Shown: positions 1 through 64,000 of the stretch, in pieces
How positions within the stretch are numbered: the stretch's first letter is position 1
Layout of the letters: each line of letters opens with the position of its first letter
Origin: an uncultured Erysipelotrichaceae bacterium
Lineage (GTDB): Bacteria > Bacillota_I > Bacilli_A > Erysipelotrichales > Erysipelotrichaceae
Assembly: GCA_937893225.1 (NCBI GenBank)
Contig: CALBJM010000331.1
Coordinates: forward strand, 3,346-67,345
Direction of reading: 5' to 3'
DNA length: 64,000 bases
Notes under the pieces: generated by a model
The model's database searches: none
What the model was told of the DNA's origin: nothing
The model's input: the letters and a program-made list of their open reading frames with translations, nothing else
Position numbers and translations under genes: made by a program

Positions 1-10
1 ATACAAATGT

Positions 11-490
11 GTGGGTTTTGAAAGACTTGCCTTTAGCGGTTTTGATTTGTTTATAGATGATTACAATGATAGTGATAATTTGTTTGCATCAGGGTGTATC
101 ATATTCTATAAAAAAGAGGATCTATTTCATTTTGTTTTGTTAGATAGGTTAGGGATTTGTATTAATGCCACAATAATACAATATATTTTAAAAGATATTG
201 TTGAAAAAAATACTTTAGATATTAAAAATTTATACATATATGGTTTCAATAAAGAAGAAGATAGATATCTTACAAATGAATGTGTAGATATTGAACCTTT
301 TTATATATTATACGAAAGGTTGTCTGATGGAAACAACATTTATTGTGATTGCGAAAAGTTTTGCATAGGTTTAGAAAGAAATCAATCATTAATTTTTAAT
401 AGTGCAAAAAGTATTTATGAGTTTATAAGAAAAAATAATTTAAAGCATAACATTATTAAAGTTGACAGATTGTTTAAATTGAAAGTATGA
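11..490 (+). CDS. hypothetical protein (probably 5'-truncated by window edge)
   Basis: 159-aa ORF, stop overlaps next start (ATGA). Confidence 0.6.
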   Translation: MGFERLAFSGFDLFIDDYNDSDNLFASGCIIFYKKEDLFHFVLLDRLGICINATIIQYILKDIVEKNTLDIKNLYIYGFNKEEDRYLTNECVDIEPFYILYERLSDGNNIYCDCEKFCIGLERNQSLIFNSAKSIYEFIRKNNLKHNIIKVDRLFKLKV

Positions 491-1596
491 AAATGTTATT
501 AGAAGAGTATATAAAGCAAACATTGTGTAAGTTGTTGTTTGTAGAAGATTGGAATAGCTTTATAAAACGATTTCCTTCTTTATCTGAAGATAATTTAAAA
601 AATATATTATCACAATCAGATCCATCCTATCGAGAAGAAAAACAAGGTGTTTGCTCGGAATCAATTTTAAGGAATTTCACAAAAGGCAATATTACAAAAA
701 ACGATTTGTCTAGGATTAGAGATTGTGTATATTTTGCAAGAGCATTCGATAAAGAGAATTATTTAATAAAGTCAAAAACATTACAAGATTATATAAATAA
801 TGCACAAGATATTTGTAAAAGCATTCCTATCATCGATAATATTGATGATACTAGAGTTAAAATAACACCTGCATTCAACGATAAATATAAAAAATTAAAA
901 CAAAGAGAAACCTCACAGTATTTAAGACTTCGAGATGTTGCAAAAGTATTAAACAACAAAGCTGCTATTGTTTATGAGACAAGCAGGTATTTAATATTAA
1001 AAATTGAAAAATTTGAGACAGAAAAGTTATTTAACCACACTTCGTGGTGTATCAAAAAAGAAGATGTGTGGAAAGCACACACTTTAAATAAATTTCCTGT
1101 TTATACGATATTTGATAAAACAAATTATGATAGTTTTCAATTCGCACCATTTTCATTAAGTTTTGCTGAATTTGATAATCATTTGATTGATGATGCAGAT
1201 TACTGTAATTTTAATGAAATTAAAAGTTTTATTTCGAATGTTTTAATTGAACAAAAGAATAAAAAACATTCATTTTCCATGAACGGAAGTTGTTCCCAAA
1301 TCATTTTAAAATATTTTATGAACAGTAATTTATATCAATATATAGATTATGAAGAGATAAAACAGTGTGTTTCAAATAAAGCTTTAAAAGGTAAATTGAT
1401 AGTTTCATACATTTATCTTTCTGGAAATGCCTATGATGCTTTAACTTTGATAAAAGATACAAATTATGAAGCTTTGGAAACTTTACCTGAACATATGTTT
1501 AATGTAATAAAACAAGCTTTACAAAATAAACAATTGTTGATAGATTATGGATTGGCTGATTTAGATATTAATAAAATATACGATCATGTCAAATAG
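487..1596 (+). CDS. hypothetical phage protein (internal WCI motif)
   Basis: 369-aa ORF coupled to upstream gene. Confidence 0.7.
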   Translation: MKMLLEEYIKQTLCKLLFVEDWNSFIKRFPSLSEDNLKNILSQSDPSYREEKQGVCSESILRNFTKGNITKNDLSRIRDCVYFARAFDKENYLIKSKTLQDYINNAQDICKSIPIIDNIDDTRVKITPAFNDKYKKLKQRETSQYLRLRDVAKVLNNKAAIVYETSRYLILKIEKFETEKLFNHTSWCIKKEDVWKAHTLNKFPVYTIFDKTNYDSFQFAPFSLSFAEFDNHLIDDADYCNFNEIKSFISNVLIEQKNKKHSFSMNGSCSQIILKYFMNSNLYQYIDYEEIKQCVSNKALKGKLIVSYIYLSGNAYDALTLIKDTNYEALETLPEHMFNVIKQALQNKQLLIDYGLADLDINKIYDHVK

Positions 1597-1603
1597 GTGA
1601 TTC

Positions 1604-2158
1604 ATGAAATTTGCTAATTTAAATTATTTAGGTGCAACATACTTAACTGAAGATAAAATAGAAAGAGTTTATTTTTATAAAGTATGTGAAACATTAATGC
1701 CAATATCGTTAAACTTCATCGATTTCATGAAGATCTTTTATATCGATTCCAAATGTGACATTAACACTTGTCTTTCAAATATTTATTGTTTTGATTTGAA
1801 TGATATAGAAAGTAACAATATTCATGTAAGCAATGAGATTTATATGAATAAAAGTTTTGTGAATTATTCACGACCTGTTGAAAACGTTTGTTTCTTTTAT
1901 TATAAAAAGAAACGTTATTTACAAATGCAAAACATTCTATCTTGGCAAAAGTCAGATGAGTTTAAGATAACAATTTCATCAGTTAGAAAAGTAAATCAAT
2001 TTGAAGATATCTACCTAATTGCTGTTGTTGGTCAATTTAAACACTATATCAGTGTGAATTCAATTGAGTATAATAAAAATGTGTACGGTTTGCCAGAATA
2101 TTGTATATTAAAAAATCTAAAGTACAATAATATTCTAAAGAAATATGTTGAAGCTTGA
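1604..2158 (+). CDS. hypothetical protein
   Basis: 184-aa ORF, AGGTG SD. Confidence 0.65.
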   Translation: MKFANLNYLGATYLTEDKIERVYFYKVCETLMPISLNFIDFMKIFYIDSKCDINTCLSNIYCFDLNDIESNNIHVSNEIYMNKSFVNYSRPVENVCFFYYKKKRYLQMQNILSWQKSDEFKITISSVRKVNQFEDIYLIAVVGQFKHYISVNSIEYNKNVYGLPEYCILKNLKYNNILKKYVEA

Positions 2159-2183
2159 CAATTGTTGTTTTTTGATTTAATAT
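2155..2183 (+). promoter_or_regulatory. sigma70-type promoter
   Basis: TTGACA-N17-TAATAT. Confidence 0.7.
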
Positions 2184-2211
2184 ATCAACATAAGTTAATG
2201 AGGACTTCTAA

Positions 2212-2559
2212 ATGCTACACCTGTTCAAAAAACTTCTTTCAAATAAACCTATTTATATAAAAAAGAAAAAGAATACAATTATATATTCCGTCAATCATAA
2301 GTTCATCACAAATGACTGGTTGTCTTTTCATATTTTAGGCCTAAAGAAAATAAACAACTATAAAGTTGTTGCCGTTATCAGAAACATGCTATCTTGTGAT
2401 ATCTATGAAGTTGACGTCTATGAACTAAATATGTTTTATCAAAAGTTTGATAAATTTAACCTTTTGTTTAAAGGTCAGTTGGATATCTATAGTAAGAAAT
2501 TGCATGATAGAAAAATCCCAATGATCGAATATAAAAATTATGAAACCATCTTTGTGTAA
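2212..2559 (+). CDS. hypothetical protein
   Basis: 115-aa ORF, GAGG SD. Confidence 0.6.
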   Translation: MLHLFKKLLSNKPIYIKKKKNTIIYSVNHKFITNDWLSFHILGLKKINNYKVVAVIRNMLSCDIYEVDVYELNMFYQKFDKFNLLFKGQLDIYSKKLHDRKIPMIEYKNYETIFV

Positions 2560-2571
2560 AAGGAAAACAAA

Positions 2572-2793
2572 ATGTCTGAAGAAAATATCAACGATTTCTT
2601 TGTAAAATATATTAATGAAAGTAAATCGAATCAAAATACTACATTTCCACAAAATGTAGGTAATACTATAATTTGTCCTAAATGTCATCATGATACTGGA
2701 ATCCCTATGTTGTCAGGTGAAGTGGTCTATGCAGATAAACGTTGCCCGTTTTGCGGAGAAATTATCGTGCATTCTATGAATATTATGTGTTGA
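2572..2793 (+). CDS. small zinc-ribbon protein
   Basis: CPKC...CPFC; similar architecture to 53732..53953. Confidence 0.65.
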   Translation: MSEENINDFFVKYINESKSNQNTTFPQNVGNTIICPKCHHDTGIPMLSGEVVYADKRCPFCGEIIVHSMNIMC

Positions 2794-2800
2794 GGTTTTA

Positions 2801-3187
2801 ATGAAGTATAGCTATTTAGCATGTACAAACGTAAACGATTGTATAAATAAGTTTACTTTTTTAAAAACATCAAAAAAGATTAATAGCAAAGCTATTGTAA
2901 AAACAGTCAATGAGTTTATGAATCTATGTGCATTAGAGTTACAACAGAATAATGTAATTGCAATTCATGGTTATTACACTAAAAAGTCACATGTTACTTT
3001 TCACCCAATAGATAATACAAAAATTTATTCTGAAAGACCTATGACAGTTATGGTTGGTTGGAAAACTTTGCGTGATAAATTCAAAAGAATATTTGGTAAA
3101 GATGTAGAAATATCCCATAAAAAACATTGTTTATATATCATTGTTCAAAATACTAATATTGGAAGTAGTTTATTAAAAGACATTTAA
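2801..3187 (+). CDS. hypothetical protein with C-terminal GxxxLxxI tag
   Basis: ends NIGSSLLKDI. Confidence 0.7.
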   Translation: MKYSYLACTNVNDCINKFTFLKTSKKINSKAIVKTVNEFMNLCALELQQNNVIAIHGYYTKKSHVTFHPIDNTKIYSERPMTVMVGWKTLRDKFKRIFGKDVEISHKKHCLYIIVQNTNIGSSLLKDI

Positions 3188-3204
3188 ATAGCGTTGAGGT
3201 TTTA

Positions 3205-3411
3205 ATGAATTGGAAAGATGCTAAAGACCTATTTATGGTGGCACTTATTGTGTTGGTTGCAAGTTGTTTTACATCTCAGTGCGCTTACGAACTTGGTAAA
3301 GATTATGCTAAAACTGAAGTTGCCAAAGAACTGTGCTCAAAAACTGAATACGATTTCTGTGTAAAAGTCCCACAGAGATCTATATATACTCTTAAAAATG
3401 ATATTGACTAA
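3205..3411 (+). CDS. small membrane protein, paralog of 58089..58283
   Basis: N-terminal hydrophobic helix; ELCSKTEYDFCVK vs ALCQKQHYDFCVK. Confidence 0.65.
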   Translation: MNWKDAKDLFMVALIVLVASCFTSQCAYELGKDYAKTEVAKELCSKTEYDFCVKVPQRSIYTLKNDID

Positions 3412-4974
3412 ATGAAAGAAAACAAACAATATGCTACAAAACCATGAAGAATTAAAAGAAGACTTCGATGAAGTTCCTGTAAATGAAAATCAAAATTGTT
3501 ATCCAGATGAAGATTGTTTGGAAATCTTAAAGAAATATGAAGGTTGAATGTCGTGTAAATATAACTTCTTAATTTAAAATGGTTGTTTAAAAATAATAAT
3601 CTTTTGTTTTGTGTAATAAAATATGAATCAAAAAAAGATCTCTGTTCCTAATAGTTCAGAGGTCTTTGTCGTAATTGTGTAAATTTCTGTGTATTGTATT
3701 GTTGTATTTTTATGTATGGAAATGTGTAATGTTGCATATTAATCCTATTCCTGATATATAATATTGTTTAGTTGTTTTTTCTGAATTAAGCTATCTTGTG
3801 TCATTATTTATTAGTATTTTAATTTATTAAATTGTTTTATCCTTTGTTTATATGACATGTGAAAAGATGATCAATATAGAAGATATGTGTATGTTATATG
3901 ATGGTGTCGGTGTATTAGTTGTAATGTTGTATGATGTAATGTAATCTAATGTAATGTGGTATTAAAGAAATGAGAAAAGTGTTAAGGTCTGCGAAAGTTT
4001 GTAATGATATAACTGAAACAATAAAAGTTTTTGTATTGTTATAAAAAGAATAATTGTGGTGTGACTGTTCGTTGAAAGATTTATTTAGGTGAAAATAGAT
4101 AATAGTTCATATGAACTAAACTATCTTGAATTGATAATCGTTTGGTTAGACGGTTTGTTGTGAATGTAAGATATATATATAATGAAAATATAGTTCATGC
4201 CTAGATAAAAAAGGTTTAGTCACTCATAAGAAGTTGGTTATATAATGAAAAATAAGTACATAGGTGTTACAAAAATATCAGAAGTAAAATTTAAACTGTT
4301 GATAAATGTTTTTGCAAAGAATTCACAACATTACAAATAGTAGAATTATTATATATAAATCGCAATATAGCCAATCTGTGGATAAACAAAATAAGAGACA
4401 GTATGTTTTTGTTGGTAGAATAATAAAAATACATATTGTGTTCAAATAAATGAAACATACCTTGCAAAATCAATAGAACCCCTTTTATAAATACCTTTCC
4501 CTATATGAAGAAATTATTGTTTTCTGTATATTCAATGAACACAAAAAAGCGTATGCTTTAACCATTGATAAATCTAGTAAAATTAAGACTCTTCCGATAA
4601 TTAGAGATTGTTGTGCTAAAATGCAGCCATCTTTACAATTGACACAGCGTTATATAATGGTTTAACAAAATTAAAATGATAACAGCACCCAGTTAATCTC
4701 ATTTAAAAAAGTTCCCAAAACAATATGATGCTATGCGCTTTACCTCTAATAAATTTGAAGGTTCTGGAAGTTGAATGAAAGCTAGTTTATGTAAATTTAA
4801 AGATGTCAATTGAGATAGTTTACACCATATATCACTGTACCTGTGTCTGTGCCTGTGTCTGTTTGGGGATTTATCATATACGTGATGATACTTATCTGTT
4901 ATTATTAGCTTGTTTTAGAACGAATATTCTTTAATCATTTAGATATGCTACCAAAATACGAGGTATTGTGCGTG

Positions 4975-5002
4975 TTGTGGATTGTGGATTGTGGATTGTG
5001 GA
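4975..5002. repeat. tandem heptamer (TTGTGGA)x4
   Basis: read directly. Confidence 0.9.
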
Positions 5003-5088
5003 CTAAAGTTATGGTAATGCATGAAAAAGGAGAATTGTGAAGAGTATAGTGTATTGTTTCTCTACCGCTTTTTCAGGTATATATAAGG

Positions 5089-5305
5089 TATCGAAAGGGA
5101 ATAGAGCAATAGGAAACGGCAAGCGGGGCGCAAGTCCTGATATACCGAAAGCCTTAATTATCATATAGCAATATATGACATATCAGGGTAATCAGTATAA
5201 AGGCTTGTTAAGTAGTGGAAACATAAAAACCCGCTTGCCGTCAAAATTCCTTGTTGACAACTGTTTATCTTTTTGATAATATATAATTATCGAAAGGGAA
5301 TAGAG
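5089..5305 (+). repeat. 18-bp direct repeat TATCGAAAGGGAATAGAG (5089-5106, 5288-5305)
   Basis: exact copies 199 bp apart, each shortly preceded by ATATAA. Confidence 0.85.
5254..5282 (+). promoter_or_regulatory. sigma70-type promoter for structured leader and early gene cluster
   Basis: TTGACA-N17-TAATAT. Confidence 0.7.
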
Positions 5306-6085
5306 GAAAGCAAGGGATTTAAGGTATCAGTCAATAGATACCTACCATAATAGATAAAGCTTTTATTAAGCATTGTTTAACGTATAGGACAGTGTTTAAT
5401 AAAAGCTTTATTTGTTAAGGTATAGTATCCGATACTTGATAAGTTGTTAAGCTGTTATATTGCTTGTTAATAAAGAGTGGTATAACAGGTTAATGTCCTT
5501 TAATCAGTTATCATAAAGCGGTATAGCGAAGTGATGACAAAAAGGATTAAGGGGCTATCGGGTTCACGTGTGAAAAAGAAAGCACGGCGGAACTATACAC
5601 AGAATAAATAAAGTGAATATAGGTCGTTTCGATTTTGTTGAGTTTAGAAACGACTAAATTCCTTAATCTTAAAATCAATTAAGGTTAAGGTTTCTTCATA
5701 CTGTACTAAACAAAATACAGTATGAAAAGTATTAAGGCGTTTTTATAGTTAAATAGAAATGCCTTGATAGATAATAACTCAACAGGTTGAAAAACCTTTA
5801 ATGAAAATAGATGCATTTAGAAATAATTGCTTCTGTCGTTAAAGGTGAAAAAGCAGTTCGATGAACCGATTGACAAAAAGTTTCACGACTGCGAAAAGTC
5901 CTATCAGAATGATTTGGATTTGTCCAGTTCTGATTTGGTTTTGAACTCACTCCTGCTTTAAAGGTATGTGTGAAGTAGGCTGTGGAACAAAACTAAATAG
6001 AATTAGATTACTCTAAATCATTTTGATATTTTTAAGAACAAAATGGAATAAACTAAAATAGAATGAAATGGTTTATTCCAGATTA
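5289..6085 (+). ncRNA. candidate large structured RNA or 5' leader
   Basis: about 800 nt without a long ORF, more than 10 consecutive stems, G-U pairs favour + strand. Confidence 0.55.
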
Positions 6086-6098
6086 AGGAGAATGAAAG

Positions 6099-6284
6099 AT
6101 GTTTAAGAAAATTTTAAACTTTATGAACGACGATATGGTATTTTACTATGACCGGTCGTACCCTATTGAAAAGGGGTACACTGAAAACGAGAAAGTTTTG
6201 TGCACCAAATGGCGTGCACGTCGTCGTTTAGTTGCTGACTGGTGGCGTCTCTGCTATCGTCAGGGATTGTCAAAATACTTCTGA
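6099..6284 (+). CDS. hypothetical protein
   Basis: AAGGAG SD, 61 aa. Confidence 0.6.
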   Translation: MFKKILNFMNDDMVFYYDRSYPIEKGYTENEKVLCTKWRARRRLVADWWRLCYRQGLSKYF

Positions 6285-6303
6285 CACAAAAAGGAGGGGT
6301 GAA

Positions 6304-6543
6304 ATGATTTACGGGTTTCTCTTGATTGCCGTAGTGTTATTCACTACGGCATACGTTTGTTTCTGTATGGTGAATGAATTCATTCAAAAACCGTACAGAA
6401 AGGAAAATTCTGAACGAGTCTTGATGAAAAAGGATTTTGTTCAGGGAAGAAAACAAATTCGTCCGGAATTGGTAGCATTGGCAAAAAAGCTGTCAATTGA
6501 AGATGAAATTGTAGATAACTACTATAAAAGGAGTATAAAATGA
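6304..6543 (+). CDS. small membrane-anchored protein
   Basis: AGGAGG SD, N-terminal TM helix. Confidence 0.65.
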   Translation: MIYGFLLIAVVLFTTAYVCFCMVNEFIQKPYRKENSERVLMKKDFVQGRKQIRPELVALAKKLSIEDEIVDNYYKRSIK

Positions 6544-6761
6544 GTAGTTTTATTGAGATAAAAAGTGGCCTTGTCAGAAAAAAAGATATTTCTGGTTTAA
6601 CAAGGATAAACGAAAAAATCCCTTTGCACGGGGAATATTATGGAATCGAAGTGCATCTCCCAAGCACAAAAGTTTATTTGGGATTTGACTCTAAATCCGA
6701 ACGAGATTCAGAGTTTAACAGAATTGCAGACGAACTTAAAAGAGAGGAGGGCGAATTATGA
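6540..6761 (+). CDS. hypothetical protein
   Basis: AGGAG SD, ATGA overlap. Confidence 0.65.
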   Translation: MSSFIEIKSGLVRKKDISGLTRINEKIPLHGEYYGIEVHLPSTKVYLGFDSKSERDSEFNRIADELKREEGEL

Positions 6762-6994
6762 AACCAGAAGCAAAATTATTCTTGCGGGCAAGAAATCCGA
6801 AAATGAAATTAAACAAATGGTGGAAAAAGCTTCTGAAAGAATGTCCCTTTATGGGGTATGAACATGGAAGCATGAAATACCTTTCCATAATGGGAAAAGA
6901 CACGGGGGTCAAAATAAATTCCCCAAGGTTAATTAAAAAGAACCTTATCAAACGAAATATAGTAGGCGAAAATGGACAGCCCTATAATCATTGA
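6758..6994 (+). CDS. hypothetical basic protein
   Basis: GGAGG SD, ATGA overlap. Confidence 0.6.
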   Translation: MKPEAKLFLRARNPKMKLNKWWKKLLKECPFMGYEHGSMKYLSIMGKDTGVKINSPRLIKKNLIKRNIVGENGQPYNH

Positions 6995-7220
6995 CGTTGA
7001 ATGGGAAGAAATATCCCGTTCAACGGAAGTTGTTATTGAACCTAAAAGAATGGTTCAGAAACAAAAGAGGAACAAAGTGGATAAAGTGATATCCACTTTG
7101 TTTTATTCAGAAATCGCTTTCATCGTCTTGCGGTTCATGTATGGGTGTTACACAAATTACGTGTTCTGGTCGGCACATGATGGCATCACCTTACACAAGG
7201 TGATTTTTGGAATGCCTTAA
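6972..7220 (+). CDS. small membrane protein
   Basis: 82 aa, hydrophobic segment. Confidence 0.55.
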   Translation: MDSPIIIDVEWEEISRSTEVVIEPKRMVQKQKRNKVDKVISTLFYSEIAFIVLRFMYGCYTNYVFWSAHDGITLHKVIFGMP

Positions 7221-7232
7221 AGGAGAACGACA

Positions 7233-7454
7233 ATGAAGAGAATGAAAAGAGAGTTTTGCAGAGCTTCGAAAATCGACGCTGTCAATGATGTGTTGAAAGG
7301 GCGCTACGCCATTTACAAAACACGTCAAGGGTTGGAAATTGTCTTTCACGACAGTTACCGACCTGATATTTTGACTGACATCGAACGTCAGATTGAAAAG
7401 AACCCACGCGGAACGTGGTATTGCGAAAAAAATGCCTTTCTCAAAGGGCATTAA
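7233..7454 (+). CDS. hypothetical protein
   Basis: AGGAG SD. Confidence 0.65.
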   Translation: MKRMKREFCRASKIDAVNDVLKGRYAIYKTRQGLEIVFHDSYRPDILTDIERQIEKNPRGTWYCEKNAFLKGH

Positions 7455-7527
7455 GTGACATTATCAAGAAGACATCTGAAATATGATGTCTTCCTATAAT
7501 TTCACTTGACAAGAAAGGAGTAAGACA

Positions 7528-7698
7528 ATGAAAAAACAATTTCATAGATTACTTTTGACAAAACGTCAAATGGAACATCAAGCTAAAGCATATGCTGAAC
7601 AGTTTGGTGAAGATTATCAGGAAGCTTTTGACGAGATGATGGAAGCTTGTCGAAAGTATAACAAGTTTATTCTAGAAGGGAGTAAATATAATGAATGA
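7528..7698 (+). CDS. small hypothetical protein (56 aa, not in ORF track)
   Basis: AAGGAG SD, MKKQFHRLLL... Confidence 0.55.
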   Translation: MKKQFHRLLLTKRQMEHQAKAYAEQFGEDYQEAFDEMMEACRKYNKFILEGSKYNE

Positions 7699-7861
7699 AG
7701 AAAGAATTTGGAGTCGTCTGAAACCGATTTCATATGTTGTCATGTTAATCGGTTTTGCCCCGGCTATGACGACAGCTTTTGGTGACACGTATTTGACTTT
7801 TGTTGATTACGTGTCGGCGTTCAGTGGGTTCTTCGGGGCTTGCTTTATTAACGAATTGTAA
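7691..7861 (+). CDS. small hydrophobic protein (56 aa, not in ORF track)
   Basis: GGGAG SD; ends FFGACFINEL, a borderline tag match. Confidence 0.5.
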   Translation: MNEERIWSRLKPISYVVMLIGFAPAMTTAFGDTYLTFVDYVSAFSGFFGACFINEL

Positions 7862-7872
7862 AGGAGTTCATC

Positions 7873-8397
7873 ATGTCTGAATTGGAACAGTACAAAAATA
7901 AAAACGGTGACCTGACTGTAAAAGGGTCGTTGTTTCAAGCCAAAACAGATCTTCAAGAAGTCAGAAAAGACTTGTTGTTATGTCGAGGTATAGGCGACAT
8001 AGCGACCATATTTAAGGAACGTTTTACAGAAGCGAAGAAGCTTTTGTCAGAAATCGAAGAAGAGGTTGAGTTGTCATTACGTATAATAGAGTGGCAACAA
8101 AACCTCGAAAGCAAGCACTTTGTCCATATTGTAACGAGCCTTGGTGGTAACAGTGTGTCCGCTCGCGACAAATTGTTGCAAGACGAAGTGCTTAAACATT
8201 GCGAAAATATGAAAGGAAATGCATCAAAAATAGTGTGTTTCTTTAAAGATTTAGCAGCACATTCTGATATGGTGAGTGTGAAGTTGCAAGCAGAAGCCCT
8301 TGCGCTTATCATTGAAAGACAGTTGAAATATTTGGACACTGTCCGCAATGATAAAGAATTCGCACAAGAAGCTGTCGTGGAAATTGAATTCTGTTAA
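7873..8397 (+). CDS. hypothetical helical protein
   Basis: AAGGAG SD, 174 aa. Confidence 0.7.
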   Translation: MSELEQYKNKNGDLTVKGSLFQAKTDLQEVRKDLLLCRGIGDIATIFKERFTEAKKLLSEIEEEVELSLRIIEWQQNLESKHFVHIVTSLGGNSVSARDKLLQDEVLKHCENMKGNASKIVCFFKDLAAHSDMVSVKLQAEALALIIERQLKYLDTVRNDKEFAQEAVVEIEFC

Positions 8398-8412
8398 CAA
8401 AGGAGAACAAAC

Positions 8413-8562
8413 ATGGAACCTAAACATGTTTCGAAAGGTATGAATACCTATTTGGCGGAAATGTTCAACAAGTGGGAAAGTGAAAACACACCTGCGTGGC
8501 AAAACAAAGACATTCGGAAAAGCATTCAGGAATGGCGCGCAAAACACCCTGAACTGAATTGA
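8413..8562 (+). CDS. small hypothetical protein (49 aa, not in ORF track)
   Basis: AAGGAG SD, MEPKHVSKG... Confidence 0.5.
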   Translation: MEPKHVSKGMNTYLAEMFNKWESENTPAWQNKDIRKSIQEWRAKHPELN

Positions 8563-8575
8563 AAGCGAGACAACA

Positions 8576-9277
8576 ATGGACGAAGAGAAACAAAAGAGAG
8601 CGGTGTTTAATGCAAGCAGTATTTCTAAATACCTTAAAGCAAACGGAAAAATGCCGCTTGACATTGGGTTCAACCGTGAAGAGGTAACCGAAAAAGACGC
8701 CGAACTGATCAAAGGTTATACGTTTGACTCGATTACCTTGAACTATACACACATTGAAAAGTTGTCAATGTTGCCGAAAGCGAAGTTTTACAAATTCAAT
8801 CAAGCAATCATTGGTAAGTTTGATGACCTTGCATTGACAGACGATTACAAACGGTGTGTATGGTTTGATAATTGTCCGACGTTAATCCCAAACTTAAAGT
8901 TTCTTCACGATTGGGTCAATGTCGTGTTGATACGTGATACACCAATTTTGAAAGCTGACGGGCTGGAAGACTTGGTGTTGAAATACAACAGAGCAATCAA
9001 TTATAAAAATTGGTTCGGGATTGATTGCTTAATCATTCAACCGGCAACGAAGTCTTTTATGAAATCCGCATTAGAGCATTTACCGAAAGACATCGTTGTT
9101 GATTTGGGTAATCCTGAATATCCGTTCGAAGAAAGAGAATGGGATAAGCAGTACCCATTGCATCATAGATGCGACATTAAAGCAAGAGATTGTGCGACGT
9201 TGAAAAAGAAATTCGAAGCACAATGTGAGCAAATAGCAAATGAAAACAAAGGAGAACGACTTTTAAGGGAGATCTAA
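8576..9277 (+). CDS. hypothetical protein, possibly LRR-like, with C-terminal tag
   Basis: Leu-periodic segments; ends NKGERLLREI. Confidence 0.7.
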   Translation: MDEEKQKRAVFNASSISKYLKANGKMPLDIGFNREEVTEKDAELIKGYTFDSITLNYTHIEKLSMLPKAKFYKFNQAIIGKFDDLALTDDYKRCVWFDNCPTLIPNLKFLHDWVNVVLIRDTPILKADGLEDLVLKYNRAINYKNWFGIDCLIIQPATKSFMKSALEHLPKDIVVDLGNPEYPFEEREWDKQYPLHHRCDIKARDCATLKKKFEAQCEQIANENKGERLLREI

Positions 9278-9440
9278 ATGACATTTGCGCTAATTATAGT
9301 GTTGTTATACCGTTACACTACATTGTCAGGTTTTATGGCAGCAATCTTAACGGTATTGTGTATTAAATTTCCACTGTCATTGGGTGTGTTGTTATTCTTA
9401 ATGCTGTTACCCAAAGACGAACTTTTTGAGGAGAAAAAAG

Positions 9441-9812
9441 ATGAGTAAAGTTGAAACGATCTACGAAGTTGTTACGAGCAGGGTTACGGGTGAAGAAAGG
9501 ACGGTACCGACGTTTGTTCGTAAATTCAAATGTGGCTTTAAAGTCATGACGACGTATTACGAAATGTGGAAAGAAGCGATGACGGTCGTCTATTATAAAG
9601 ACGTTCGTGTCAGCCGTATTCATTCCATGAAAGACGTCAATGAAGAACAGGCAAAAGCGTTCCTTGAAAATTTGCAGGATCTGGATTTGGCGGTTATCAT
9701 TGCGACAGGAAATGTCAAACGCAAAAAGGAAGGTATTCGGACTGGAAACAAAAAACGTTCTGTCAACGCCTACCTTGACAATACAATTGGTCACAAGGCG
9801 TTTGGTAAATAA
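9441..9812 (+). CDS. hypothetical protein
   Basis: GAGGAG SD before ATG 9441. Confidence 0.7.
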   Translation: MSKVETIYEVVTSRVTGEERTVPTFVRKFKCGFKVMTTYYEMWKEAMTVVYYKDVRVSRIHSMKDVNEEQAKAFLENLQDLDLAVIIATGNVKRKKEGIRTGNKKRSVNAYLDNTIGHKAFGK

Positions 9813-9815
9813 TTG

Positions 9816-9844
9816 TTGACAACAGTGTGATGGTTGTGTAGTTT
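9816..9844 (+). promoter_or_regulatory. sigma70-type promoter
   Basis: TTGACA-N17-TAGTTT with extended TG. Confidence 0.6.
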
Positions 9845-9872
9845 TATACAACCATCACAATTGGAGGGTACA

Positions 9873-11132
9873 ATGGAAAAAGAAAAAACTGTTAAGGTTA
9901 AGTCAATTCACGCAGAGGAAGAAATTGTCGATGAATTTGACATGACCGAGATTGCGAAGAATATGGGGTGTTACACCCCGGCACCTAAACAACAAAAACA
10001 GTGTCTTGATGCAAATGATGTTCAAGGCATTGTTGACGGTGTTCTTGATGAAATGGACGGTGAAGACTTGACGGGTTTGACTGACGAAGAAGTCAGAAAA
10101 GAGTTCGATGAGCGCGTCGCCAAAAAACGTCAAGAAGAACAGAAGAAGCTGAACGAAGAAAACGGTCACATTAAAGCAAAAGCACCGAAAGGTGACAATC
10201 GATATTTGGCAAGTGATGATGTAGAAATCAATGCATTGCGTACTGCCAAATTGAAAGGTAAAGATCTTCATTGTTTGAAGATTGAACGTGATTGCCCTCG
10301 CAATATTGTTTTGGATACGTTGCGGGCGATGTGTCTCGAAGTAGAAGCTATTACGAAATGTAAAAAGGTTTCTGACTTCAGCGAATTTCCGTGTTTCCTT
10401 TCTGTTAAGGATTGGAACAACGACATTCAAGAACTTTCCGATGATGAATATTGGGAAATTGACTTGAAAGAACCGTATGATTTAACGGAGGAAACGAAAG
10501 GGCAGATTGATGACGATTTGTATCCGTTAATCAATCAAGCAGTTCATTGTTTTTCATTTTATCGTAAAAAATCAAATTTCACTGAAGAAGATGGAATTTG
10601 GTTGGAAAAAAGTGAAGACGGTGAATGGCAACCGACTTTTACATATGCCGCGAGTGTAAATAAAGCTATCCGTGAAGTTATGCCTGAAAATGTTGACAAA
10701 CTCTTCGGGTTTAACATAATGAATATGTTTTCCAAGAAGTCGATGGAAGCGATGAAGAAACGTGAAGCGACTTTCAATGAAGGCGAACGGAAAACTGTCG
10801 ATAGCTTTATCAAAAGCTTGCAGAAACATTTAAGCAATGTAAAACCGGAAGACTTGATTAAAGATGTCAAGAAAAGTCTTTGCGATGTTCCTAAAATCAT
10901 TTGGAACACTGTTGGTCTTGACATCGATGAAGACGAACGGCATCAGATGATGTTCATTGCATATATGATGAACAAATGTTCTGAAACGTTTGCAAACATG
11001 GAAATCACTAAATTGGTTAAAACCAAAAGTGGTGATAAAGATGTTGATGAAGGGTTTAAAGCATTCTTTGAAACCTTTAACATTGGTAAAATGGTGAAGA
11101 AGGCAAACAAGAATGATCAGAATAAAATTTAA
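9873..11132 (+). CDS. hypothetical acidic protein
   Basis: GGAGG SD before ATG 9873, 419 aa. Confidence 0.75.
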   Translation: MEKEKTVKVKSIHAEEEIVDEFDMTEIAKNMGCYTPAPKQQKQCLDANDVQGIVDGVLDEMDGEDLTGLTDEEVRKEFDERVAKKRQEEQKKLNEENGHIKAKAPKGDNRYLASDDVEINALRTAKLKGKDLHCLKIERDCPRNIVLDTLRAMCLEVEAITKCKKVSDFSEFPCFLSVKDWNNDIQELSDDEYWEIDLKEPYDLTEETKGQIDDDLYPLINQAVHCFSFYRKKSNFTEEDGIWLEKSEDGEWQPTFTYAASVNKAIREVMPENVDKLFGFNIMNMFSKKSMEAMKKREATFNEGERKTVDSFIKSLQKHLSNVKPEDLIKDVKKSLCDVPKIIWNTVGLDIDEDERHQMMFIAYMMNKCSETFANMEITKLVKTKSGDKDVDEGFKAFFETFNIGKMVKKANKNDQNKI

Positions 11133-11268
11133 ACCTAAAAACATCATCTACCGTATCTTTGTAGACGACCCTGATATGGCAGTCAAGGTCGCCTACACTG
11201 TTTTGGAATGTCGAAAAGATGACATTCAAGTTTTAACATTCAAAAAGAAAGGTACTGATTACGACTGA
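11113..11268 (+). CDS. small hypothetical protein (51 aa, not in ORF track)
   Basis: fills the gap between flanking genes. Confidence 0.4.
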   Translation: MIRIKFKPKNIIYRIFVDDPDMAVKVAYTVLECRKDDIQVLTFKKKGTDYD

Positions 11269-11292
11269 CCTTTCTTTGAAAGGAAGAGTAAA

Positions 11293-11658
11293 ATGAAAGC
11301 TGAAACAAAACTTCTCAAACTCGTTGAGAAAGTCAACGAAGCAAAAGAAAACAAACGGAAAGCTGAAGATGACATTAAGAAAGCTGAAGAAGCTATCATT
11401 CGAATTATGGGTGATGTTCCGAAGACTTCCGTTGAAAAGAATGGTGTCGCCTATACGATCACTATTGGTGACAATGTTCGTTATGCTTTGGTTGAAGAAG
11501 GAAAACGGAAAATGATTAACGATGTTCCGTTTGAATCAAATCTTTGGAAGAAGACGCCTGATATCGGTGAATGTCTGAACAATGAAGAAATGAAAGGTTT
11601 CGTGATTCAGAAAGAATTCACACCGAAAGTGATTATCAAGTCTTCGAAAGTCAACTAG
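11293..11658 (+). CDS. hypothetical protein (N-terminal coiled coil)
   Basis: 121 aa, SD present. Confidence 0.7.
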   Translation: MKAETKLLKLVEKVNEAKENKRKAEDDIKKAEEAIIRIMGDVPKTSVEKNGVAYTITIGDNVRYALVEEGKRKMINDVPFESNLWKKTPDIGECLNNEEMKGFVIQKEFTPKVIIKSSKVN

Positions 11659-11669
11659 AAATAAATCTG

Positions 11670-11716
11670 TTGACAAACACCTGAAAACCGTATAGATATG
11701 ATATCTATACGGTTTT
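11670..11716 (+). promoter_or_regulatory. promoter overlapped by perfect 16-1-16 bp palindrome
   Basis: TTGACA 11670; AAAACCGTATAGATAT-G-ATATCTATACGGTTTT 11684-11716. Confidence 0.6.
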
Positions 11717-11750
11717 GTTATGCAACCCAATTATTGTAGGAGTAAAAACT

Positions 11751-13058
11751 ATGGGTATGTCTTTTAAAGAATCGTTGAAAGCTATCGACACAATTCGTGC
11801 TTGCACTATTAACAATGGTGCTTCGATTGTTCCGTTGCTTTTAGGTGAAACTGGTATCGGCAAAACCGAACTGGTTCGTGAATACTGCCAAGAAAACGGT
11901 CTGACGTTGATTACAATTCATGTATCGCAGATTGAACCGTCTGACTTGACTGGTTTGTTCAAAATCAACCGTTACGGCAAGACGGACAACTGTTCCCCTT
12001 CGTGGTTGCCGTGGTTGTCTGAAGCTGAATTCGAAGCAATCAAGAAGAGTGGTGCGATTGAGGTTGAGGAACTGAACGTCTTGAAAGACGGTGTTATCAA
12101 CCCGAATGGTGGCATCGTCTTTCTTGATGAAGTCAATCGTGGTCACGAAGATATTCGACAGTCGTTGTATCAGTTGATTAACGAACGTCGTATGCATACG
12201 TTTACCTTGCCGAACAATTATACGATTGTTGCGGCAGCGAACCCGTCAAACGGTTATGAAACGTATGATTTTGATAGAGCGTTGGTCAACCGTTTTGCAT
12301 GGATTGATTTTCAACCGCAAGCGAAAGAGTCTGTCGAATACTTGTCTGATAAATATTCGACATCGCCTGTCGTTCAGTGGTTGAAACACAATGACGAAAT
12401 GATCGAACTGTATGCTGTTGATAAGCACGGCAATGCAGTATCGAATGATATGGACGATCAGAAAACAATGTCGCCTCGTATCATTGAGCAAGGTATTATC
12501 TTGCTGGAAGAAATGCATCGTCGTCATTATCCGCAGAAACTGAAAAATCAGATTTTGCGTTCGATTTGGAAGAAAGATGCGGTTGAAGCGTATTTGTCTT
12601 TCGATGAAGAAGCTGAAAATGCTATTGAATTGAAAGACATCTTTACCGGAAATTGGCACACACCTGTCAAGAAGTATGTTGAACAACAGAAACTTGATTT
12701 GTTGTCGGTCATTGTTTCTCGTATGGCACGGTTCTTCGTTGACTATGAGTTTGCGACACCACGTACCAATGAAGAAACAAAAATGGTGGAAAACGTTGTC
12801 GAATTCTACCACAATGTTCCAGAAGAGTTGTGTGTGACGTTCTTGTCGTCTTGCACTAATAAATACTTTGAACTGAAAGACGGTCGCAAGTATTTTGGTA
12901 AAAATTGCAAGGACGGGAAGTTGATTGTCAACGAACATCATCTGTGCATGCAACCTGAATTTCGTGGCGGCAAAACTGAATACGCCAAGAATGAAATTGG
13001 TTCGGTTTTGAAGAGTGCCAAGAATTTGGGTGTTCTGGCGAACGGAAGCAAAAAGTAA
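11751..13058 (+). CDS. MoxR-like AAA+ ATPase
   Basis: Walker A GETGIGKT, Walker B VFLDEVNR, sensor AAANP, Arg finger DRALVNRF. Confidence 0.9.
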   Translation: MGMSFKESLKAIDTIRACTINNGASIVPLLLGETGIGKTELVREYCQENGLTLITIHVSQIEPSDLTGLFKINRYGKTDNCSPSWLPWLSEAEFEAIKKSGAIEVEELNVLKDGVINPNGGIVFLDEVNRGHEDIRQSLYQLINERRMHTFTLPNNYTIVAAANPSNGYETYDFDRALVNRFAWIDFQPQAKESVEYLSDKYSTSPVVQWLKHNDEMIELYAVDKHGNAVSNDMDDQKTMSPRIIEQGIILLEEMHRRHYPQKLKNQILRSIWKKDAVEAYLSFDEEAENAIELKDIFTGNWHTPVKKYVEQQKLDLLSVIVSRMARFFVDYEFATPRTNEETKMVENVVEFYHNVPEELCVTFLSSCTNKYFELKDGRKYFGKNCKDGKLIVNEHHLCMQPEFRGGKTEYAKNEIGSVLKSAKNLGVLANGSKK

Positions 13059-13119
13059 ATCAAGATGCACGGGGGTTGAAACATACCCCCGTCATTAACT
13101 TTAATTAAAGGAGTGTACA

Positions 13120-14412
13120 ATGACAACACATACCATTGACGAATTGATTGCCGCTACATTTTCCGCAGTGGATATGGACGGTAAAACAAATTCGTATTAT
13201 GCGCTTGTTTTGAGCAAATGCAAGAAATACGCAAGTAAAGAAGTTCCGACAATGGGTGTTGCGTTTGATCAGCGTGGCAAACTGGTTTTGTTGTGGAATC
13301 CTGATTTTCTTCGAAGATTAACTGACGGTGAAGCGATTGCCGTCTTAAAACATGAAGCAATGCATATCTTCTTTAAGCATCTTGCACGGTTTCAGACGAA
13401 GAAAAATCATACGCGGGTTAACATCGCAACCGATATGGCTATCAATCAATATTTGAGAGGATTGCCGGAAGGTTGTCAATTACCTGAAACATACAAACTT
13501 CCGAGAGGTTTGTCAGCTGATGCGTATCTGAAAGCATTGGAAGAACAAAACATTGCTGATGATAAGAAGATGTCTTGTGGTGGCATGGGTCAAGGTAACG
13601 GTGATCAATCACAAAAAGGTAGTGGTAACGATCAAGGTGAAGATGGTCAAGGCGGAGATCAAGACGGAAGCAGTGCCGGAACTGACAATCACGAAACATG
13701 GGACAAAGTCGTTGATGACAATGGCAAAATCATTGGCGATACTGAAAGCGAGGGGGTTGACACACAATCAACACTGGATAGGATTTCACGTGCAGTTGCT
13801 CAACGAATGAAAGAACAAGGTGATACACCCGCATGGGCAACGGCGGTTGTTGAAAATATGGACAAAAAATCAACACACAACTGGAAAAACGAATTGCGTG
13901 TGTTGGTTAATTCTGTATTATCAACAGACAAACGACGGTCACAGAAACATATTGATAGACGTTTGGCTTGCATTACTGATGAATTTCTTTTCCCCGGTAA
14001 AAAGAAAGATAGAAAACCGTCAGTCTTGCTGGTTCGTGATACGTCAGGATCAATGTTTTGTGCGGAGACACAGGCAGCAGTTCTGACAGAAATGGTTGCA
14101 ATCAGTCGTCGTGCTGAAGTTTTGGTATGCGATTGTGATACAGTCATCCATCAAGTATATAAAGTTCGTAAACCTTCGGACTTTAAAGAATACAAAGGTG
14201 GTGGCGGAACATCGTTTGTTGAACCTTTTGCAGAAGCTAAAAAGCGTAATGTCGATGCAGTTATCTACTTGACAGACTTGTACGGTGAATTTCCTGATCC
14301 GAGAAATATCGGAAAGTATGCGAGAAACACTGTATGGGTAACGGTAGAAAGGGATGCTGATAGAAGTGACCCGCCGTTTGGCAAGGTTGTTCGCATTCAA
14401 GATGAACAATAA
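13120..14412 (+). CDS. metallopeptidase-like N-domain plus vWA domain protein (DUF2201-like)
   Basis: HEAMH, NIATDMAINQ, MIDAS DTSGSM, GGGGT, YLTD; typical partner of the upstream AAA ATPase. Confidence 0.88.
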   Translation: MTTHTIDELIAATFSAVDMDGKTNSYYALVLSKCKKYASKEVPTMGVAFDQRGKLVLLWNPDFLRRLTDGEAIAVLKHEAMHIFFKHLARFQTKKNHTRVNIATDMAINQYLRGLPEGCQLPETYKLPRGLSADAYLKALEEQNIADDKKMSCGGMGQGNGDQSQKGSGNDQGEDGQGGDQDGSSAGTDNHETWDKVVDDNGKIIGDTESEGVDTQSTLDRISRAVAQRMKEQGDTPAWATAVVENMDKKSTHNWKNELRVLVNSVLSTDKRRSQKHIDRRLACITDEFLFPGKKKDRKPSVLLVRDTSGSMFCAETQAAVLTEMVAISRRAEVLVCDCDTVIHQVYKVRKPSDFKEYKGGGGTSFVEPFAEAKKRNVDAVIYLTDLYGEFPDPRNIGKYARNTVWVTVERDADRSDPPFGKVVRIQDEQ

Positions 14413-14418
14413 ACAATA

Positions 14419-14452
14419 AAGGAAGGGGTGATAAATCCCTTCCTTCTTTTTT
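14419..14452 (+). terminator. intrinsic terminator
   Basis: AAGGAAGGG/CCCTTCCTT stem plus T-run. Confidence 0.7.
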
Positions 14453-14467
14453 AAGGAGATTAAAACA

Positions 14468-15007
14468 ATGACGGAAAATGCGGAAAATGTTGAAAACGAA
14501 GTCAAACCTATTGTAGGTCATTGCTTAATCAATGGGTTTAGTTATGCATTACCTATCAATGAACATATCATTATCGAAAGGTGCGCTCGTGACGAAAAGT
14601 ACATCAATGAAAGAATGGCTGAATGTGAACCCGCCGAAAACCCCGCAAAGATAGTCGTCGGGTTAAGTCAATTCTTTAACACTGATAAACGAACGCAATT
14701 GTTTAGCATAGAGGATCCTGAAGATAACAGCAAGAAAATCTTAATCATTCGGTTGAATGGTGATTTTGCTGTTTTCGTTTATCCTGATTTTGAATGTACA
14801 GTTGCAGGTAATGCTTCAATGAAATCCAAATACAATTCATTTGTATTTGATAAATACCTGAAATATGGCGCGGGGCGCAAGGGTGAAAAGTTTACAGTCA
14901 CACTTAAAAAGAGTGACAGGTTTTACGGCACTATCAAAGAATACTTCACACAGTATGGGTGTTGTTTTGATATGAATGTTGGAGAGTTTCTTATGGAGAT
15001 GCTTTAA
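14468..15007 (+). CDS. hypothetical protein with C-terminal tag
   Basis: ends NVGEFLMEML. Confidence 0.7.
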   Translation: MTENAENVENEVKPIVGHCLINGFSYALPINEHIIIERCARDEKYINERMAECEPAENPAKIVVGLSQFFNTDKRTQLFSIEDPEDNSKKILIIRLNGDFAVFVYPDFECTVAGNASMKSKYNSFVFDKYLKYGAGRKGEKFTVTLKKSDRFYGTIKEYFTQYGCCFDMNVGEFLMEML

Positions 15008-15018
15008 CGGAGGTCGCA

Positions 15019-15708
15019 ATGTTAACAGAAGAACAAATTAAAAAGTTTGATGGCTTGCAAGCATATGTGTCGTGTGAATGCGATTATGAGCAAGCACAAT
15101 TCGACTTTGAGGATTTGGTTGAGAAAGTCGACAATAATTGTTACATCCTTAAATCCTCATCTTATATATTCGATGGTGATGATTTTTACTTGCAAGATAT
15201 TGTAGATATACCCAAGCTTGCAAGAGAGTCGTATTCAACCTTGCGTGATATCTTTTTAGTTGCAACTGGTTGTGAAATGACAAAAGAGGATTACAACAGT
15301 GATTTTTCTGGTACATTTCAAGACCTTTTAAATCAGTTGCGATTCACCCAAGAATCAATCGAAGCATTGCAACCGTATTTCAAGATACCTGTGGAATGCT
15401 ACGAAACGAAAGGTTGTGGTCAAGGTGATTATGCATTTGTCCTTTTGTTTGACGACGATGTAAGTGACAAAAAACGAAATGCAGAGATGCATAAATCTAT
15501 TAACCATTTGTTTTGGGACGCGCCAATCTTTTGCCGATTGGTATTTGGTGACGGCACAGATTTTGTTGCGGAAGTTGAGGACAGATATGAATACGATAAA
15601 GATACATATTGGAAAAACTTCATCGAACAACTTGCATCTGAAATACCTGATGTAGAAGCTTTCGGAGAGTATCTTTTAGATTTGATGCCTGATGAACCGT
15701 CAAGTTGA
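15019..15708 (+). CDS. hypothetical acidic phage protein
   Basis: GGAGG SD; GCGQGDY motif. Confidence 0.7.
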   Translation: MLTEEQIKKFDGLQAYVSCECDYEQAQFDFEDLVEKVDNNCYILKSSSYIFDGDDFYLQDIVDIPKLARESYSTLRDIFLVATGCEMTKEDYNSDFSGTFQDLLNQLRFTQESIEALQPYFKIPVECYETKGCGQGDYAFVLLFDDDVSDKKRNAEMHKSINHLFWDAPIFCRLVFGDGTDFVAEVEDRYEYDKDTYWKNFIEQLASEIPDVEAFGEYLLDLMPDEPSS

Positions 15709-15720
15709 GGAGTAAAGACA

Positions 15721-16326
15721 ATGAAAGAAATCACAGTCAAAACGTTTGCTGAACTGAAAGAAGCTTTTAAAGACGAAGAAAGAAACTTGACGATTGCCTT
15801 TAAGAACAATCGTATTACAAAGTTTCCGAAGATGAATATCGAACGTGACAAAGGTGTTGTCATATTGAAGTTATACACACCTAAATTAACAACATTGAAA
15901 AATGTTCCGATGCCGTCACGATTTATGAATTGGCTTGATGTTGAAGAAGCCAGTTTAACAAAACTTGAAAATGCAAGTGAGTGCAATATAACAAACCCGT
16001 GTGTATGTTATTTGCCTTGCTTAAAGTTCGATAGCATCACTGTCACAAAAGAAAACACTTGTCAATCTGGTTTTATACGGTTGGCATTGGCGTGGCAACA
16101 GTTTATGCGAAACGATGTACAGAACATCTTTAATGTGTTCAGTACAACAATTGTTCCGAGAGCTTGTGTACCTGAAATGGTATGCAATAATGTTGATGAC
16201 TTAAATTTGCCGGAAGTTTTGAGAGATGTTGTTAAATCAACGGATATGTTGACAACAGTGGAAATCAATCTGGCAAGAAAGGTTATGGAAACTGAAATCG
16301 GGAATTTGACATTTTCATCTATATGA
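15721..16326 (+). CDS. hypothetical protein with C-terminal tag
   Basis: ends EIGNLTFSSI. Confidence 0.7.
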   Translation: MKEITVKTFAELKEAFKDEERNLTIAFKNNRITKFPKMNIERDKGVVILKLYTPKLTTLKNVPMPSRFMNWLDVEEASLTKLENASECNITNPCVCYLPCLKFDSITVTKENTCQSGFIRLALAWQQFMRNDVQNIFNVFSTTIVPRACVPEMVCNNVDDLNLPEVLRDVVKSTDMLTTVEINLARKVMETEIGNLTFSSI

Positions 16327-16334
16327 GGTGAACA

Positions 16335-16940
16335 ATGAAAGAATATCGAAGCAGAGAGATCAAGATGTTTGTCGAAAGCGATTGTGAAGAATTCGACGAC
16401 ATTGATGTTGATTATTCACAGTACTATGAAACGGTTGATTTGCAAGATTTACCGTATGCTGAAAACAGACTGTCAGCAAGGGTAGATTCGGTCAAAGGAT
16501 TAAAGGTACGGGATTCTATTGATTGTATAGATTTCATTACCAATGGCTATACAATAAAAGACCTTGACGTTTTAAATTTAGGCTTCGAGATTCCGTACCT
16601 TAATTTGACAATACACTTGTCAACAAATCTTGAAAACACAAATGAACTTTTGGAAGACTTGAAGAAGTTGGCAAAGGTTCGATGTGATAAATTTATGATT
16701 GTGTTTGTTCCGACAGATGATATGACGTGGCAACAGCAAAGAGATGCCTTGTTATATATTTTGCCGAGAGTGACATTGCCAATCGTTGAAGATTTGTGTC
16801 AAGTGAATACGGGTTCGAATCGTTTATCATACTTTACTGAAAAGGAAAAAGATGATGACGATAAGAAGCTTGACAATCTTTTCAAATGGGTGGTTGATAA
16901 AAACAGAACAGTTGGAAGCGATTGCTTGTTTGAAATATGA
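16335..16940 (+). CDS. hypothetical protein with C-terminal tag
   Basis: ends TVGSDCLFEI. Confidence 0.7.
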   Translation: MKEYRSREIKMFVESDCEEFDDIDVDYSQYYETVDLQDLPYAENRLSARVDSVKGLKVRDSIDCIDFITNGYTIKDLDVLNLGFEIPYLNLTIHLSTNLENTNELLEDLKKLAKVRCDKFMIVFVPTDDMTWQQQRDALLYILPRVTLPIVEDLCQVNTGSNRLSYFTEKEKDDDDKKLDNLFKWVVDKNRTVGSDCLFEI

Positions 16941-16943
16941 AAG

Positions 16944-17405
16944 GTGGTGATAGGTATGTTGCCTTTATATGGTTATGCGAGTGAAGTCGAACGATTGTAT
17001 AAAAGAACATATCTGAAAATATACAATCAAGATGGGTATGACATCAGTTTGGTAAAAGTTTTTGTAAACGGTGTCACGCCATATATAGACTACAAAGTCA
17101 TACAGACACCTAAACGGAACTTGCGCTGTTTAAAACAATTCAAAACTTGTGAAGAAGGTTTGGATGCAGTGCTTGAAATGAATCCGTTCAGTAAGGATGT
17201 ATGGTTAACTAAAATTGGTGGAAGGTATGCATTGTATATAAAGAAAGCTAAAATAATCAATACATACACAAAACCTTTTTGGACACCTGTTATCAATGAG
17301 TCGTTTTTGGAATTTATCGAACAGTGGAAAGGAACTATATCATCAGCGTTCGAACATTACAAAAACGTTAACAACGATGGTCAAGGATTGCTTGACACAA
17401 TTTAA
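16944..17405 (+). CDS. hypothetical protein with C-terminal tag
   Basis: ends NDGQGLLDTI. Confidence 0.7.
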   Translation: MVIGMLPLYGYASEVERLYKRTYLKIYNQDGYDISLVKVFVNGVTPYIDYKVIQTPKRNLRCLKQFKTCEEGLDAVLEMNPFSKDVWLTKIGGRYALYIKKAKIINTYTKPFWTPVINESFLEFIEQWKGTISSAFEHYKNVNNDGQGLLDTI

Positions 17406-17416
17406 GGAGAAAGACA

Positions 17417-17692
17417 ATGAAAAAAGAATTTGGTTTTGGTTTTTTGCCTGATTGGGCAAGAGATTGCACGATTGAAAAAGGGTCTGGCAAATGGTGGGTT
17501 TTTACAGACAAAGACGGTGTACAGACACTGGTTTCCTATTTTACACCTATTATGCGTAGGTACGAAGATGGAACAATGGTTCGTTTTGTTGAGAGCTGTT
17601 CAATGACAACTTTTCAACACATTCGTAAGTGGTCTGGCTTGAGAGCTGATGATTTCAGAGCCTTGCCGTTAACTTCTATCGAAAACGGGTGA
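17417..17692 (+). CDS. hypothetical phage protein
   Basis: AAGGAG SD. Confidence 0.7.
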   Translation: MKKEFGFGFLPDWARDCTIEKGSGKWWVFTDKDGVQTLVSYFTPIMRRYEDGTMVRFVESCSMTTFQHIRKWSGLRADDFRALPLTSIENG

Positions 17693-17696
17693 ACAA

Positions 17697-17885
17697 ATGC
17701 CGAACGTAAGTAAAGTAAAAGAAATAACCCGTAAAGCATTAGAAATGATGCATACGGAGTTATCTGATGATGACATTGAAAGATGTGTAGATTATGCATG
17801 GACATTACACGATTTGGGGATGTCAGAACAGGAAGCAGCTATCACAGCTTGCAAGGAATTTATCTTGATTGAAAGGAGCTTTTGA
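17697..17885 (+). CDS. hypothetical protein
   Basis: 62 aa, tight packing. Confidence 0.6.
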   Translation: MPNVSKVKEITRKALEMMHTELSDDDIERCVDYAWTLHDLGMSEQEAAITACKEFILIERSF

Positions 17886-17886
17886 A

Positions 17887-18381
17887 ATGCAATTGTCACC
17901 TTTATCAGAGTCAACAAGAAAAGCAGTTGAAAATGAAATTGAGGCGGTGAAGGATATCATCGCCCTTTTTCCGCAAGTCAAAGAAGTTGTCAAGAAATAT
18001 GACGGTAAAACATTGGACACACGCACAGTCCATAAGATACAAAAAGAATTGTTGAAGGTCGATAGGCATCTTGATTTCAGCTTTTTGTATGCTCATATCA
18101 AAATTGAACATTTCGACAATTACAATGAAATCAACACGACCCATTGCATCTATTCAAAGTATCTGACAAAGTCAGAAGTCAACTTTCAATATGATGAAGA
18201 ATGCTTTAATTATGCCGAACAGTATCTTAAAAGCTATATCGAAAAATTCAACAACTATATGTTGAATGAAAAAATGTTGTTGGAATCATTGCAACAAGTC
18301 AGCGAAACATACAACGCCTTAACAAAAGAGATACCTACTGTATGCCAAAGATTGGTTGGCGTCAGAGTGGCTTCATTATAA
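17887..18381 (+). CDS. hypothetical protein
   Basis: AAGGAG SD before ATG 17887. Confidence 0.7.
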   Translation: MQLSPLSESTRKAVENEIEAVKDIIALFPQVKEVVKKYDGKTLDTRTVHKIQKELLKVDRHLDFSFLYAHIKIEHFDNYNEINTTHCIYSKYLTKSEVNFQYDEECFNYAEQYLKSYIEKFNNYMLNEKMLLESLQQVSETYNALTKEIPTVCQRLVGVRVASL

Positions 18382-18394
18382 AAGGAGATTGACA

Positions 18395-18841
18395 ATGCTT
18401 AAAGAATGTGATAAAAAAGACGCGACATTGGCATACATCATCAAGACAATGAGTGAGTATGACGGTTTGATCTTGCACGGGAAACCGACGAATGTGAACA
18501 TCATAAAAGGTAATGTTGGTTATCAGCTGACAATCAAAAAGAAAGTACCGATTACTAAAAGCTTGATTGATGCATTGGAAAAAACTGGCGATGTGGCTAC
18601 AGTCAGTTTAGAATCATTGCAAAAGACGGTAGATATGTTTAAAGCTAAATCAGAAGCTTTACAGAAAGATGTCAAATTATTGCTTGATATTCTTGACAGA
18701 TACCGTACAGCCGTTGACAGTTTCGCAGCAGAGAATTGTGAAAACATGAATGATGTGGAAGAATTTGAAGAGTTCTACAACATTAAAGTCAGCGGCAAAC
18801 TGAAAAACGAAATTCAAGCAATTGAAGATTTACGGAGGTAA
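18395..18841 (+). CDS. hypothetical protein
   Basis: AAGGAG SD before ATG 18395. Confidence 0.7.
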   Translation: MLKECDKKDATLAYIIKTMSEYDGLILHGKPTNVNIIKGNVGYQLTIKKKVPITKSLIDALEKTGDVATVSLESLQKTVDMFKAKSEALQKDVKLLLDILDRYRTAVDSFAAENCENMNDVEEFEEFYNIKVSGKLKNEIQAIEDLRR

Positions 18842-18845
18842 AGAC

Positions 18846-19967
18846 ATGAGCAACAACCAAAACATGCATAAGGCAAAAGCAGCGAAAGACGATGAATTTT
18901 ATACGCAATTGTCTGATATCGAAAAGGAGTTGGTCAAATACAAGGAACAGTTTAAAGGCAAAACTGTTTTGTGTAATTGTGATGATCCCTTTGAAAGCAA
19001 CTTCTTTAAATTCTTCGCCTTGCAGTTTAAAGAGTTGGAGTTGAAAGAGTTAATCACAACAAGCTATCGTGACAGCGCAATCAAAAAGCAAAACATCAAT
19101 ATGTTTGACAGCGGTGCCTATAAAGTCAGGATTGTTGGAGAAAGTAACAATGAAAAGGATGTTCCTAATTTTCTGAAAAGGGAACATTACAATTTAAAGG
19201 ACGTAATGAGGTGGTTGGAAGAACAAAAGAAAAGTTTTCCAAATGGAAATCTAAACGTATTTTCCCCTTTAGAAACAGGCGACTTTGCCAGTGAAGAATG
19301 TGTGAAGTTGTTGGACGAAGCAGACATTGTCGTAACAAATCCGCCATTTTCCAAATTCCGCGAGTTTGTTGCATTGCTGATGGAACATAAGAAACAGTTT
19401 CTGATTATCGGGAACAAAAATGCCATTGCATATAAAGAGGTTTTCCCGTTGATTAAGGAAAACAAGTTGTGGTTAGGGTATAATTCGCCAAAAGAATTTG
19501 TGCAACCCAATGGGACAACCAAAAAGTTTGGCAACATTTGTTGGTTCACAAACTTGCCTATTGAGAAGCGTGAAGAGTATTTGGATTTGTTTGAGGAGTA
19601 CAACCTTGACAAATACCCGATGTATGACAACTATCTTGCCATCAATGTTGACCGTGTTGCAGATATTCCTTGCAATGAATGGTTTGAAATGACGGTTAAT
19701 GAAGACCTTTACAACAAACTTAAAGCGACGTATGGTGATGATTGTGTGCTGATTGATAGTGATGATGTTAAGAAACAATATCACATTAAGGTTCGCAACA
19801 TTGTCATGGGTGTTCCTATTACGTTCCTTGACAAGTATTGCCCGAAACAGTTTGAGATTGTTGGTCTTGACAGATACGTCGAAGATAACCCTAATTTTGG
19901 GCATCGGTTTCATTTGAACAAGAAAGAAGTTTATGCACGCATTTTAATAAAACGTGTAATAAAATAA
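18846..19967 (+). CDS. adenine-specific DNA methyltransferase, EcoRI family
   Basis: AKDDEFYT, VLCNCDDP, GDF, IVVTNPPFS, MGVPITFLDKY, YARILIK. Confidence 0.9.
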   Translation: MSNNQNMHKAKAAKDDEFYTQLSDIEKELVKYKEQFKGKTVLCNCDDPFESNFFKFFALQFKELELKELITTSYRDSAIKKQNINMFDSGAYKVRIVGESNNEKDVPNFLKREHYNLKDVMRWLEEQKKSFPNGNLNVFSPLETGDFASEECVKLLDEADIVVTNPPFSKFREFVALLMEHKKQFLIIGNKNAIAYKEVFPLIKENKLWLGYNSPKEFVQPNGTTKKFGNICWFTNLPIEKREEYLDLFEEYNLDKYPMYDNYLAINVDRVADIPCNEWFEMTVNEDLYNKLKATYGDDCVLIDSDDVKKQYHIKVRNIVMGVPITFLDKYCPKQFEIVGLDRYVEDNPNFGHRFHLNKKEVYARILIKRVIK

Positions 19968-19981
19968 ACCTTAACAGATAG

Positions 19982-20011
19982 AAGCGATATCATTCATTTG
20001 GTATCGCTTTT
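19982..20011 (+). terminator. hairpin/terminator between MTase and nuclease
   Basis: AAGCGATA/TATCGCTT stem plus T-run. Confidence 0.55.
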
Positions 20012-20064
20012 ATTTTATCAAACATCCAATCAGTTGTCAACATCTAAATGAAAGGGAGAAAGAG

Positions 20065-21231
20065 ATGACGATGAAGATTACGAAAACCGAGATTGCGATT
20101 CGGGATTTGGTGAAGGATTATAAAGAAGATAAGAAGACAGGTAAAATTACAGGGTATGGAGGGAAGCTGAATATCCGTCCGAAATTTCAGAGGGAGTTTG
20201 TTTATAAGGACAAACAACAGGAGGCTGTTTTGGAAACAGTAAAGAAAGGCTTTCCGCTGAATACTATTTATTGGTCAAAGTCAAATGAAGACAGTTTTGA
20301 TTGGGAGGTTCTTGATGGGCAGCAGCGAACAATTTCAATCTGTCGTTTCTGCACGAATCAGTTTTCGATGGAATTTCAGAAAGGTGTTCCTGTTTTCTTT
20401 ATGAACATGCCAGAAGAAGATAAGAACAAGATTTTGGATTACAAGCTTGACGTGTATCAATGTGATGGTACAGATATAGAGAAGCTGGAATGGTTCAAAG
20501 TCATTAACATTGCAGGAGAAAAACTTTACCCGCAGGAGTTAAGGAACGCTGTTTATTCAGGAGAATGGTTGACAAAAGCGAAGGAGTTGTTTTCCAAACA
20601 GAATGGTTGGGTGTATCGTAAATACAAAGACCTTTTGTCAGGGCAGGTCATTCGGCAGGATTACCTTGAAACGGCATTGAGTTGGATTGGTGCGAAGGAA
20701 GGCAAGAGTATTGAGGAATACATGGCAGCGCATCAGTTTGATGAAGTGAACAAGGAAGGAACGCCTGAAGGATTTCCATTATTCAAATATGTGAAAGATG
20801 TGTTTGATTGGGTAGATAAGACTTTCCCGACGGCACGGTCGTATTTGAAAGAAGCGAAGAAAGTGGAATGGGGTTTGTTGTACAATCGTTTTGGAACAGA
20901 ATCGCCTGACATTGAAGAAATCAATGATGAGGTCAAGAAACTGATGATGGATAGTGATGTCGAGAAGAAGTCAGGGATTTGGGAATATGTGTTGTCAAAT
21001 GATGAAAGTGTATTGAACATTCGCACGTTTGATGACAATACAAAACGAGAAGTGTATGAACGTCAGCATCATAAATGTCCGTATTGTGTACAGGAAGGGA
21101 ATGACAAGGAATATAAAATTGAAGAGATGGAAGCAGACCATATAACGCCGTGGTCGCAGGGTGGAAAGACGACAACAGAAAATTGTCAGATGTTGTGTAA
21201 GAAACACAATCGAAAGAAGAGCGACAAGTAA
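20065..21231 (+). CDS. DUF262 (GmrS-like) plus HNH endonuclease
   Basis: PKFQREFV, LDGQQR, FKVIN; C-terminal EADHITPWSQGGKTTTENCQMLCKKHN. Confidence 0.9.
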   Translation: MTMKITKTEIAIRDLVKDYKEDKKTGKITGYGGKLNIRPKFQREFVYKDKQQEAVLETVKKGFPLNTIYWSKSNEDSFDWEVLDGQQRTISICRFCTNQFSMEFQKGVPVFFMNMPEEDKNKILDYKLDVYQCDGTDIEKLEWFKVINIAGEKLYPQELRNAVYSGEWLTKAKELFSKQNGWVYRKYKDLLSGQVIRQDYLETALSWIGAKEGKSIEEYMAAHQFDEVNKEGTPEGFPLFKYVKDVFDWVDKTFPTARSYLKEAKKVEWGLLYNRFGTESPDIEEINDEVKKLMMDSDVEKKSGIWEYVLSNDESVLNIRTFDDNTKREVYERQHHKCPYCVQEGNDKEYKIEEMEADHITPWSQGGKTTTENCQMLCKKHNRKKSDK

Positions 21232-21311
21232 AGAAAAAGATATAGGCGGGTGATAGAGATATTGCTCGTCTATTTTTTACTATAACATGAAAAAGAAAAG
21301 GAGTCAAGGAA

Positions 21312-21578
21312 ATGATAAAAGTAGGAGATATTCTCAAAGAGAAGGAAGATAGTGAACGATTAAGCATTATCACGAAGATTAAGAACGATGATAGTTTGAT
21401 AGAAGTTCACATGATAGCTGAAGATGGAGAAGTTCGTATAATCACATATCTTGATGAAGACACCATGCAAGAAAGTATTGGCAGCAAGATTGTATCAGAA
21501 AACCAAAATGATACAGATTGGTTGTCGCGTATTGTTAATGTGTTCACAAAAGGTGAGCGAACATTGCAATCCATATAA
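21312..21578 (+). CDS. hypothetical protein with C-terminal tag
   Basis: ends TKGERTLQSI. Confidence 0.7.
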   Translation: MIKVGDILKEKEDSERLSIITKIKNDDSLIEVHMIAEDGEVRIITYLDEDTMQESIGSKIVSENQNDTDWLSRIVNVFTKGERTLQSI

Positions 21579-21599
21579 CGAAAAAGAGGAGTAAAGAAA

Positions 21600-22292
21600 A
21601 TGGGGCAGCGTTTAATTGTAGAGTTTCGGTATGATGGCGAAACGATATTCGGATTGTACCAGCATTGGTCGGCATATACGCAATCCGCATTTGAAACATT
21701 ATATTCCTTGATACAGTGTGATAATGATTTAGGAACGGGTGGACATTGGAAGAAGCCGACCAGTTATAAAGAAGCAGTGTTGCAAGCAATGGAGATGGCT
21801 AGCAACATTCAAGGGGTTGTATGGGACAATTATAATCCCGCAATGAAAGATAAAGATGACGAATCGTTTGGTTGGTCGTATGTTAGAAAAACATTTACGG
21901 GAGATGACGACCAATCAAAAGCAATCAGAGCGTTATCAGAGAAATTTTCAAACGTAGGCGACCGTTCAACAGGGTTGGTTATGATTGGAAAAGAGGCTGA
22001 AAATTGTCTTGATTTAGGTGAATATAGTATTGCTATTAACCTTGACGATCAAGATATTCAGTTTGATGTTTTTAACTTTTTTGAGGGTCTTGCGGAATAT
22101 GTTGATTGCTACGGTGGAGAAGCAGACAAGCCTTCAAATTTAGTGTTGCCCCAAAATGTTTATCTTGACAATTTTAAATATGATGATATAGATTGTATAT
22201 CACCAGTTATTGACAAGATGGCAGAAGGGTATCAGTTTTATGTGCCAAGTATAGGTTATGATAAAGATGTGATATTTGGCGCAATCGCTTAA
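21600..22292 (+). CDS. hypothetical phage protein
   Basis: MGQRL...YQHWSAYT start, GAGGAG SD. Confidence 0.75.
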   Translation: MGQRLIVEFRYDGETIFGLYQHWSAYTQSAFETLYSLIQCDNDLGTGGHWKKPTSYKEAVLQAMEMASNIQGVVWDNYNPAMKDKDDESFGWSYVRKTFTGDDDQSKAIRALSEKFSNVGDRSTGLVMIGKEAENCLDLGEYSIAINLDDQDIQFDVFNFFEGLAEYVDCYGGEADKPSNLVLPQNVYLDNFKYDDIDCISPVIDKMAEGYQFYVPSIGYDKDVIFGAIA

Positions 22293-22315
22293 CAAACTAA
22301 ATGGGAGTAAAAGCT

Positions 22316-24604
22316 ATGGAAGTAAAAACGTCTGATGTGAGAATGGAAAGCAATGAACAGTTGCAGGGAAAATCGTTCACGATTGCAACTAATGCGAAAG
22401 CTTTTGAAATCTTGACAAGCACGTTGTACAGTAATGTTCCGTCGTCGATTGTTCGTGAACTGATTTCCAATGGTTATGATGGACATGTCCGTGCTGGCAA
22501 TGTGTTGAAAGAAATTGATGTGCATTGTCCGACTGTGTTTGAACCGACATTTGAAGTACGGGATTACGGTTGTTCTATGGACGAAGAAACAATGATGAAT
22601 GTATATACGACATTCTTTTCGTCAACAAAGAATGGTGGCAATTCCGAAGTAGGTGGTTTTGGTTTAGGTTGTAAATTGCCGTTTGCATATACGGATATGT
22701 TCACAATTACAACGTATCTGAATGGTAAACGTCAAGACTATATCGCCAGTAAAGAAAATGGTGTCCCGACATTAAACAAAATGGGAGATGCTGAAGATAC
22801 TGACGAACCCAACGGCGTTAAAGTGTGTGTTCCTGTGCAGGAAGATGACATGGAGAGTTTTGAAGATGCAGTGGAATATATGATTAAGTATTCTACTTTT
22901 CCGATTAAGTCTAATCTTGAATGTCAACCCGCAAAGGAATATGACTGTGCAGGAATTTTTAGCTATCATAATTATGGCAATGCAGGTAAAAAGGAAAAAA
23001 AGCAGATCATTCGTGTAGGAGGTGTACCGTACAGACTGAACTGTAAAGAAATGGCGGCTGGGTTCAACATGTGGGATAATGTAAAGTATTATAAAGCGCA
23101 ACAGTCGTATGATAGTAATCGACTGTTGTTGCATAAAGCTTTATGTGAAGTTGAACGTTATAACTCGTTTGATTTGCCGATTGAAAAACTTTTCGACTAT
23201 AACGGTTGTTTGGATTTTGAAATTGGCGAATTAGACATCACGGCATCAAGAGAGTCTTTGCAGTATTCTGTCAAGACAAAAATGGTGTTGTTCAAACGAC
23301 TGGTTGAACTGCAGACGAAATTGTATGATTATCTGTACAAGAAGATTTCTGTATGGAATGACAACATGCAAACGTTGGACAAAGCTATCGACAAGTTCAA
23401 AGAGTTGTTGCAGTTCAATTACGGTAGTTTTGCGAGTGTTTCCAGAGCAATCCGTTTCAACTATAAGGTTGGTGGGTTTGAAAGCTATATTAACATCGAC
23501 AGTTATGATCCGTCATTGTTATGCTACAGTGAGGAAATCGTCCAAAAGAATAGTTTGTTGGACGGGTTGGAAACGCCGAGGTGTCATACGTTAAATGCTG
23601 ATACGAAACGTATTCAACATTCAATCAAAATGGCAACAATTTCTTTGACTAAAACGAGTGTTAAGCAAGACATCTACATTACCAATGCACCGTTGAAGTA
23701 TAGCGGAATCAATGTGGACGAAAAGAAGATTGAAGAATTTGGCAGGTATAACGCCAATGAAGCAATCATTACGGTTGCACAACGTTCCGATGTACAGAAA
23801 CAAGGTGAATTGTTGCAGAAACGTCTTGATGCGATTGCACCTAATATCTACAATGTTATAGTTGTGGATAAAAAGAATTGTGCAATCCCGAAAGCAACTC
23901 GACAAATCAGAAGAGTAAAAGATAGCAAAGAAGAAGTGGTTGACGAAAAACCGATGACGATTGCCGCTAAACAATTGATTGCAAGTATGCAACCGATTGT
24001 GGACTATTTTGGCAAGATTTATCTGTTCAAAGGAAACGGAGAAAATTATGCAAGAATTAAGAGTGCATTGTCAGCTCTTGATTTGGCTAAAGACTTCTTT
24101 GGAATTCCGAGTATGCAACCGATTCTTAATTGTTTTACTGTTCACGGTACGGCAAGAAAATTGGTTGAGAAAATAGCCGATGTTCCTGTCGTGTATTTTG
24201 AAGATGAGGATGATGCCAATGACAACATTGCAAAACATGAGTTAATCAAAAGACTGCAAAAACAGTTAACACAGCTTGACTTATTTGTTGGTCTGTCGAG
24301 AGATGTAAAAATCTTGATGAGAGGTTGCATCAAATACGGTGAAAAGTATGCTCAATGTGATACATTGAAACACATTTGCAAGGTGCAAGAGTTAGGCATT
24401 TGTTCAGTACCGTCGGTTGAGAAGTACGCTAAAGTAGATGCGAATGCAGCAGTGTTGACAGTATGCAAAAACTTTTTGTACCGTATGACTGAAGCACAGC
24501 GAAATTTGGTAATGGCTAATATCTTTTACCAAAATTCTTTCTATTATTCAGCCCCTGAATTTAATGATTTCTTAAGAAGTTTGGGGTTGACAATAGAGGA
24601 ATAA
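22316..24604 (+). CDS. rIIA: rIIA-like protein (GHKL/HATPase N-domain)
   Basis: AFEILTSTLYSN..SIVRELISNGYD, VRDYGCSM, STK, GGFGLGCKLPFAYTD, LDITASRESLQY. Confidence 0.88.
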   Translation: MEVKTSDVRMESNEQLQGKSFTIATNAKAFEILTSTLYSNVPSSIVRELISNGYDGHVRAGNVLKEIDVHCPTVFEPTFEVRDYGCSMDEETMMNVYTTFFSSTKNGGNSEVGGFGLGCKLPFAYTDMFTITTYLNGKRQDYIASKENGVPTLNKMGDAEDTDEPNGVKVCVPVQEDDMESFEDAVEYMIKYSTFPIKSNLECQPAKEYDCAGIFSYHNYGNAGKKEKKQIIRVGGVPYRLNCKEMAAGFNMWDNVKYYKAQQSYDSNRLLLHKALCEVERYNSFDLPIEKLFDYNGCLDFEIGELDITASRESLQYSVKTKMVLFKRLVELQTKLYDYLYKKISVWNDNMQTLDKAIDKFKELLQFNYGSFASVSRAIRFNYKVGGFESYINIDSYDPSLLCYSEEIVQKNSLLDGLETPRCHTLNADTKRIQHSIKMATISLTKTSVKQDIYITNAPLKYSGINVDEKKIEEFGRYNANEAIITVAQRSDVQKQGELLQKRLDAIAPNIYNVIVVDKKNCAIPKATRQIRRVKDSKEEVVDEKPMTIAAKQLIASMQPIVDYFGKIYLFKGNGENYARIKSALSALDLAKDFFGIPSMQPILNCFTVHGTARKLVEKIADVPVVYFEDEDDANDNIAKHELIKRLQKQLTQLDLFVGLSRDVKILMRGCIKYGEKYAQCDTLKHICKVQELGICSVPSVEKYAKVDANAAVLTVCKNFLYRMTEAQRNLVMANIFYQNSFYYSAPEFNDFLRSLGLTIEE

Positions 24605-24611
24605 TTTGATA

Positions 24612-24651
24612 GAAAAGGGTGAGTTGAAAGATATTCACCCTTTTCTTTTTT
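24612..24651 (+). terminator. intrinsic terminator
   Basis: GAAAAGGGTGA/TCACCCTTTTC stem plus T-run. Confidence 0.7.
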
Positions 24652-24681
24652 AACAACAGAATTCAATGAAAGGACACGACG

Positions 24682-25344
24682 ATGATTAAATACTTTATAA
24701 CGCCGAATGTTCTGACGATGTTCATCAATGGCAAACAAATCTTTGTTCCGAGCAGCCATCTGAATTATGGAACAATGTGTAAAGTGTTAAAGGGGGGTTG
24801 TCAAGATGAAAAGGAAATCATGGCTTTAAATGACTTAAAGAATTGCATGTTGACAGAATTTCCAGATTTTGTTGAAGTTGCTGAAGATGGAAAATTGGTC
24901 TTAAAACATTGCCATGAAGTCAATATGGAAAAGTTCACAAAAGAAGCTTTACAATCGCAAAGAGATGGTAAAGATACGCAAGGTTTCTTTTGTTTGTTGA
25001 TGAACATGAGTGAGAATAAAACGATTGGAGTTGCAGACTTTTTACAATGGTTAAAGAGTGGCAGCTGTCGATATACCATCAATGGTACAATCTTAAGCTA
25101 CGGGTTTATTGATGATGGAGGTGTCTGTTTTTTGAAAGAAGCTGCAGATAAAAACACCAATGCAATTGTTGACATTAAACCGCAACTGCTTGAGATGTAT
25201 GTTAATAAAGATAACAAATGGACGTGTGTTCACAAAATCAAAGATGGCAGCTTTACGGTAATGTGGCAAGGAGAAAATAAAAACTTGCCGAACATTGATT
25301 CCTTCAACGTGTTTAGTGGTGATGGGTTGCTGGATTGTTTCTAA
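24682..25344 (+). CDS. rIIB: divergent rIIB-like protein with C-terminal tag
   Basis: follows rIIA; rIIB-like SHLNY N-terminus and NMSEN...INGTILSY core; ends FSGDGLLDCF. Confidence 0.6.
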   Translation: MIKYFITPNVLTMFINGKQIFVPSSHLNYGTMCKVLKGGCQDEKEIMALNDLKNCMLTEFPDFVEVAEDGKLVLKHCHEVNMEKFTKEALQSQRDGKDTQGFFCLLMNMSENKTIGVADFLQWLKSGSCRYTINGTILSYGFIDDGGVCFLKEAADKNTNAIVDIKPQLLEMYVNKDNKWTCVHKIKDGSFTVMWQGENKNLPNIDSFNVFSGDGLLDCF

Positions 25345-25361
25345 AGAGGAGTGAAAATGCA

Positions 25362-25790
25362 ATGGACGAAAAGACATTAAAAGAAATCGAACAACTCGAC
25401 AATACGCAAGTGCTTGACGAGCTTGAAGATTTGAGAGTCAATAACCTTTATGATGACTTGCAAGAAATGTTGTATGCAATCTTTCCGTTGTATGCAATTG
25501 TGTACAATGAAATTGTGGAAAAGTTTCGCATCATCATTCCGTATGAAAATGATGGCATTGCTACCAATGCAAATGATGAATTGGTGTATCAGTTAGCCTT
25601 GCAAGATGATACAGGTTTTGTGCGAACGATGATGTGGAATTTAGATGACCCTGTTGACAATGCAGAGTTTGTCAGAGGTGGAAGAAAACCGTTATTGCAG
25701 ATTGTAAAGAAATGCAATAATTTTCTTGAAGCTGTGAACGCGCTGGCTGAAATCCAGAAAGACGGTGATAAACTGTTAAAGGAGGTGTAG
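25362..25790 (+). CDS. hypothetical protein with C-terminal tag
   Basis: ends KDGDKLLKEV. Confidence 0.7.
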   Translation: MDEKTLKEIEQLDNTQVLDELEDLRVNNLYDDLQEMLYAIFPLYAIVYNEIVEKFRIIIPYENDGIATNANDELVYQLALQDDTGFVRTMMWNLDDPVDNAEFVRGGRKPLLQIVKKCNNFLEAVNALAEIQKDGDKLLKEV

Positions 25791-25792
25791 AG

Positions 25793-26158
25793 GTGAGAAT
25801 GAAAACAGGTGAGTTGCTGGAACATATCAAACGCATTTTAAAAGATGCTAATGGTGAGTCTTTTGGTGGCTATACTTTTCATCTTGATAAAATCACCACT
25901 AAAGCAGATGAGTTAAGGAGTTTGTTTTCTGATGGTTTACAGTATGTATATGCTGTAGGCAAAAACATCAAAAACGAAGGTGGGGGAGATGAGGTTTATA
26001 TAAAACAACGTGCATTGATCCGAATTGATCGAGATGTACTTGTTCGTATAGCCAAATTGACCAATAAAAATGTAAAGCTGCGAAAGATTGACGCTAAACA
26101 GCTTTACTATTATTTGGAGATGGCTGAAATAGGGGAAGCTGTCTTAAACAGTCTTTAA
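25793..26158 (+). CDS. hypothetical protein with C-terminal tag
   Basis: ends EIGEAVLNSL. Confidence 0.7.
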   Translation: MRMKTGELLEHIKRILKDANGESFGGYTFHLDKITTKADELRSLFSDGLQYVYAVGKNIKNEGGGDEVYIKQRALIRIDRDVLVRIAKLTNKNVKLRKIDAKQLYYYLEMAEIGEAVLNSL

Positions 26159-26170
26159 GGAAGTGTACCA

Positions 26171-26554
26171 ATGACATGGAGCAGAGAAGAGATCATTTCA
26201 AACATGCAAAGGTTGTTTGTTGATAAGACTATTGATGTCATTGGCGATAAACAACCTTTTCAAATTCAAGTTGCAAAGTCAGGTGGAAGTTTTGATAAAA
26301 ACAGCTTAAAGTCAAGTTGGAGTCGTGAGGGGAAGGATTATAAAATGTATGCTTTTTGCAGAACACCTTTTTCACACGGAAGCTTGACTTTAGTTTGTTT
26401 TGTCTTAACAAAGAAGCTCGCACGACAGTTATCAAATTATTCAACAGGTGATTTGATAGCTACATTTTCTAAGTTTGATAACACTGTTAATCATACAATG
26501 TATATCAGACTTGAATTGTTGTCAACAGGAAAACAGACATTAGTGGAGATATAA
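26171..26554 (+). CDS. hypothetical protein with C-terminal tag
   Basis: ends STGKQTLVEI. Confidence 0.7.
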   Translation: MTWSREEIISNMQRLFVDKTIDVIGDKQPFQIQVAKSGGSFDKNSLKSSWSREGKDYKMYAFCRTPFSHGSLTLVCFVLTKKLARQLSNYSTGDLIATFSKFDNTVNHTMYIRLELLSTGKQTLVEI

Positions 26555-26556
26555 CA

Positions 26557-26760
26557 ATGAAAAATGAAATCACAATGAAGATGTGGATTTTCATATTGTC
26601 TATATGTGTATCATTCTTTTTGGGTTCGTTTGGTCAATACAAGAATCAATCGAAATACATAAAGATGATCGATAGCCAATTTGAAACAATGGAGAAGATG
26701 CAAGAGGTGAATAACAAGTGCGTGAAACAGGTTGCGGAGTGCGTTAACAAATTGAGGTGA
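26557..26760 (+). CDS. small membrane-anchored coiled-coil protein
   Basis: N-terminal TM helix. Confidence 0.6.
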   Translation: MKNEITMKMWIFILSICVSFFLGSFGQYKNQSKYIKMIDSQFETMEKMQEVNNKCVKQVAECVNKLR

Positions 26761-26763
26761 AAC

Positions 26764-27066
26764 ATGTCAAAGAAATTGATTGACATCTTTTTAATTATAT
26801 GTATAACATATATATTAAGATGGTGTTGGAACAAGTTTTCTAATACAGTGATAAACCCGAATGAAAAGGTCAAATACCCTGATGTGAAAGTTAAGATGGT
26901 TGGGAAACGGTTAATCAAGAATGATCGAATTGTTGATTGTGCTGTAGCCATGATGCTTCAAGGGTATGACGACCAAGAAGTAAGAATGTTTATCACAAAA
27001 GCATACAGGACAAAAACAGGTAAAGAGTTTTTGGATTGTTGTGCAAAGAGTTTTTACATTTACTAA
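26764..27066 (+). CDS. membrane-anchored hypothetical protein
   Basis: N-terminal TM helix. Confidence 0.6.
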   Translation: MSKKLIDIFLIICITYILRWCWNKFSNTVINPNEKVKYPDVKVKMVGKRLIKNDRIVDCAVAMMLQGYDDQEVRMFITKAYRTKTGKEFLDCCAKSFYIY

Positions 27067-27081
27067 ACGAGGAGAAGAAAG

Positions 27082-27633
27082 ATGAGAAATGCTGAAATGT
27101 TTAACGAAGAAAACGACTTTGCTTTGCAGAGTGCCAAAATGGATCAAGTGATTGAACAGGTTGGTTGCAAAGATAATGAAGTTGTAATTATCAAATCTGT
27201 TGATGATGCGCTGGAAGGAGATGCTGTCTTTATTTCTGATTTCAGTTGTTTGGGTAGTAGTGTAAAAGAGTTTGTTGACAATTTTGAACAGTTGGTTAAA
27301 AAAGGCAACACTGTTCATTTTGTCAGAGAACAGATAAGTTTGACGGATCAGTCCCAGATGGAAACTTTCTTGAAACAGTTGCAGTTTGCGGCAATGTTCG
27401 GAAGAAAACTTCGTAGTGCTGTTTCTTGCAACAATCTTGCTGTTGCCGCGAAAGTTGGACGATATGCAGGAAGACCGAAAGGTTCCAAAAATAAAACAAG
27501 CATCATTCAAGAAAAGGCAGATGAAATCGAATTCTGGTTGCAACAGGGCGAGTCTAAAAAGTGGATTGCAGAACAGTTGGGCATTTCGGTAGGTACGGTG
27601 TATAATTACATTCGTTCCAAAGAAGAAGCGTAA
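27082..27633 (+). CDS. degenerate serine resolvase-like protein with C-terminal HTH
   Basis: GDAVFISDFSCLGSS (cf. GDxxVVxxLDRLGRS), KKGNTVHFVRE, GRPKGS, HTH IAEQLGISVGTVYNYI; no YxRVS motif. Confidence 0.75.
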   Translation: MRNAEMFNEENDFALQSAKMDQVIEQVGCKDNEVVIIKSVDDALEGDAVFISDFSCLGSSVKEFVDNFEQLVKKGNTVHFVREQISLTDQSQMETFLKQLQFAAMFGRKLRSAVSCNNLAVAAKVGRYAGRPKGSKNKTSIIQEKADEIEFWLQQGESKKWIAEQLGISVGTVYNYIRSKEEA

Positions 27634-27655
27634 TCATTTAAATAGGGGAAAGACA

Positions 27656-28531
27656 ATGGTTGAATTTCACGGGACTGTAAAAGATTTCTTGAAGAACTAT
27701 CCGAAAGAAAATCGTAAAGTTGGCGAGACGTATCGCATCATCAATTCTAAAGGAAGTAATGATTATCAATTCATTGATAACGTATCTGAAAAGAATTTCA
27801 AGAGAGTTGAAGTTAAAGACGCTGTCAATACTGAAATTGATGGTGCTGAAATGGAACGGCAAGAAGATGAAAGACGACTGTCTGAATTGAAAAAACTTGC
27901 TGAAAGAATTCTGTCATGCGCTGTAAAAGGAGATGAAGGCACACTGATAAATTTGTGTGAGGAAGTTAAAGATTGCACCAACATTACAGATTTGGTGTGC
28001 GAAGAAAATTGTGCTGAACTCAATTGTTTGTTTTGCAGACAGTTTTATGTTGACAACAGTGAAGTATATTGGGGGGTGCTTAACAAAAAAGGCATTGTTG
28101 ATGACATTTGTTCTTTCCTTAACAATTTTGCAACAGTCATTAAACTTAATGCCAAATGTGTTGGAAGAGAAGAGCTTTTAGACAGGCTTCTTCAAGGAAG
28201 TGATGTCGGTGTGTTTGCACGGTTGCGTGAAGAGTGGCTTGAAAGTTGTCAATACGTTATGGAATGTTGCAAACAAAGTTGTGGGTTTGATTTGAGAGGG
28301 GTTCAACGATTGAACAACTTGATATACAACTTTAATGAAATTACAGATGGGTGGTTGTGTTGTCTGAAAGAAATCGTTGATGATTTTGCATGGTTTGGAG
28401 AAACCTTCAAAACATGTGAGGATTGTAAAAGCTATGATTATGATCCACGCCCGATTAATGTTGCCAAGAGCTTTGAAACTTTCAACGAATGTTTGTGCGC
28501 ACTGTATTCAAGATATGGAGTCAGAGAATGA
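27656..28531 (+). CDS. Cys-rich hypothetical protein, paralog of 33918..34685
   Basis: shared N-domain F..YPK..R...YQFI....EKNFK.VE. Confidence 0.7.
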   Translation: MVEFHGTVKDFLKNYPKENRKVGETYRIINSKGSNDYQFIDNVSEKNFKRVEVKDAVNTEIDGAEMERQEDERRLSELKKLAERILSCAVKGDEGTLINLCEEVKDCTNITDLVCEENCAELNCLFCRQFYVDNSEVYWGVLNKKGIVDDICSFLNNFATVIKLNAKCVGREELLDRLLQGSDVGVFARLREEWLESCQYVMECCKQSCGFDLRGVQRLNNLIYNFNEITDGWLCCLKEIVDDFAWFGETFKTCEDCKSYDYDPRPINVAKSFETFNECLCALYSRYGVRE

Positions 28532-28878
28532 CAAAAAAAGGAATCTTCCAAAATATAGGTGTTGCACCGTACATGGTGTTTCGCCTTAAAGATGAATACG
28601 ACGAGGGGTACTATTACAATGGCTTTAATTGCCCATATCAGAAAGGGCATATCTATTGGGTAGTGTCTAATGTTGTACAGGAAAAGACAAGAGAGGTGGC
28701 ATATTTCGTCAGCAAGTATCGAGGTGTGATGCAAGCACCGTCAACCAATTGTAAAGAGCGTCGATGGGTTGAAGATGTCTTGCTAAAGGAATATGATATG
28801 GTTTATCAAGGTATGTCATTGACAGATGCCATTGCTTTTGTCGAAAAACAAACAGATCAGGAAAGGATTGGAGAATGA
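28528..28878 (+). CDS. hypothetical protein
   Basis: ATGA overlap, GGAG SD. Confidence 0.65.
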   Translation: MTKKGIFQNIGVAPYMVFRLKDEYDEGYYYNGFNCPYQKGHIYWVVSNVVQEKTREVAYFVSKYRGVMQAPSTNCKERRWVEDVLLKEYDMVYQGMSLTDAIAFVEKQTDQERIGE

Positions 28879-29057
28879 AAACTTTTCATATACATGTAAA
28901 ACAAACTGTCGAAGGATACTATATCATTCGTGCTGATACAGAAGAAGATGCAATTGATTTGGCACAAGGTTATATGGAGATGGGAGAACACCTTGACAAA
29001 TCACAGGTTACAGATGGTGAGATTGTAGATGCGGAAGAGGTTGGAAAATTTTGCTGA
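28875..29057 (+). CDS. small acidic phage protein
   Basis: IRADTEEDAIDLA motif. Confidence 0.65.
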   Translation: MKTFHIHVKQTVEGYYIIRADTEEDAIDLAQGYMEMGEHLDKSQVTDGEIVDAEEVGKFC

Positions 29058-29346
29058 TTTGTTTGATTTTCTGATCAGCTCAACTACGGAAGAATTAAAA
29101 GAGGCCGGATTTAGCATGAGCTTTCAAAACGGCCTTTTTAATTTGTTCTATAAAGGTGGTGTATCCTGTTCATTTAAAGTTAACGACAACGACATTGAAC
29201 GCGTTTATGTGACTTTACAAAATGATGCAAGAATACAAAACATTGAGATAAACGATAATGTCGATGATGAAATCATTCAGATCGTCTTGAGAAGATTCAA
29301 TGAAATCATTATCCCTATTGGTGATCTCTGTTTAGAAGGAGTATGA
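29029..29346 (+). CDS. hypothetical protein with C-terminal tag
   Basis: ends PIGDLCLEGV. Confidence 0.65.
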   Translation: MRKRLENFADLFDFLISSTTEELKEAGFSMSFQNGLFNLFYKGGVSCSFKVNDNDIERVYVTLQNDARIQNIEINDNVDDEIIQIVLRRFNEIIIPIGDLCLEGV

Positions 29347-29930
29347 AGATGGGTCAGTACTTTTTAGCGTATGTACGTGACAAGAACAAAAAAAGAGGAA
29401 AAACGTTTATCAGTAGTTGTGGTGGCCTGAAATTAACAGAACACTCATGGGTCGGAAATGACTTCATGCAAGGTGTTTGTAAAAAAATCCACAACAAACC
29501 TTCGTATGTATATTGGGTAGGAGATTACTTCGACCCGTCTGAAGATGAAGCTAAATCGGAAATGTCTTCTGATTGTGTCTCTGTTGATTTTGCTTCTTTA
29601 TGGAGAAAGAAGAACGCCAAAGAGTTGCAAGATACTTTTGACATCAGCGATAAGTATTTAGTCAATCATGACTTGAAAGTATATGTTAACATGTGTGACT
29701 ATATCGACATGTTGACATGTGGTAAAACGCATGATAAAGATTGGGTGCAACACCCGTTGTCGTTGTTAACGGCTATCAGCAATGGTAAAGGTGGCGGTGA
29801 TTATGATGTTGAAGGACTGAACGCTGATTCGATCGGAGTATGGAAAGGTTGTTTGTTAGAAATTACAGACAACATTCCGAAAGACTACATTGATGTAACG
29901 GAAGATGTTTTGTTCGATGATGACATCTAA
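29343..29930 (+). CDS. hypothetical phage protein
   Basis: MGQY, GLKLTEHSW, WVGDY, HPLSLLT..NGKGGGDY motifs. Confidence 0.75.
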   Translation: MKMGQYFLAYVRDKNKKRGKTFISSCGGLKLTEHSWVGNDFMQGVCKKIHNKPSYVYWVGDYFDPSEDEAKSEMSSDCVSVDFASLWRKKNAKELQDTFDISDKYLVNHDLKVYVNMCDYIDMLTCGKTHDKDWVQHPLSLLTAISNGKGGGDYDVEGLNADSIGVWKGCLLEITDNIPKDYIDVTEDVLFDDDI

Positions 29931-30119
29931 AAACTTCTATATAATCTGTGTTAACGATGTCGAAACATTTTGTGATAATGGCCGAATTTTAGGTGTATAT
30001 AATTACAAAACAAGACAGTTAACACAGATTGTTAATCGCTTAAAAGATTCACAAAAGGTTCCTTTTCAAGAATGGCGTTCTTCAAAAGAAGACCTTTTAA
30101 TATGAAAGGTAGGTAAGCA

Positions 30120-30458
30120 ATGATTAAAGAAACGATCGTAAAAGATAATTTTGGCAAACAAGTACAGATTGGTGACATCATTGCTTTTGCTGAAACGTTT
30201 AAGTATAGAGGTGTCGAAAAATATGGCACAGCAATGGCAACGGCAGTAGTAATGGAGATCACCAATAAAGCTTTAAAGATTGCACCGTTGACATTCACTA
30301 AAGATGAATACTATAACATTAAAGAACGAAATGGCATTGCTGTTTATTCAAAAGGTGATCGGTATTTATCTACAGGAAAAAAGACATTGGAACATCGCTA
30401 CAATGCCTTTTATATTATTGGTCATGGTGATGGGGCGGTTGTTTTATCAACAATGTAG
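30120..30458 (+). CDS. hypothetical protein with C-terminal tag
   Basis: DNFGKQVQIGD start; ends GDGAVVLSTM. Confidence 0.7.
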   Translation: MIKETIVKDNFGKQVQIGDIIAFAETFKYRGVEKYGTAMATAVVMEITNKALKIAPLTFTKDEYYNIKERNGIAVYSKGDRYLSTGKKTLEHRYNAFYIIGHGDGAVVLSTM

Positions 30459-30469
30459 GAATAGAGACG

Positions 30470-30808
30470 ATGATGAGCGTTACTTCATATGACAAAACAA
30501 GATTTAATCAATTGAGAGATTGGTTAAAAGGTCAGTCAATTCCTGAACATGACGATTGGATCATTACTACTGTATTGTCTAATGAACCGTATGTTGAAAA
30601 TACAATGTCTGATGAAGATTGGTTTGTCATCGTCTTCGCACCTAATGATAAAGAAAATGATTTTGGTATGTTCCAGATTAATTTCTTAAGACAACTGTTC
30701 GAGTCTACCATAGATTTTAAGAAATGTCAATTGGTAATGAATCGTGATAAATCTGGTCTTCGCATCGAACCTATTAATGTTGGGCAAAAAGCATTAAAAG
30801 ACCTTTAA
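30470..30808 (+). CDS. C-terminal-tag family protein
   Basis: ends NVGQKALKDL. Confidence 0.7.
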   Translation: MMSVTSYDKTRFNQLRDWLKGQSIPEHDDWIITTVLSNEPYVENTMSDEDWFVIVFAPNDKENDFGMFQINFLRQLFESTIDFKKCQLVMNRDKSGLRIEPINVGQKALKDL

Positions 30809-30877
30809 AAGTTATCTTGACTTTTTATAATTATATATGATAATTATTTAATTATAGTTATCATAGGAGGTGTTGGT

Positions 30878-31237
30878 ATGTCTAAAAGAATAATCAATTG
30901 GAAAAAGGTTCGTAGAGAAGTGATTGATAAACTTTACGGCATACAGACAGATGACGGCAGTTATGAGTATCAAGGTGTTTGTGTAGATTCAGAAACTTTA
31001 GAGTTTCATAATTGTGATGACAACAGGGTTATGAAGTATTATCAATTTTATAGTACTTTTAAGAATTTAAACAAACATGACGTATATGGCGCTGGATTAT
31101 TTATACCTAAAGAGATTATTGACAATGAGGAGTTGTCTATAGTTCCTGTATCACATTTTGAACTTCAAGCCATTAACAATGGTGTATTTCTGTTAAAGAA
31201 ACGCAGCATAGGTGATGTTGTTCTTCATGAGATTTAA
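30878..31237 (+). CDS. C-terminal-tag family protein
   Basis: ends SIGDVVLHEI. Confidence 0.7.
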   Translation: MSKRIINWKKVRREVIDKLYGIQTDDGSYEYQGVCVDSETLEFHNCDDNRVMKYYQFYSTFKNLNKHDVYGAGLFIPKEIIDNEELSIVPVSHFELQAINNGVFLLKKRSIGDVVLHEI

Positions 31238-31254
31238 GAAGGAGGAGAAGAAAA

Positions 31255-31632
31255 ATGTTCATTTCTAATGTACCTTTAAAGGAAAATAAACGCTTCAATA
31301 GATACATTAACAACCTTGATAAAGTGTTTAGTGGGTTGAAAGTCATTGACAAGAATGATGACAAACTGAAGTACCTTTTTGTTCAATATAATGCTGATGA
31401 AGCTTTTGCACATAACATTGTATATCATAACCCTTCACATTATGAATTCAAATGTATTTTCATGCGTGAGTATGGTGATTGTAAATGTTATAATGTGTTG
31501 ATTGAAATTGGTCTACTGAATCGCATTAGAAAAGTAAAGAAGAAATCTTTACAAATCATTGTAGACCAATCAACGGGAAATTTGATAGCTGAAGAAAAAG
31601 CTTTAGGTCAATTTGTATTGGAGTCATTATGA
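31255..31632 (+). CDS. C-terminal-tag family protein
   Basis: ends ALGQFVLESL. Confidence 0.7.
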   Translation: MFISNVPLKENKRFNRYINNLDKVFSGLKVIDKNDDKLKYLFVQYNADEAFAHNIVYHNPSHYEFKCIFMREYGDCKCYNVLIEIGLLNRIRKVKKKSLQIIVDQSTGNLIAEEKALGQFVLESL

Positions 31633-31979
31633 TGAGTACAGAAGTAAATGTCAAGACAACAAAGTTCCAAAAGTTACGTGAAGCTTTAATTGGAAAACAG
31701 GTGTTAGATACTATTGTTCAAGATGTATCTGAAAGATGTTATTTTCAAGAGTTTTATGAAATCAATAAAACATATCTTGAATTGGAAATCTGTCCTAAAC
31801 ATCGTAACAATTGGGAAATGTATGGTTGGCATGTATACATGGACAAAGAACTTTACAAACGACCTAAATTGTTCCCGTTGTTGGAATTTGTTGTTTGTGA
31901 TGATCCGTTAAATCCAAACGGAAAGTGGTTGGAAATTGTCGTGCCTAATATAGGAGAAACCACCTTAAATAAAATTTAG
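31629..31979 (+). CDS. C-terminal-tag family protein
   Basis: ends NIGETTLNKI. Confidence 0.7.
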   Translation: MMSTEVNVKTTKFQKLREALIGKQVLDTIVQDVSERCYFQEFYEINKTYLELEICPKHRNNWEMYGWHVYMDKELYKRPKLFPLLEFVVCDDPLNPNGKWLEIVVPNIGETTLNKI

Positions 31980-32041
31980 GTTGACAATTTCTTTTGTCAT
32001 GATATAGTAACTTTAACAAACCTAATGAAGGAGTAAGAGAT

Positions 32042-32377
32042 ATGACTGAACAGAAAACCTATACCACATCTGAATTGATGTTTTCGGTTGTTGACAATTT
32101 GGAAAAACAGATTAGCACAATCAATCTGATCATTGGTGTCCTTAAGGAAACAGCTGAAGAAATGAAATCTAATGAAGAAGCAAGTGTGTGCGGTGTCAAA
32201 CGTGAACAGTTTGAAGAGATTGCTAAACTGATTCACATGAATAATAAAATGCGTAATGCATTGAATAACATTGCACATGGGGAAATGACAGTTAAACCGT
32301 ATGGCACTGTCTATATGGGGCGAGAGGAAGAAGTCACCTTGCAACAGTATGCTGAAGAAGCATTAAAGGAAGATTGA
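32042..32377 (+). CDS. hypothetical protein
   Basis: promoter TTGACA 31981, AAGGAG SD. Confidence 0.7.
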   Translation: MTEQKTYTTSELMFSVVDNLEKQISTINLIIGVLKETAEEMKSNEEASVCGVKREQFEEIAKLIHMNNKMRNALNNIAHGEMTVKPYGTVYMGREEEVTLQQYAEEALKED

Positions 32378-32724
32378 ACATGAAGAATTGGGTCGGGTAT
32401 AAAGGTCGATTGAAAAGTCTTTTATTGGCACTGAATGAAATCATATATAGGCAATATGAGATTAACCTTTATGATATCGATAATATTATCCGATCCAATA
32501 AACATTTCACGGACCAGTTGAAGAACAAAGAAACTATTGTAATGGTTTTGATTGATTTCAAGGATAAAAACGGTTTGTTTATGTCACAATGGTTTGACAT
32601 TGATAAATATCTTTTAAGAAAGTATAAAACCTTTACTGCTGGAATGATTGATGTGCTATTTACAGAAGAAACCAATACAATCACTGAAAAGCGTATTGGT
32701 GAACAAACGTTATGTGGCATCTGA
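32374..32724 (+). CDS. C-terminal-tag family protein
   Basis: ends RIGEQTLCGI. Confidence 0.7.
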   Translation: MNMKNWVGYKGRLKSLLLALNEIIYRQYEINLYDIDNIIRSNKHFTDQLKNKETIVMVLIDFKDKNGLFMSQWFDIDKYLLRKYKTFTAGMIDVLFTEETNTITEKRIGEQTLCGI

Positions 32725-32740
32725 CTGAAGGAGATAGACA

Positions 32741-33244
32741 ATGGGAAAAACAACCTTTTGTACATGCAACTTTAAGAAACCATATGTTGTACAGACAGAA
32801 GATGGTAAATGGTGTGTGTATTGTCAGGATTGTGGTAAAGAAGTTTCTTCGGATAATAAAGAAGAAGCAATGACAAAATGGGCTGAACAGTATGGAATGA
32901 ACCTGTGCTTTTGTTGTGAATCAAGTAAAGTGTTGCCGAAGAATATCAATACAGCTGAATGTAATTTATCCGTTGATGAGATTAAACAAAAAGCTGATGT
33001 TGATTGCACAATGAAACCGTGTGTCTATACAATGTCACCCCTTTACTTGAGAGAATTCATTCGTTCAGCGGATCATGAAAGAGTGTTGAATAATTGGGGA
33101 TTTGTTTTCGTAAAAAACGATGGCAAAAAGACATTGGTCAATACAGAGAAGTTAAAAGAAATTATTGATGACCCATATACAAATGTTTTGGATATGCCGG
33201 TACCTGTCATTTTGTCAGAAGCGTTTAATAAGAACAACGTTTAA
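32741..33244 (+). CDS. protein with Lar-like Zn-finger N-domain fused to a domain shared with 41027..41359
   Basis: CTC...WCVYCQDCG....EEAMTKW; C-domain CESS..LP....ECNLS...VYTMSP...VLNNW. Confidence 0.65.
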   Translation: MGKTTFCTCNFKKPYVVQTEDGKWCVYCQDCGKEVSSDNKEEAMTKWAEQYGMNLCFCCESSKVLPKNINTAECNLSVDEIKQKADVDCTMKPCVYTMSPLYLREFIRSADHERVLNNWGFVFVKNDGKKTLVNTEKLKEIIDDPYTNVLDMPVPVILSEAFNKNNV

Positions 33245-33265
33245 AGATTGAAAGGAAGGTGTGTT

Positions 33266-33655
33266 ATGACATTTTTTGAAATGTTAAAGAACATCTACAA
33301 AGATCAAAAAGCTAATCGTAACATTGGCAACTATTGTCGTATGAAAGATGGTGAACAACGTATTCTAGGTTCAGTAATATGTCATTCACCTCAACCTCAT
33401 TTGACTGAATTTGAAGTCTTCGGTGTAAAAGCTGATACAAAATATGATGTTGGTCATATTGATTGCACGAAGTATTTCAGTCATGACGCTATTACATTTA
33501 GAGACATAATGGCTACTGATTGGGAGAAAATGTCAGATGATGATGTTCAAGAAATACTTGATGAACGTTTAGAAGAAGAAGAAAGGCAAGAACAGGAACT
33601 TGATGTGCTTGACTTCGAAGAGAGTCTTGCTAATAAATATACGCCAATCTTGTAA
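33266..33655 (+). CDS. hypothetical protein
   Basis: DIMATDWE motif, acidic tail. Confidence 0.65.
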   Translation: MTFFEMLKNIYKDQKANRNIGNYCRMKDGEQRILGSVICHSPQPHLTEFEVFGVKADTKYDVGHIDCTKYFSHDAITFRDIMATDWEKMSDDDVQEILDERLEEEERQEQELDVLDFEESLANKYTPIL

Positions 33656-33917
33656 GCTATCACAAAATTTTTATATACAGAAAGAAGAAATATGTCTTTA
33701 CATGTTTCTTCTTTTTTGTTATAGTATATATAATTGAAGAGGAGAGTGTTAATGTGAAAAGGTAAATGACAAACTCGAAACAAAATGGAAGCTATCAACT
33801 TCCCTAAATTAATCTACTATCAAAAAGGAACAAAACAATGAAGAAACTGAAGATTAAGATTAAAAAGGTTAAATTGTTTTAGTCTTGAAACAATCGTCGA
33901 CTAAAAGGAGTAAAGAT

Positions 33918-34685
33918 ATGATTACGTTTAAAGGTTCACAAAAGGCTTTCTTTAAGGCCTATCCTAAAGACAAGAGAAGTCTTGATGAAGTGTATTGTTT
34001 GGTTTCCTATAACATCATCACTAAACAGGAAACTAAAACATGTTATCAGTTTATTGGTTCATTGGGTGAAAAGAACTTTAAGAAAGTTGAAACACCTAAA
34101 GATATTACTGAAACTGTTACTGTTGATACAAAAAATACGAATGATACAAACGTATCTGATGTACAAAATGAAGATGATTTAGATTTTGCTAATCCTGATG
34201 GTGACGTTGTTGAAGAAAAGAAATGTGACGTTAAGGCGAAGGCTGAAGAAGCAACTGAAGTCAGTGAAGTAAAGGCGGAAGAAAAGACTGAAGTTGTTAA
34301 AGAAAAAAAGTCGAAAAAGAAAACCGTCGCTGTTAAAAGGGAGGAATTGCTGGAAGCGTTTCAAGCATTAACAGGTTTTATGGGTTGTCAAATTGATAAC
34401 TATAATCCTGTTGACATGTTTGCTCTTCAATGTGTTTGTAACGAATTTAATACATGCGACTTTTCTACTGAAGCTGTAGTGTATGTTGACTTGTTCAAGT
34501 ACTTTCTTAATAAGTATCCGACACTTGCTAAATACATTCAGACATGTATTGATGTTATTGAAGATGTCTACAATGATATCGTGAAAAATAAACAAGCTTT
34601 AGTGGAAGAAGCTAGATGGTTCTATGGAGACTGCGGGTTAACAAAAGAACAAAACAAAAAGAAGCGAAAAAGAAAGCAGCTGTAA
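33918..34685 (+). CDS. hypothetical protein, paralog of 27656..28531
   Basis: AAGGAG SD; shared N-domain, charged linker. Confidence 0.7.
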   Translation: MITFKGSQKAFFKAYPKDKRSLDEVYCLVSYNIITKQETKTCYQFIGSLGEKNFKKVETPKDITETVTVDTKNTNDTNVSDVQNEDDLDFANPDGDVVEEKKCDVKAKAEEATEVSEVKAEEKTEVVKEKKSKKKTVAVKREELLEAFQALTGFMGCQIDNYNPVDMFALQCVCNEFNTCDFSTEAVVYVDLFKYFLNKYPTLAKYIQTCIDVIEDVYNDIVKNKQALVEEARWFYGDCGLTKEQNKKKRKRKQL

Positions 34686-34707
34686 GAGTTCGTAAACGGT
34701 AACTTTG

Positions 34708-35160
34708 AAAGCAATGGTTAAAAAGTTTTTTCTCTAATTTTATGCGAGAATTAAATTTAATAAACCATTGCTTTTTTGAGATAAAGCTGTGCCCTCTACA
34801 ATATATACTCTTAGATCATATATATATATGATCATATCATAATATGCGACCAGACAAGGTCGCATGACAGGGGGAACGTATTTCCCCCTGAAACCCTCTT
34901 TTACAGGAGGGGGCAGTAAGCCCCCTTCCATCCCCCGAAAGATCTGTCTTAATGGATTTTCCATTTCCTGATTTCATCAGTCAATGTCAAACCATTGTGA
35001 TAGATCATTTAAGTTTGTAAAGAAATCTTTATTTAGGATCTGTTTAAGGATCTTTTCTTAAAGTCCTCAACATAGTCTAGCATTAAAGAAATTTTGAGAA
35101 AAAGGTTTCAAAGTAAAAGGACTAAAAGGAAGAGAATAAAAGGTCTTGATGAAAAGGTTT
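34708..35160. other. candidate replication origin / structured intergenic region
   Basis: 12-bp IR, (AT)n palindrome, three GC-rich hairpins, repeated AAAAGG. Confidence 0.35.
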
Positions 35161-35280
35161 CATATAAGTTTTTCATTTGCTTTTTGTTGTTTATGTTTTG
35201 TTCTGTTAAAAAAAACTACTTGACAACAATCTGTAAATGATATAGCTTGAATTGTAGATTACTAATGAAAGGAAAACGGT

Positions 35281-35589
35281 ATGAACATTGGAAAACGTTT
35301 AGAAGATATCTTTGAAGAAATTATAAGAATTGTAAGAGGTTATGATATCACCAAGAAGTTTCAAAGTAATAACAGATTGCTGAAACAGGTAAATGATTAT
35401 ATTACAAAATTGACTGACAGTGAAGAATGGACACCTGAAAAAAGAAACCATTTGTTTGATTATCTGATTTCTCAAGCTTCCTGTCAAAAACATGCAATGG
35501 ATTTGTTTGATGAAAAGGATATGGCTGTTTTCTATTATCAGGTTCAATGCATGTTGGCTACTGTAAAATGTGATTATATCACCAAATGA
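35281..35589 (+). CDS. hypothetical protein
   Basis: promoter TTGACA 35220, SD present. Confidence 0.65.
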   Translation: MNIGKRLEDIFEEIIRIVRGYDITKKFQSNNRLLKQVNDYITKLTDSEEWTPEKRNHLFDYLISQASCQKHAMDLFDEKDMAVFYYQVQCMLATVKCDYITK

Positions 35590-35915
35590 AAAATATGTTG
35601 ACAACGTTTCTTTTTATTGCTATAGTATATTTCTCAAATGAAGCAAGAGGAGAATGGAATTCATTACAATCTGAATTATTCTTTGCAGGGTGTTCAGATG
35701 AATGTGTGGAGAGTAGTGAAGCTGTTGATGATATAGTAAATGTCAAGGACTATTGTGAATGTGTTTGTCATACAATATTGCATACAACAGATTCCTATGA
35801 GCAAGCAAATGAATTTGTAATGAATTCATTGAATGGTGAATATGATGAACGTAAAGTGTTTGATAAAATCATGTACCAATGTTTTACGGTTAATCGAAAG
35901 AAAGGGTTGAGATAA
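35586..35915 (+). CDS. secreted Cys-rich protein
   Basis: signal-peptide-like N-terminus, YCECVC. Confidence 0.6.
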   Translation: MKNMLTTFLFIAIVYFSNEARGEWNSLQSELFFAGCSDECVESSEAVDDIVNVKDYCECVCHTILHTTDSYEQANEFVMNSLNGEYDERKVFDKIMYQCFTVNRKKGLR

Positions 35916-36041
35916 TGTTTGAGTGTGAAACGGATCATGAATTTAATGAATATGTAAAGTTTTTATGTAAGTTCAGTGCTACTTGCATCACGTTAAGTGT
36001 CATTGTATCAGCTTGCATTTACTATATGTAATTGGTGTCCT

Positions 36042-36350
36042 ATGAAATATTTGTTGTCTATCATTGTTGCGATTGGTGTGTTGACCGGTTGTGTGGCATA
36101 TTATGATCGGTCTGAAATTCAAATTACATATGAACAGAACGGAAAGGATTGTGTTTATACTGAACGTGGGTATGCTATCACATATGACAGTCGTTCATTG
36201 GTAAATAATGATACTATCACATATGCAAATACTTCATGTGATGTAATCATTACAAGTGAATTAAAAAACGCAACAAACAAAATTGGGTTGTCGCGTCGTA
36301 GAGATAGTGCTGACGTAGCTAATAACAGACGTACATATTCAATGTATTGA
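36042..36350 (+). CDS. putative lipoprotein
   Basis: MKYLLSIIVAIGVLTG|C lipobox. Confidence 0.7.
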   Translation: MKYLLSIIVAIGVLTGCVAYYDRSEIQITYEQNGKDCVYTERGYAITYDSRSLVNNDTITYANTSCDVIITSELKNATNKIGLSRRRDSADVANNRRTYSMY

Positions 36351-36516
36351 ACATGAGTAAGCACAATCTTTGAAGAATATCACAATGGCATATAAACACA
36401 ATCTTTATCAATATATGTCATCAGTATATTCATTCATTGCGTTTGCGATGTTGTTTATGACTATAGGAACTTTAATTATATTGTTCCTATAAATTGAAAA
36501 AGAAAGGAAGAACTAA

Positions 36517-37026
36517 ATGTTTTTTAAAAGTAAAGATAAAGAAGCCAGTCAGATCAAGATGTTTGAAGAAAAATTGCCGATCATTAAAGATATGGAAAGT
36601 GTTCGCGGCAAGGACTTCAAAATTGCCATGCATTATATTGGTATGCCAATTGATTTTTGTTACATGGGTGTTTTTGTAAAAACAGGTGGCATTGAAGGTG
36701 TTCGTCAATTCATTGAGAAACTTGATGAATATATTAAGTCTTCTGATGATGTAAAAACTTTGGTTCACTTGAATGAAAAAGATAACAATCTGTTGGGAAT
36801 GATGGATCGTCACGAAGAACAGACTTCGAATATCAAAACTAAAAGGATGTTGAACATTGTCGAACCATCTGAATTCAATAGTGTTAAGAAGATGCTGAAA
36901 ACCCGTAATAAAGAATGGGACACTATGCACGATTTGCATTTGGAGTTTTTGAACAGCATTGATGACTATCAGATTAAATGTCGTAGAAAGATGTATGAAA
37001 TCTTTGAAGAAGCTGTAGCTGTGTAA
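36517..37026 (+). CDS. hypothetical protein
   Basis: 169 aa, SD present. Confidence 0.7.
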   Translation: MFFKSKDKEASQIKMFEEKLPIIKDMESVRGKDFKIAMHYIGMPIDFCYMGVFVKTGGIEGVRQFIEKLDEYIKSSDDVKTLVHLNEKDNNLLGMMDRHEEQTSNIKTKRMLNIVEPSEFNSVKKMLKTRNKEWDTMHDLHLEFLNSIDDYQIKCRRKMYEIFEEAVAV

Positions 37027-37134
37027 TTTAAATGGCCGTAGAATGATGTTTAACAAATCTTGTGAGGAATCTTGCATGAATTCGTTGACGTCACTCTACG
37101 GTCTTTATTTTGTCTTTATGGAAAGGTTTGGCAA

Positions 37135-37302
37135 ATGAAGAAGTTGTTGTTGAGTGTAATGGTTGCTATGATATGCCTAGTAACTGATGCATATGCACAA
37201 CGTGGTTGTTGTAGCTATCATGGTGGTGTAAATAGTTGCACTATTAGTGGTCGTGTCAGATGTAATGACGGTACATTGTCACCGAGTTGCACATGTCGAT
37301 AA
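37135..37302 (+). CDS. small secreted Cys-rich peptide (YdcA-like)
   Basis: signal peptide ..AYA|, GCCSYHGGV..C....CNDG..S. Confidence 0.65.
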   Translation: MKKLLLSVMVAMICLVTDAYAQRGCCSYHGGVNSCTISGRVRCNDGTLSPSCTCR

Positions 37303-37426
37303 AAACCGGTTTGATTGTGTGTTTCATATTGTCAACAACTTCTTGCAGTTGCATTAAAAGTGTTTATGATATGCATGTGAACAGTGTATATGAGCTGATT
37401 TATCAGCGTTATTGAAAGGGTTAATT

Positions 37427-37768
37427 ATGTATTTGGTTAATTTTTGGTTGAAGATGTTTGATTTTAAAAGCAACATCGGTGTTTTTGAATTCTGGATTCC
37501 TCTTATCTTTTATCATTTCGCTTTTTATGCAATTGGTTTCTTGCCTGAAACTTTAATGACGATTGCTATATATATCTATTTTGGCGGTTATTTGATTGCC
37601 TTGATTTCTTCTGGTGTTCGTAGATTGCACGACCTTAACTTCTCTGGTTTGTGGATGATTGCATTTTTCATTCCCGGATTGAATGCTATTTTAGCGATAA
37701 TGTTGTTGTTACCGTCAGATTTCATGGGCGCTATTGTTGATGCTGGTTCGACTAAACCAAAAGAATAA
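37427..37768 (+). CDS. DUF805 inner-membrane protein
   Basis: EFW, VRRLHDLNFSG.W...IP motif. Confidence 0.85.
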   Translation: MYLVNFWLKMFDFKSNIGVFEFWIPLIFYHFAFYAIGFLPETLMTIAIYIYFGGYLIALISSGVRRLHDLNFSGLWMIAFFIPGLNAILAIMLLLPSDFMGAIVDAGSTKPKE

Positions 37769-37786
37769 CAATAAAGGTAGATAAAA

Positions 37787-37975
37787 ATGAGCAGAAATGA
37801 ATGGGGCGTTGTAGCTATTGTAATCTTTTGTGTTTTGCAACATTATAATAGTCAAATGGCTATGATTTTCTTTGTATCTTTCGTTGTAAGTTTCTTAACT
37901 AATATGAACAATCAAAAAGATACAAATGAAGAAAATAACAATGATGAAGAAAAGATGATTGACAAAAAAGAATAA
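37787..37975 (+). CDS. small membrane protein
   Basis: two hydrophobic segments. Confidence 0.55.
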   Translation: MSRNEWGVVAIVIFCVLQHYNSQMAMIFFVSFVVSFLTNMNNQKDTNEENNNDEEKMIDKKE

Positions 37976-37996
37976 TTATAGTAGTTTATTGTTTTA

Positions 37997-38416
37997 GTGG
38001 TTAATCAATCTGTTATAACTAAATGTCATGAGAGGGATTTTATAATGATAATGAGACATTTGAGTTTCTTTTCTAATCTGTGTATTCTTTTCGTTGTCAT
38101 TTTGACAGTTCACACTTTAGGGGTTAAAGCAAACTGGACAATTGCATTGTTCTATTTTTCTTCTGTTCTGTTTTTGCTGATGTTCATTGAAGGTGAAATG
38201 TCTGAAAAGAAAGAAGAAGAATATAAACGTTTACTGAAGGAAAATAATATTGCTTTTTATGATGAAGATGAAGAAGCAATGAAATCCTTAAAAGAAACCG
38301 CTGAACAGTTGAAGAAAACACTGAAAAAGAAAAAAGAGATGAAAGCTGAAGCTACTGTTGAAGATAATACTAAAAGCATGTCTGAAGTAGAAAAAGACAT
38401 TTCGTCTGAACAGTAA
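37997..38416 (+). CDS. membrane protein with charged tail
   Basis: two TM helices; start uncertain. Confidence 0.6.
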   Translation: MVNQSVITKCHERDFIMIMRHLSFFSNLCILFVVILTVHTLGVKANWTIALFYFSSVLFLLMFIEGEMSEKKEEEYKRLLKENNIAFYDEDEEAMKSLKETAEQLKKTLKKKKEMKAEATVEDNTKSMSEVEKDISSEQ

Positions 38417-38522
38417 TCTCTCGTAAACAGTTTCATATACAAAAGCAAGAGTTTGAAATATAACCCTTGCTTTTATTTTTATTTAATGATATAGTATTTG
38501 TATTAGAAATAAAGGAGTTGAA

Positions 38523-38846
38523 ATGTTTAAAGACTTTAAAGACTTAATGCATCTACCTGGTTATATTGTAGATGTACTTAATAGAAAATGTGGTAACCTC
38601 ATCCATAAAGAATATATTGTATCCTTTCAATCTTTGTGTGAAATTCAAGATGATTATATCCTAGCGACATTTACTTTTCCTGATCAAAATAAATTTCTTT
38701 ATTATGTTTATATTGATAAAGATATACTTGATATGTCAATTGATGTCTTGAATAGTGAGCACATTCAGTTCAAATATGAACAAAAAGGAAAAGACAGATA
38801 CTTGCATTTTATTGATATTGGTAACAATACATTGAGAAGGATTTAA
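38523..38846 (+). CDS. C-terminal-tag family protein
   Basis: ends DIGNNTLRRI. Confidence 0.75.
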   Translation: MFKDFKDLMHLPGYIVDVLNRKCGNLIHKEYIVSFQSLCEIQDDYILATFTFPDQNKFLYYVYIDKDILDMSIDVLNSEHIQFKYEQKGKDRYLHFIDIGNNTLRRI

Positions 38847-38850
38847 TTTT

Positions 38851-39144
38851 ATGATATATAATAAAAGGTTGATTGATGTTTTAAACAAATATATCATATC
38901 TCAAATAAGTGATAAACCGGCGCATTTCATTGATGGGTTCCATGAAAAAGATGATGGCTCCATTCAACTATTGTATCAATATAACGATGGTTCAGATTAT
39001 TTTTATGTTGTAAATGTTAATCCGGAGATTTTTAATATACCCCCGTCAGCATTAGATAATGATTGTCATCAGTTGACATATGATGAAAAAACATATACTA
39101 TAACTATAAAAGAAGTTGGTGATGCTGTTTTGAATAATGTGTAG
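38851..39144 (+). CDS. C-terminal-tag family protein
   Basis: ends EVGDAVLNNV. Confidence 0.75.
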   Translation: MIYNKRLIDVLNKYIISQISDKPAHFIDGFHEKDDGSIQLLYQYNDGSDYFYVVNVNPEIFNIPPSALDNDCHQLTYDEKTYTITIKEVGDAVLNNV

Positions 39145-39176
39145 CCAAAATTAATGTATGAAAGGTAGCTGTAACG

Positions 39177-39467
39177 ATGTCTATTTCGAGTTGGTTAGAA
39201 GCTATGACAGTGAAAGCGGCCTATTTAATCGAGCGTGAAAATGTCCGCTTTGTTGGATGGACTAATTCAAGTACAAACAAATATTGTCGGCTATATTATC
39301 AATATGGACAATTTGAAACCTTTGATTATATTTTGGCGGATCCTTTAATAGCAAACCTTTCTGTTGAACAAATACTCAATGATGGCATTGTCTTTAAATT
39401 AATAAACTGTAAAGGTAACTTTCTTACTATTGAAGATATTGGTAAAAAAGTTTTGGGGAATATTTAG
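39177..39467 (+). CDS. C-terminal-tag family protein
   Basis: ends DIGKKVLGNI. Confidence 0.75.
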   Translation: MSISSWLEAMTVKAAYLIERENVRFVGWTNSSTNKYCRLYYQYGQFETFDYILADPLIANLSVEQILNDGIVFKLINCKGNFLTIEDIGKKVLGNI

Positions 39468-39475
39468 ATAGGAAG

Positions 39476-39778
39476 TTGATGACTATGCGTATTGGTAATT
39501 TAGAAAGATTGTATATCTTAAATAAAAAAGCTTCCAATCTGATTCTTGATGATTGCAATGTTCATTTCGAAACTATCATGAACTATGATATTGACTTTTG
39601 GGGTATTGCTTTTTCATATACAAAATATAACCATAAATATTCTGATACTATTTATCTTGATAAAGATATCATGAATGTTCCTGTTGATGTTTTGGTAAGT
39701 GATTCAACTACCTTTAAATTCGAAAATAATTATTTAAAGCTGTCTGATATAGGTAAAGAAACCCTTAACAATATTTGA
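39476..39778 (+). CDS. C-terminal-tag family protein
   Basis: ends DIGKETLNNI. Confidence 0.75.
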   Translation: MMTMRIGNLERLYILNKKASNLILDDCNVHFETIMNYDIDFWGIAFSYTKYNHKYSDTIYLDKDIMNVPVDVLVSDSTTFKFENNYLKLSDIGKETLNNI

Positions 39779-39885
39779 CACACATTTTTACAACAACTCA
39801 ACTAAAAGTTGCTGTTCTATAGCATATACATTTTCGCCATTTTGGCATTTTTGATTTCAACAATAGGTTGTATATAAACACACTG

Positions 39886-39922
39886 AATCAAGTGACATTT
39901 ATGTTTTAGTGTCACTTGATTT
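39886..39922. terminator. hairpin between convergent genes
   Basis: AATCAAGTGACA/TGTCACTTGATT stem. Confidence 0.6.
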
Positions 39923-39935
39923 GTTTTATCAAATT

Positions 39936-40646
39936 TTATTCACCGATTTTTCTTACAGGAACATCTAGACCTTGTTTCAAGGAAACAAGAAGGTAGTTTA
40001 AATTACCTTTAGTTAAATTGATGTCAGGCCAAATATCATATTCCTTTAACGGATAGTAGTTATGCAATGAAACCCATTTGTCAATTTTCTTGATGAATGT
40101 TGAGATTTGGAAAATGTCACGACACTCTTCTGTTAAACGGTCACCAGCATATTCAATCTTTTTCCATTCACTGATTACCTGTTCTTTTGTCTTCGTTAAA
40201 ACATGTTTAGGAATCGTTACAATGACTTTATCATCACCGTCAGGAATATGTTCAGGTTTTTCATCAGCAATAATTGTAGCGTCTTTATTTTCATTTGTAG
40301 ACGGTGTTGATTGAACTTTTTGCAATGTACTGTTTGTAGGAACTGTATCCGCAACTTTTGTCGTATGTGTCACAATATCATTCGTAATTGTTTCTGTGAC
40401 TTTGCCTAATTTTAACGCTCTATATTCATCCCATCTTTTCTTTACTGCTGCACGGGCTTTATTGCTTTTATCCACTTGCTTCTGATTCTGTTTATCAAGC
40501 ATATATTTGATGACTACCCACGCTTTGCAATCTTCAACATTATATTCAGGATAAAAAAGAATTCCCTTCATAACTTCTGTCTGTTTTTCAGGCGGTAGTG
40601 TTGAGATGATATCTTTAAATTCAGGCTCAATTACGACTTTAAACAT
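39936..40646 (-). CDS. DUF6291-like / replication-initiator N-domain protein
   Basis: LPPEKQ....GILFY...IKYMLD....KARAAVKKRW pattern; own promoter TTGACA-N17-TAATAT at 40720-40692. Confidence 0.55.
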   Translation of the reverse strand: MFKVVIEPEFKDIISTLPPEKQTEVMKGILFYPEYNVEDCKAWVVIKYMLDKQNQKQVDKSNKARAAVKKRWDEYRALKLGKVTETITNDIVTHTTKVADTVPTNSTLQKVQSTPSTNENKDATIIADEKPEHIPDGDDKVIVTIPKHVLTKTKEQVISEWKKIEYAGDRLTEECRDIFQISTFIKKIDKWVSLHNYYPLKEYDIWPDINLTKGNLNYLLVSLKQGLDVPVRKIGE

Positions 40647-41026
40647 AAACGAATAGTCTCCTATATAGTTTAAATCTATTTAGATGCCTTCATATTATCC
40701 CTGTATTTCATTGTTGTCAATATCCATTTTTGTATTTGTATCACTTTTTTATTGTCTAACAAATCATTGTTTGTTTACATCAGATACGTTTCATACATAT
40801 GTATAAGTCGTATGGCTTCTAGATTTTCTATATAAGGTTTATGTAGTTAAAGATAGTTTGTATAACTATTGTAAACATTCTACATATTCTACATTCTATA
40901 CATTTTTTACGTTTGTATGTTTTGTATATAATGTACCCATTTTAAAGCTTTATACAACGAAAAATCTTGACAATACGTTGTTTATGTAATAAAGTAATAT
41001 TTGTAAACTAATGGAAAGGAATAAGA

Positions 41027-41359
41027 ATGCCTATTTGTTATGTATGTGAATCAAGTCTAGCATTGCCGACAGGTGTGGCTACTGAAGAATGCAATTTATC
41101 TATCCGTGAAGTTATCAATGAAGCTAAAGAAGTTGTAGTGACAGGAAAATATGTTTATACGATGTCACCATTCTTTCTTCAATCGTTGATTTTGTTTGCA
41201 GATAAAGAGGGTGTTTTGAATAATTGGAAATTTATATTATTGCATAACAATGGTACTAAAGAAGATAAAACTGAACATCGTGAAGAGTTGTTTGAAATGA
41301 TGTCATCACCTTTAGATGAACTGTTTATGGTAACATATAAAGATGACCAAAACATATAA
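41027..41359 (+). CDS. paralog of the C-domain of 32741..33244
   Basis: CESS.ALP....ECNLS...VYTMSP...VLNNW. Confidence 0.7.
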   Translation: MPICYVCESSLALPTGVATEECNLSIREVINEAKEVVVTGKYVYTMSPFFLQSLILFADKEGVLNNWKFILLHNNGTKEDKTEHREELFEMMSSPLDELFMVTYKDDQNI

Positions 41360-41660
41360 AACAATCATTAACACTATTGTCAAGAAGATGAAAGGTTACG
41401 AATGGAAAGTTCGTGATACTGATGATTATAGTTTAAAGTTGTCTGGTAGTGTACAATCATTCGATATCATCGGTCCTATTATAAAGGTGTGGTGTTGTAT
41501 TGTATATACATACAATAATCAACATGAACGAATCTATCAGCCTTTATCTTTTGAAAGACAATGGTTGACTATTAAAGATATTGAGAATTATTCTTTTAAG
41601 ATTGAAGGCTATAACTTTGTTTTAGAAGATATTGGTAACAGTATATTGACCAATCTATAA
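41343..41660 (+). CDS. C-terminal-tag family protein
   Basis: ends DIGNSILTNL. Confidence 0.75.
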   Translation: MTKTYKTIINTIVKKMKGYEWKVRDTDDYSLKLSGSVQSFDIIGPIIKVWCCIVYTYNNQHERIYQPLSFERQWLTIKDIENYSFKIEGYNFVLEDIGNSILTNL

Positions 41661-41675
41661 AGAGAAAATCGAACT

Positions 41676-42080
41676 ATGATGTATACCCATCAAACCAAAA
41701 AATTGAGTAATTTAAAAGGTTCACCGAATAATCGTGCAGTATCTTGTGTTGGGTTTATCTTGAATAGATATGACAGACGACGTTTGAATAAACTGATAAA
41801 TATCTTTGGCAATAAACTAATTAGTGTCAAAAATGCTCTTTGCAGTCGAAACTTTTACATTGAAAAATGTATTCGCATATCATACTTTGAATATGATTCT
41901 GAATATGTAGCAACCTTTAAGTGTACAGATAAAATAGTTTTGCAAGTCATTATCAAGGAAAATTTATTTAATGACTTGTTGAAATATAGAAATGATTGTA
42001 TTGATTTTGACATGTGTGATTATGACTTGTTTTATGTTAAGACTTTAGATATTGGCAATATGACATTGAAAGATATTTAA
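41676..42080 (+). CDS. C-terminal-tag family protein, NRYDRRR subgroup
   Basis: ends DIGNMTLKDI. Confidence 0.75.
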   Translation: MMYTHQTKKLSNLKGSPNNRAVSCVGFILNRYDRRRLNKLINIFGNKLISVKNALCSRNFYIEKCIRISYFEYDSEYVATFKCTDKIVLQVIIKENLFNDLLKYRNDCIDFDMCDYDLFYVKTLDIGNMTLKDI

Positions 42081-42106
42081 TCAACAGCTATATAGGAAAG
42101 TTTATC

Positions 42107-42397
42107 ATGTCTACTTTAATTGTAGCCAATAAAATCATTAAGAATGTCGCTATAGTGAATAAACAAAAGAATAAGTTGTCTATCCGTATGCCAACAAAAG
42201 ATTCAAATTATTTTAAACACGATTTACAATGTGTTAATATGAATGATAAAGCATTGTATGATGCATACAAAAGAAGTTGTGCATGTACATTGTATATTGA
42301 TGATAAGGCTTTTCCTAATTGCATTGCTACGAACATTAGAAAGTCTAGATTAATTGGGCAACGTATTGTTACATTTGTGGTAGAGAATGATCTGTGA
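42107..42397 (+). CDS. hypothetical protein
   Basis: 96 aa, SD present. Confidence 0.55.
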   Translation: MSTLIVANKIIKNVAIVNKQKNKLSIRMPTKDSNYFKHDLQCVNMNDKALYDAYKRSCACTLYIDDKAFPNCIATNIRKSRLIGQRIVTFVVENDL

Positions 42398-42501
42398 CAA
42401 TGGTTATTTTATCGATGCATTTTAAAATTATGCATTAAATGTTTTATAAACAAGTTATCCCCGCATCTTTTGTTATAACTTTAATGACATTGTAATCATC
42501 A

Positions 42502-42813
42502 TCAGAAACTATTTGTATATCTGTTTTTTTTAATGCTATCAAGTTTTTCTAATATATAATCACTGATAAACAAGTATTGTATCGAGTTGTTCACTTTATC
42601 ATTTTGCAATGAATAGCATGAGCATTGAATAGGTGTAAAACCAATTATTTTTTCTTTTATATAACGATCGTCTTTTTTGCGCAACAACACTGATTCAATA
42701 AAGAAATGAATATGATGTTTGAAATGCTGAATTGTGGCATCAATATCAAATTGCATACCTTTTAATAAATCTGTGATAAGAATATCTGTATGATTTGGGC
42801 GAAGAATTGTCAT
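42502..42813 (-). CDS. hypothetical protein
   Basis: 103 aa, upstream minus-strand TTGACA at about 42878. Confidence 0.5.
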   Translation of the reverse strand: MTILRPNHTDILITDLLKGMQFDIDATIQHFKHHIHFFIESVLLRKKDDRYIKEKIIGFTPIQCSCYSLQNDKVNNSIQYLFISDYILEKLDSIKKNRYTNSF

Positions 42814-42948
42814 GTGTGATTACTGTTAAACGTTGCTTTTGATGTAGCTACTATAATCCAAACATATTCAAATTGTCAATGTTTTTATATATTGACAAAT
42901 GTCGTCTTTTATTATAGTATTGCTAATAAACTTAATAGGGTGAGTGAT

Positions 42949-43286
42949 ATGCTTGATGATACAGATGAATTGAATGCTTTTGCTGATAAGCTAGCAAAAC
43001 ATTTATCAACTATTAAAGAAAACGGAGTATCTGAATTTGAAGTCCTTCAATATGAAAAGGATAAAAGTTTTTTAGTATTAACAAAAATACTGGACAATAT
43101 TGTTTAGTCAGTACATCACGTGAAATTTATATCCCTGAAACAACTTTTTGTGAATTGAATATTGATGATTTTGATATGTTGTATAAATATCAAGACAATC
43201 TGAATGAATTAGATATTTATATTTATATGAATGATGCTACTATCAAAATTCGTGATATTGGTGAAACAACATTGAATAAACTTTAA
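42949..43286 (+). pseudogene. frameshifted tag-family gene, paralog of 46964..47299
   Basis: one extra T in T6 (43068-43073) joins LNAFADKLAKHLS... to ...IDDFDMLYKY...DIGETTLNKL*. Confidence 0.75.
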
Positions 43287-43684
43287 ATGTTTTCAAGACA
43301 TACGGTACCAATGTCTTTTTCTTTTACTACATATACATTTATTTGTTTATTGAATTCAAGTTTAACTTGACCTCGCTTTAATTTAGAAACATGTGACAAC
43401 AATTTATTGTCAATATGAATTACATCAGTTAAATATATTGGTTCATCCATATCAGTAAACGATACGACATTTAAAAGAATCGGTGTCATATGCTCATCTA
43501 ATATATAGCTATTACTGTTGTCAAACTGTATTGTGGCTTTTTTAATATAAAACCTTTGCTTAAGATATTGACCACCTTGTAGTTTTAATATCTCATCAGT
43601 GTATGAGATACCTTGCAACAAATTTGTAAGCGTTGTATTTATATCATTATTATTATTATTATTATTATTATTAATCATAAACAA
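43283..43684 (-). CDS. C-terminal-tag family protein (minus strand, poly-Asn N-terminus)
   Basis: ends DIGTVCLENI; (ATT)9 at 43646-43672. Confidence 0.75.
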   Translation of the reverse strand: MFMINNNNNNNNNDINTTLTNLLQGISYTDEILKLQGGQYLKQRFYIKKATIQFDNSNSYILDEHMTPILLNVVSFTDMDEPIYLTDVIHIDNKLLSHVSKLKRGQVKLEFNKQINVYVVKEKDIGTVCLENI

Positions 43685-43789
43685 ACCTTAACCATTTATC
43701 TGCTATTAGAAGATAGCAACTGTATCGTTTTCTGTCAACACAAAGTTATTGATTGACAATTCTCTCATGATATAGTAATTTAAAATTTA

Positions 43790-44164
43790 ATGAAGATTCT
43801 TAAGGAAATGATTATGCAACCTTTAGGTTTTATGGAATTATCTAAAAAGCAAATTAAGTTATTGATTAGCAAATTGGATAAAGTTACTTTTCAGTGTGGT
43901 GATGATAGTTACAAATATGTTTGTCCACGTCCATGTTGCATTTTTGACACTGTAGAAGTAGTTAAAGATGATGACGATATTGTATGGTACTATATTGAAG
44001 TGAAAGCATTCTCTACCGTTAACAACTATATCTCTTTTAAAGGTTGTTGGATTAAACAAAAAGAATTCGAATATTTTCTAAAACATAAAATGAGTTTTCA
44101 TATTGATAATTGCGATAAATTAGTTTTAGAAGATATTGGACAAACCACTTTAAACAATATTTGA
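43790..44164 (+). CDS. C-terminal-tag family protein
   Basis: ends DIGQTTLNNI. Confidence 0.75.
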   Translation: MKILKEMIMQPLGFMELSKKQIKLLISKLDKVTFQCGDDSYKYVCPRPCCIFDTVEVVKDDDDIVWYYIEVKAFSTVNNYISFKGCWIKQKEFEYFLKHKMSFHIDNCDKLVLEDIGQTTLNNI

Positions 44165-44278
44165 TTATAACGAATTTATTGTCTGTCAACACAAACACTG
44201 TATTGACAATAATCATTTTATGGTATACTATATACATATAAGTTATGAAAGAGAGGTTGGATGAGATGACAAATTGAG

Positions 44279-44629
44279 ATGACAAATCAGTTGGCATTCA
44301 CAGGTGCTTTTAAGTTATCAAAAGATAATAAAAGGTGTTTAATGAAAAAGTTGAACGGTATTATTGTTGACGATAACATTGTCAGATGTGAGCGCTTGCG
44401 TGATATGGAAACTCAAGTCTATACATATGAAGATAATAATAGCAACGAGTTTTATGATGTAGGTATTGCTGTAAATGGTTTAGATAATGTCTCTTTAGGT
44501 TTTAACTATTTACGAATGCCAGCAGAAGTTTTTAAAGCTGTTTTAAACAGAAATGTAAAGTTTCGTGTTAATAAAGATTGGACCGTTGATATTGAAGATA
44601 TTGGTCTTGCTGTTTTGAACGAGATTTAA
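44279..44629 (+). CDS. C-terminal-tag family protein
   Basis: ends DIGLAVLNEI. Confidence 0.75.
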   Translation: MTNQLAFTGAFKLSKDNKRCLMKKLNGIIVDDNIVRCERLRDMETQVYTYEDNNSNEFYDVGIAVNGLDNVSLGFNYLRMPAEVFKAVLNRNVKFRVNKDWTVDIEDIGLAVLNEI

Positions 44630-44631
44630 CC

Positions 44632-45000
44632 ATGCAATATGATAGTAAGTTGACCAAAAAAGAACGTGTTTGCATTGCAAAAAACATTCGCGGTTTAAAG
44701 TTCAGTGAAAGCTATTTTGATTACCAAGAAGGATGTGAACGTGATGTTGTATACAGTCTTGATAACATTACTGAAAAAAGTATTGGTACATCATATCAAC
44801 CACCGTTTACAGATGATGATTGTGTAATGTTTGATGTGACTTGTGAAGTTGTTGGTGATGACAAACAGTTTCGTCGAATCTCTGTATTTGCTGAACCTGA
44901 TTTGTTTGATAGAATGAAAAAGAAAGAAGTGTATGTAACAATCAATGGATATGTGTTTTATGAATGTGACATTGGTAATAAAGTATTGAACGATGTCTAA
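44632..45000 (+). CDS. C-terminal-tag family protein
   Basis: ends DIGNKVLNDV. Confidence 0.75.
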   Translation: MQYDSKLTKKERVCIAKNIRGLKFSESYFDYQEGCERDVVYSLDNITEKSIGTSYQPPFTDDDCVMFDVTCEVVGDDKQFRRISVFAEPDLFDRMKKKEVYVTINGYVFYECDIGNKVLNDV

Positions 45001-45376
45001 AATATGTTTCAAAAAGCTGTATGATCAGGAACCTGATTCAACCGGTATTGTACATACTAAAAGCTTTATAGGTAATCGTTTTGATAGACGAAGAATGAAG
45101 AAGCTTAAGAAGTATCTTTTATCATCTACGTTCAACACAAAATTTCTTTCTAATTTTAAACCAGACAATGTTTTTGGTATAATGTATGATAAAATTGACA
45201 ACATATTTCTATTGGGCTTTGAGAAAGATGATGTATATTTCTTTTTAATGATTAAAAAAGATTTGTATGATGCCTTTCTTAATTGTAATGAAAAAGATTT
45301 ATATATTGATTTTAATGGGGAAAATTTTATTTTAAATGTACATTCTATTGGGAGTGTGTGTATGAATGACATCTAA
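44993..45376 (+). CDS. C-terminal-tag family protein, NRFDRRR subgroup
   Basis: ends SIGSVCMNDI. Confidence 0.75.
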   Translation: MSKICFKKLYDQEPDSTGIVHTKSFIGNRFDRRRMKKLKKYLLSSTFNTKFLSNFKPDNVFGIMYDKIDNIFLLGFEKDDVYFFLMIKKDLYDAFLNCNEKDLYIDFNGENFILNVHSIGSVCMNDI

Positions 45377-45710
45377 AGTAAAACATATATCATTTGAGCA
45401 AAAAGTAAAATGGTTACGTAATTTCTTTTGTGAAAAAACATTTATCATATTTAATACTATTAACAACACATATGAAACGGTTGTATGCACAAAGCTTGAT
45501 AGCATTGTTAATACTGAAAAAGATTATGTGGCAATATATGATAGCAATAATAATCCATATTCTTTTTGGCACATTCATGTTGATGTTGATACTTTTAATA
45601 TGATAATGTCAATTGACAATAATAGGTTTAAGGTTAAGTTTGCAGGTCGTCATAGTAATCTTCGATTATATATTACAGATATTGGTGAGAGTTGCATGAA
45701 TGAATTGTGA
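45366..45710 (+). CDS. C-terminal-tag family protein
   Basis: ends DIGESCMNEL. Confidence 0.75.
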   Translation: MTSKVKHISFEQKVKWLRNFFCEKTFIIFNTINNTYETVVCTKLDSIVNTEKDYVAIYDSNNNPYSFWHIHVDVDTFNMIMSIDNNRFKVKFAGRHSNLRLYITDIGESCMNEL

Positions 45711-46074
45711 TAAAGTACGAATGTGCAATAACATTGATAAATTAAATAGTTGGCTACAGGGTCAAGGATTAATCATATATAATGAATTCACCAATACTTA
45801 TGAACATATCAGACATTTAAAAGTGGTTGACAATGACATTGAAAACAAATTGAATAAAGACCATAAATTTGTTGAATTATCATGTACAGGAAAAATAAAT
45901 GTCTATACTGTATTTGAAGATGTTTTTTTAAGCTTGATAGTAAAGAAACAGTTGCTTGAACAGCTTGATAAATTTGATAGCAGTCTTTTTAAAATAAAAG
46001 ATATAACACACTACAAACATGCGATTTATTTTGATGTTGAAGATTGTGGTAATGTATGTTTAAATAGTATTTAA
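45700..46074 (+). CDS. C-terminal-tag family protein
   Basis: ends DCGNVCLNSI. Confidence 0.75.
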   Translation: MNCDKVRMCNNIDKLNSWLQGQGLIIYNEFTNTYEHIRHLKVVDNDIENKLNKDHKFVELSCTGKINVYTVFEDVFLSLIVKKQLLEQLDKFDSSLFKIKDITHYKHAIYFDVEDCGNVCLNSI

Positions 46075-46094
46075 TATGAAAGAAGGTAATCAAT

Positions 46095-46427
46095 ATGATA
46101 TTGTCGAAGAAAGATAGAATCATTTTAGCAAAAGCGTTTAACGAAAAGACGTTTACTGATGGTGATTATTCATATACTGTTGAAACAATATCATATAAAG
46201 ATGTTGGTGAAGTTTGTGACGACGCTATTATTAATGGTATTGATTATTGTGTCATTGAGGTATTATGTAAAGTTAGATGTAAGTGCAAAACTATCAAGTC
46301 ACATTTTGGTTTGTTAATAAAGAAAGATTATTTGAGTTATATTTTAAGCAATCATGTAAAAGTGTATATTGATAGCTTTGTAGTTTATATTGCTGATTCA
46401 GGTAATGTCGTTTTGGATTCATTGTAA
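46095..46427 (+). CDS. C-terminal-tag family protein
   Basis: ends DSGNVVLDSL. Confidence 0.75.
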   Translation: MILSKKDRIILAKAFNEKTFTDGDYSYTVETISYKDVGEVCDDAIINGIDYCVIEVLCKVRCKCKTIKSHFGLLIKKDYLSYILSNHVKVYIDSFVVYIADSGNVVLDSL

Positions 46428-46469
46428 ATTAAAAGTTTTATTTTACATTTAATATGAGCAGGATAAACA

Positions 46470-46904
46470 TTGAAAAAAAGAATAGGACACAATTGCCAAT
46501 CATTTAAAAAGTTATCAGAACAAACAGACGATTGGGTGTATTCAACAATCTTTTTGGGTAACCGTTATGAAAGAAGAAGATTAACATTTCTGATTTCATT
46601 ACTGTTTGGTAATTATGCAAACAAACCTGTCATTTATGATCATATAAAGAAAGAAGTTTTAATTCCGGAATGCCTTTATATAATAACATATAATAATTCC
46701 AGCAAAACATATTTTTTTAATATAAAATATAAAAACCATAAAGCAAATAGCAATTGTTGTAATGTAGTTGTTTCTAAAGATTTATGGGATGAGATGATTC
46801 ATTTAAAAAACAAATTTATGGATTTATGTTTTGAAATTGATAAAAATAATGTTGTCCATATAGTAAAACAACATGCAGGTTACTCATGTCTGAATAGTAT
46901 TTAA
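46470..46904 (+). CDS. C-terminal-tag family protein, NRYERRR subgroup (close paralog of 47325..47792)
   Basis: ends HAGYSCLNSI. Confidence 0.75.
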   Translation: MKKRIGHNCQSFKKLSEQTDDWVYSTIFLGNRYERRRLTFLISLLFGNYANKPVIYDHIKKEVLIPECLYIITYNNSSKTYFFNIKYKNHKANSNCCNVVVSKDLWDEMIHLKNKFMDLCFEIDKNNVVHIVKQHAGYSCLNSI

Positions 46905-46963
46905 AAGCAGTTGACATCTGTTGTTTGTTATTGTAATATATTTAATATGATCAATGGGAAATT

Positions 46964-47299
46964 GTGATTGAAATGAAGTTAACTAATAAACAATTGAAAG
47001 CTTTTGCTGATAAGTTGTCCAGACATTTATCCAAATGTAAAGAGAATTGGATATCTGAAAATGCGTTTATTGAGTATATAAAAGAAGATAACTTCATTGA
47101 TGTTGTTAATGGTAATTATCGATTGATGACAACGTGTCGTGTACAATATCTTCCAGAAATAGAATATTGTATTTTAGGCATTGATGATTTTGATGTGTTG
47201 TATAAATATAGAAACAAGCTTAATCAGCTAGATGTCTATATTGCCGATGAAACGATTAAAGTTAGATCAATTGGTCAGATAACATTAAACGAACTGTAG
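46964..47299 (+). CDS. C-terminal-tag family protein
   Basis: ends SIGQITLNEL. Confidence 0.75.
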   Translation: MIEMKLTNKQLKAFADKLSRHLSKCKENWISENAFIEYIKEDNFIDVVNGNYRLMTTCRVQYLPEIEYCILGIDDFDVLYKYRNKLNQLDVYIADETIKVRSIGQITLNEL

Positions 47300-47324
47300 A
47301 ATGTTGTTTAGGACAGGTTTAGCA

Positions 47325-47792
47325 ATGACCAATAAAATAGGCTTTAAAAGGATAAAAGGTTTTAAAAAGAAAAAGCGACGTAATTGTAAGTCTCTTAAAA
47401 AGATGTCTGAACAACATGCTAATTCACTAGGTTGGATGCATTCAACAATCTTTTTAGGTAACCGTTACGATAGAAGACGGTTGTCATTTCTAATATCATT
47501 GTTATTCGATTGTATTCAAGGAAAGCCTGTTTTATACGATTCGAGTAGTTCGCAAATCTTAACACCTGAAAAGATCACAAACGTTTCATATAACGCAATC
47601 GAGAAACAATATTATTTTCAAATTCAATGTGTTGGTTATCATTATGTCCTTTTGATTATTTCACAAAAGTTGTGGCATGAATTGACTCATTTAAAAAACA
47701 AATATAGTGATTTAAAATATGAAACTGATGATATAGGTAACGAACATTTAGAAAAGCGTCAAATTGGGGAAGCGTGTTTAGGTAACATATAA
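47325..47792 (+). CDS. C-terminal-tag family protein, NRYDRRR subgroup
   Basis: ends QIGEACLGNI. Confidence 0.75.
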   Translation: MTNKIGFKRIKGFKKKKRRNCKSLKKMSEQHANSLGWMHSTIFLGNRYDRRRLSFLISLLFDCIQGKPVLYDSSSSQILTPEKITNVSYNAIEKQYYFQIQCVGYHYVLLIISQKLWHELTHLKNKYSDLKYETDDIGNEHLEKRQIGEACLGNI

Positions 47793-47897
47793 ATAAATTT
47801 TTATATAAAATCATATAAATATTCCTTGTATCTTTATTAAAAAGATGATGTCTAAATCTATAGGGTATTACTATCATGAGAGAGATATTTAAAAAGG

Positions 47898-48272
47898 TTG
47901 TTGAGAAAAATAGGTTTTGTAAAAAGATTTTTATTAAATCGTTATGACAGGCGTCGGTGTAATAAAATTAGAAAAGCGTTTGTAGGAAGAAAAACTGAAG
48001 CGTACAATGTAGGTAATGAACAATATGAAAATTTAACAATTGACGATGTGTATTTGCTTTACTATAACAGAAACCTTAATCAATACAGTTTTGTTTTTAC
48101 ATTCTCAAACGGTCACAGCACAACAGTCTTTTTGGATGGAACATTATATGATAACTTGAAACATGTTGATAGCAAACAGTTAGGAACGGTGGTTGTTCTT
48201 TTACATTCAGATCGTTTCGAACAGTACATTGTTTTAAATGATGTCGGAAACACCTGTTTAAAAGAGATTTAA
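47898..48272 (+). CDS. C-terminal-tag family protein, NRYDRRR subgroup
   Basis: ends DVGNTCLKEI. Confidence 0.75.
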   Translation: MLRKIGFVKRFLLNRYDRRRCNKIRKAFVGRKTEAYNVGNEQYENLTIDDVYLLYYNRNLNQYSFVFTFSNGHSTTVFLDGTLYDNLKHVDSKQLGTVVVLLHSDRFEQYIVLNDVGNTCLKEI

Positions 48273-48362
48273 ATTTTGATATCTTTTAAAGTTAAATATT
48301 TTATACATAGGGTGTTGTAAGGTATGATATATTTTGCTTAACAATCAGAAAGATGTTTTGAG

Positions 48363-48716
48363 ATGATTGAAGATGGTATTAATGGTATTATAAAGAAAGT
48401 GTCCGATTGGTTTGTAGGTCGAACGGTTAATATACCTGATTGCAACAAAACTTTAACGATACATGTGAATGAGTTTATTCCTTCAGATACATACCTTCAG
48501 TTTGATGGTCTTTATTTACATTTTTATGGTAAAGATATAAACAATAATGAAGAGAAAATTCGTTTAATTTTGTTTGTTGATATAGATCTTTTTGATGCTG
48601 TAGGATCAACAAACAGTAAATTCTTTAGGTGTTCAAAGAGATTTGTTGCTTTTTTAGGCTATAGACTTTTCTTTGAGCTCGCTGATTTAAATGAAGAGTG
48701 TCTTGAAAGTATTTGA
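48363..48716 (+). CDS. C-terminal-tag family protein (G to N variant)
   Basis: ends DLNEECLESI. Confidence 0.7.
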   Translation: MIEDGINGIIKKVSDWFVGRTVNIPDCNKTLTIHVNEFIPSDTYLQFDGLYLHFYGKDINNNEEKIRLILFVDIDLFDAVGSTNSKFFRCSKRFVAFLGYRLFFELADLNEECLESI

Positions 48717-48728
48717 AAAGGTTATTCT

Positions 48729-49095
48729 ATGCAGTTTAAACATACTAATAAGGACATTATTGATAAATGTGAAGCTATCCTTTTAAAGGTTGTAAACATT
48801 AATGATATTCATTATAGTAATGACATGTTTTCAGCCGGGAGAATTTCAACGATATCTGATCCACCGTATAGAAAAAAAAGAAAAAGGTATATATTTGTTT
48901 GTAAATGCAACAAGACATTCAACAAATAAAAAAGATTCAGTGTTGTGTATTTACGTTTGTAACGAGTTATTAGAACTAGACAAACAAGAAATAATCAATA
49001 AACAATTTAAAATTGAGAATATAAAGAGTAACTTGTTAAATTATTTGAATGTTTTCGAAATTGATATTGGTGAATCTGTTTTGGAATCTTTTTAA
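48729..49095 (+). pseudogene. frameshifted tag-family gene
   Basis: removing one A from A8 (48872-48879) fuses ORFs 48729 and 48802 into a 121-aa protein ending DIGESVLESF. Confidence 0.65.
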
Positions 49096-49466
49096 TGTGT
49101 GGAAGTGTAATGAAAGAAGTAGCAGACCCTTTTATATCACATAATTTTAAACCTTTTTACTTACCATGGGATATTAGAATAGCTTTAGAAGACAATTTAG
49201 AAGGTTTAATTGTGCCATGTGAAAAGAATGAAGCAACAATATTTATTCATTTTTATTTTCATATGCAGACTTTCGAAGGTTTAGATAACGATATCATTGT
49301 ACGTGCTTTTGTAAATGCTGATGGTCATTATCAAGAAAAAACATTTTATTTAGAAAAGACTTTGTTTGATTTCATAAAAGATAAAGTCAATATGGGTTTA
49401 TACATCACAAAAGATTGTCAAATAAAATCATCTTTAATAGGTGAGTTTTTAACCTATGATATTTAG
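49095..49466 (+). CDS. C-terminal-tag family protein
   Basis: ends LIGEFLTYDI. Confidence 0.7.
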   Translation: MCGSVMKEVADPFISHNFKPFYLPWDIRIALEDNLEGLIVPCEKNEATIFIHFYFHMQTFEGLDNDIIVRAFVNADGHYQEKTFYLEKTLFDFIKDKVNMGLYITKDCQIKSSLIGEFLTYDI

Positions 49467-49524
49467 TTGTTGACATTTTCTTTTTAATGTTATACAATGT
49501 TTATATAATTCTTAAAGGTGAACT

Positions 49525-49851
49525 ATGTCGCAAATAATAAACCTACCTAATGAGAAGTTTAATCAGTTAACAGATCAGTTGTATAATCTTAAATTTGAAA
49601 CTGAACGTGGTATCTTTGCAATAGATAGTTATTTTGGGTTTACTCTATATGAAACATTTGATGAAAACTTTTATTTATTGAAGGTTATAGCAGCAAAAGA
49701 AAGTGTAACGAATGAACCTGTTTCAATGTATAACCACACTTTTAAACTTTTAAAATCTATTGTTGATAGCGACAAGGTACAAAAGTTATTCATAAAGGAC
49801 ATGACAATATACCCTGAAAACTTTGGCGAAACTATATTGCAGACACTTTAG
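49525..49851 (+). CDS. C-terminal-tag family protein
   Basis: ends NFGETILQTL. Confidence 0.75.
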   Translation: MSQIINLPNEKFNQLTDQLYNLKFETERGIFAIDSYFGFTLYETFDENFYLLKVIAAKESVTNEPVSMYNHTFKLLKSIVDSDKVQKLFIKDMTIYPENFGETILQTL

Positions 49852-49916
49852 TTTGATTGACTGAATTATTCTTTCATATTGTTATAAAAATTATATTTTG
49901 AAAAGGAACGAATTAC

Positions 49917-50225
49917 ATGACTAATTTTGTAGCTTTTAATGGTAAAACTCTTAAGACAATCTGTAAAGAATTAGGGTTGAACTATACAACTGTTACTCAA
50001 CGAAGAATGAAGAATCCAGGAAAACCCTTGGAAGCATATCTTTATCCTGTTAGAAAGAATCGTGGTGGCAATTGTCGTGCTGATTACTTGACTAATGATG
50101 GTAAACCTATGTATCAACTATTTAAAAATAGTAAATCACAATATTCAAAAATGCTCTACTTAATGGGGAAGAAGAAATTAAGCTTTGATGAAGCTTATTC
50201 TATCGTGATGAAAGAAAACAAGTAA
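49917..50225 (+). CDS. small DNA-binding (HTH-like) protein
   Basis: FNGKTLKTICKELGLNYTTVTQR; LSFDEA. Confidence 0.6.
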   Translation: MTNFVAFNGKTLKTICKELGLNYTTVTQRRMKNPGKPLEAYLYPVRKNRGGNCRADYLTNDGKPMYQLFKNSKSQYSKMLYLMGKKKLSFDEAYSIVMKENK

Positions 50226-50563
50226 TGCCATATACTTCGTACATTTTTGAAGAATTGTCTGTAACTAAAGCTGTTGAGTTTAAGAATGCGTTAATAGGTA
50301 CGAAGTTTTATTATCGTAATACGTTATATGAAATTATTGGTTTAGAAAATTGTCTTTATTCATTGCACGGGACTGAACCATGGTCTATAAAAGTTAAAGC
50401 AATTGCTAAAGTTGATGGCATTTCATTAACTAAAGAATTTAGATTTGATATATCTGAACATTTAATCAACAATGAACTTGACTATAAAAGTATGCAGTTT
50501 GCAATTGTAAATGGTGAAATTGTTCAAACTGATGTAGGTCAAGAAGTTTTAAATAACATATAA
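50225..50563 (+). CDS. C-terminal-tag family protein
   Basis: ends DVGQEVLNNI. Confidence 0.75.
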   Translation: MPYTSYIFEELSVTKAVEFKNALIGTKFYYRNTLYEIIGLENCLYSLHGTEPWSIKVKAIAKVDGISLTKEFRFDISEHLINNELDYKSMQFAIVNGEIVQTDVGQEVLNNI

Positions 50564-50567
50564 TGAA

Positions 50568-50597
50568 AAAGCGGTAGACATAACAACCTACCGCTTT
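50568..50597. terminator. bidirectional terminator
   Basis: AAAGCGGTAG/CTACCGCTTT between convergent genes. Confidence 0.7.
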
Positions 50598-50625
50598 ACA
50601 AATTGATATGTGAATATATTTATAC

Positions 50626-51516
50626 TTATTCTTTTTCAACAGCACCATGTTGAATCAGATAATCCTTAATTTCATCATTATGTGTGAGTGATAGAATAGA
50701 TGCGCCATCATTTGTAACAGCATTGACATCAGCACCATGTTCAACTAAAATTTTGATAACATTTAAATTTGATGAAATGCAAGCACAGGCTAAAGGTGTG
50801 AATCCAGCAATTGAAGTAGCATTAACATCAGCACCTTTATCAAGCAACATATCAATAATATCAAGGTGACCTTCACGACTAGCAAAAATTAAAGGTGTGT
50901 CACCTTCCCATTCAGTATTATTAATATCAGCACCTAATTCAAGCGCTTTAACAGCTAGATCTAATTTATCAGAAATACAACTTCCTGTTAATAGACGATT
51001 AGCGTCATGTACAATAGCACCATGAAAAACTAAAGATTCAATAATGTCATATACATGTTCAAAAGCACCTTCGTCTAAAAGAATATCAAGCGCAGTTTTT
51101 CCATCTTTATCTGTAATGTTTGGATCGGCACCATGTTCAAGTAACCAATCGATTGTACTTAAATTAGCGTAATTTAAGCAAGACAAATACAGAATTGTTT
51201 CGCCATTGTTTGATTTGATATTGACATCGGCACCGTGTTCAACAAGTAATTGAGCAAGTTCAAGGTTATCTTGATAGATAGCACGAAACAATGGTGTTTC
51301 GCCATAGTAATCCGTAACGTTGACATCAATAGAAGGATCAGCTAAAACTTCTTTAACTAAATTAATATCACCGGAAAACAGTTTTACTTTTGTATTTTCC
51401 GATTCACCTTCTTCTATTAACTTTACAACGCTTTCTTTTAGTTTTTGATTAACTGTACGTCTAAAAGATTTAATCAATACTTCATCATCAATCATGTGTT
51501 TAGATTCCTTTATCAA
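50626..51516 (-). CDS. ankyrin-repeat protein
   Basis: about 7 repeats GETPL..A...LLVEHGADVN. Confidence 0.92.
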   Translation of the reverse strand: MIKESKHMIDDEVLIKSFRRTVNQKLKESVVKLIEEGESENTKVKLFSGDINLVKEVLADPSIDVNVTDYYGETPLFRAIYQDNLELAQLLVEHGADVNIKSNNGETILYLSCLNYANLSTIDWLLEHGADPNITDKDGKTALDILLDEGAFEHVYDIIESLVFHGAIVHDANRLLTGSCISDKLDLAVKALELGADINNTEWEGDTPLIFASREGHLDIIDMLLDKGADVNATSIAGFTPLACACISSNLNVIKILVEHGADVNAVTNDGASILSLTHNDEIKDYLIQHGAVEKE

Positions 51517-52016
51517 TAAAATGATGCAATTTTTGGTGATAATGTTTTTAAATATTTAGGATCAACAATGTCAATCATGTTAACTTTTTTGAGCAGACTG
51601 TAAGGTGATGACCAAACGTTTTCTTGACTATATAAATCAGCACCATGACTTAAAAGATAATTGATTTTATCTTTAGCATCATCAATATCTTCTTGCGTTG
51701 TGTGTTTATCTAAACTATCAACAAAGTTTTTTGTTATCATTTGTAAAACTTTATTCATACGTTCATTGTCAAAATAAGCAGGATAATGTTTAAGAAGCAG
51801 ATCAGCAACATCAAAAGCTTTACTTTCAAAACATATAGCAAAAGCAATGCGACTATCTATTCCGAAATCTTTTGGATGCTGTTCCTCAAAGTTTTTAATG
51901 TCATCAACAGACATTGTTTCTACTGTAACAAATTCACGTTCAACAAGTTTAGATAGTTTGTTCTGAATAACTTGCTTAAAGTCTTCAAACAGTGTTTCTT
52001 TACTAGACATTGACAA
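51513..52016 (-). CDS. degenerate ankyrin-repeat protein
   Basis: YLLSHGADL; coupled to the ankyrin gene. Confidence 0.6.
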   Translation of the reverse strand: MSMSSKETLFEDFKQVIQNKLSKLVEREFVTVETMSVDDIKNFEEQHPKDFGIDSRIAFAICFESKAFDVADLLLKHYPAYFDNERMNKVLQMITKNFVDSLDKHTTQEDIDDAKDKINYLLSHGADLYSQENVWSSPYSLLKKVNMIDIVDPKYLKTLSPKIASFY

Positions 52017-52076
52017 CCTAATATTTATATGTTATGTTACATGTCTTAAAGAACGATTATGTGGAAGGTAGTTTAG

Positions 52077-52436
52077 ATGCCTAATTTAGAAGAAAAATGT
52101 CTAAAGATAATGTTGAATAATTTTGTGAAAAATGATTGGTTTGTAAACTTAACATCTGAACAACAAACTAAAATGACATGTCTGTTAAATAAAGTTGTTA
52201 ACAAAGATTATGGTTTAGATGTGGAAATCAAGAAGGTCATTTCACAACCAACCTTTACCTTTATCAATTTAATTTGTTTTACAATAACATTAAAAAATAA
52301 TGAACAGTTAACAATTTATGTTTCAGATGATATTAAAAAATATAAAGATAGATTAGATTGTATATGTTTAAAAAGAGTTAAAGACAATGAGTTTAATGTT
52401 GCGGATATCGGCGAGTCAGTTTTAAAAGAGTTATAA
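52077..52436 (+). CDS. C-terminal-tag family protein
   Basis: ends DIGESVLKEL. Confidence 0.75.
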   Translation: MPNLEEKCLKIMLNNFVKNDWFVNLTSEQQTKMTCLLNKVVNKDYGLDVEIKKVISQPTFTFINLICFTITLKNNEQLTIYVSDDIKKYKDRLDCICLKRVKDNEFNVADIGESVLKEL

Positions 52437-52437
52437 C

Positions 52438-52773
52438 ATGAGTTGTTTTGATAAATTATCAAAAGAGCAATTATATGATTTCATTGATGTTTTCGATGAG
52501 TTGATTTTAAAAGAATTCAAATGGTGTCGAGCATATGATAAAGAGTCATTTATTAATGACTTTCTAGCAACTGTTCAAGAACTGGATGACGTTTATTGTT
52601 TTTATATTGATGTAAAAAGAAAAGGTGGTAAGAAAAGAAATTCGCAATTTTTCTATTTTGATAAATTATTTTTCAATAATTTAAATAATTTCCATAAACT
52701 TAAACTTAAGCGTGTTGATGAAACAACTTTTATGGTAGAAGATATTGGTAATGAAACTTTAGAAGGAATTTAA
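52438..52773 (+). CDS. C-terminal-tag family protein
   Basis: ends DIGNETLEGI. Confidence 0.75.
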   Translation: MSCFDKLSKEQLYDFIDVFDELILKEFKWCRAYDKESFINDFLATVQELDDVYCFYIDVKRKGGKKRNSQFFYFDKLFFNNLNNFHKLKLKRVDETTFMVEDIGNETLEGI

Positions 52774-52774
52774 A

Positions 52775-53143
52775 ATGCAATTACAAGTCGGGATTGGTTT
52801 AGATAGTGTTGTTAAAAAAGCACAAGATTTAGTTGAACAATCATCACCTTTATATATTATGGACAATGGTGTTAAAAGGGTAGTATTAGGTGTTCATACA
52901 AAAATTAATTCCGGTTTGATTTTTGATGACGATTACTATTATATTGATGTTGCAACGAAAATAGTAGGCGAAGATTATTTTCAAACAAAAGCAACAATTC
53001 GTATTGCTATTGATAAAAAATTGATTGATGCTATTCATGACACTAAAAAATACAAAGCTAAATTTGTTTATAGGTTAAGCGCAATTTGTAGCCAAGAATT
53101 AGAAATTGTTGATATAGGTGAACGTGTTTTATCAAAAATCTAG
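52775..53143 (+). CDS. C-terminal-tag family protein
   Basis: ends DIGERVLSKI. Confidence 0.75.
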   Translation: MQLQVGIGLDSVVKKAQDLVEQSSPLYIMDNGVKRVVLGVHTKINSGLIFDDDYYYIDVATKIVGEDYFQTKATIRIAIDKKLIDAIHDTKKYKAKFVYRLSAICSQELEIVDIGERVLSKI

Positions 53144-53200
53144 TTGACATATATTAGTCATTGTTGTAACATATCTTTAGAGAATAAACAATGAGTACAA

Positions 53201-53281
53201 ATGATGAACATTAAATTAAAGATTGAAGATTTACATTGTAGACTTTATGATATTGGAGAAGAGTGTTTAGATGCAGTTTGA
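53201..53281 (+). CDS. 26-aa mini-ORF or remnant consisting largely of the tag
   Basis: MMNIKLKIEDLHCRLYDIGEECLDAV*, downstream of promoter TTGACA 53144. Confidence 0.5.
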   Translation: MMNIKLKIEDLHCRLYDIGEECLDAV

Positions 53282-53660
53282 TTTATATAAAAACTCGAAA
53301 CTTTTTAAAAATGTTCAACAGTTGTTTACAGTGGCTAAAGGTTTGGCTGTCAGGTGTGAAGATAATACTTTTGTCATTTTAAAGTTTCGAGAAAAAGGAT
53401 ATGGTTTTCAGATAAATGTGAATGGTGTTTTATGGGTAGGATTTCCTGTCGAATGCTTGAATTTTAACCCTCTTCTTCTTAACGAAGAAAAACCAATTGT
53501 TAATAACAATATCTTTTGTTTAGCGAGTTGGATTGAAAAAACTTCTGAATTCAAAAAAGAAAATCTTGAATTCTTTCAAATGAACAGTACGGATGCTTTA
53601 GACAATAAATTAGTTATTCAAGATAAATCAATTGGTGCTGTTACATTAAACAATATTTAA
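53271..53660 (+). CDS. C-terminal-tag family protein
   Basis: ends SIGAVTLNNI. Confidence 0.75.
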   Translation: MQFDLYKNSKLFKNVQQLFTVAKGLAVRCEDNTFVILKFREKGYGFQINVNGVLWVGFPVECLNFNPLLLNEEKPIVNNNIFCLASWIEKTSEFKKENLEFFQMNSTDALDNKLVIQDKSIGAVTLNNI

Positions 53661-53731
53661 TGGTTGACATTTTTATAAATTTGTCATACAATATGTTGTA
53701 AGAAATAAAAACATATTGCTAAAGGTGCTTC

Positions 53732-53953
53732 ATGATTACAGCTGATAAATCACATAAAGTTTTTGACAACAGCGGTTGGGTTCCTGTAAAAGATAGTGGT
53801 TGGATTATTTTACATAATGGATATGTTGTTTGCCAGAAATGTGGAAAAAAGACATCTCATAAATTATATTTAGGTGCCGAACATCACGATGATATTCATT
53901 GTCCAAATTGTGATAATGTAGTTATAGGATCAAATGGTTTGAAAGTACGCTAA
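53732..53953 (+). CDS. small zinc-ribbon protein
   Basis: CQKC...CPNC. Confidence 0.65.
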   Translation: MITADKSHKVFDNSGWVPVKDSGWIILHNGYVVCQKCGKKTSHKLYLGAEHHDDIHCPNCDNVVIGSNGLKVR

Positions 53954-56220
53954 TGAAATATTTAATCTTGCTTCGAGGACTTCCCGGGTCTGGCAAAAGT
54001 TATTGGGTAAAAGAAAACAAATTAGAAGATTATACTATTTCTTCTGATAATGTTCGTTTATTGTTTGCAACGCCATCTATCCCGTTTGCCGCATGTTATA
54101 AAGATAGAGGTATTTCACAAAAGAATGATAAAGACGTTTGGGAACTCATTCATTCTTTAGTTGAACGTCGTTTAACGAACGGCATGACAACTATTGTTGA
54201 TGCAACACATTTGACGGAAAAATCTATCAATTGTTATAAAAGCTTTTGTATGAATAATAATGTGCGTTGTATAGTGCTTGATTTTAATGTGAATGTTGAA
54301 CAAGCTATAAACAATGATATGTTGCGTAAAGGTACATGTCGTTATGTTGGCGAATATATCATCAAACGCATGAATGAAAATACCGAAAAGGTTTCTAAAT
54401 GGGTTGATTATACAGATAAAGATCGTATTATAAAGGTGTTTAATGAATGTCTGGAACCTGTTGATTATAACGAAAAGTATGATAACATTGTAATCTTCGG
54501 TGATTTACACGGTTGTTATGAACCTTTAAAGCAGTGGTTTGATAAGCATCCTGTTAATGATAAAACTAAATATATCTTCTGTGGTGATTATGAAGATAGA
54601 GGTATTCAACATAAAGAGTTATTTGGTTTTCTTTTACAACATCGTAAAGATTTTAACTTTAAATTTTTAAAAGGAAATCATTCACGTCGTTTGTTGCAAA
54701 TAGCTGAACGTGATAAAGATTCTATTCGATATCCGGAATACTATAATACACTTGAACAGTTGAAAGATTTTGATCCTATTGAACTGAAAAAGTTTGTTCG
54801 GGATCAAGATGATATGATTTACTTCACATTTCGTAATAAAGTGTTTTGTGTATCACATGGTGGTATTAGTTGTTTACCGTCCTTGAAATTGAATAGTGAT
54901 GAATACGTAAAAGGTCACGGTACATATCAAATGGCGCATCAAGTCGACGATGAGTTTTTGTTTAATGTCTCTATTGAGAATGACAACATTTATCAAGTAC
55001 ATGGCCATCGAAATGTAAATAACGAACCTGTTCAAGTAAATGAGCATTGCTTTAATCTAGAAGGTGGTATTGAATTTGGTGGTGAATTACGAATTCTTCA
55101 AATTAATAATAAAGGTGAATGTCATATACATACTATCAAGAATACCGTGTTCAAACAATTGAATGATGATTCGAAGATTGTTAATGAGTTTAAGTATTCA
55201 TCTTTAATTCGTAAATCTCAAAATCCTGACGGTATCAGTTCGTATAATTTTAACCGTGATGCTTTTTATGACAAAAAGTGGAACAACTTGACATGTACAG
55301 CAAGAGGGTTGTTTGTATATGATGATACTGATAAAGTGGCATGTCGTTCGTTTAACAAATTTTTCAATCTCAATGAAGTAAAGACTTCTAGTCTAGATTG
55401 GGTTGTTAAGAATTGGCAAGGTATTACAAACGTTTATAAAAAGGAAAATGGTTATTTAGGAATCATTTCTGTTGATGTTCGTAATAACGAATTTATTTTT
55501 GCATCTAAAAGTCGTACTGATAAAGAGTATGCTTTAAATTTAAAACGTATCTTTAATGATAAATTGTCGGATGAACAAAAAGATAATTTAAAAAAGTGGT
55601 TACTGAAAGATATAGATAAACATGGTGGTAATGCATATTCTTTAGTTGTTGAGGTTGTTGATCCTATAAACGATCCGCATATCATTAAATATGATAGTTG
55701 TGAATTGTTTATGCTTGAAGCTTTTGTTAATACGTTTAAAGAAGAAACAATTTCATATGACGCGTTAAAACAATTGCATGATTTAATTGGTTTAAAGATC
55801 AAGGGAAAGATTTGTGAAACATCAAATTTAAAATCAACAATTTATGGTTTATGTAATTCAAAAGAACATGTTGAAGGTTTTGTTTTGGAAGGCTGTGACT
55901 TTAATGGAAAAGTGGTCAGGGTAAAAGTAAAAACAAAATATTATTTGATGTGGAAGAAGTTTAGGTCGACAGGTTTGTTTGATAGAAGTTTTGATTGTGT
56001 AAACGGCTTAACAAATGAACAACAAGTGTTCGCTAAACAAATTTATCTACGTGCAAAACAATTGATTGCTTTACAGGAAGGTCAAACTATTCAAACCAAT
56101 GAGTTGATTAATGTAAATGCTGAAGTTGATAATTGCAATACATTAATCTATAAAGATTTGATTGGTGGGTGGCATATTAACATTCCTAAAGTAATTGAAT
56201 TCGTAGAAAATATGAAATAG
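53953..56220 (+). CDS. polynucleotide kinase / metallophosphoesterase / RNA ligase fusion (RNA repair)
   Basis: GLPGSGKS P-loop; GDLHG, GDYEDRG, GNH, HGG, HGH; ligase ARG, KFFN, KENG, EGFV, KVK. Confidence 0.9.
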   Translation: MKYLILLRGLPGSGKSYWVKENKLEDYTISSDNVRLLFATPSIPFAACYKDRGISQKNDKDVWELIHSLVERRLTNGMTTIVDATHLTEKSINCYKSFCMNNNVRCIVLDFNVNVEQAINNDMLRKGTCRYVGEYIIKRMNENTEKVSKWVDYTDKDRIIKVFNECLEPVDYNEKYDNIVIFGDLHGCYEPLKQWFDKHPVNDKTKYIFCGDYEDRGIQHKELFGFLLQHRKDFNFKFLKGNHSRRLLQIAERDKDSIRYPEYYNTLEQLKDFDPIELKKFVRDQDDMIYFTFRNKVFCVSHGGISCLPSLKLNSDEYVKGHGTYQMAHQVDDEFLFNVSIENDNIYQVHGHRNVNNEPVQVNEHCFNLEGGIEFGGELRILQINNKGECHIHTIKNTVFKQLNDDSKIVNEFKYSSLIRKSQNPDGISSYNFNRDAFYDKKWNNLTCTARGLFVYDDTDKVACRSFNKFFNLNEVKTSSLDWVVKNWQGITNVYKKENGYLGIISVDVRNNEFIFASKSRTDKEYALNLKRIFNDKLSDEQKDNLKKWLLKDIDKHGGNAYSLVVEVVDPINDPHIIKYDSCELFMLEAFVNTFKEETISYDALKQLHDLIGLKIKGKICETSNLKSTIYGLCNSKEHVEGFVLEGCDFNGKVVRVKVKTKYYLMWKKFRSTGLFDRSFDCVNGLTNEQQVFAKQIYLRAKQLIALQEGQTIQTNELINVNAEVDNCNTLIYKDLIGGWHINIPKVIEFVENMK

Positions 56221-56225
56221 TTGAT

Positions 56226-56259
56226 AAAGGCAAGAGTTTAATTCCTTGCCTTTATTTTT
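56226..56259 (+). terminator. intrinsic terminator
   Basis: AAAGGCAAG/CTTGCCTTT plus T-run. Confidence 0.65.
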
Positions 56260-56327
56260 ATAAAATATTTATTGACATTGATTTGCGTTTAGTATAAAGT
56301 TGTTGTAAATTAAATGAAAGGAAAAAT

Positions 56328-56525
56328 ATGATAACGATTTTTTGTGCATTTATAGGTTTTTTGTTTTCAGCTTTTGGCTACAACGTAATTGAGAATACAA
56401 CAGCAATTCTTTTGTCTTTTCTGTTTGAAGTGGCTTTTGAGGTTGTAATTGGTGCAATTTATGTTATAGTAAAAGGTGAACGTGAATTGAAGAAACCTGA
56501 TTGTTTCTTTTACAATAACAAATAA
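56328..56525 (+). CDS. small membrane protein
   Basis: hydrophobic; promoter TTGACA 56272. Confidence 0.55.
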   Translation: MITIFCAFIGFLFSAFGYNVIENTTAILLSFLFEVAFEVVIGAIYVIVKGERELKKPDCFFYNNK

Positions 56526-56539
56526 CTAATAGGTCTTAA

Positions 56540-56797
56540 ATGTTTACAGATAAAACAGAAACGCACGAATGTAATTGTTTCACTTGCAAAAATAAAGACA
56601 ACGTTGATTCGTTGGTTGGATATTATACAGGATGTTTTGATGCATTAAAAGAAGCAATTGAGTTGACAAAAGAATGTCAATGTGATAATAGGTTTGATAA
56701 AGATTTAGCATTTAAGTCTTTATTGGCAAAACTGAATTACGAACTTGAATGTAATGGTGTTTTGTTGGAAGAAGTTGAGTTGAAAAAGAAAGGTTAA
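56540..56797 (+). CDS. hypothetical protein
   Basis: 85 aa. Confidence 0.6.
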   Translation: MFTDKTETHECNCFTCKNKDNVDSLVGYYTGCFDALKEAIELTKECQCDNRFDKDLAFKSLLAKLNYELECNGVLLEEVELKKKG

Positions 56798-56803
56798 GAA
56801 ATT

Positions 56804-58099
56804 ATGGTTGATAAAGTTTGTAAACTGTCTAGCGGTGCAACGTTTTTGTATAATCAGCAAGAAGACGATCTTTCATCGTTTGCTGTTTTGTTTGATGTTG
56901 GTTCTATTGACGAATTGGCAAATGAAAAGAAAGGTATTGCACATTGTCTTGAACATATGATGTTTAAAGGTACGAAAACAAAAACAGCCGCTGAATTTCT
57001 TAACTTAATGGATAAGTTGGGGGTTGAGTCTAATGCTTTTACTTGTTTTGATGCCACTTGTTATCATGGTACATTTCATAACGATGATACAAAAGAAGTT
57101 ATCAATTTGTTTGGTGAAATGTTAACTGAACCACGTTTCGATGAAAAAGATTTGGCTTTAGAAAAAGGTGTAATTCATCAAGAAATCATTATGTTTGAAA
57201 ATAGTCCACAGGAACGTGCGCAACAACATGGTGTAAGTGTACTGTTTAAAGATACGCCTTTTGCAAGGCCTGTTATTGGGTATTGGAAAGATGTTAATGC
57301 GATTACATCTGATGACTTGCGTTCATTTATGCATAATCATTATACACCCGCTAATTGCATTATTGCATATTCAGGTAAAACACCTTTTAATGAAGTGCGC
57401 AATATTGTTGAAGAATTTACAAAGAAATTCTCAAATAATAATGTTGTATACGAACGTGCGTCTGTACAGTTAAATTTAGGTGCTGATACTGTTGTTATTG
57501 AAGATAAAGAAACCAAACAGAATACAATTATGATTGGTGGTTCTTCATATACTTCAAACTCTATTGGTGGCGTTGCAAGCATCCTTGCAAAAGCTGTTTT
57601 AGCTGGCGGGTTGGCAAGTCGTTTAGTTAAGCGTATTCGTGAAGAATTAGGGTTGTGTTACTATATTGGGATTGCAAATGTCCCATCTATTAAAGATATT
57701 GTCACGCCACTAGTTGTTTGTATCACGGATAAAGATACAAAGATGGTAGAGGCTGAAATCAAAAAAGTCATTGCTGAAGCCATTAAAAACGGTTTTGAAG
57801 ATGAAGAAATTAAAGCTGTTAAAAAACATGGTGAGTTATGTTGTATTCAGTCGAACATCAACCGTGATGATTATGCAGTTCGTATGTGTACAAATTATCA
57901 AGGTACAGGGAAGCTACCTTCACAGTTGTTGAAAACTAAAGTGTCTCGTTTTAAGAAAGCTTCTAAAAAATCTATCGAAGAAGCTGTTGATAAAATGTTT
58001 TGTGAGACAACTTCTATTCATGTAATCAAACCTGTTGAAAAAGAGTGCGCTGTTAAACGGTTCTTTAAAACAATCTTTAACCGATTGAATGAAGAATAA
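56804..58099 (+). CDS. M16 family (pitrilysin/MPP-like) zinc peptidase
   Basis: GIAHCLEHMMFKGT, NAFT, EKGVIHQE, SRL...IREELGLCY. Confidence 0.92.
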   Translation: MVDKVCKLSSGATFLYNQQEDDLSSFAVLFDVGSIDELANEKKGIAHCLEHMMFKGTKTKTAAEFLNLMDKLGVESNAFTCFDATCYHGTFHNDDTKEVINLFGEMLTEPRFDEKDLALEKGVIHQEIIMFENSPQERAQQHGVSVLFKDTPFARPVIGYWKDVNAITSDDLRSFMHNHYTPANCIIAYSGKTPFNEVRNIVEEFTKKFSNNNVVYERASVQLNLGADTVVIEDKETKQNTIMIGGSSYTSNSIGGVASILAKAVLAGGLASRLVKRIREELGLCYYIGIANVPSIKDIVTPLVVCITDKDTKMVEAEIKKVIAEAIKNGFEDEEIKAVKKHGELCCIQSNINRDDYAVRMCTNYQGTGKLPSQLLKTKVSRFKKASKKSIEEAVDKMFCETTSIHVIKPVEKECAVKRFFKTIFNRLNEE

Positions 58100-58283
58100 T
58101 ATGACACACGAATTTCCTTGCGTACATGAGTCTGAACTAAAAAGTCTTGCATTGTTCATTGTTGCGACAATGTTATTGATTGCTTGTCTATTCGGTTTTT
58201 ATAGTTTAGGTAAAAATGAAGCTATTGAAGCTTTATGCCAAAAGCAACATTATGACTTTTGTGTAAAGAATAATAATAAATAA
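58089..58283 (+). CDS. small membrane protein, paralog of 3205..3411
   Basis: TM helix plus LC....YDFCVK. Confidence 0.6.
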   Translation: MKNNMTHEFPCVHESELKSLALFIVATMLLIACLFGFYSLGKNEAIEALCQKQHYDFCVKNNNK

Positions 58284-58347
58284 CAATCGAATCACACGGT
58301 GTGTTTATACATGTCGTGTGATTTACTTTTTTTCTAATAGGTGATTT

Positions 58348-59019
58348 ATGGCTGATACTGATATCGAAGAAAAAGTTTTACGGTATGCTTTAGCACAGAT
58401 TGACGACAGTTATAGTTATAAAGAAGCTTTCAGCTTAACTGAAGAACAAAAACAAGTTTTAATTGAAATGAAAACTTGCACGCAGTCAGAAAAAGAAAAG
58501 TTGTTAGAAAAATATTATGCGGCTATTGAGTTTGAAAATTTAAAAACAGCATATCTAGAAAATTTGACCAAACAATATGTAAAGCATTTGAGAGAATGCT
58601 TAGATTTTTCTGTTGAGTTAGATTCAAAAGATATGCTTGAATTTGTTAAAGCTGAACGTGATTTAAGGAAAGTTGATTCTGAAAAAAAGTTTAATAATGA
58701 ATGGCTTTTAGAGCGTTATAAAAATTTCTTTAATAAAGATTTTATGTCATAAAGAAATTATAAAAAGCAAAAGATAATTAATGATAGTTTAAACAAGTAT
58801 AATATAGATTTTGAATTGAAAGAATCTTTTGAAAAGAGTTGGCGAAATTGGAAAATAAATAAAGATTTGATAAACATAAATTTACAGCCTGAACCTTTAT
58901 ACTCAACTACTTTTGAGGAATTGGAACGTTTTACTCAAACACTAGAAAAGAATTTAGGAAAGACTAGAAAACAAATTGTTCAAGAAATTAAAGAAATGAT
59001 AAAAAGTGAAAATTTCTGA
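58348..59019 (+). pseudogene. nonsense-interrupted member of the 59-60.8 kb tandem family
   Basis: ORFs 58348 and 58816 are in the same frame, separated only by TAA 58750-58752; read-through KIINDSLNKYNIDFELKES aligns with paralog KLILDTLIKYNKDFELKEA. Confidence 0.6.
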
Positions 59020-59912
59020 TGAATGATACTTTAAACAAATTTATCAAACGTTGGTCTACACCAAATTATAAAAGAATGATGTGTTTAGAAGAGTCTTTTT
59101 ATAAAGATTATATTGCAGCTTTAACATATTATAAAACTGTAATTGGTTTGTTGGATGACTACACTTCATTTAAGAATGAAGAAGATAGTGTTATAAAGAA
59201 CAATTTCTTTAAAGAATTGAATGCAATATATTTAAAAATAAATGATAAGCAACCTTCTATATCGTTCAGTTTTAATAAAAACATAAAAGAAATTTCTGGA
59301 AACTTTATGCAATTTAAATTTCCTGGAATCATAACTATTGCTGTATTTAGATTGTTTAATAAAATTCCTAATACAATAAGTGAAGGTGTTGCTTTTGTGA
59401 AAAAAGCAATTAATACTGATTTAACAGTTTTAATGTCAATTTTGCATGAATACTTTCATTTTTTGTTTGAGAACGGTTTGTCAACAGAGGAGTTTCAAAT
59501 GCTTAACAACAATACTAAAGAATCTGAATTTAATTCATATACAAAAGAGTTAATGATTCAATTATTGGCATCAAATGACAATAAATTCTTTTCAAAAGAA
59601 GGTGATTTAAAGAAAGCCTATCACGAATTTGAAGATACTATTGAAACAAAGAAGAATTTGCTGCAAATTTGCAATGATGAGAAATTGATTCTAGATACAT
59701 TGTTTCAATACAATAAAAGTTATGAGTTGAAAGAATCTTTTGATATAAGAGCCGAAATTGATATGTTAACGTTACGACGTACCAAACCTTTATATACAAC
59801 AACACTTGACGATTTGGAAAAGTTTACTCAAACACTAGAAAAGAATTTAGGAAAGACTAGAGAACAGATCTTTCAAGAAATTAAAGAAATGATAAAGAGT
59901 AAAAATTTCTGA
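59019..59912 (+). CDS. HExxH-motif protein, tandem paralog 1
   Basis: SILHEYFH plus downstream E. Confidence 0.75.
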   Translation: MNDTLNKFIKRWSTPNYKRMMCLEESFYKDYIAALTYYKTVIGLLDDYTSFKNEEDSVIKNNFFKELNAIYLKINDKQPSISFSFNKNIKEISGNFMQFKFPGIITIAVFRLFNKIPNTISEGVAFVKKAINTDLTVLMSILHEYFHFLFENGLSTEEFQMLNNNTKESEFNSYTKELMIQLLASNDNKFFSKEGDLKKAYHEFEDTIETKKNLLQICNDEKLILDTLFQYNKSYELKESFDIRAEIDMLTLRRTKPLYTTTLDDLEKFTQTLEKNLGKTREQIFQEIKEMIKSKNF

Positions 59913-60790
59913 TGAGCGATACTTTAAATAGATTTAAAAGAAGATGGTCTACGCCAAATTATAAAAGAATGATGTGTTTAGAAGAATCTTTCTATAAAGA
60001 TTATGCAATAGCGTCTACTTTTTATGTTGCCAATCTAAAGCAATTGGATAATGCCAACTATTTCAAATTTAATAGTCAAAATATCTTAAATAATTTTGTC
60101 TCTTTTCAATCGATTGTTGTACAAATAAATAACAAGCAGCCAACGTTATCCTTTAATTTTAATAAAAATATAAACGGTATTTCTGGAAACTTTAACCAAA
60201 TAATGTACCATGACCTTATAACAATACCTTTATTTCATTACTGTAACAAAGTACCGGAAACAATAGAAGAAGGCATTAACTTAATTAAGCAATTAATAAA
60301 AGAAAATGAATTGATATCAGTATCAATTTTGCACGAATACTTTCATTTTTTGTTTGAAAATGGTTTATCAACAGAGGAATTTAAAATGTTTAATGATAAA
60401 ACAATGCGTTCAGAATTTAATTCATTTACAAAAGAATTGATGGTTCAGTTATTATCTTCTAACGAAGATAAACACTTTAACACTGAAGAAGATTTAAAAA
60501 GGGCATATGAGAATTTCAAAGATAAATTAGAAACAAAAAAGAATTTATTACAGTTTTGTAATGATGAAAAATTAATTTTAGATACGCTAATCAAATACAA
60601 TAAAGATTTTGAATTGAAAGAAGCCTCGGAAACAAGATGGCAAATAGATTTAATCAATTTACAATCCGAACCTTTATATTCGACTACTTTTGAAGAATTG
60701 GAACAGTTTACACAAATGCTAGAAAATAGTTTAGGAAATACCAGAAAACAAATTGTTCAAAGTATTTTAGACATGGCTAATAAGAATTAA
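59912..60790 (+). CDS. HExxH-motif protein, tandem paralog 2
   Basis: end-to-end similar to 59019..59912. Confidence 0.75.
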   Translation: MSDTLNRFKRRWSTPNYKRMMCLEESFYKDYAIASTFYVANLKQLDNANYFKFNSQNILNNFVSFQSIVVQINNKQPTLSFNFNKNINGISGNFNQIMYHDLITIPLFHYCNKVPETIEEGINLIKQLIKENELISVSILHEYFHFLFENGLSTEEFKMFNDKTMRSEFNSFTKELMVQLLSSNEDKHFNTEEDLKRAYENFKDKLETKKNLLQFCNDEKLILDTLIKYNKDFELKEASETRWQIDLINLQSEPLYSTTFEELEQFTQMLENSLGNTRKQIVQSILDMANKN

Positions 60791-60984
60791 TAAGAATTAG
60801 AAAGAAGTGAGTCAGCGCGATTGCAATTGCAATCAATTCAAAAAAGTTGAATTACTGAAGTTCGAAGTTCAAATTCAAATTTCAAAAGCTTTCCTTTCTT
60901 TTTAAGAAAACATACCAAACCAAATAAATATAATTAAAAAGGAGAAAATAGAAAAAAATTTATTTAAGATAATGAACTGATAAA

Positions 60985-61560
60985 ACCATCATGTTGTGTG
61001 TAGGTGTTTACTAGCATGAGGCTCAGTGCAGGTTTCTTTCCGCTGTTTTCCTGTTGACGATAAAAACAAGTAAAGTGTTGCTATTAAAAATTTATTTTAT
61101 TATTGAATAATTTTGAAACAAGTGTGTTACGGTTTGAAGAATAAACGATAACTTCAAAATTAAGGTAGTAAATCGAAATCTCAATAACAAATTTAGCAAT
61201 GCTGGGATCACCTAATGGCCTACTAAACCTACTAAATTCGGTGTCTAAATAATTATATAGTGGGAGTTTCAGCCCTGTAATGCAATCGTTTTAGAGAACG
61301 GTGAAAGATTGGGGTTTGTAGAGGTTATAAAGGCCACTACAGGAAACAGGTTCTTTTGTGGGTGAAGATTTAAGCAATTAAATCGCAGCGTGGATCTGAT
61401 GTCTTACTGTTTGACTTTCCCCGGATCCAATGGTCGGTACGTTAATCCGATACCTGATAACTGAAAGAAGAAACACTTTAAAGTCTTAATGCCTAATTGT
61501 TCCAATGTTTGGTGGTTTAGCAGTTTTCACCCCAAACAATCTTTAGACTATTGCCTAATT
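60985..61560. ncRNA. candidate large structured RNA
   Basis: no long ORF, raised GC, many nested stems. Confidence 0.4.
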
Positions 61561-61617
61561 AAATTTAGTGAAGAATATTGTGATAAAGCTGTAAAAATAA
61601 AATTTTCAACATCACTT

Positions 61618-61656
61618 AAAAAAGTTCTTGACATTCATAACTGATTTTGATAATTT
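61618..61656 (+). promoter_or_regulatory. promoter (copy 1) for ncRNA/tRNA operon
   Basis: AAAAAAGTTCTTGACATTCA, N17, TAATTT. Confidence 0.7.
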
Positions 61657-61713
61657 AGTTTTTGTCAGGTGATGAACTTGATATTGAGATTTTAAAAATA
61701 GTGAATATGATTT

Positions 61714-61819
61714 CCATACTTAAGGAAAACCTCATCGTGGTTGTATGGTCTAGTAACTGTTTAGCAATGTTATCTCATCTCCAAATTCATCCTCTCTAAA
61801 CAGTGAAGCCAATTTCCTT
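61714..61819 (+). ncRNA. HDV-like ribozyme-fold RNA, copy A
   Basis: P1 CCATAC/GTATGG, P2 AAGGAAA/TTTCCTT, P3 ACC/GGT, L3 TCATCGT, P4 ACTGTTTAG/CTAAACAGT, J4/2 GAAGCCAA. Confidence 0.7.
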
Positions 61820-61820
61820 T

Positions 61821-61892
61821 CTTCTTCATAAAACAGCCTTGACGTGGCGAAGAAGCTCTAGTAGTTTACATTTGTAAACGAAGCTAATGTTT
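61821..61892 (+). ncRNA. HDV-like ribozyme-fold RNA, copy B
   Basis: P1 CTTCTTC/GAAGAAG, P2 AAACA/TGTTT, P3 GCC/GGC, L3 TTGACGT, P4 GTTTAC/GTAAAC, J4/2 GAAGCTAA. Confidence 0.72.
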
Positions 61893-61971
61893 GACATAAT
61901 TTACTCTCTTAAAAGTAGTCGCGAAAGTGTGAGTGGTGTGATTGTTAAAACAGTTACACCACTCATTTCTT

Positions 61972-62063
61972 GGATACATGGTTGAGTGGTCTAAAACAGC
62001 GGTTTGCTAAACCGTCGAACAATGAAAGTTGTTCCGCAAGTTCGAATCTTGCTGTATCCGCCA
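61972..62063 (+). tRNA. tRNA-Ser(GCT)
   Basis: cloverleaf, long V-arm, TTCGAAT, G73, encoded CCA. Confidence 0.95.
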
Positions 62064-62090
62064 AAAGTTTCTGTAGAAGATACAGATTAT

Positions 62091-62184
62091 GCCCCTGTCG
62101 TTCAACGGTTAGGACACTCGGCTTATACCCGGGCGAGCAGCTGATATCTGCGAAATCACAGTTCGAATCTGTGCGGGGGTACCA
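62091..62184 (+). tRNA. tRNA with TAT anticodon (Ile), long variable arm
   Basis: GCCCCTG/CGGGGGT acceptor, CTCGG-CTTATAC-CCGGG, V-arm GCAG/CTGC, TTCGAAT, ACCA. Confidence 0.85.
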
Positions 62185-62216
62185 ATTTTAATTTGCATTT
62201 TGAAAGTTGGGTAGAC

Positions 62217-63047
62217 ATGCAATATTTAACGAAACCTTTTGTAAAATGGGTTGGTGGTAAAAAACAACTTCTTGAGAAATTAAGATCTTGTATGCCTAAA
62301 GACTATAATCGTTATTACGAACCTTTTATCGGTGGCGGGGCCTTGTTGTTTAATATTCAACCTAAAGATGCTGTTATTAACGATACAAATAGTCAGTTAA
62401 TAAATGTTTATAATCAATTAAAAATAAACATTGAAGACGTTATAAAAACGGTGAATACTCTAGACGGTAAAATTTGTGATGAAGATTATTATCTAGAAAT
62501 TCGTGACCGTTATAATTCAAAAATCAACTCAAAAGAGTTAGATGCTGAATGTGCATCTTTAATGATTTGGCTTAATAAACATTGTTTTAATGGGTTGTAT
62601 AGGGTCAATTCAAAAGGGTTGTTTAACGTTCCGTATAACAATAAAGTTGATGGCGTTTCAATTGATGAATGTAATTTGCGAAACATCAGTAATTATTTAA
62701 ATTTGAATAATATTGATATTCGTGAAGGTGATTTTGAGGATGCTTGCAATGATGTGAAAAAAGGTGATTTCGTTTATTTCGATTCTCCATATGTTCCTGA
62801 AAGCAAGACGGCAAACTTTACTGATTATACAAAAGATGGGTTTACTCTAAACGACCATAAACGTTTAGCAAGTCTGTTTTGTTCATTGGATAAAATCGGC
62901 GCTTTTGTTGTGTTGAGTAATAACGATGTGCAATTGGTCCATGAAATGTACGAACAGTATAATATAATCCCTGTTGATGTGCGTCGTTCAGTAAACAGTG
63001 ATGCATCAAAAAGAAAAGGTAAAGAAGTTATTATTAAGAATTTTTGA
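62217..63047 (+). CDS. dam: Dam-family (D12 class) DNA adenine methyltransferase
   Basis: KWVGGK, EPFIGGGA, FNGLYRVN, YFDSPY, LSN. Confidence 0.88.
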   Translation: MQYLTKPFVKWVGGKKQLLEKLRSCMPKDYNRYYEPFIGGGALLFNIQPKDAVINDTNSQLINVYNQLKINIEDVIKTVNTLDGKICDEDYYLEIRDRYNSKINSKELDAECASLMIWLNKHCFNGLYRVNSKGLFNVPYNNKVDGVSIDECNLRNISNYLNLNNIDIREGDFEDACNDVKKGDFVYFDSPYVPESKTANFTDYTKDGFTLNDHKRLASLFCSLDKIGAFVVLSNNDVQLVHEMYEQYNIIPVDVRRSVNSDASKRKGKEVIIKNF

Positions 63048-63058
63048 TGATAACTTTT

Positions 63059-63144
63059 GGGTAGGTGGCCGAGTGGTTAATGGCAGCAGACTGTAAATCT
63101 GCCCGCGAAAGCGTACGGTTGTTCGAATCAACCCCTACCCACCA
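63059..63144 (+). tRNA. tRNA-Tyr(GTA)
   Basis: cloverleaf, GCAGA-CTGTAAA-TCTGC, V-arm, ACCA. Confidence 0.95.
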
Positions 63145-63164
63145 AACTTTTTGGAAATTATGAT

Positions 63165-63203
63165 AAAAAAGTTCTTGACATTCAGTTCTTAATTTGCTAT
63201 AAA
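63165..63203 (+). promoter_or_regulatory. promoter (copy 2)
   Basis: same 20-mer AAAAAAGTTCTTGACATTCA, N17, TATAAA. Confidence 0.7.
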
Positions 63204-63243
63204 GAATATAGCAAGACGAGATGTTAAACATTGTAAATAAGAA

Positions 63244-63358
63244 CCACCAAGTGAACAAATACCTCTACGTGGTTTGGTGGACAAGTAACCAGAAGTAAAC
63301 CGTGCTATTTAGCTATTTAGCATAAGCATAAATTCTGGCCGGAAACTAAAATTTGTTC
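63244..63358 (+). ncRNA. HDV-like ribozyme-fold RNA, copy C
   Basis: P1 CCACCAA/TTGGTGG, P2 GAACAAAT/ATTTGTTC, P3 ACC/GGT, L3 TCTACGT, P4 CCAGAA/TTCTGG, J4/2 GAAACTAA. Confidence 0.68.
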
Positions 63359-63418
63359 TATCAATGAAAAGCGTGCTTTTAAAGGTTTGTGTATAAACAA
63401 AATTTTATATGCAAACCC

Positions 63419-63533
63419 TCCTTCATCAAGCTGAAAACCTTTACGTGGTTTGAAGGATAAGTAGCAACCTTCTACTGTTTATTTTCAAGAGCGAAGCATT
63501 GATTGTAAACTGTTGCGAAACAAAAGTTCAGCT
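63419..63533 (+). ncRNA. HDV-like ribozyme-fold RNA, copy D
   Basis: P1 TCCTTCA/TGAAGGA, P2 AGCTGAA/TTCAGCT, P3 ACC/GGT, L3 TTTACGT, P4 GCAAC/GTTGC, J4/2 GAAACAAA. Confidence 0.62.
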
Positions 63534-64000
63534 ATGTAACAATTGATGAAATTTCTGCATCTTTTGTTGCTTTTGATGTTAGTTTTAAACCGTTGTAATC
63601 CCAAATTTAGCGTACGATAATGCGGGAAAACATATTTGTTATAGCAGTTTGAGACTATTGCAAGCTATTTGTTTAGCCGTTTTTAGGAAAGTTTTGGTGT
63701 TAAAAACTTCCTATTTCTCATAGCGGAAAGATTTATAGGTCTCTCTTTATTGAAAAGAGTCAGTTCAATTCTGAATTCCGCGTAGGTAACAATATTGTCG
63801 AAAGATGATATTGTTTCAGGTAATTCGCGATAGTCAGTACCTGTCAAAAACCTGGCAATTAGATAAATTGAAATATATTTATCTATTAGGTTCCTAAAAC
63901 CTGTCATCAAAATTTAGGCATCAAGATTGTTTCTTGCAGGTTTCTTGTTCACCTGACAAAAGCAATAAGCAGTACAAACGCTGTAGAATCGTTTGTGGGT

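Follow-up and report, generated by a model that had tools for sequence, protein, structure and literature searches.

E-loop HDV-like ribozymes predicted in tandem pairs in the tRNA region of a phage-like contig and in phage tRNA clusters

The window (the whole 64,000-nt stretch of DNA analysed here) carries four RNA elements that sequence conservation and covariation identify as double-pseudoknot RNAs of the HDV type, each with an E loop at the P4 base, an invariant equivalent of the catalytic C75, a G25, and a P1.1 composed of a single pair plus a pyrimidine-pyrimidine pair. These copies are very likely active ribozymes, and the best overall explanation, itself a probable one, is that each would cut itself just before its first nucleotide and thereby process transcripts of the tRNA region. 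The structural type is already published, membership being judged from the descriptions of the published sets; novelty may lie in how large the phage family is, in its association with clusters of tRNA genes and in its tandem use next to promoters.

The window corresponds to positions 3346-67345 of contig C331 (68 kb) in a 440-contig, 2.07-Mb assembly. The contig resembles a piece of a large dsDNA phage: a PHROGs scan of 16 of its proteins recognized rIIA/rIIB, HNH nucleases and an ATPase (8 of the 16 had no family), and it further encodes an M16 peptidase, a DNA adenine methylase and, at its end, 8 tRNA genes; C331 has no suppressor tRNA. A relatives-based ribozyme model (R1) had no match in the 20 relatives of the host bin that were searched, which fits a phage contig inside the bin.

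Structure of the ribozyme copies

The window contains exactly four matches to the core RCC-TYnnCGT-GGY (at 61729, 61836, 63261 and 63437), each on the plus strand, versus 0.03 expected per simulated window, and each copy presents P1, P2, P3, AGTA, P4, GAARCHAA and P2' in the HDV order (Table 1). A covariance model built from 38 relatives, with the window sequences excluded, detected exactly five copies in the 2.07-Mb assembly at E<=1 and nothing else (E values from 1.4e-9 to 2.3e-3), namely the four in the window and one past its end. The first-pass annotation had described four copies in this arrangement, with P1, P2 and P4 strands that differ in sequence from copy to copy but remain paired, and had proposed an HDV-like fold with a catalytic-C equivalent and an AGUA/GAA E loop; the number, the order and the pairing hold in all copies, and the fold, including the nested double pseudoknot of P1 to P4 that characterizes HDV ribozymes, is borne out by sequence and covariation.

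Table 1. Coordinates of the predicted ribozymes and neighboring features (window positions unless marked C331)
Feature	Coordinates	Strand	Details
Kinase-phosphoesterase-RNA ligase fusion	53953-56220		755 aa; kinase + metallophosphoesterase + T4 Rnl1-type ligase; in principle able to heal cyclic-phosphate + 5'-OH ends
Predicted promoter 1	61628..61656	+	sigma-70-type; TTGACA 61628-61633, 17-nt spacer, TG-n extended -10, TAATTT 61651-61656; by eye
Leader end	61699..61713	+	GTGAATAWGA motif common to related phages
Ribozyme copy 1	61714..61819	+	predicted cut 61713/61714, C1-G; P1.1 (22-37 pair + 21/38) A61734-U61749 + C/C; G25 61737; E loop AGTA 61752-61755 / GAA 61805-61807; P4 region 49 nt; catalytic-C equivalent 61809
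Ribozyme copy 2	61821..61892	+	predicted cut 61820/61821, 1 nt past copy 1; P1.1 G61841-C61856 + U/U; E loop 61860-61863 / 61880-61882; catalytic-C equivalent 61884
tRNA-Ser(GCT)	61972..62063	+	3' of pair 1; copy 2 ends 79 nt earlier
tRNA-Ile(TAT)	62091..62184	+	rare UAU anticodon; enlarged variable region
tRNA-Tyr(GTA)	63059..63144	+	ends 99 nt before copy 3
Predicted promoter 2	63175..63203	+	TTGACA 63175-63180, 17-nt spacer, TG-n extended -10, TATAAA 63198-63203; by eye
Ribozyme copy 3	63244..63358	+	predicted cut 63243/63244, C1-G; P1.1 U63266-A63281 + C/C; E loop 63284-63287 / 63342-63344; P4 region 54 nt; catalytic-C equivalent 63346
Ribozyme copy 4	63420..63533	+	predicted cut 63419/63420, C1-G; P1.1 U63442-A63457 + U/U; E loop 63460-63463 / 63517-63519; P4 region 53 nt; catalytic-C equivalent 63521
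Ribozyme copy 5	C331:67687-67788		past window end; G1.U; P1.1 C-G; ends 4 nt 5' of tRNA-Leu

With P1' read as the 7 nt following P3', L3 nucleotide 22 and nucleotide 37 form a Watson-Crick pair in all four window copies and in 106 of the 108 distinct cores among the matches listed (5000 shuffles gave a mean of 47.9 and a maximum of 64), and nucleotides 21 and 38 are both pyrimidines in the same four copies and in 107 of the 108 listed cores; a P1.1 bonus was used in assigning the fold of individual copies but was kept out of this statistic. Four pair types at P1.1 would be hard to obtain without pairing. Since the 22/37 register holds in every copy, P1.1 is present, contrary to the earlier statement that no clear canonical P1.1 could be seen, the window copies start with C1-G, and the start of copy 4 moves from the 63419 first assigned to C63420, the starts given for copies 1 to 3 being correct. 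The C1-G of the four window copies departs from the older HDV consensus of a purine-pyrimidine pair at the cut site; copy 5 has G.U.

G25 in L3 and the catalytic C in J4/2 are found in all copies. P1 of copies 1 and 4 consists of 6 pairs topped by a U/U mismatch, copy 2 has one additional nucleotide ahead of the E loop, and the P4 region spans 16-54 nt in the copies and 10-72 nt (median 17) in the family. A 1x3 mismatch at the P4 base of copy 3, between the E loop and P4, and the shrunken P4 of a second copy in record G007 suggest that some copies may be decaying. In ∼90%-identical contigs (from three runs of one study, plus a shorter piece from a second study), the core and flanks of copy 1 are kept and the interior of P4 is replaced. 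The leader and 5' half of copy 3 are 83% identical to locus L028; pair 2 (copies 3 and 4) as such had no match in annotated phage records.

The family in phages and its published relatives

Search patterns in which the P3/L3 core, AGTA and the J4/2 motif were fixed, and P1, P2 and P4 were free to be unpaired, matched at least 253 viral loci in all (at least 126, 6 and 115 in the three pattern groups) and 34 GTDB loci. Both P1 and P2 were found by a parser in 119 of 132 and 97 of 115 viral loci (216 of 247 overall among the matches listed) and in 14 of the 34 GTDB loci, and the family comprises at least 154 unique sequences, mostly from phages. A pattern with any other base at the catalytic position yielded three loci and no true C-substituted ribozyme (one was an intact member hit by chance inside P4, and two were copies of a non-ribozyme), versus 118 ribozymes among the 126 listed loci for the pattern with C.

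In an unfitted MAFFT alignment of the 38 relatives, seven pairs (P3, P1.1 and the first three of P4) are 98.5% paired, a value matched by none of 500 shuffles and approached by slid controls only up to 62%, although the relatives are not independent and kinship inflates covariation tests. AGTA/GAA is invariant in this alignment, as the search pattern demanded, and is flanked by the covarying P4. Among the 108 distinct cores of the matches listed, the +1 pair is G.U in 38, C-G in 38, G-C in 22, A-U in 7 and U.G in 3, and judging from these cores G is avoided at -1, where it occurs once in 108; both tallies should contain a few errors, because the parser mis-chose some P1 5' strands, taking a wrong, farther one for copies 4 and 5 (the duplex of copy 4 at -2.3 versus -7.0 kcal/mol). 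The E-loop closing bases beside the catalytic C are A.A in 75, G.A in 15, U.G in 9, C-G in 6 and U-A in 3 of the 108 listed members, about 42 of which have extra nucleotides between P2 and P3.

Two family members have other ribozymes or ribozyme-associated motifs as neighbors: at loci L002 and L006, a hatchet ribozyme and RAGATH-7 adjoin one member and RAGATH-14 another. E-loop ribozymes share some phages with HDV-like ribozymes of the conventional kind, which have P4 but no E loop (L011:1041-1112 and, in G006, L291 at ∼2360-2570), one of them flush with a tRNA 3' end and one a tandem pair. The chromosome of an actinobacterium, Lapillicoccus sp., carries several E-loop ribozymes far apart from each other (L254, L261 and L263, also L277).

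At gathering level, Rfam recognizes only tRNAs in the window and no ribozyme family. Copy 2 scores 18.7 bits with RF02682 (HDV-F-prausnitzii), under its 44-bit cut-off, and neither 20 loci of the family nor 5 records held a member at or above that cut-off. The two are alike in P1/P3/L3 and in the J4/2 consensus; unlike the window copies, the RF02682 consensus shows two pairs in P1.1 and lacks the AGUA/GAA loop.

Among the closest likenesses, as far as published descriptions allow comparison, is that to the fungal HDV variants of Li and Breaker 2017 (PMC5640933). According to that paper, a C-G pair marks their cut site, P4 contains an E loop, additional nucleotides may stand between P2 and P3, and two examples cleave. 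Here too the E loop replaces the base of P4, and C-G occurs in 38 of the 108 members among the matches listed; the fungal variants differ in residing in fungal genomes and in having no tRNA link described in the available part of that paper. According to the accessible text of Luo et al. 2026 (PMC13635239), which is also the sole source used here for that set, the HDV candidates of Weinberg et al. 2015 included E-loop variants, so the suggestion of the first-pass annotation that its elements may match a published variant (it named RAGATH-2-HDV) is probably right in kind, going by description. The same text reports the crystal structure of an Ackermannviridae phage ribozyme (PDB 22KW) that cleaves at ∼4 per min and has a P1.1 of U:A plus U21:U38, as in most members here; its C58 fits the family numbering with a 10-nt P4 region, and it is at most a candidate member of the family, with or without the E loop. 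It further describes an active C1 ribozyme with a P1.1 of U:A plus C:U and a chemistry in which the C of J4/2 serves as general acid and Mg activates the 2'-OH, yielding one product with a cyclic phosphate and one with a 5'-OH; tRNA and theta are mentioned zero times in that accessible text, and the available portion of PMC6765202 has no mention of an E loop. The lack of G1.U, singled out as unusual by the first-pass annotation, is real for the window copies but not novel, given the active C1-G precedents in the accessible parts of PMC5640933 and PMC13635239.

Theta ribozymes (Kienbeck et al. 2024, PMC10879173), as described in the available text, are likewise HDV-like ribozymes of phages with a very similar P3/L3 core, and they resemble the part of the E-loop family (18 of the 108 members listed) whose cut is flush with tRNA 3' ends. 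They have no P4, and the supplement rows seen have CC/GG or TC/GA at P1.1; in the E-loop family, P4, an E loop and a pyrimidine pair are all present. The window copies lie away from tRNA 3' ends. In the nine supplementary files with theta lists that were available, ACCTTTACGTGGT appears zero times and GAAACTAA once, in an entry devoid of P4. No published tRNA-linked or promoter-proximal E-loop HDV ribozyme was found in the accessible, mostly open-access literature.

While the chemistry itself is not new, the E-loop type escapes both Rfam and the theta descriptor, and no catalogue seems to record how widely it occurs in phage tRNA clusters, also as pairs right behind promoters. It would carry the theta idea, that phages let ribozymes stand in for RNases when their tRNAs mature, over to another structural type, and it suggests an additional, testable job: processing the 5' ends of primary transcripts. 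In the 154 or more natural sequences, covariation can be followed at the single P1.1 pair, at the pyrimidine pair and at the pair that closes the E loop (U.G, C-G, A.A, G.A); these sequences could be useful for a family model and for the choice of compact ribozymes in RNA 3'-end engineering.

Genomic setting and proposed transcript processing

Both pairs are located behind a 19-nt box that ends in TTGACA, occurs at 61620 and 63167 and has aligned counterparts in related phage loci. The tandem placement close to promoters noted in the first-pass annotation is upheld, with the promoters read by eye. A consensus promoter scan did not list either promoter and gave a weaker site, 61684-61711, instead of promoter 1; promoter regions 70-79% identical precede ribozymes in L033 and L131. 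Between the promoter and each pair lies a leader of 35-50 nt that ends in a GTGAATAWGA-like motif, and the order promoter-leader-ribozyme is also found in 5 related records. G005 has another copy behind the first, whose end lies 4 nt upstream of tRNA-Ser. Of 32 viral matches to the leader pattern, 4 are followed by an E-loop ribozyme, 27 are unrelated, and 1, with its promoter, runs straight into a tRNA; in this last locus (L330) the ribozyme is evidently dispensable. The unstructured leader motif is conserved between promoter and ribozyme or tRNA at 61699-61713, 63216-63243, L307, L311, L318, L330 and L331, and might act as a signal for antitermination or processing. Across the family as a whole, a loosely defined promoter pattern shows no enrichment (16 of 106 among the matches listed versus ∼10% in shuffles), which would limit a promoter-proximal role to a subgroup.

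None of the five copies on C331 would be cut at a distance of 5 nt or less from a tRNA 3' end, as the first-pass annotation had observed for the window. This does not extend to the family, in which 18 of the 108 distinct members among the matches listed start -3 to +4 nt from a tRNA 3' end (the other 90 are not flush with a detected one) and 10 of the 108 listed have their own end no more than 15 nt from a tRNA 5' end. tRNA-Ile(TAT) is also found near family members in L026, L129, L130 and L132.

By analogy with the HDV class, the copies would undergo Mg-dependent cleavage with the C75 equivalent as the general acid, leaving a 2',3'-cyclic phosphate on the upstream RNA and a 5'-OH on the ribozyme-bearing one. 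As each pair lies 35-50 nt behind a predicted promoter, cleavage at the four window sites given in Table 1 would remove the triphosphorylated leader, and the tRNA precursor would then begin with a folded ribozyme bearing a 5'-OH; the second copy of each pair could provide a back-up cut, and an additional cut in read-through RNA would fall 99 nt past tRNA-Tyr. In members whose cut abuts a tRNA 3' end, cleavage would take off the trailer, as with theta ribozymes. RNases that depend on a 5'-monophosphate attack 5'-OH ends poorly, but a protective purpose of the new 5' end is the least supported step. Processing of phage tRNA-region transcripts by these ribozymes is likely; the broader proposal, that a large P4-bearing E-loop HDV family, an uncatalogued sister of theta, forms a general self-processing kit for phage tRNA operons by combining 3' trailer trimming with a swap of 5'-triphosphate for a protected 5'-OH by tandem copies downstream of the conserved promoter and leader, is tentative and somewhat doubtful.

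Three other readings bear on this proposal. Active ribozymes could spread and duplicate in non-coding regions of phages as nearly neutral passengers whose cutting is harmless; this agrees with the 1 to 6 copies per record (6 in G002), the mixed contexts, the hatchet, RAGATH-7 and RAGATH-14 neighbors and the ribozyme-free leader of L330, but the fact that 18 of the 108 listed members sit exactly at tRNA 3' ends and the strict conservation of the catalytic C and P1.1 argue for selection on activity and position and render such spread unlikely. Alternatively, each pair might excise a defined RNA, 107 nt with copy 1 and 176 nt with copy 3 plus spacer, bearing 5'-OH and cyclic-phosphate termini, that a ligase could circularize and in which the P4 inserts would be the cargo. 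The cut site of copy 2, 1 nt after P2 of copy 1, long P4 regions of 41-54 nt versus a family median of 17, and the ligase fusion encoded on C331 all point that way. What makes excision improbable is that the insert of copy 1 is swapped for unrelated letters in the ∼90%-identical phage contigs, that antisense searches of the assembly with the inserts and spacers gave nothing convincing (best E 0.02, 16 nt), and that the fusion is present in none of five other ribozyme-bearing records, although four of these are fragments.

The remaining reading concerns cutting itself. All four window copies begin with C1-G, which is rare among the tRNA-flush members (2 of 18) and common elsewhere (36 of 90, both among the matches listed), and viral HDV favors purines at +1, so that at least the C1-G copies might act as structural caps or protein-binding elements that cut slowly or not at all. 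This is highly improbable in view of the conserved catalytic C and non-G at -1, the C1 ribozyme of C. briggsae, which cleaves at 9.3 per min according to the accessible text of PMC13635239, and the cleaving fungal C-G/E-loop variants described in the available part of PMC5640933.

Other features of the region

Upstream of the first pair, positions 58816-60790 hold tandem paralogous ORFs of 297 and 292 aa, together with a 67-aa remnant of a C terminus; they carry an HExxH motif and match no Pfam family. They are followed by ∼600 nt (60969-61563) that mostly lack ORFs of at least 40 aa, have no Rfam match and are ∼92% identical in related phage contigs, and that could represent a large noncoding RNA; the folding z-scores of this stretch are unremarkable except for -2.0 at 61260-61379, and a seed search for its relatives returned seed-length matches only. 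A further non-coding stretch, 63680-63980, 3' of copy 4, has no Rfam match and shows folding z-scores of -4.5 (63740-63859) and -3.2 (63860-63979). At its start, near 63680-63785, ARAGORN detects a degenerate tRNA-like element, at a lowered threshold only.
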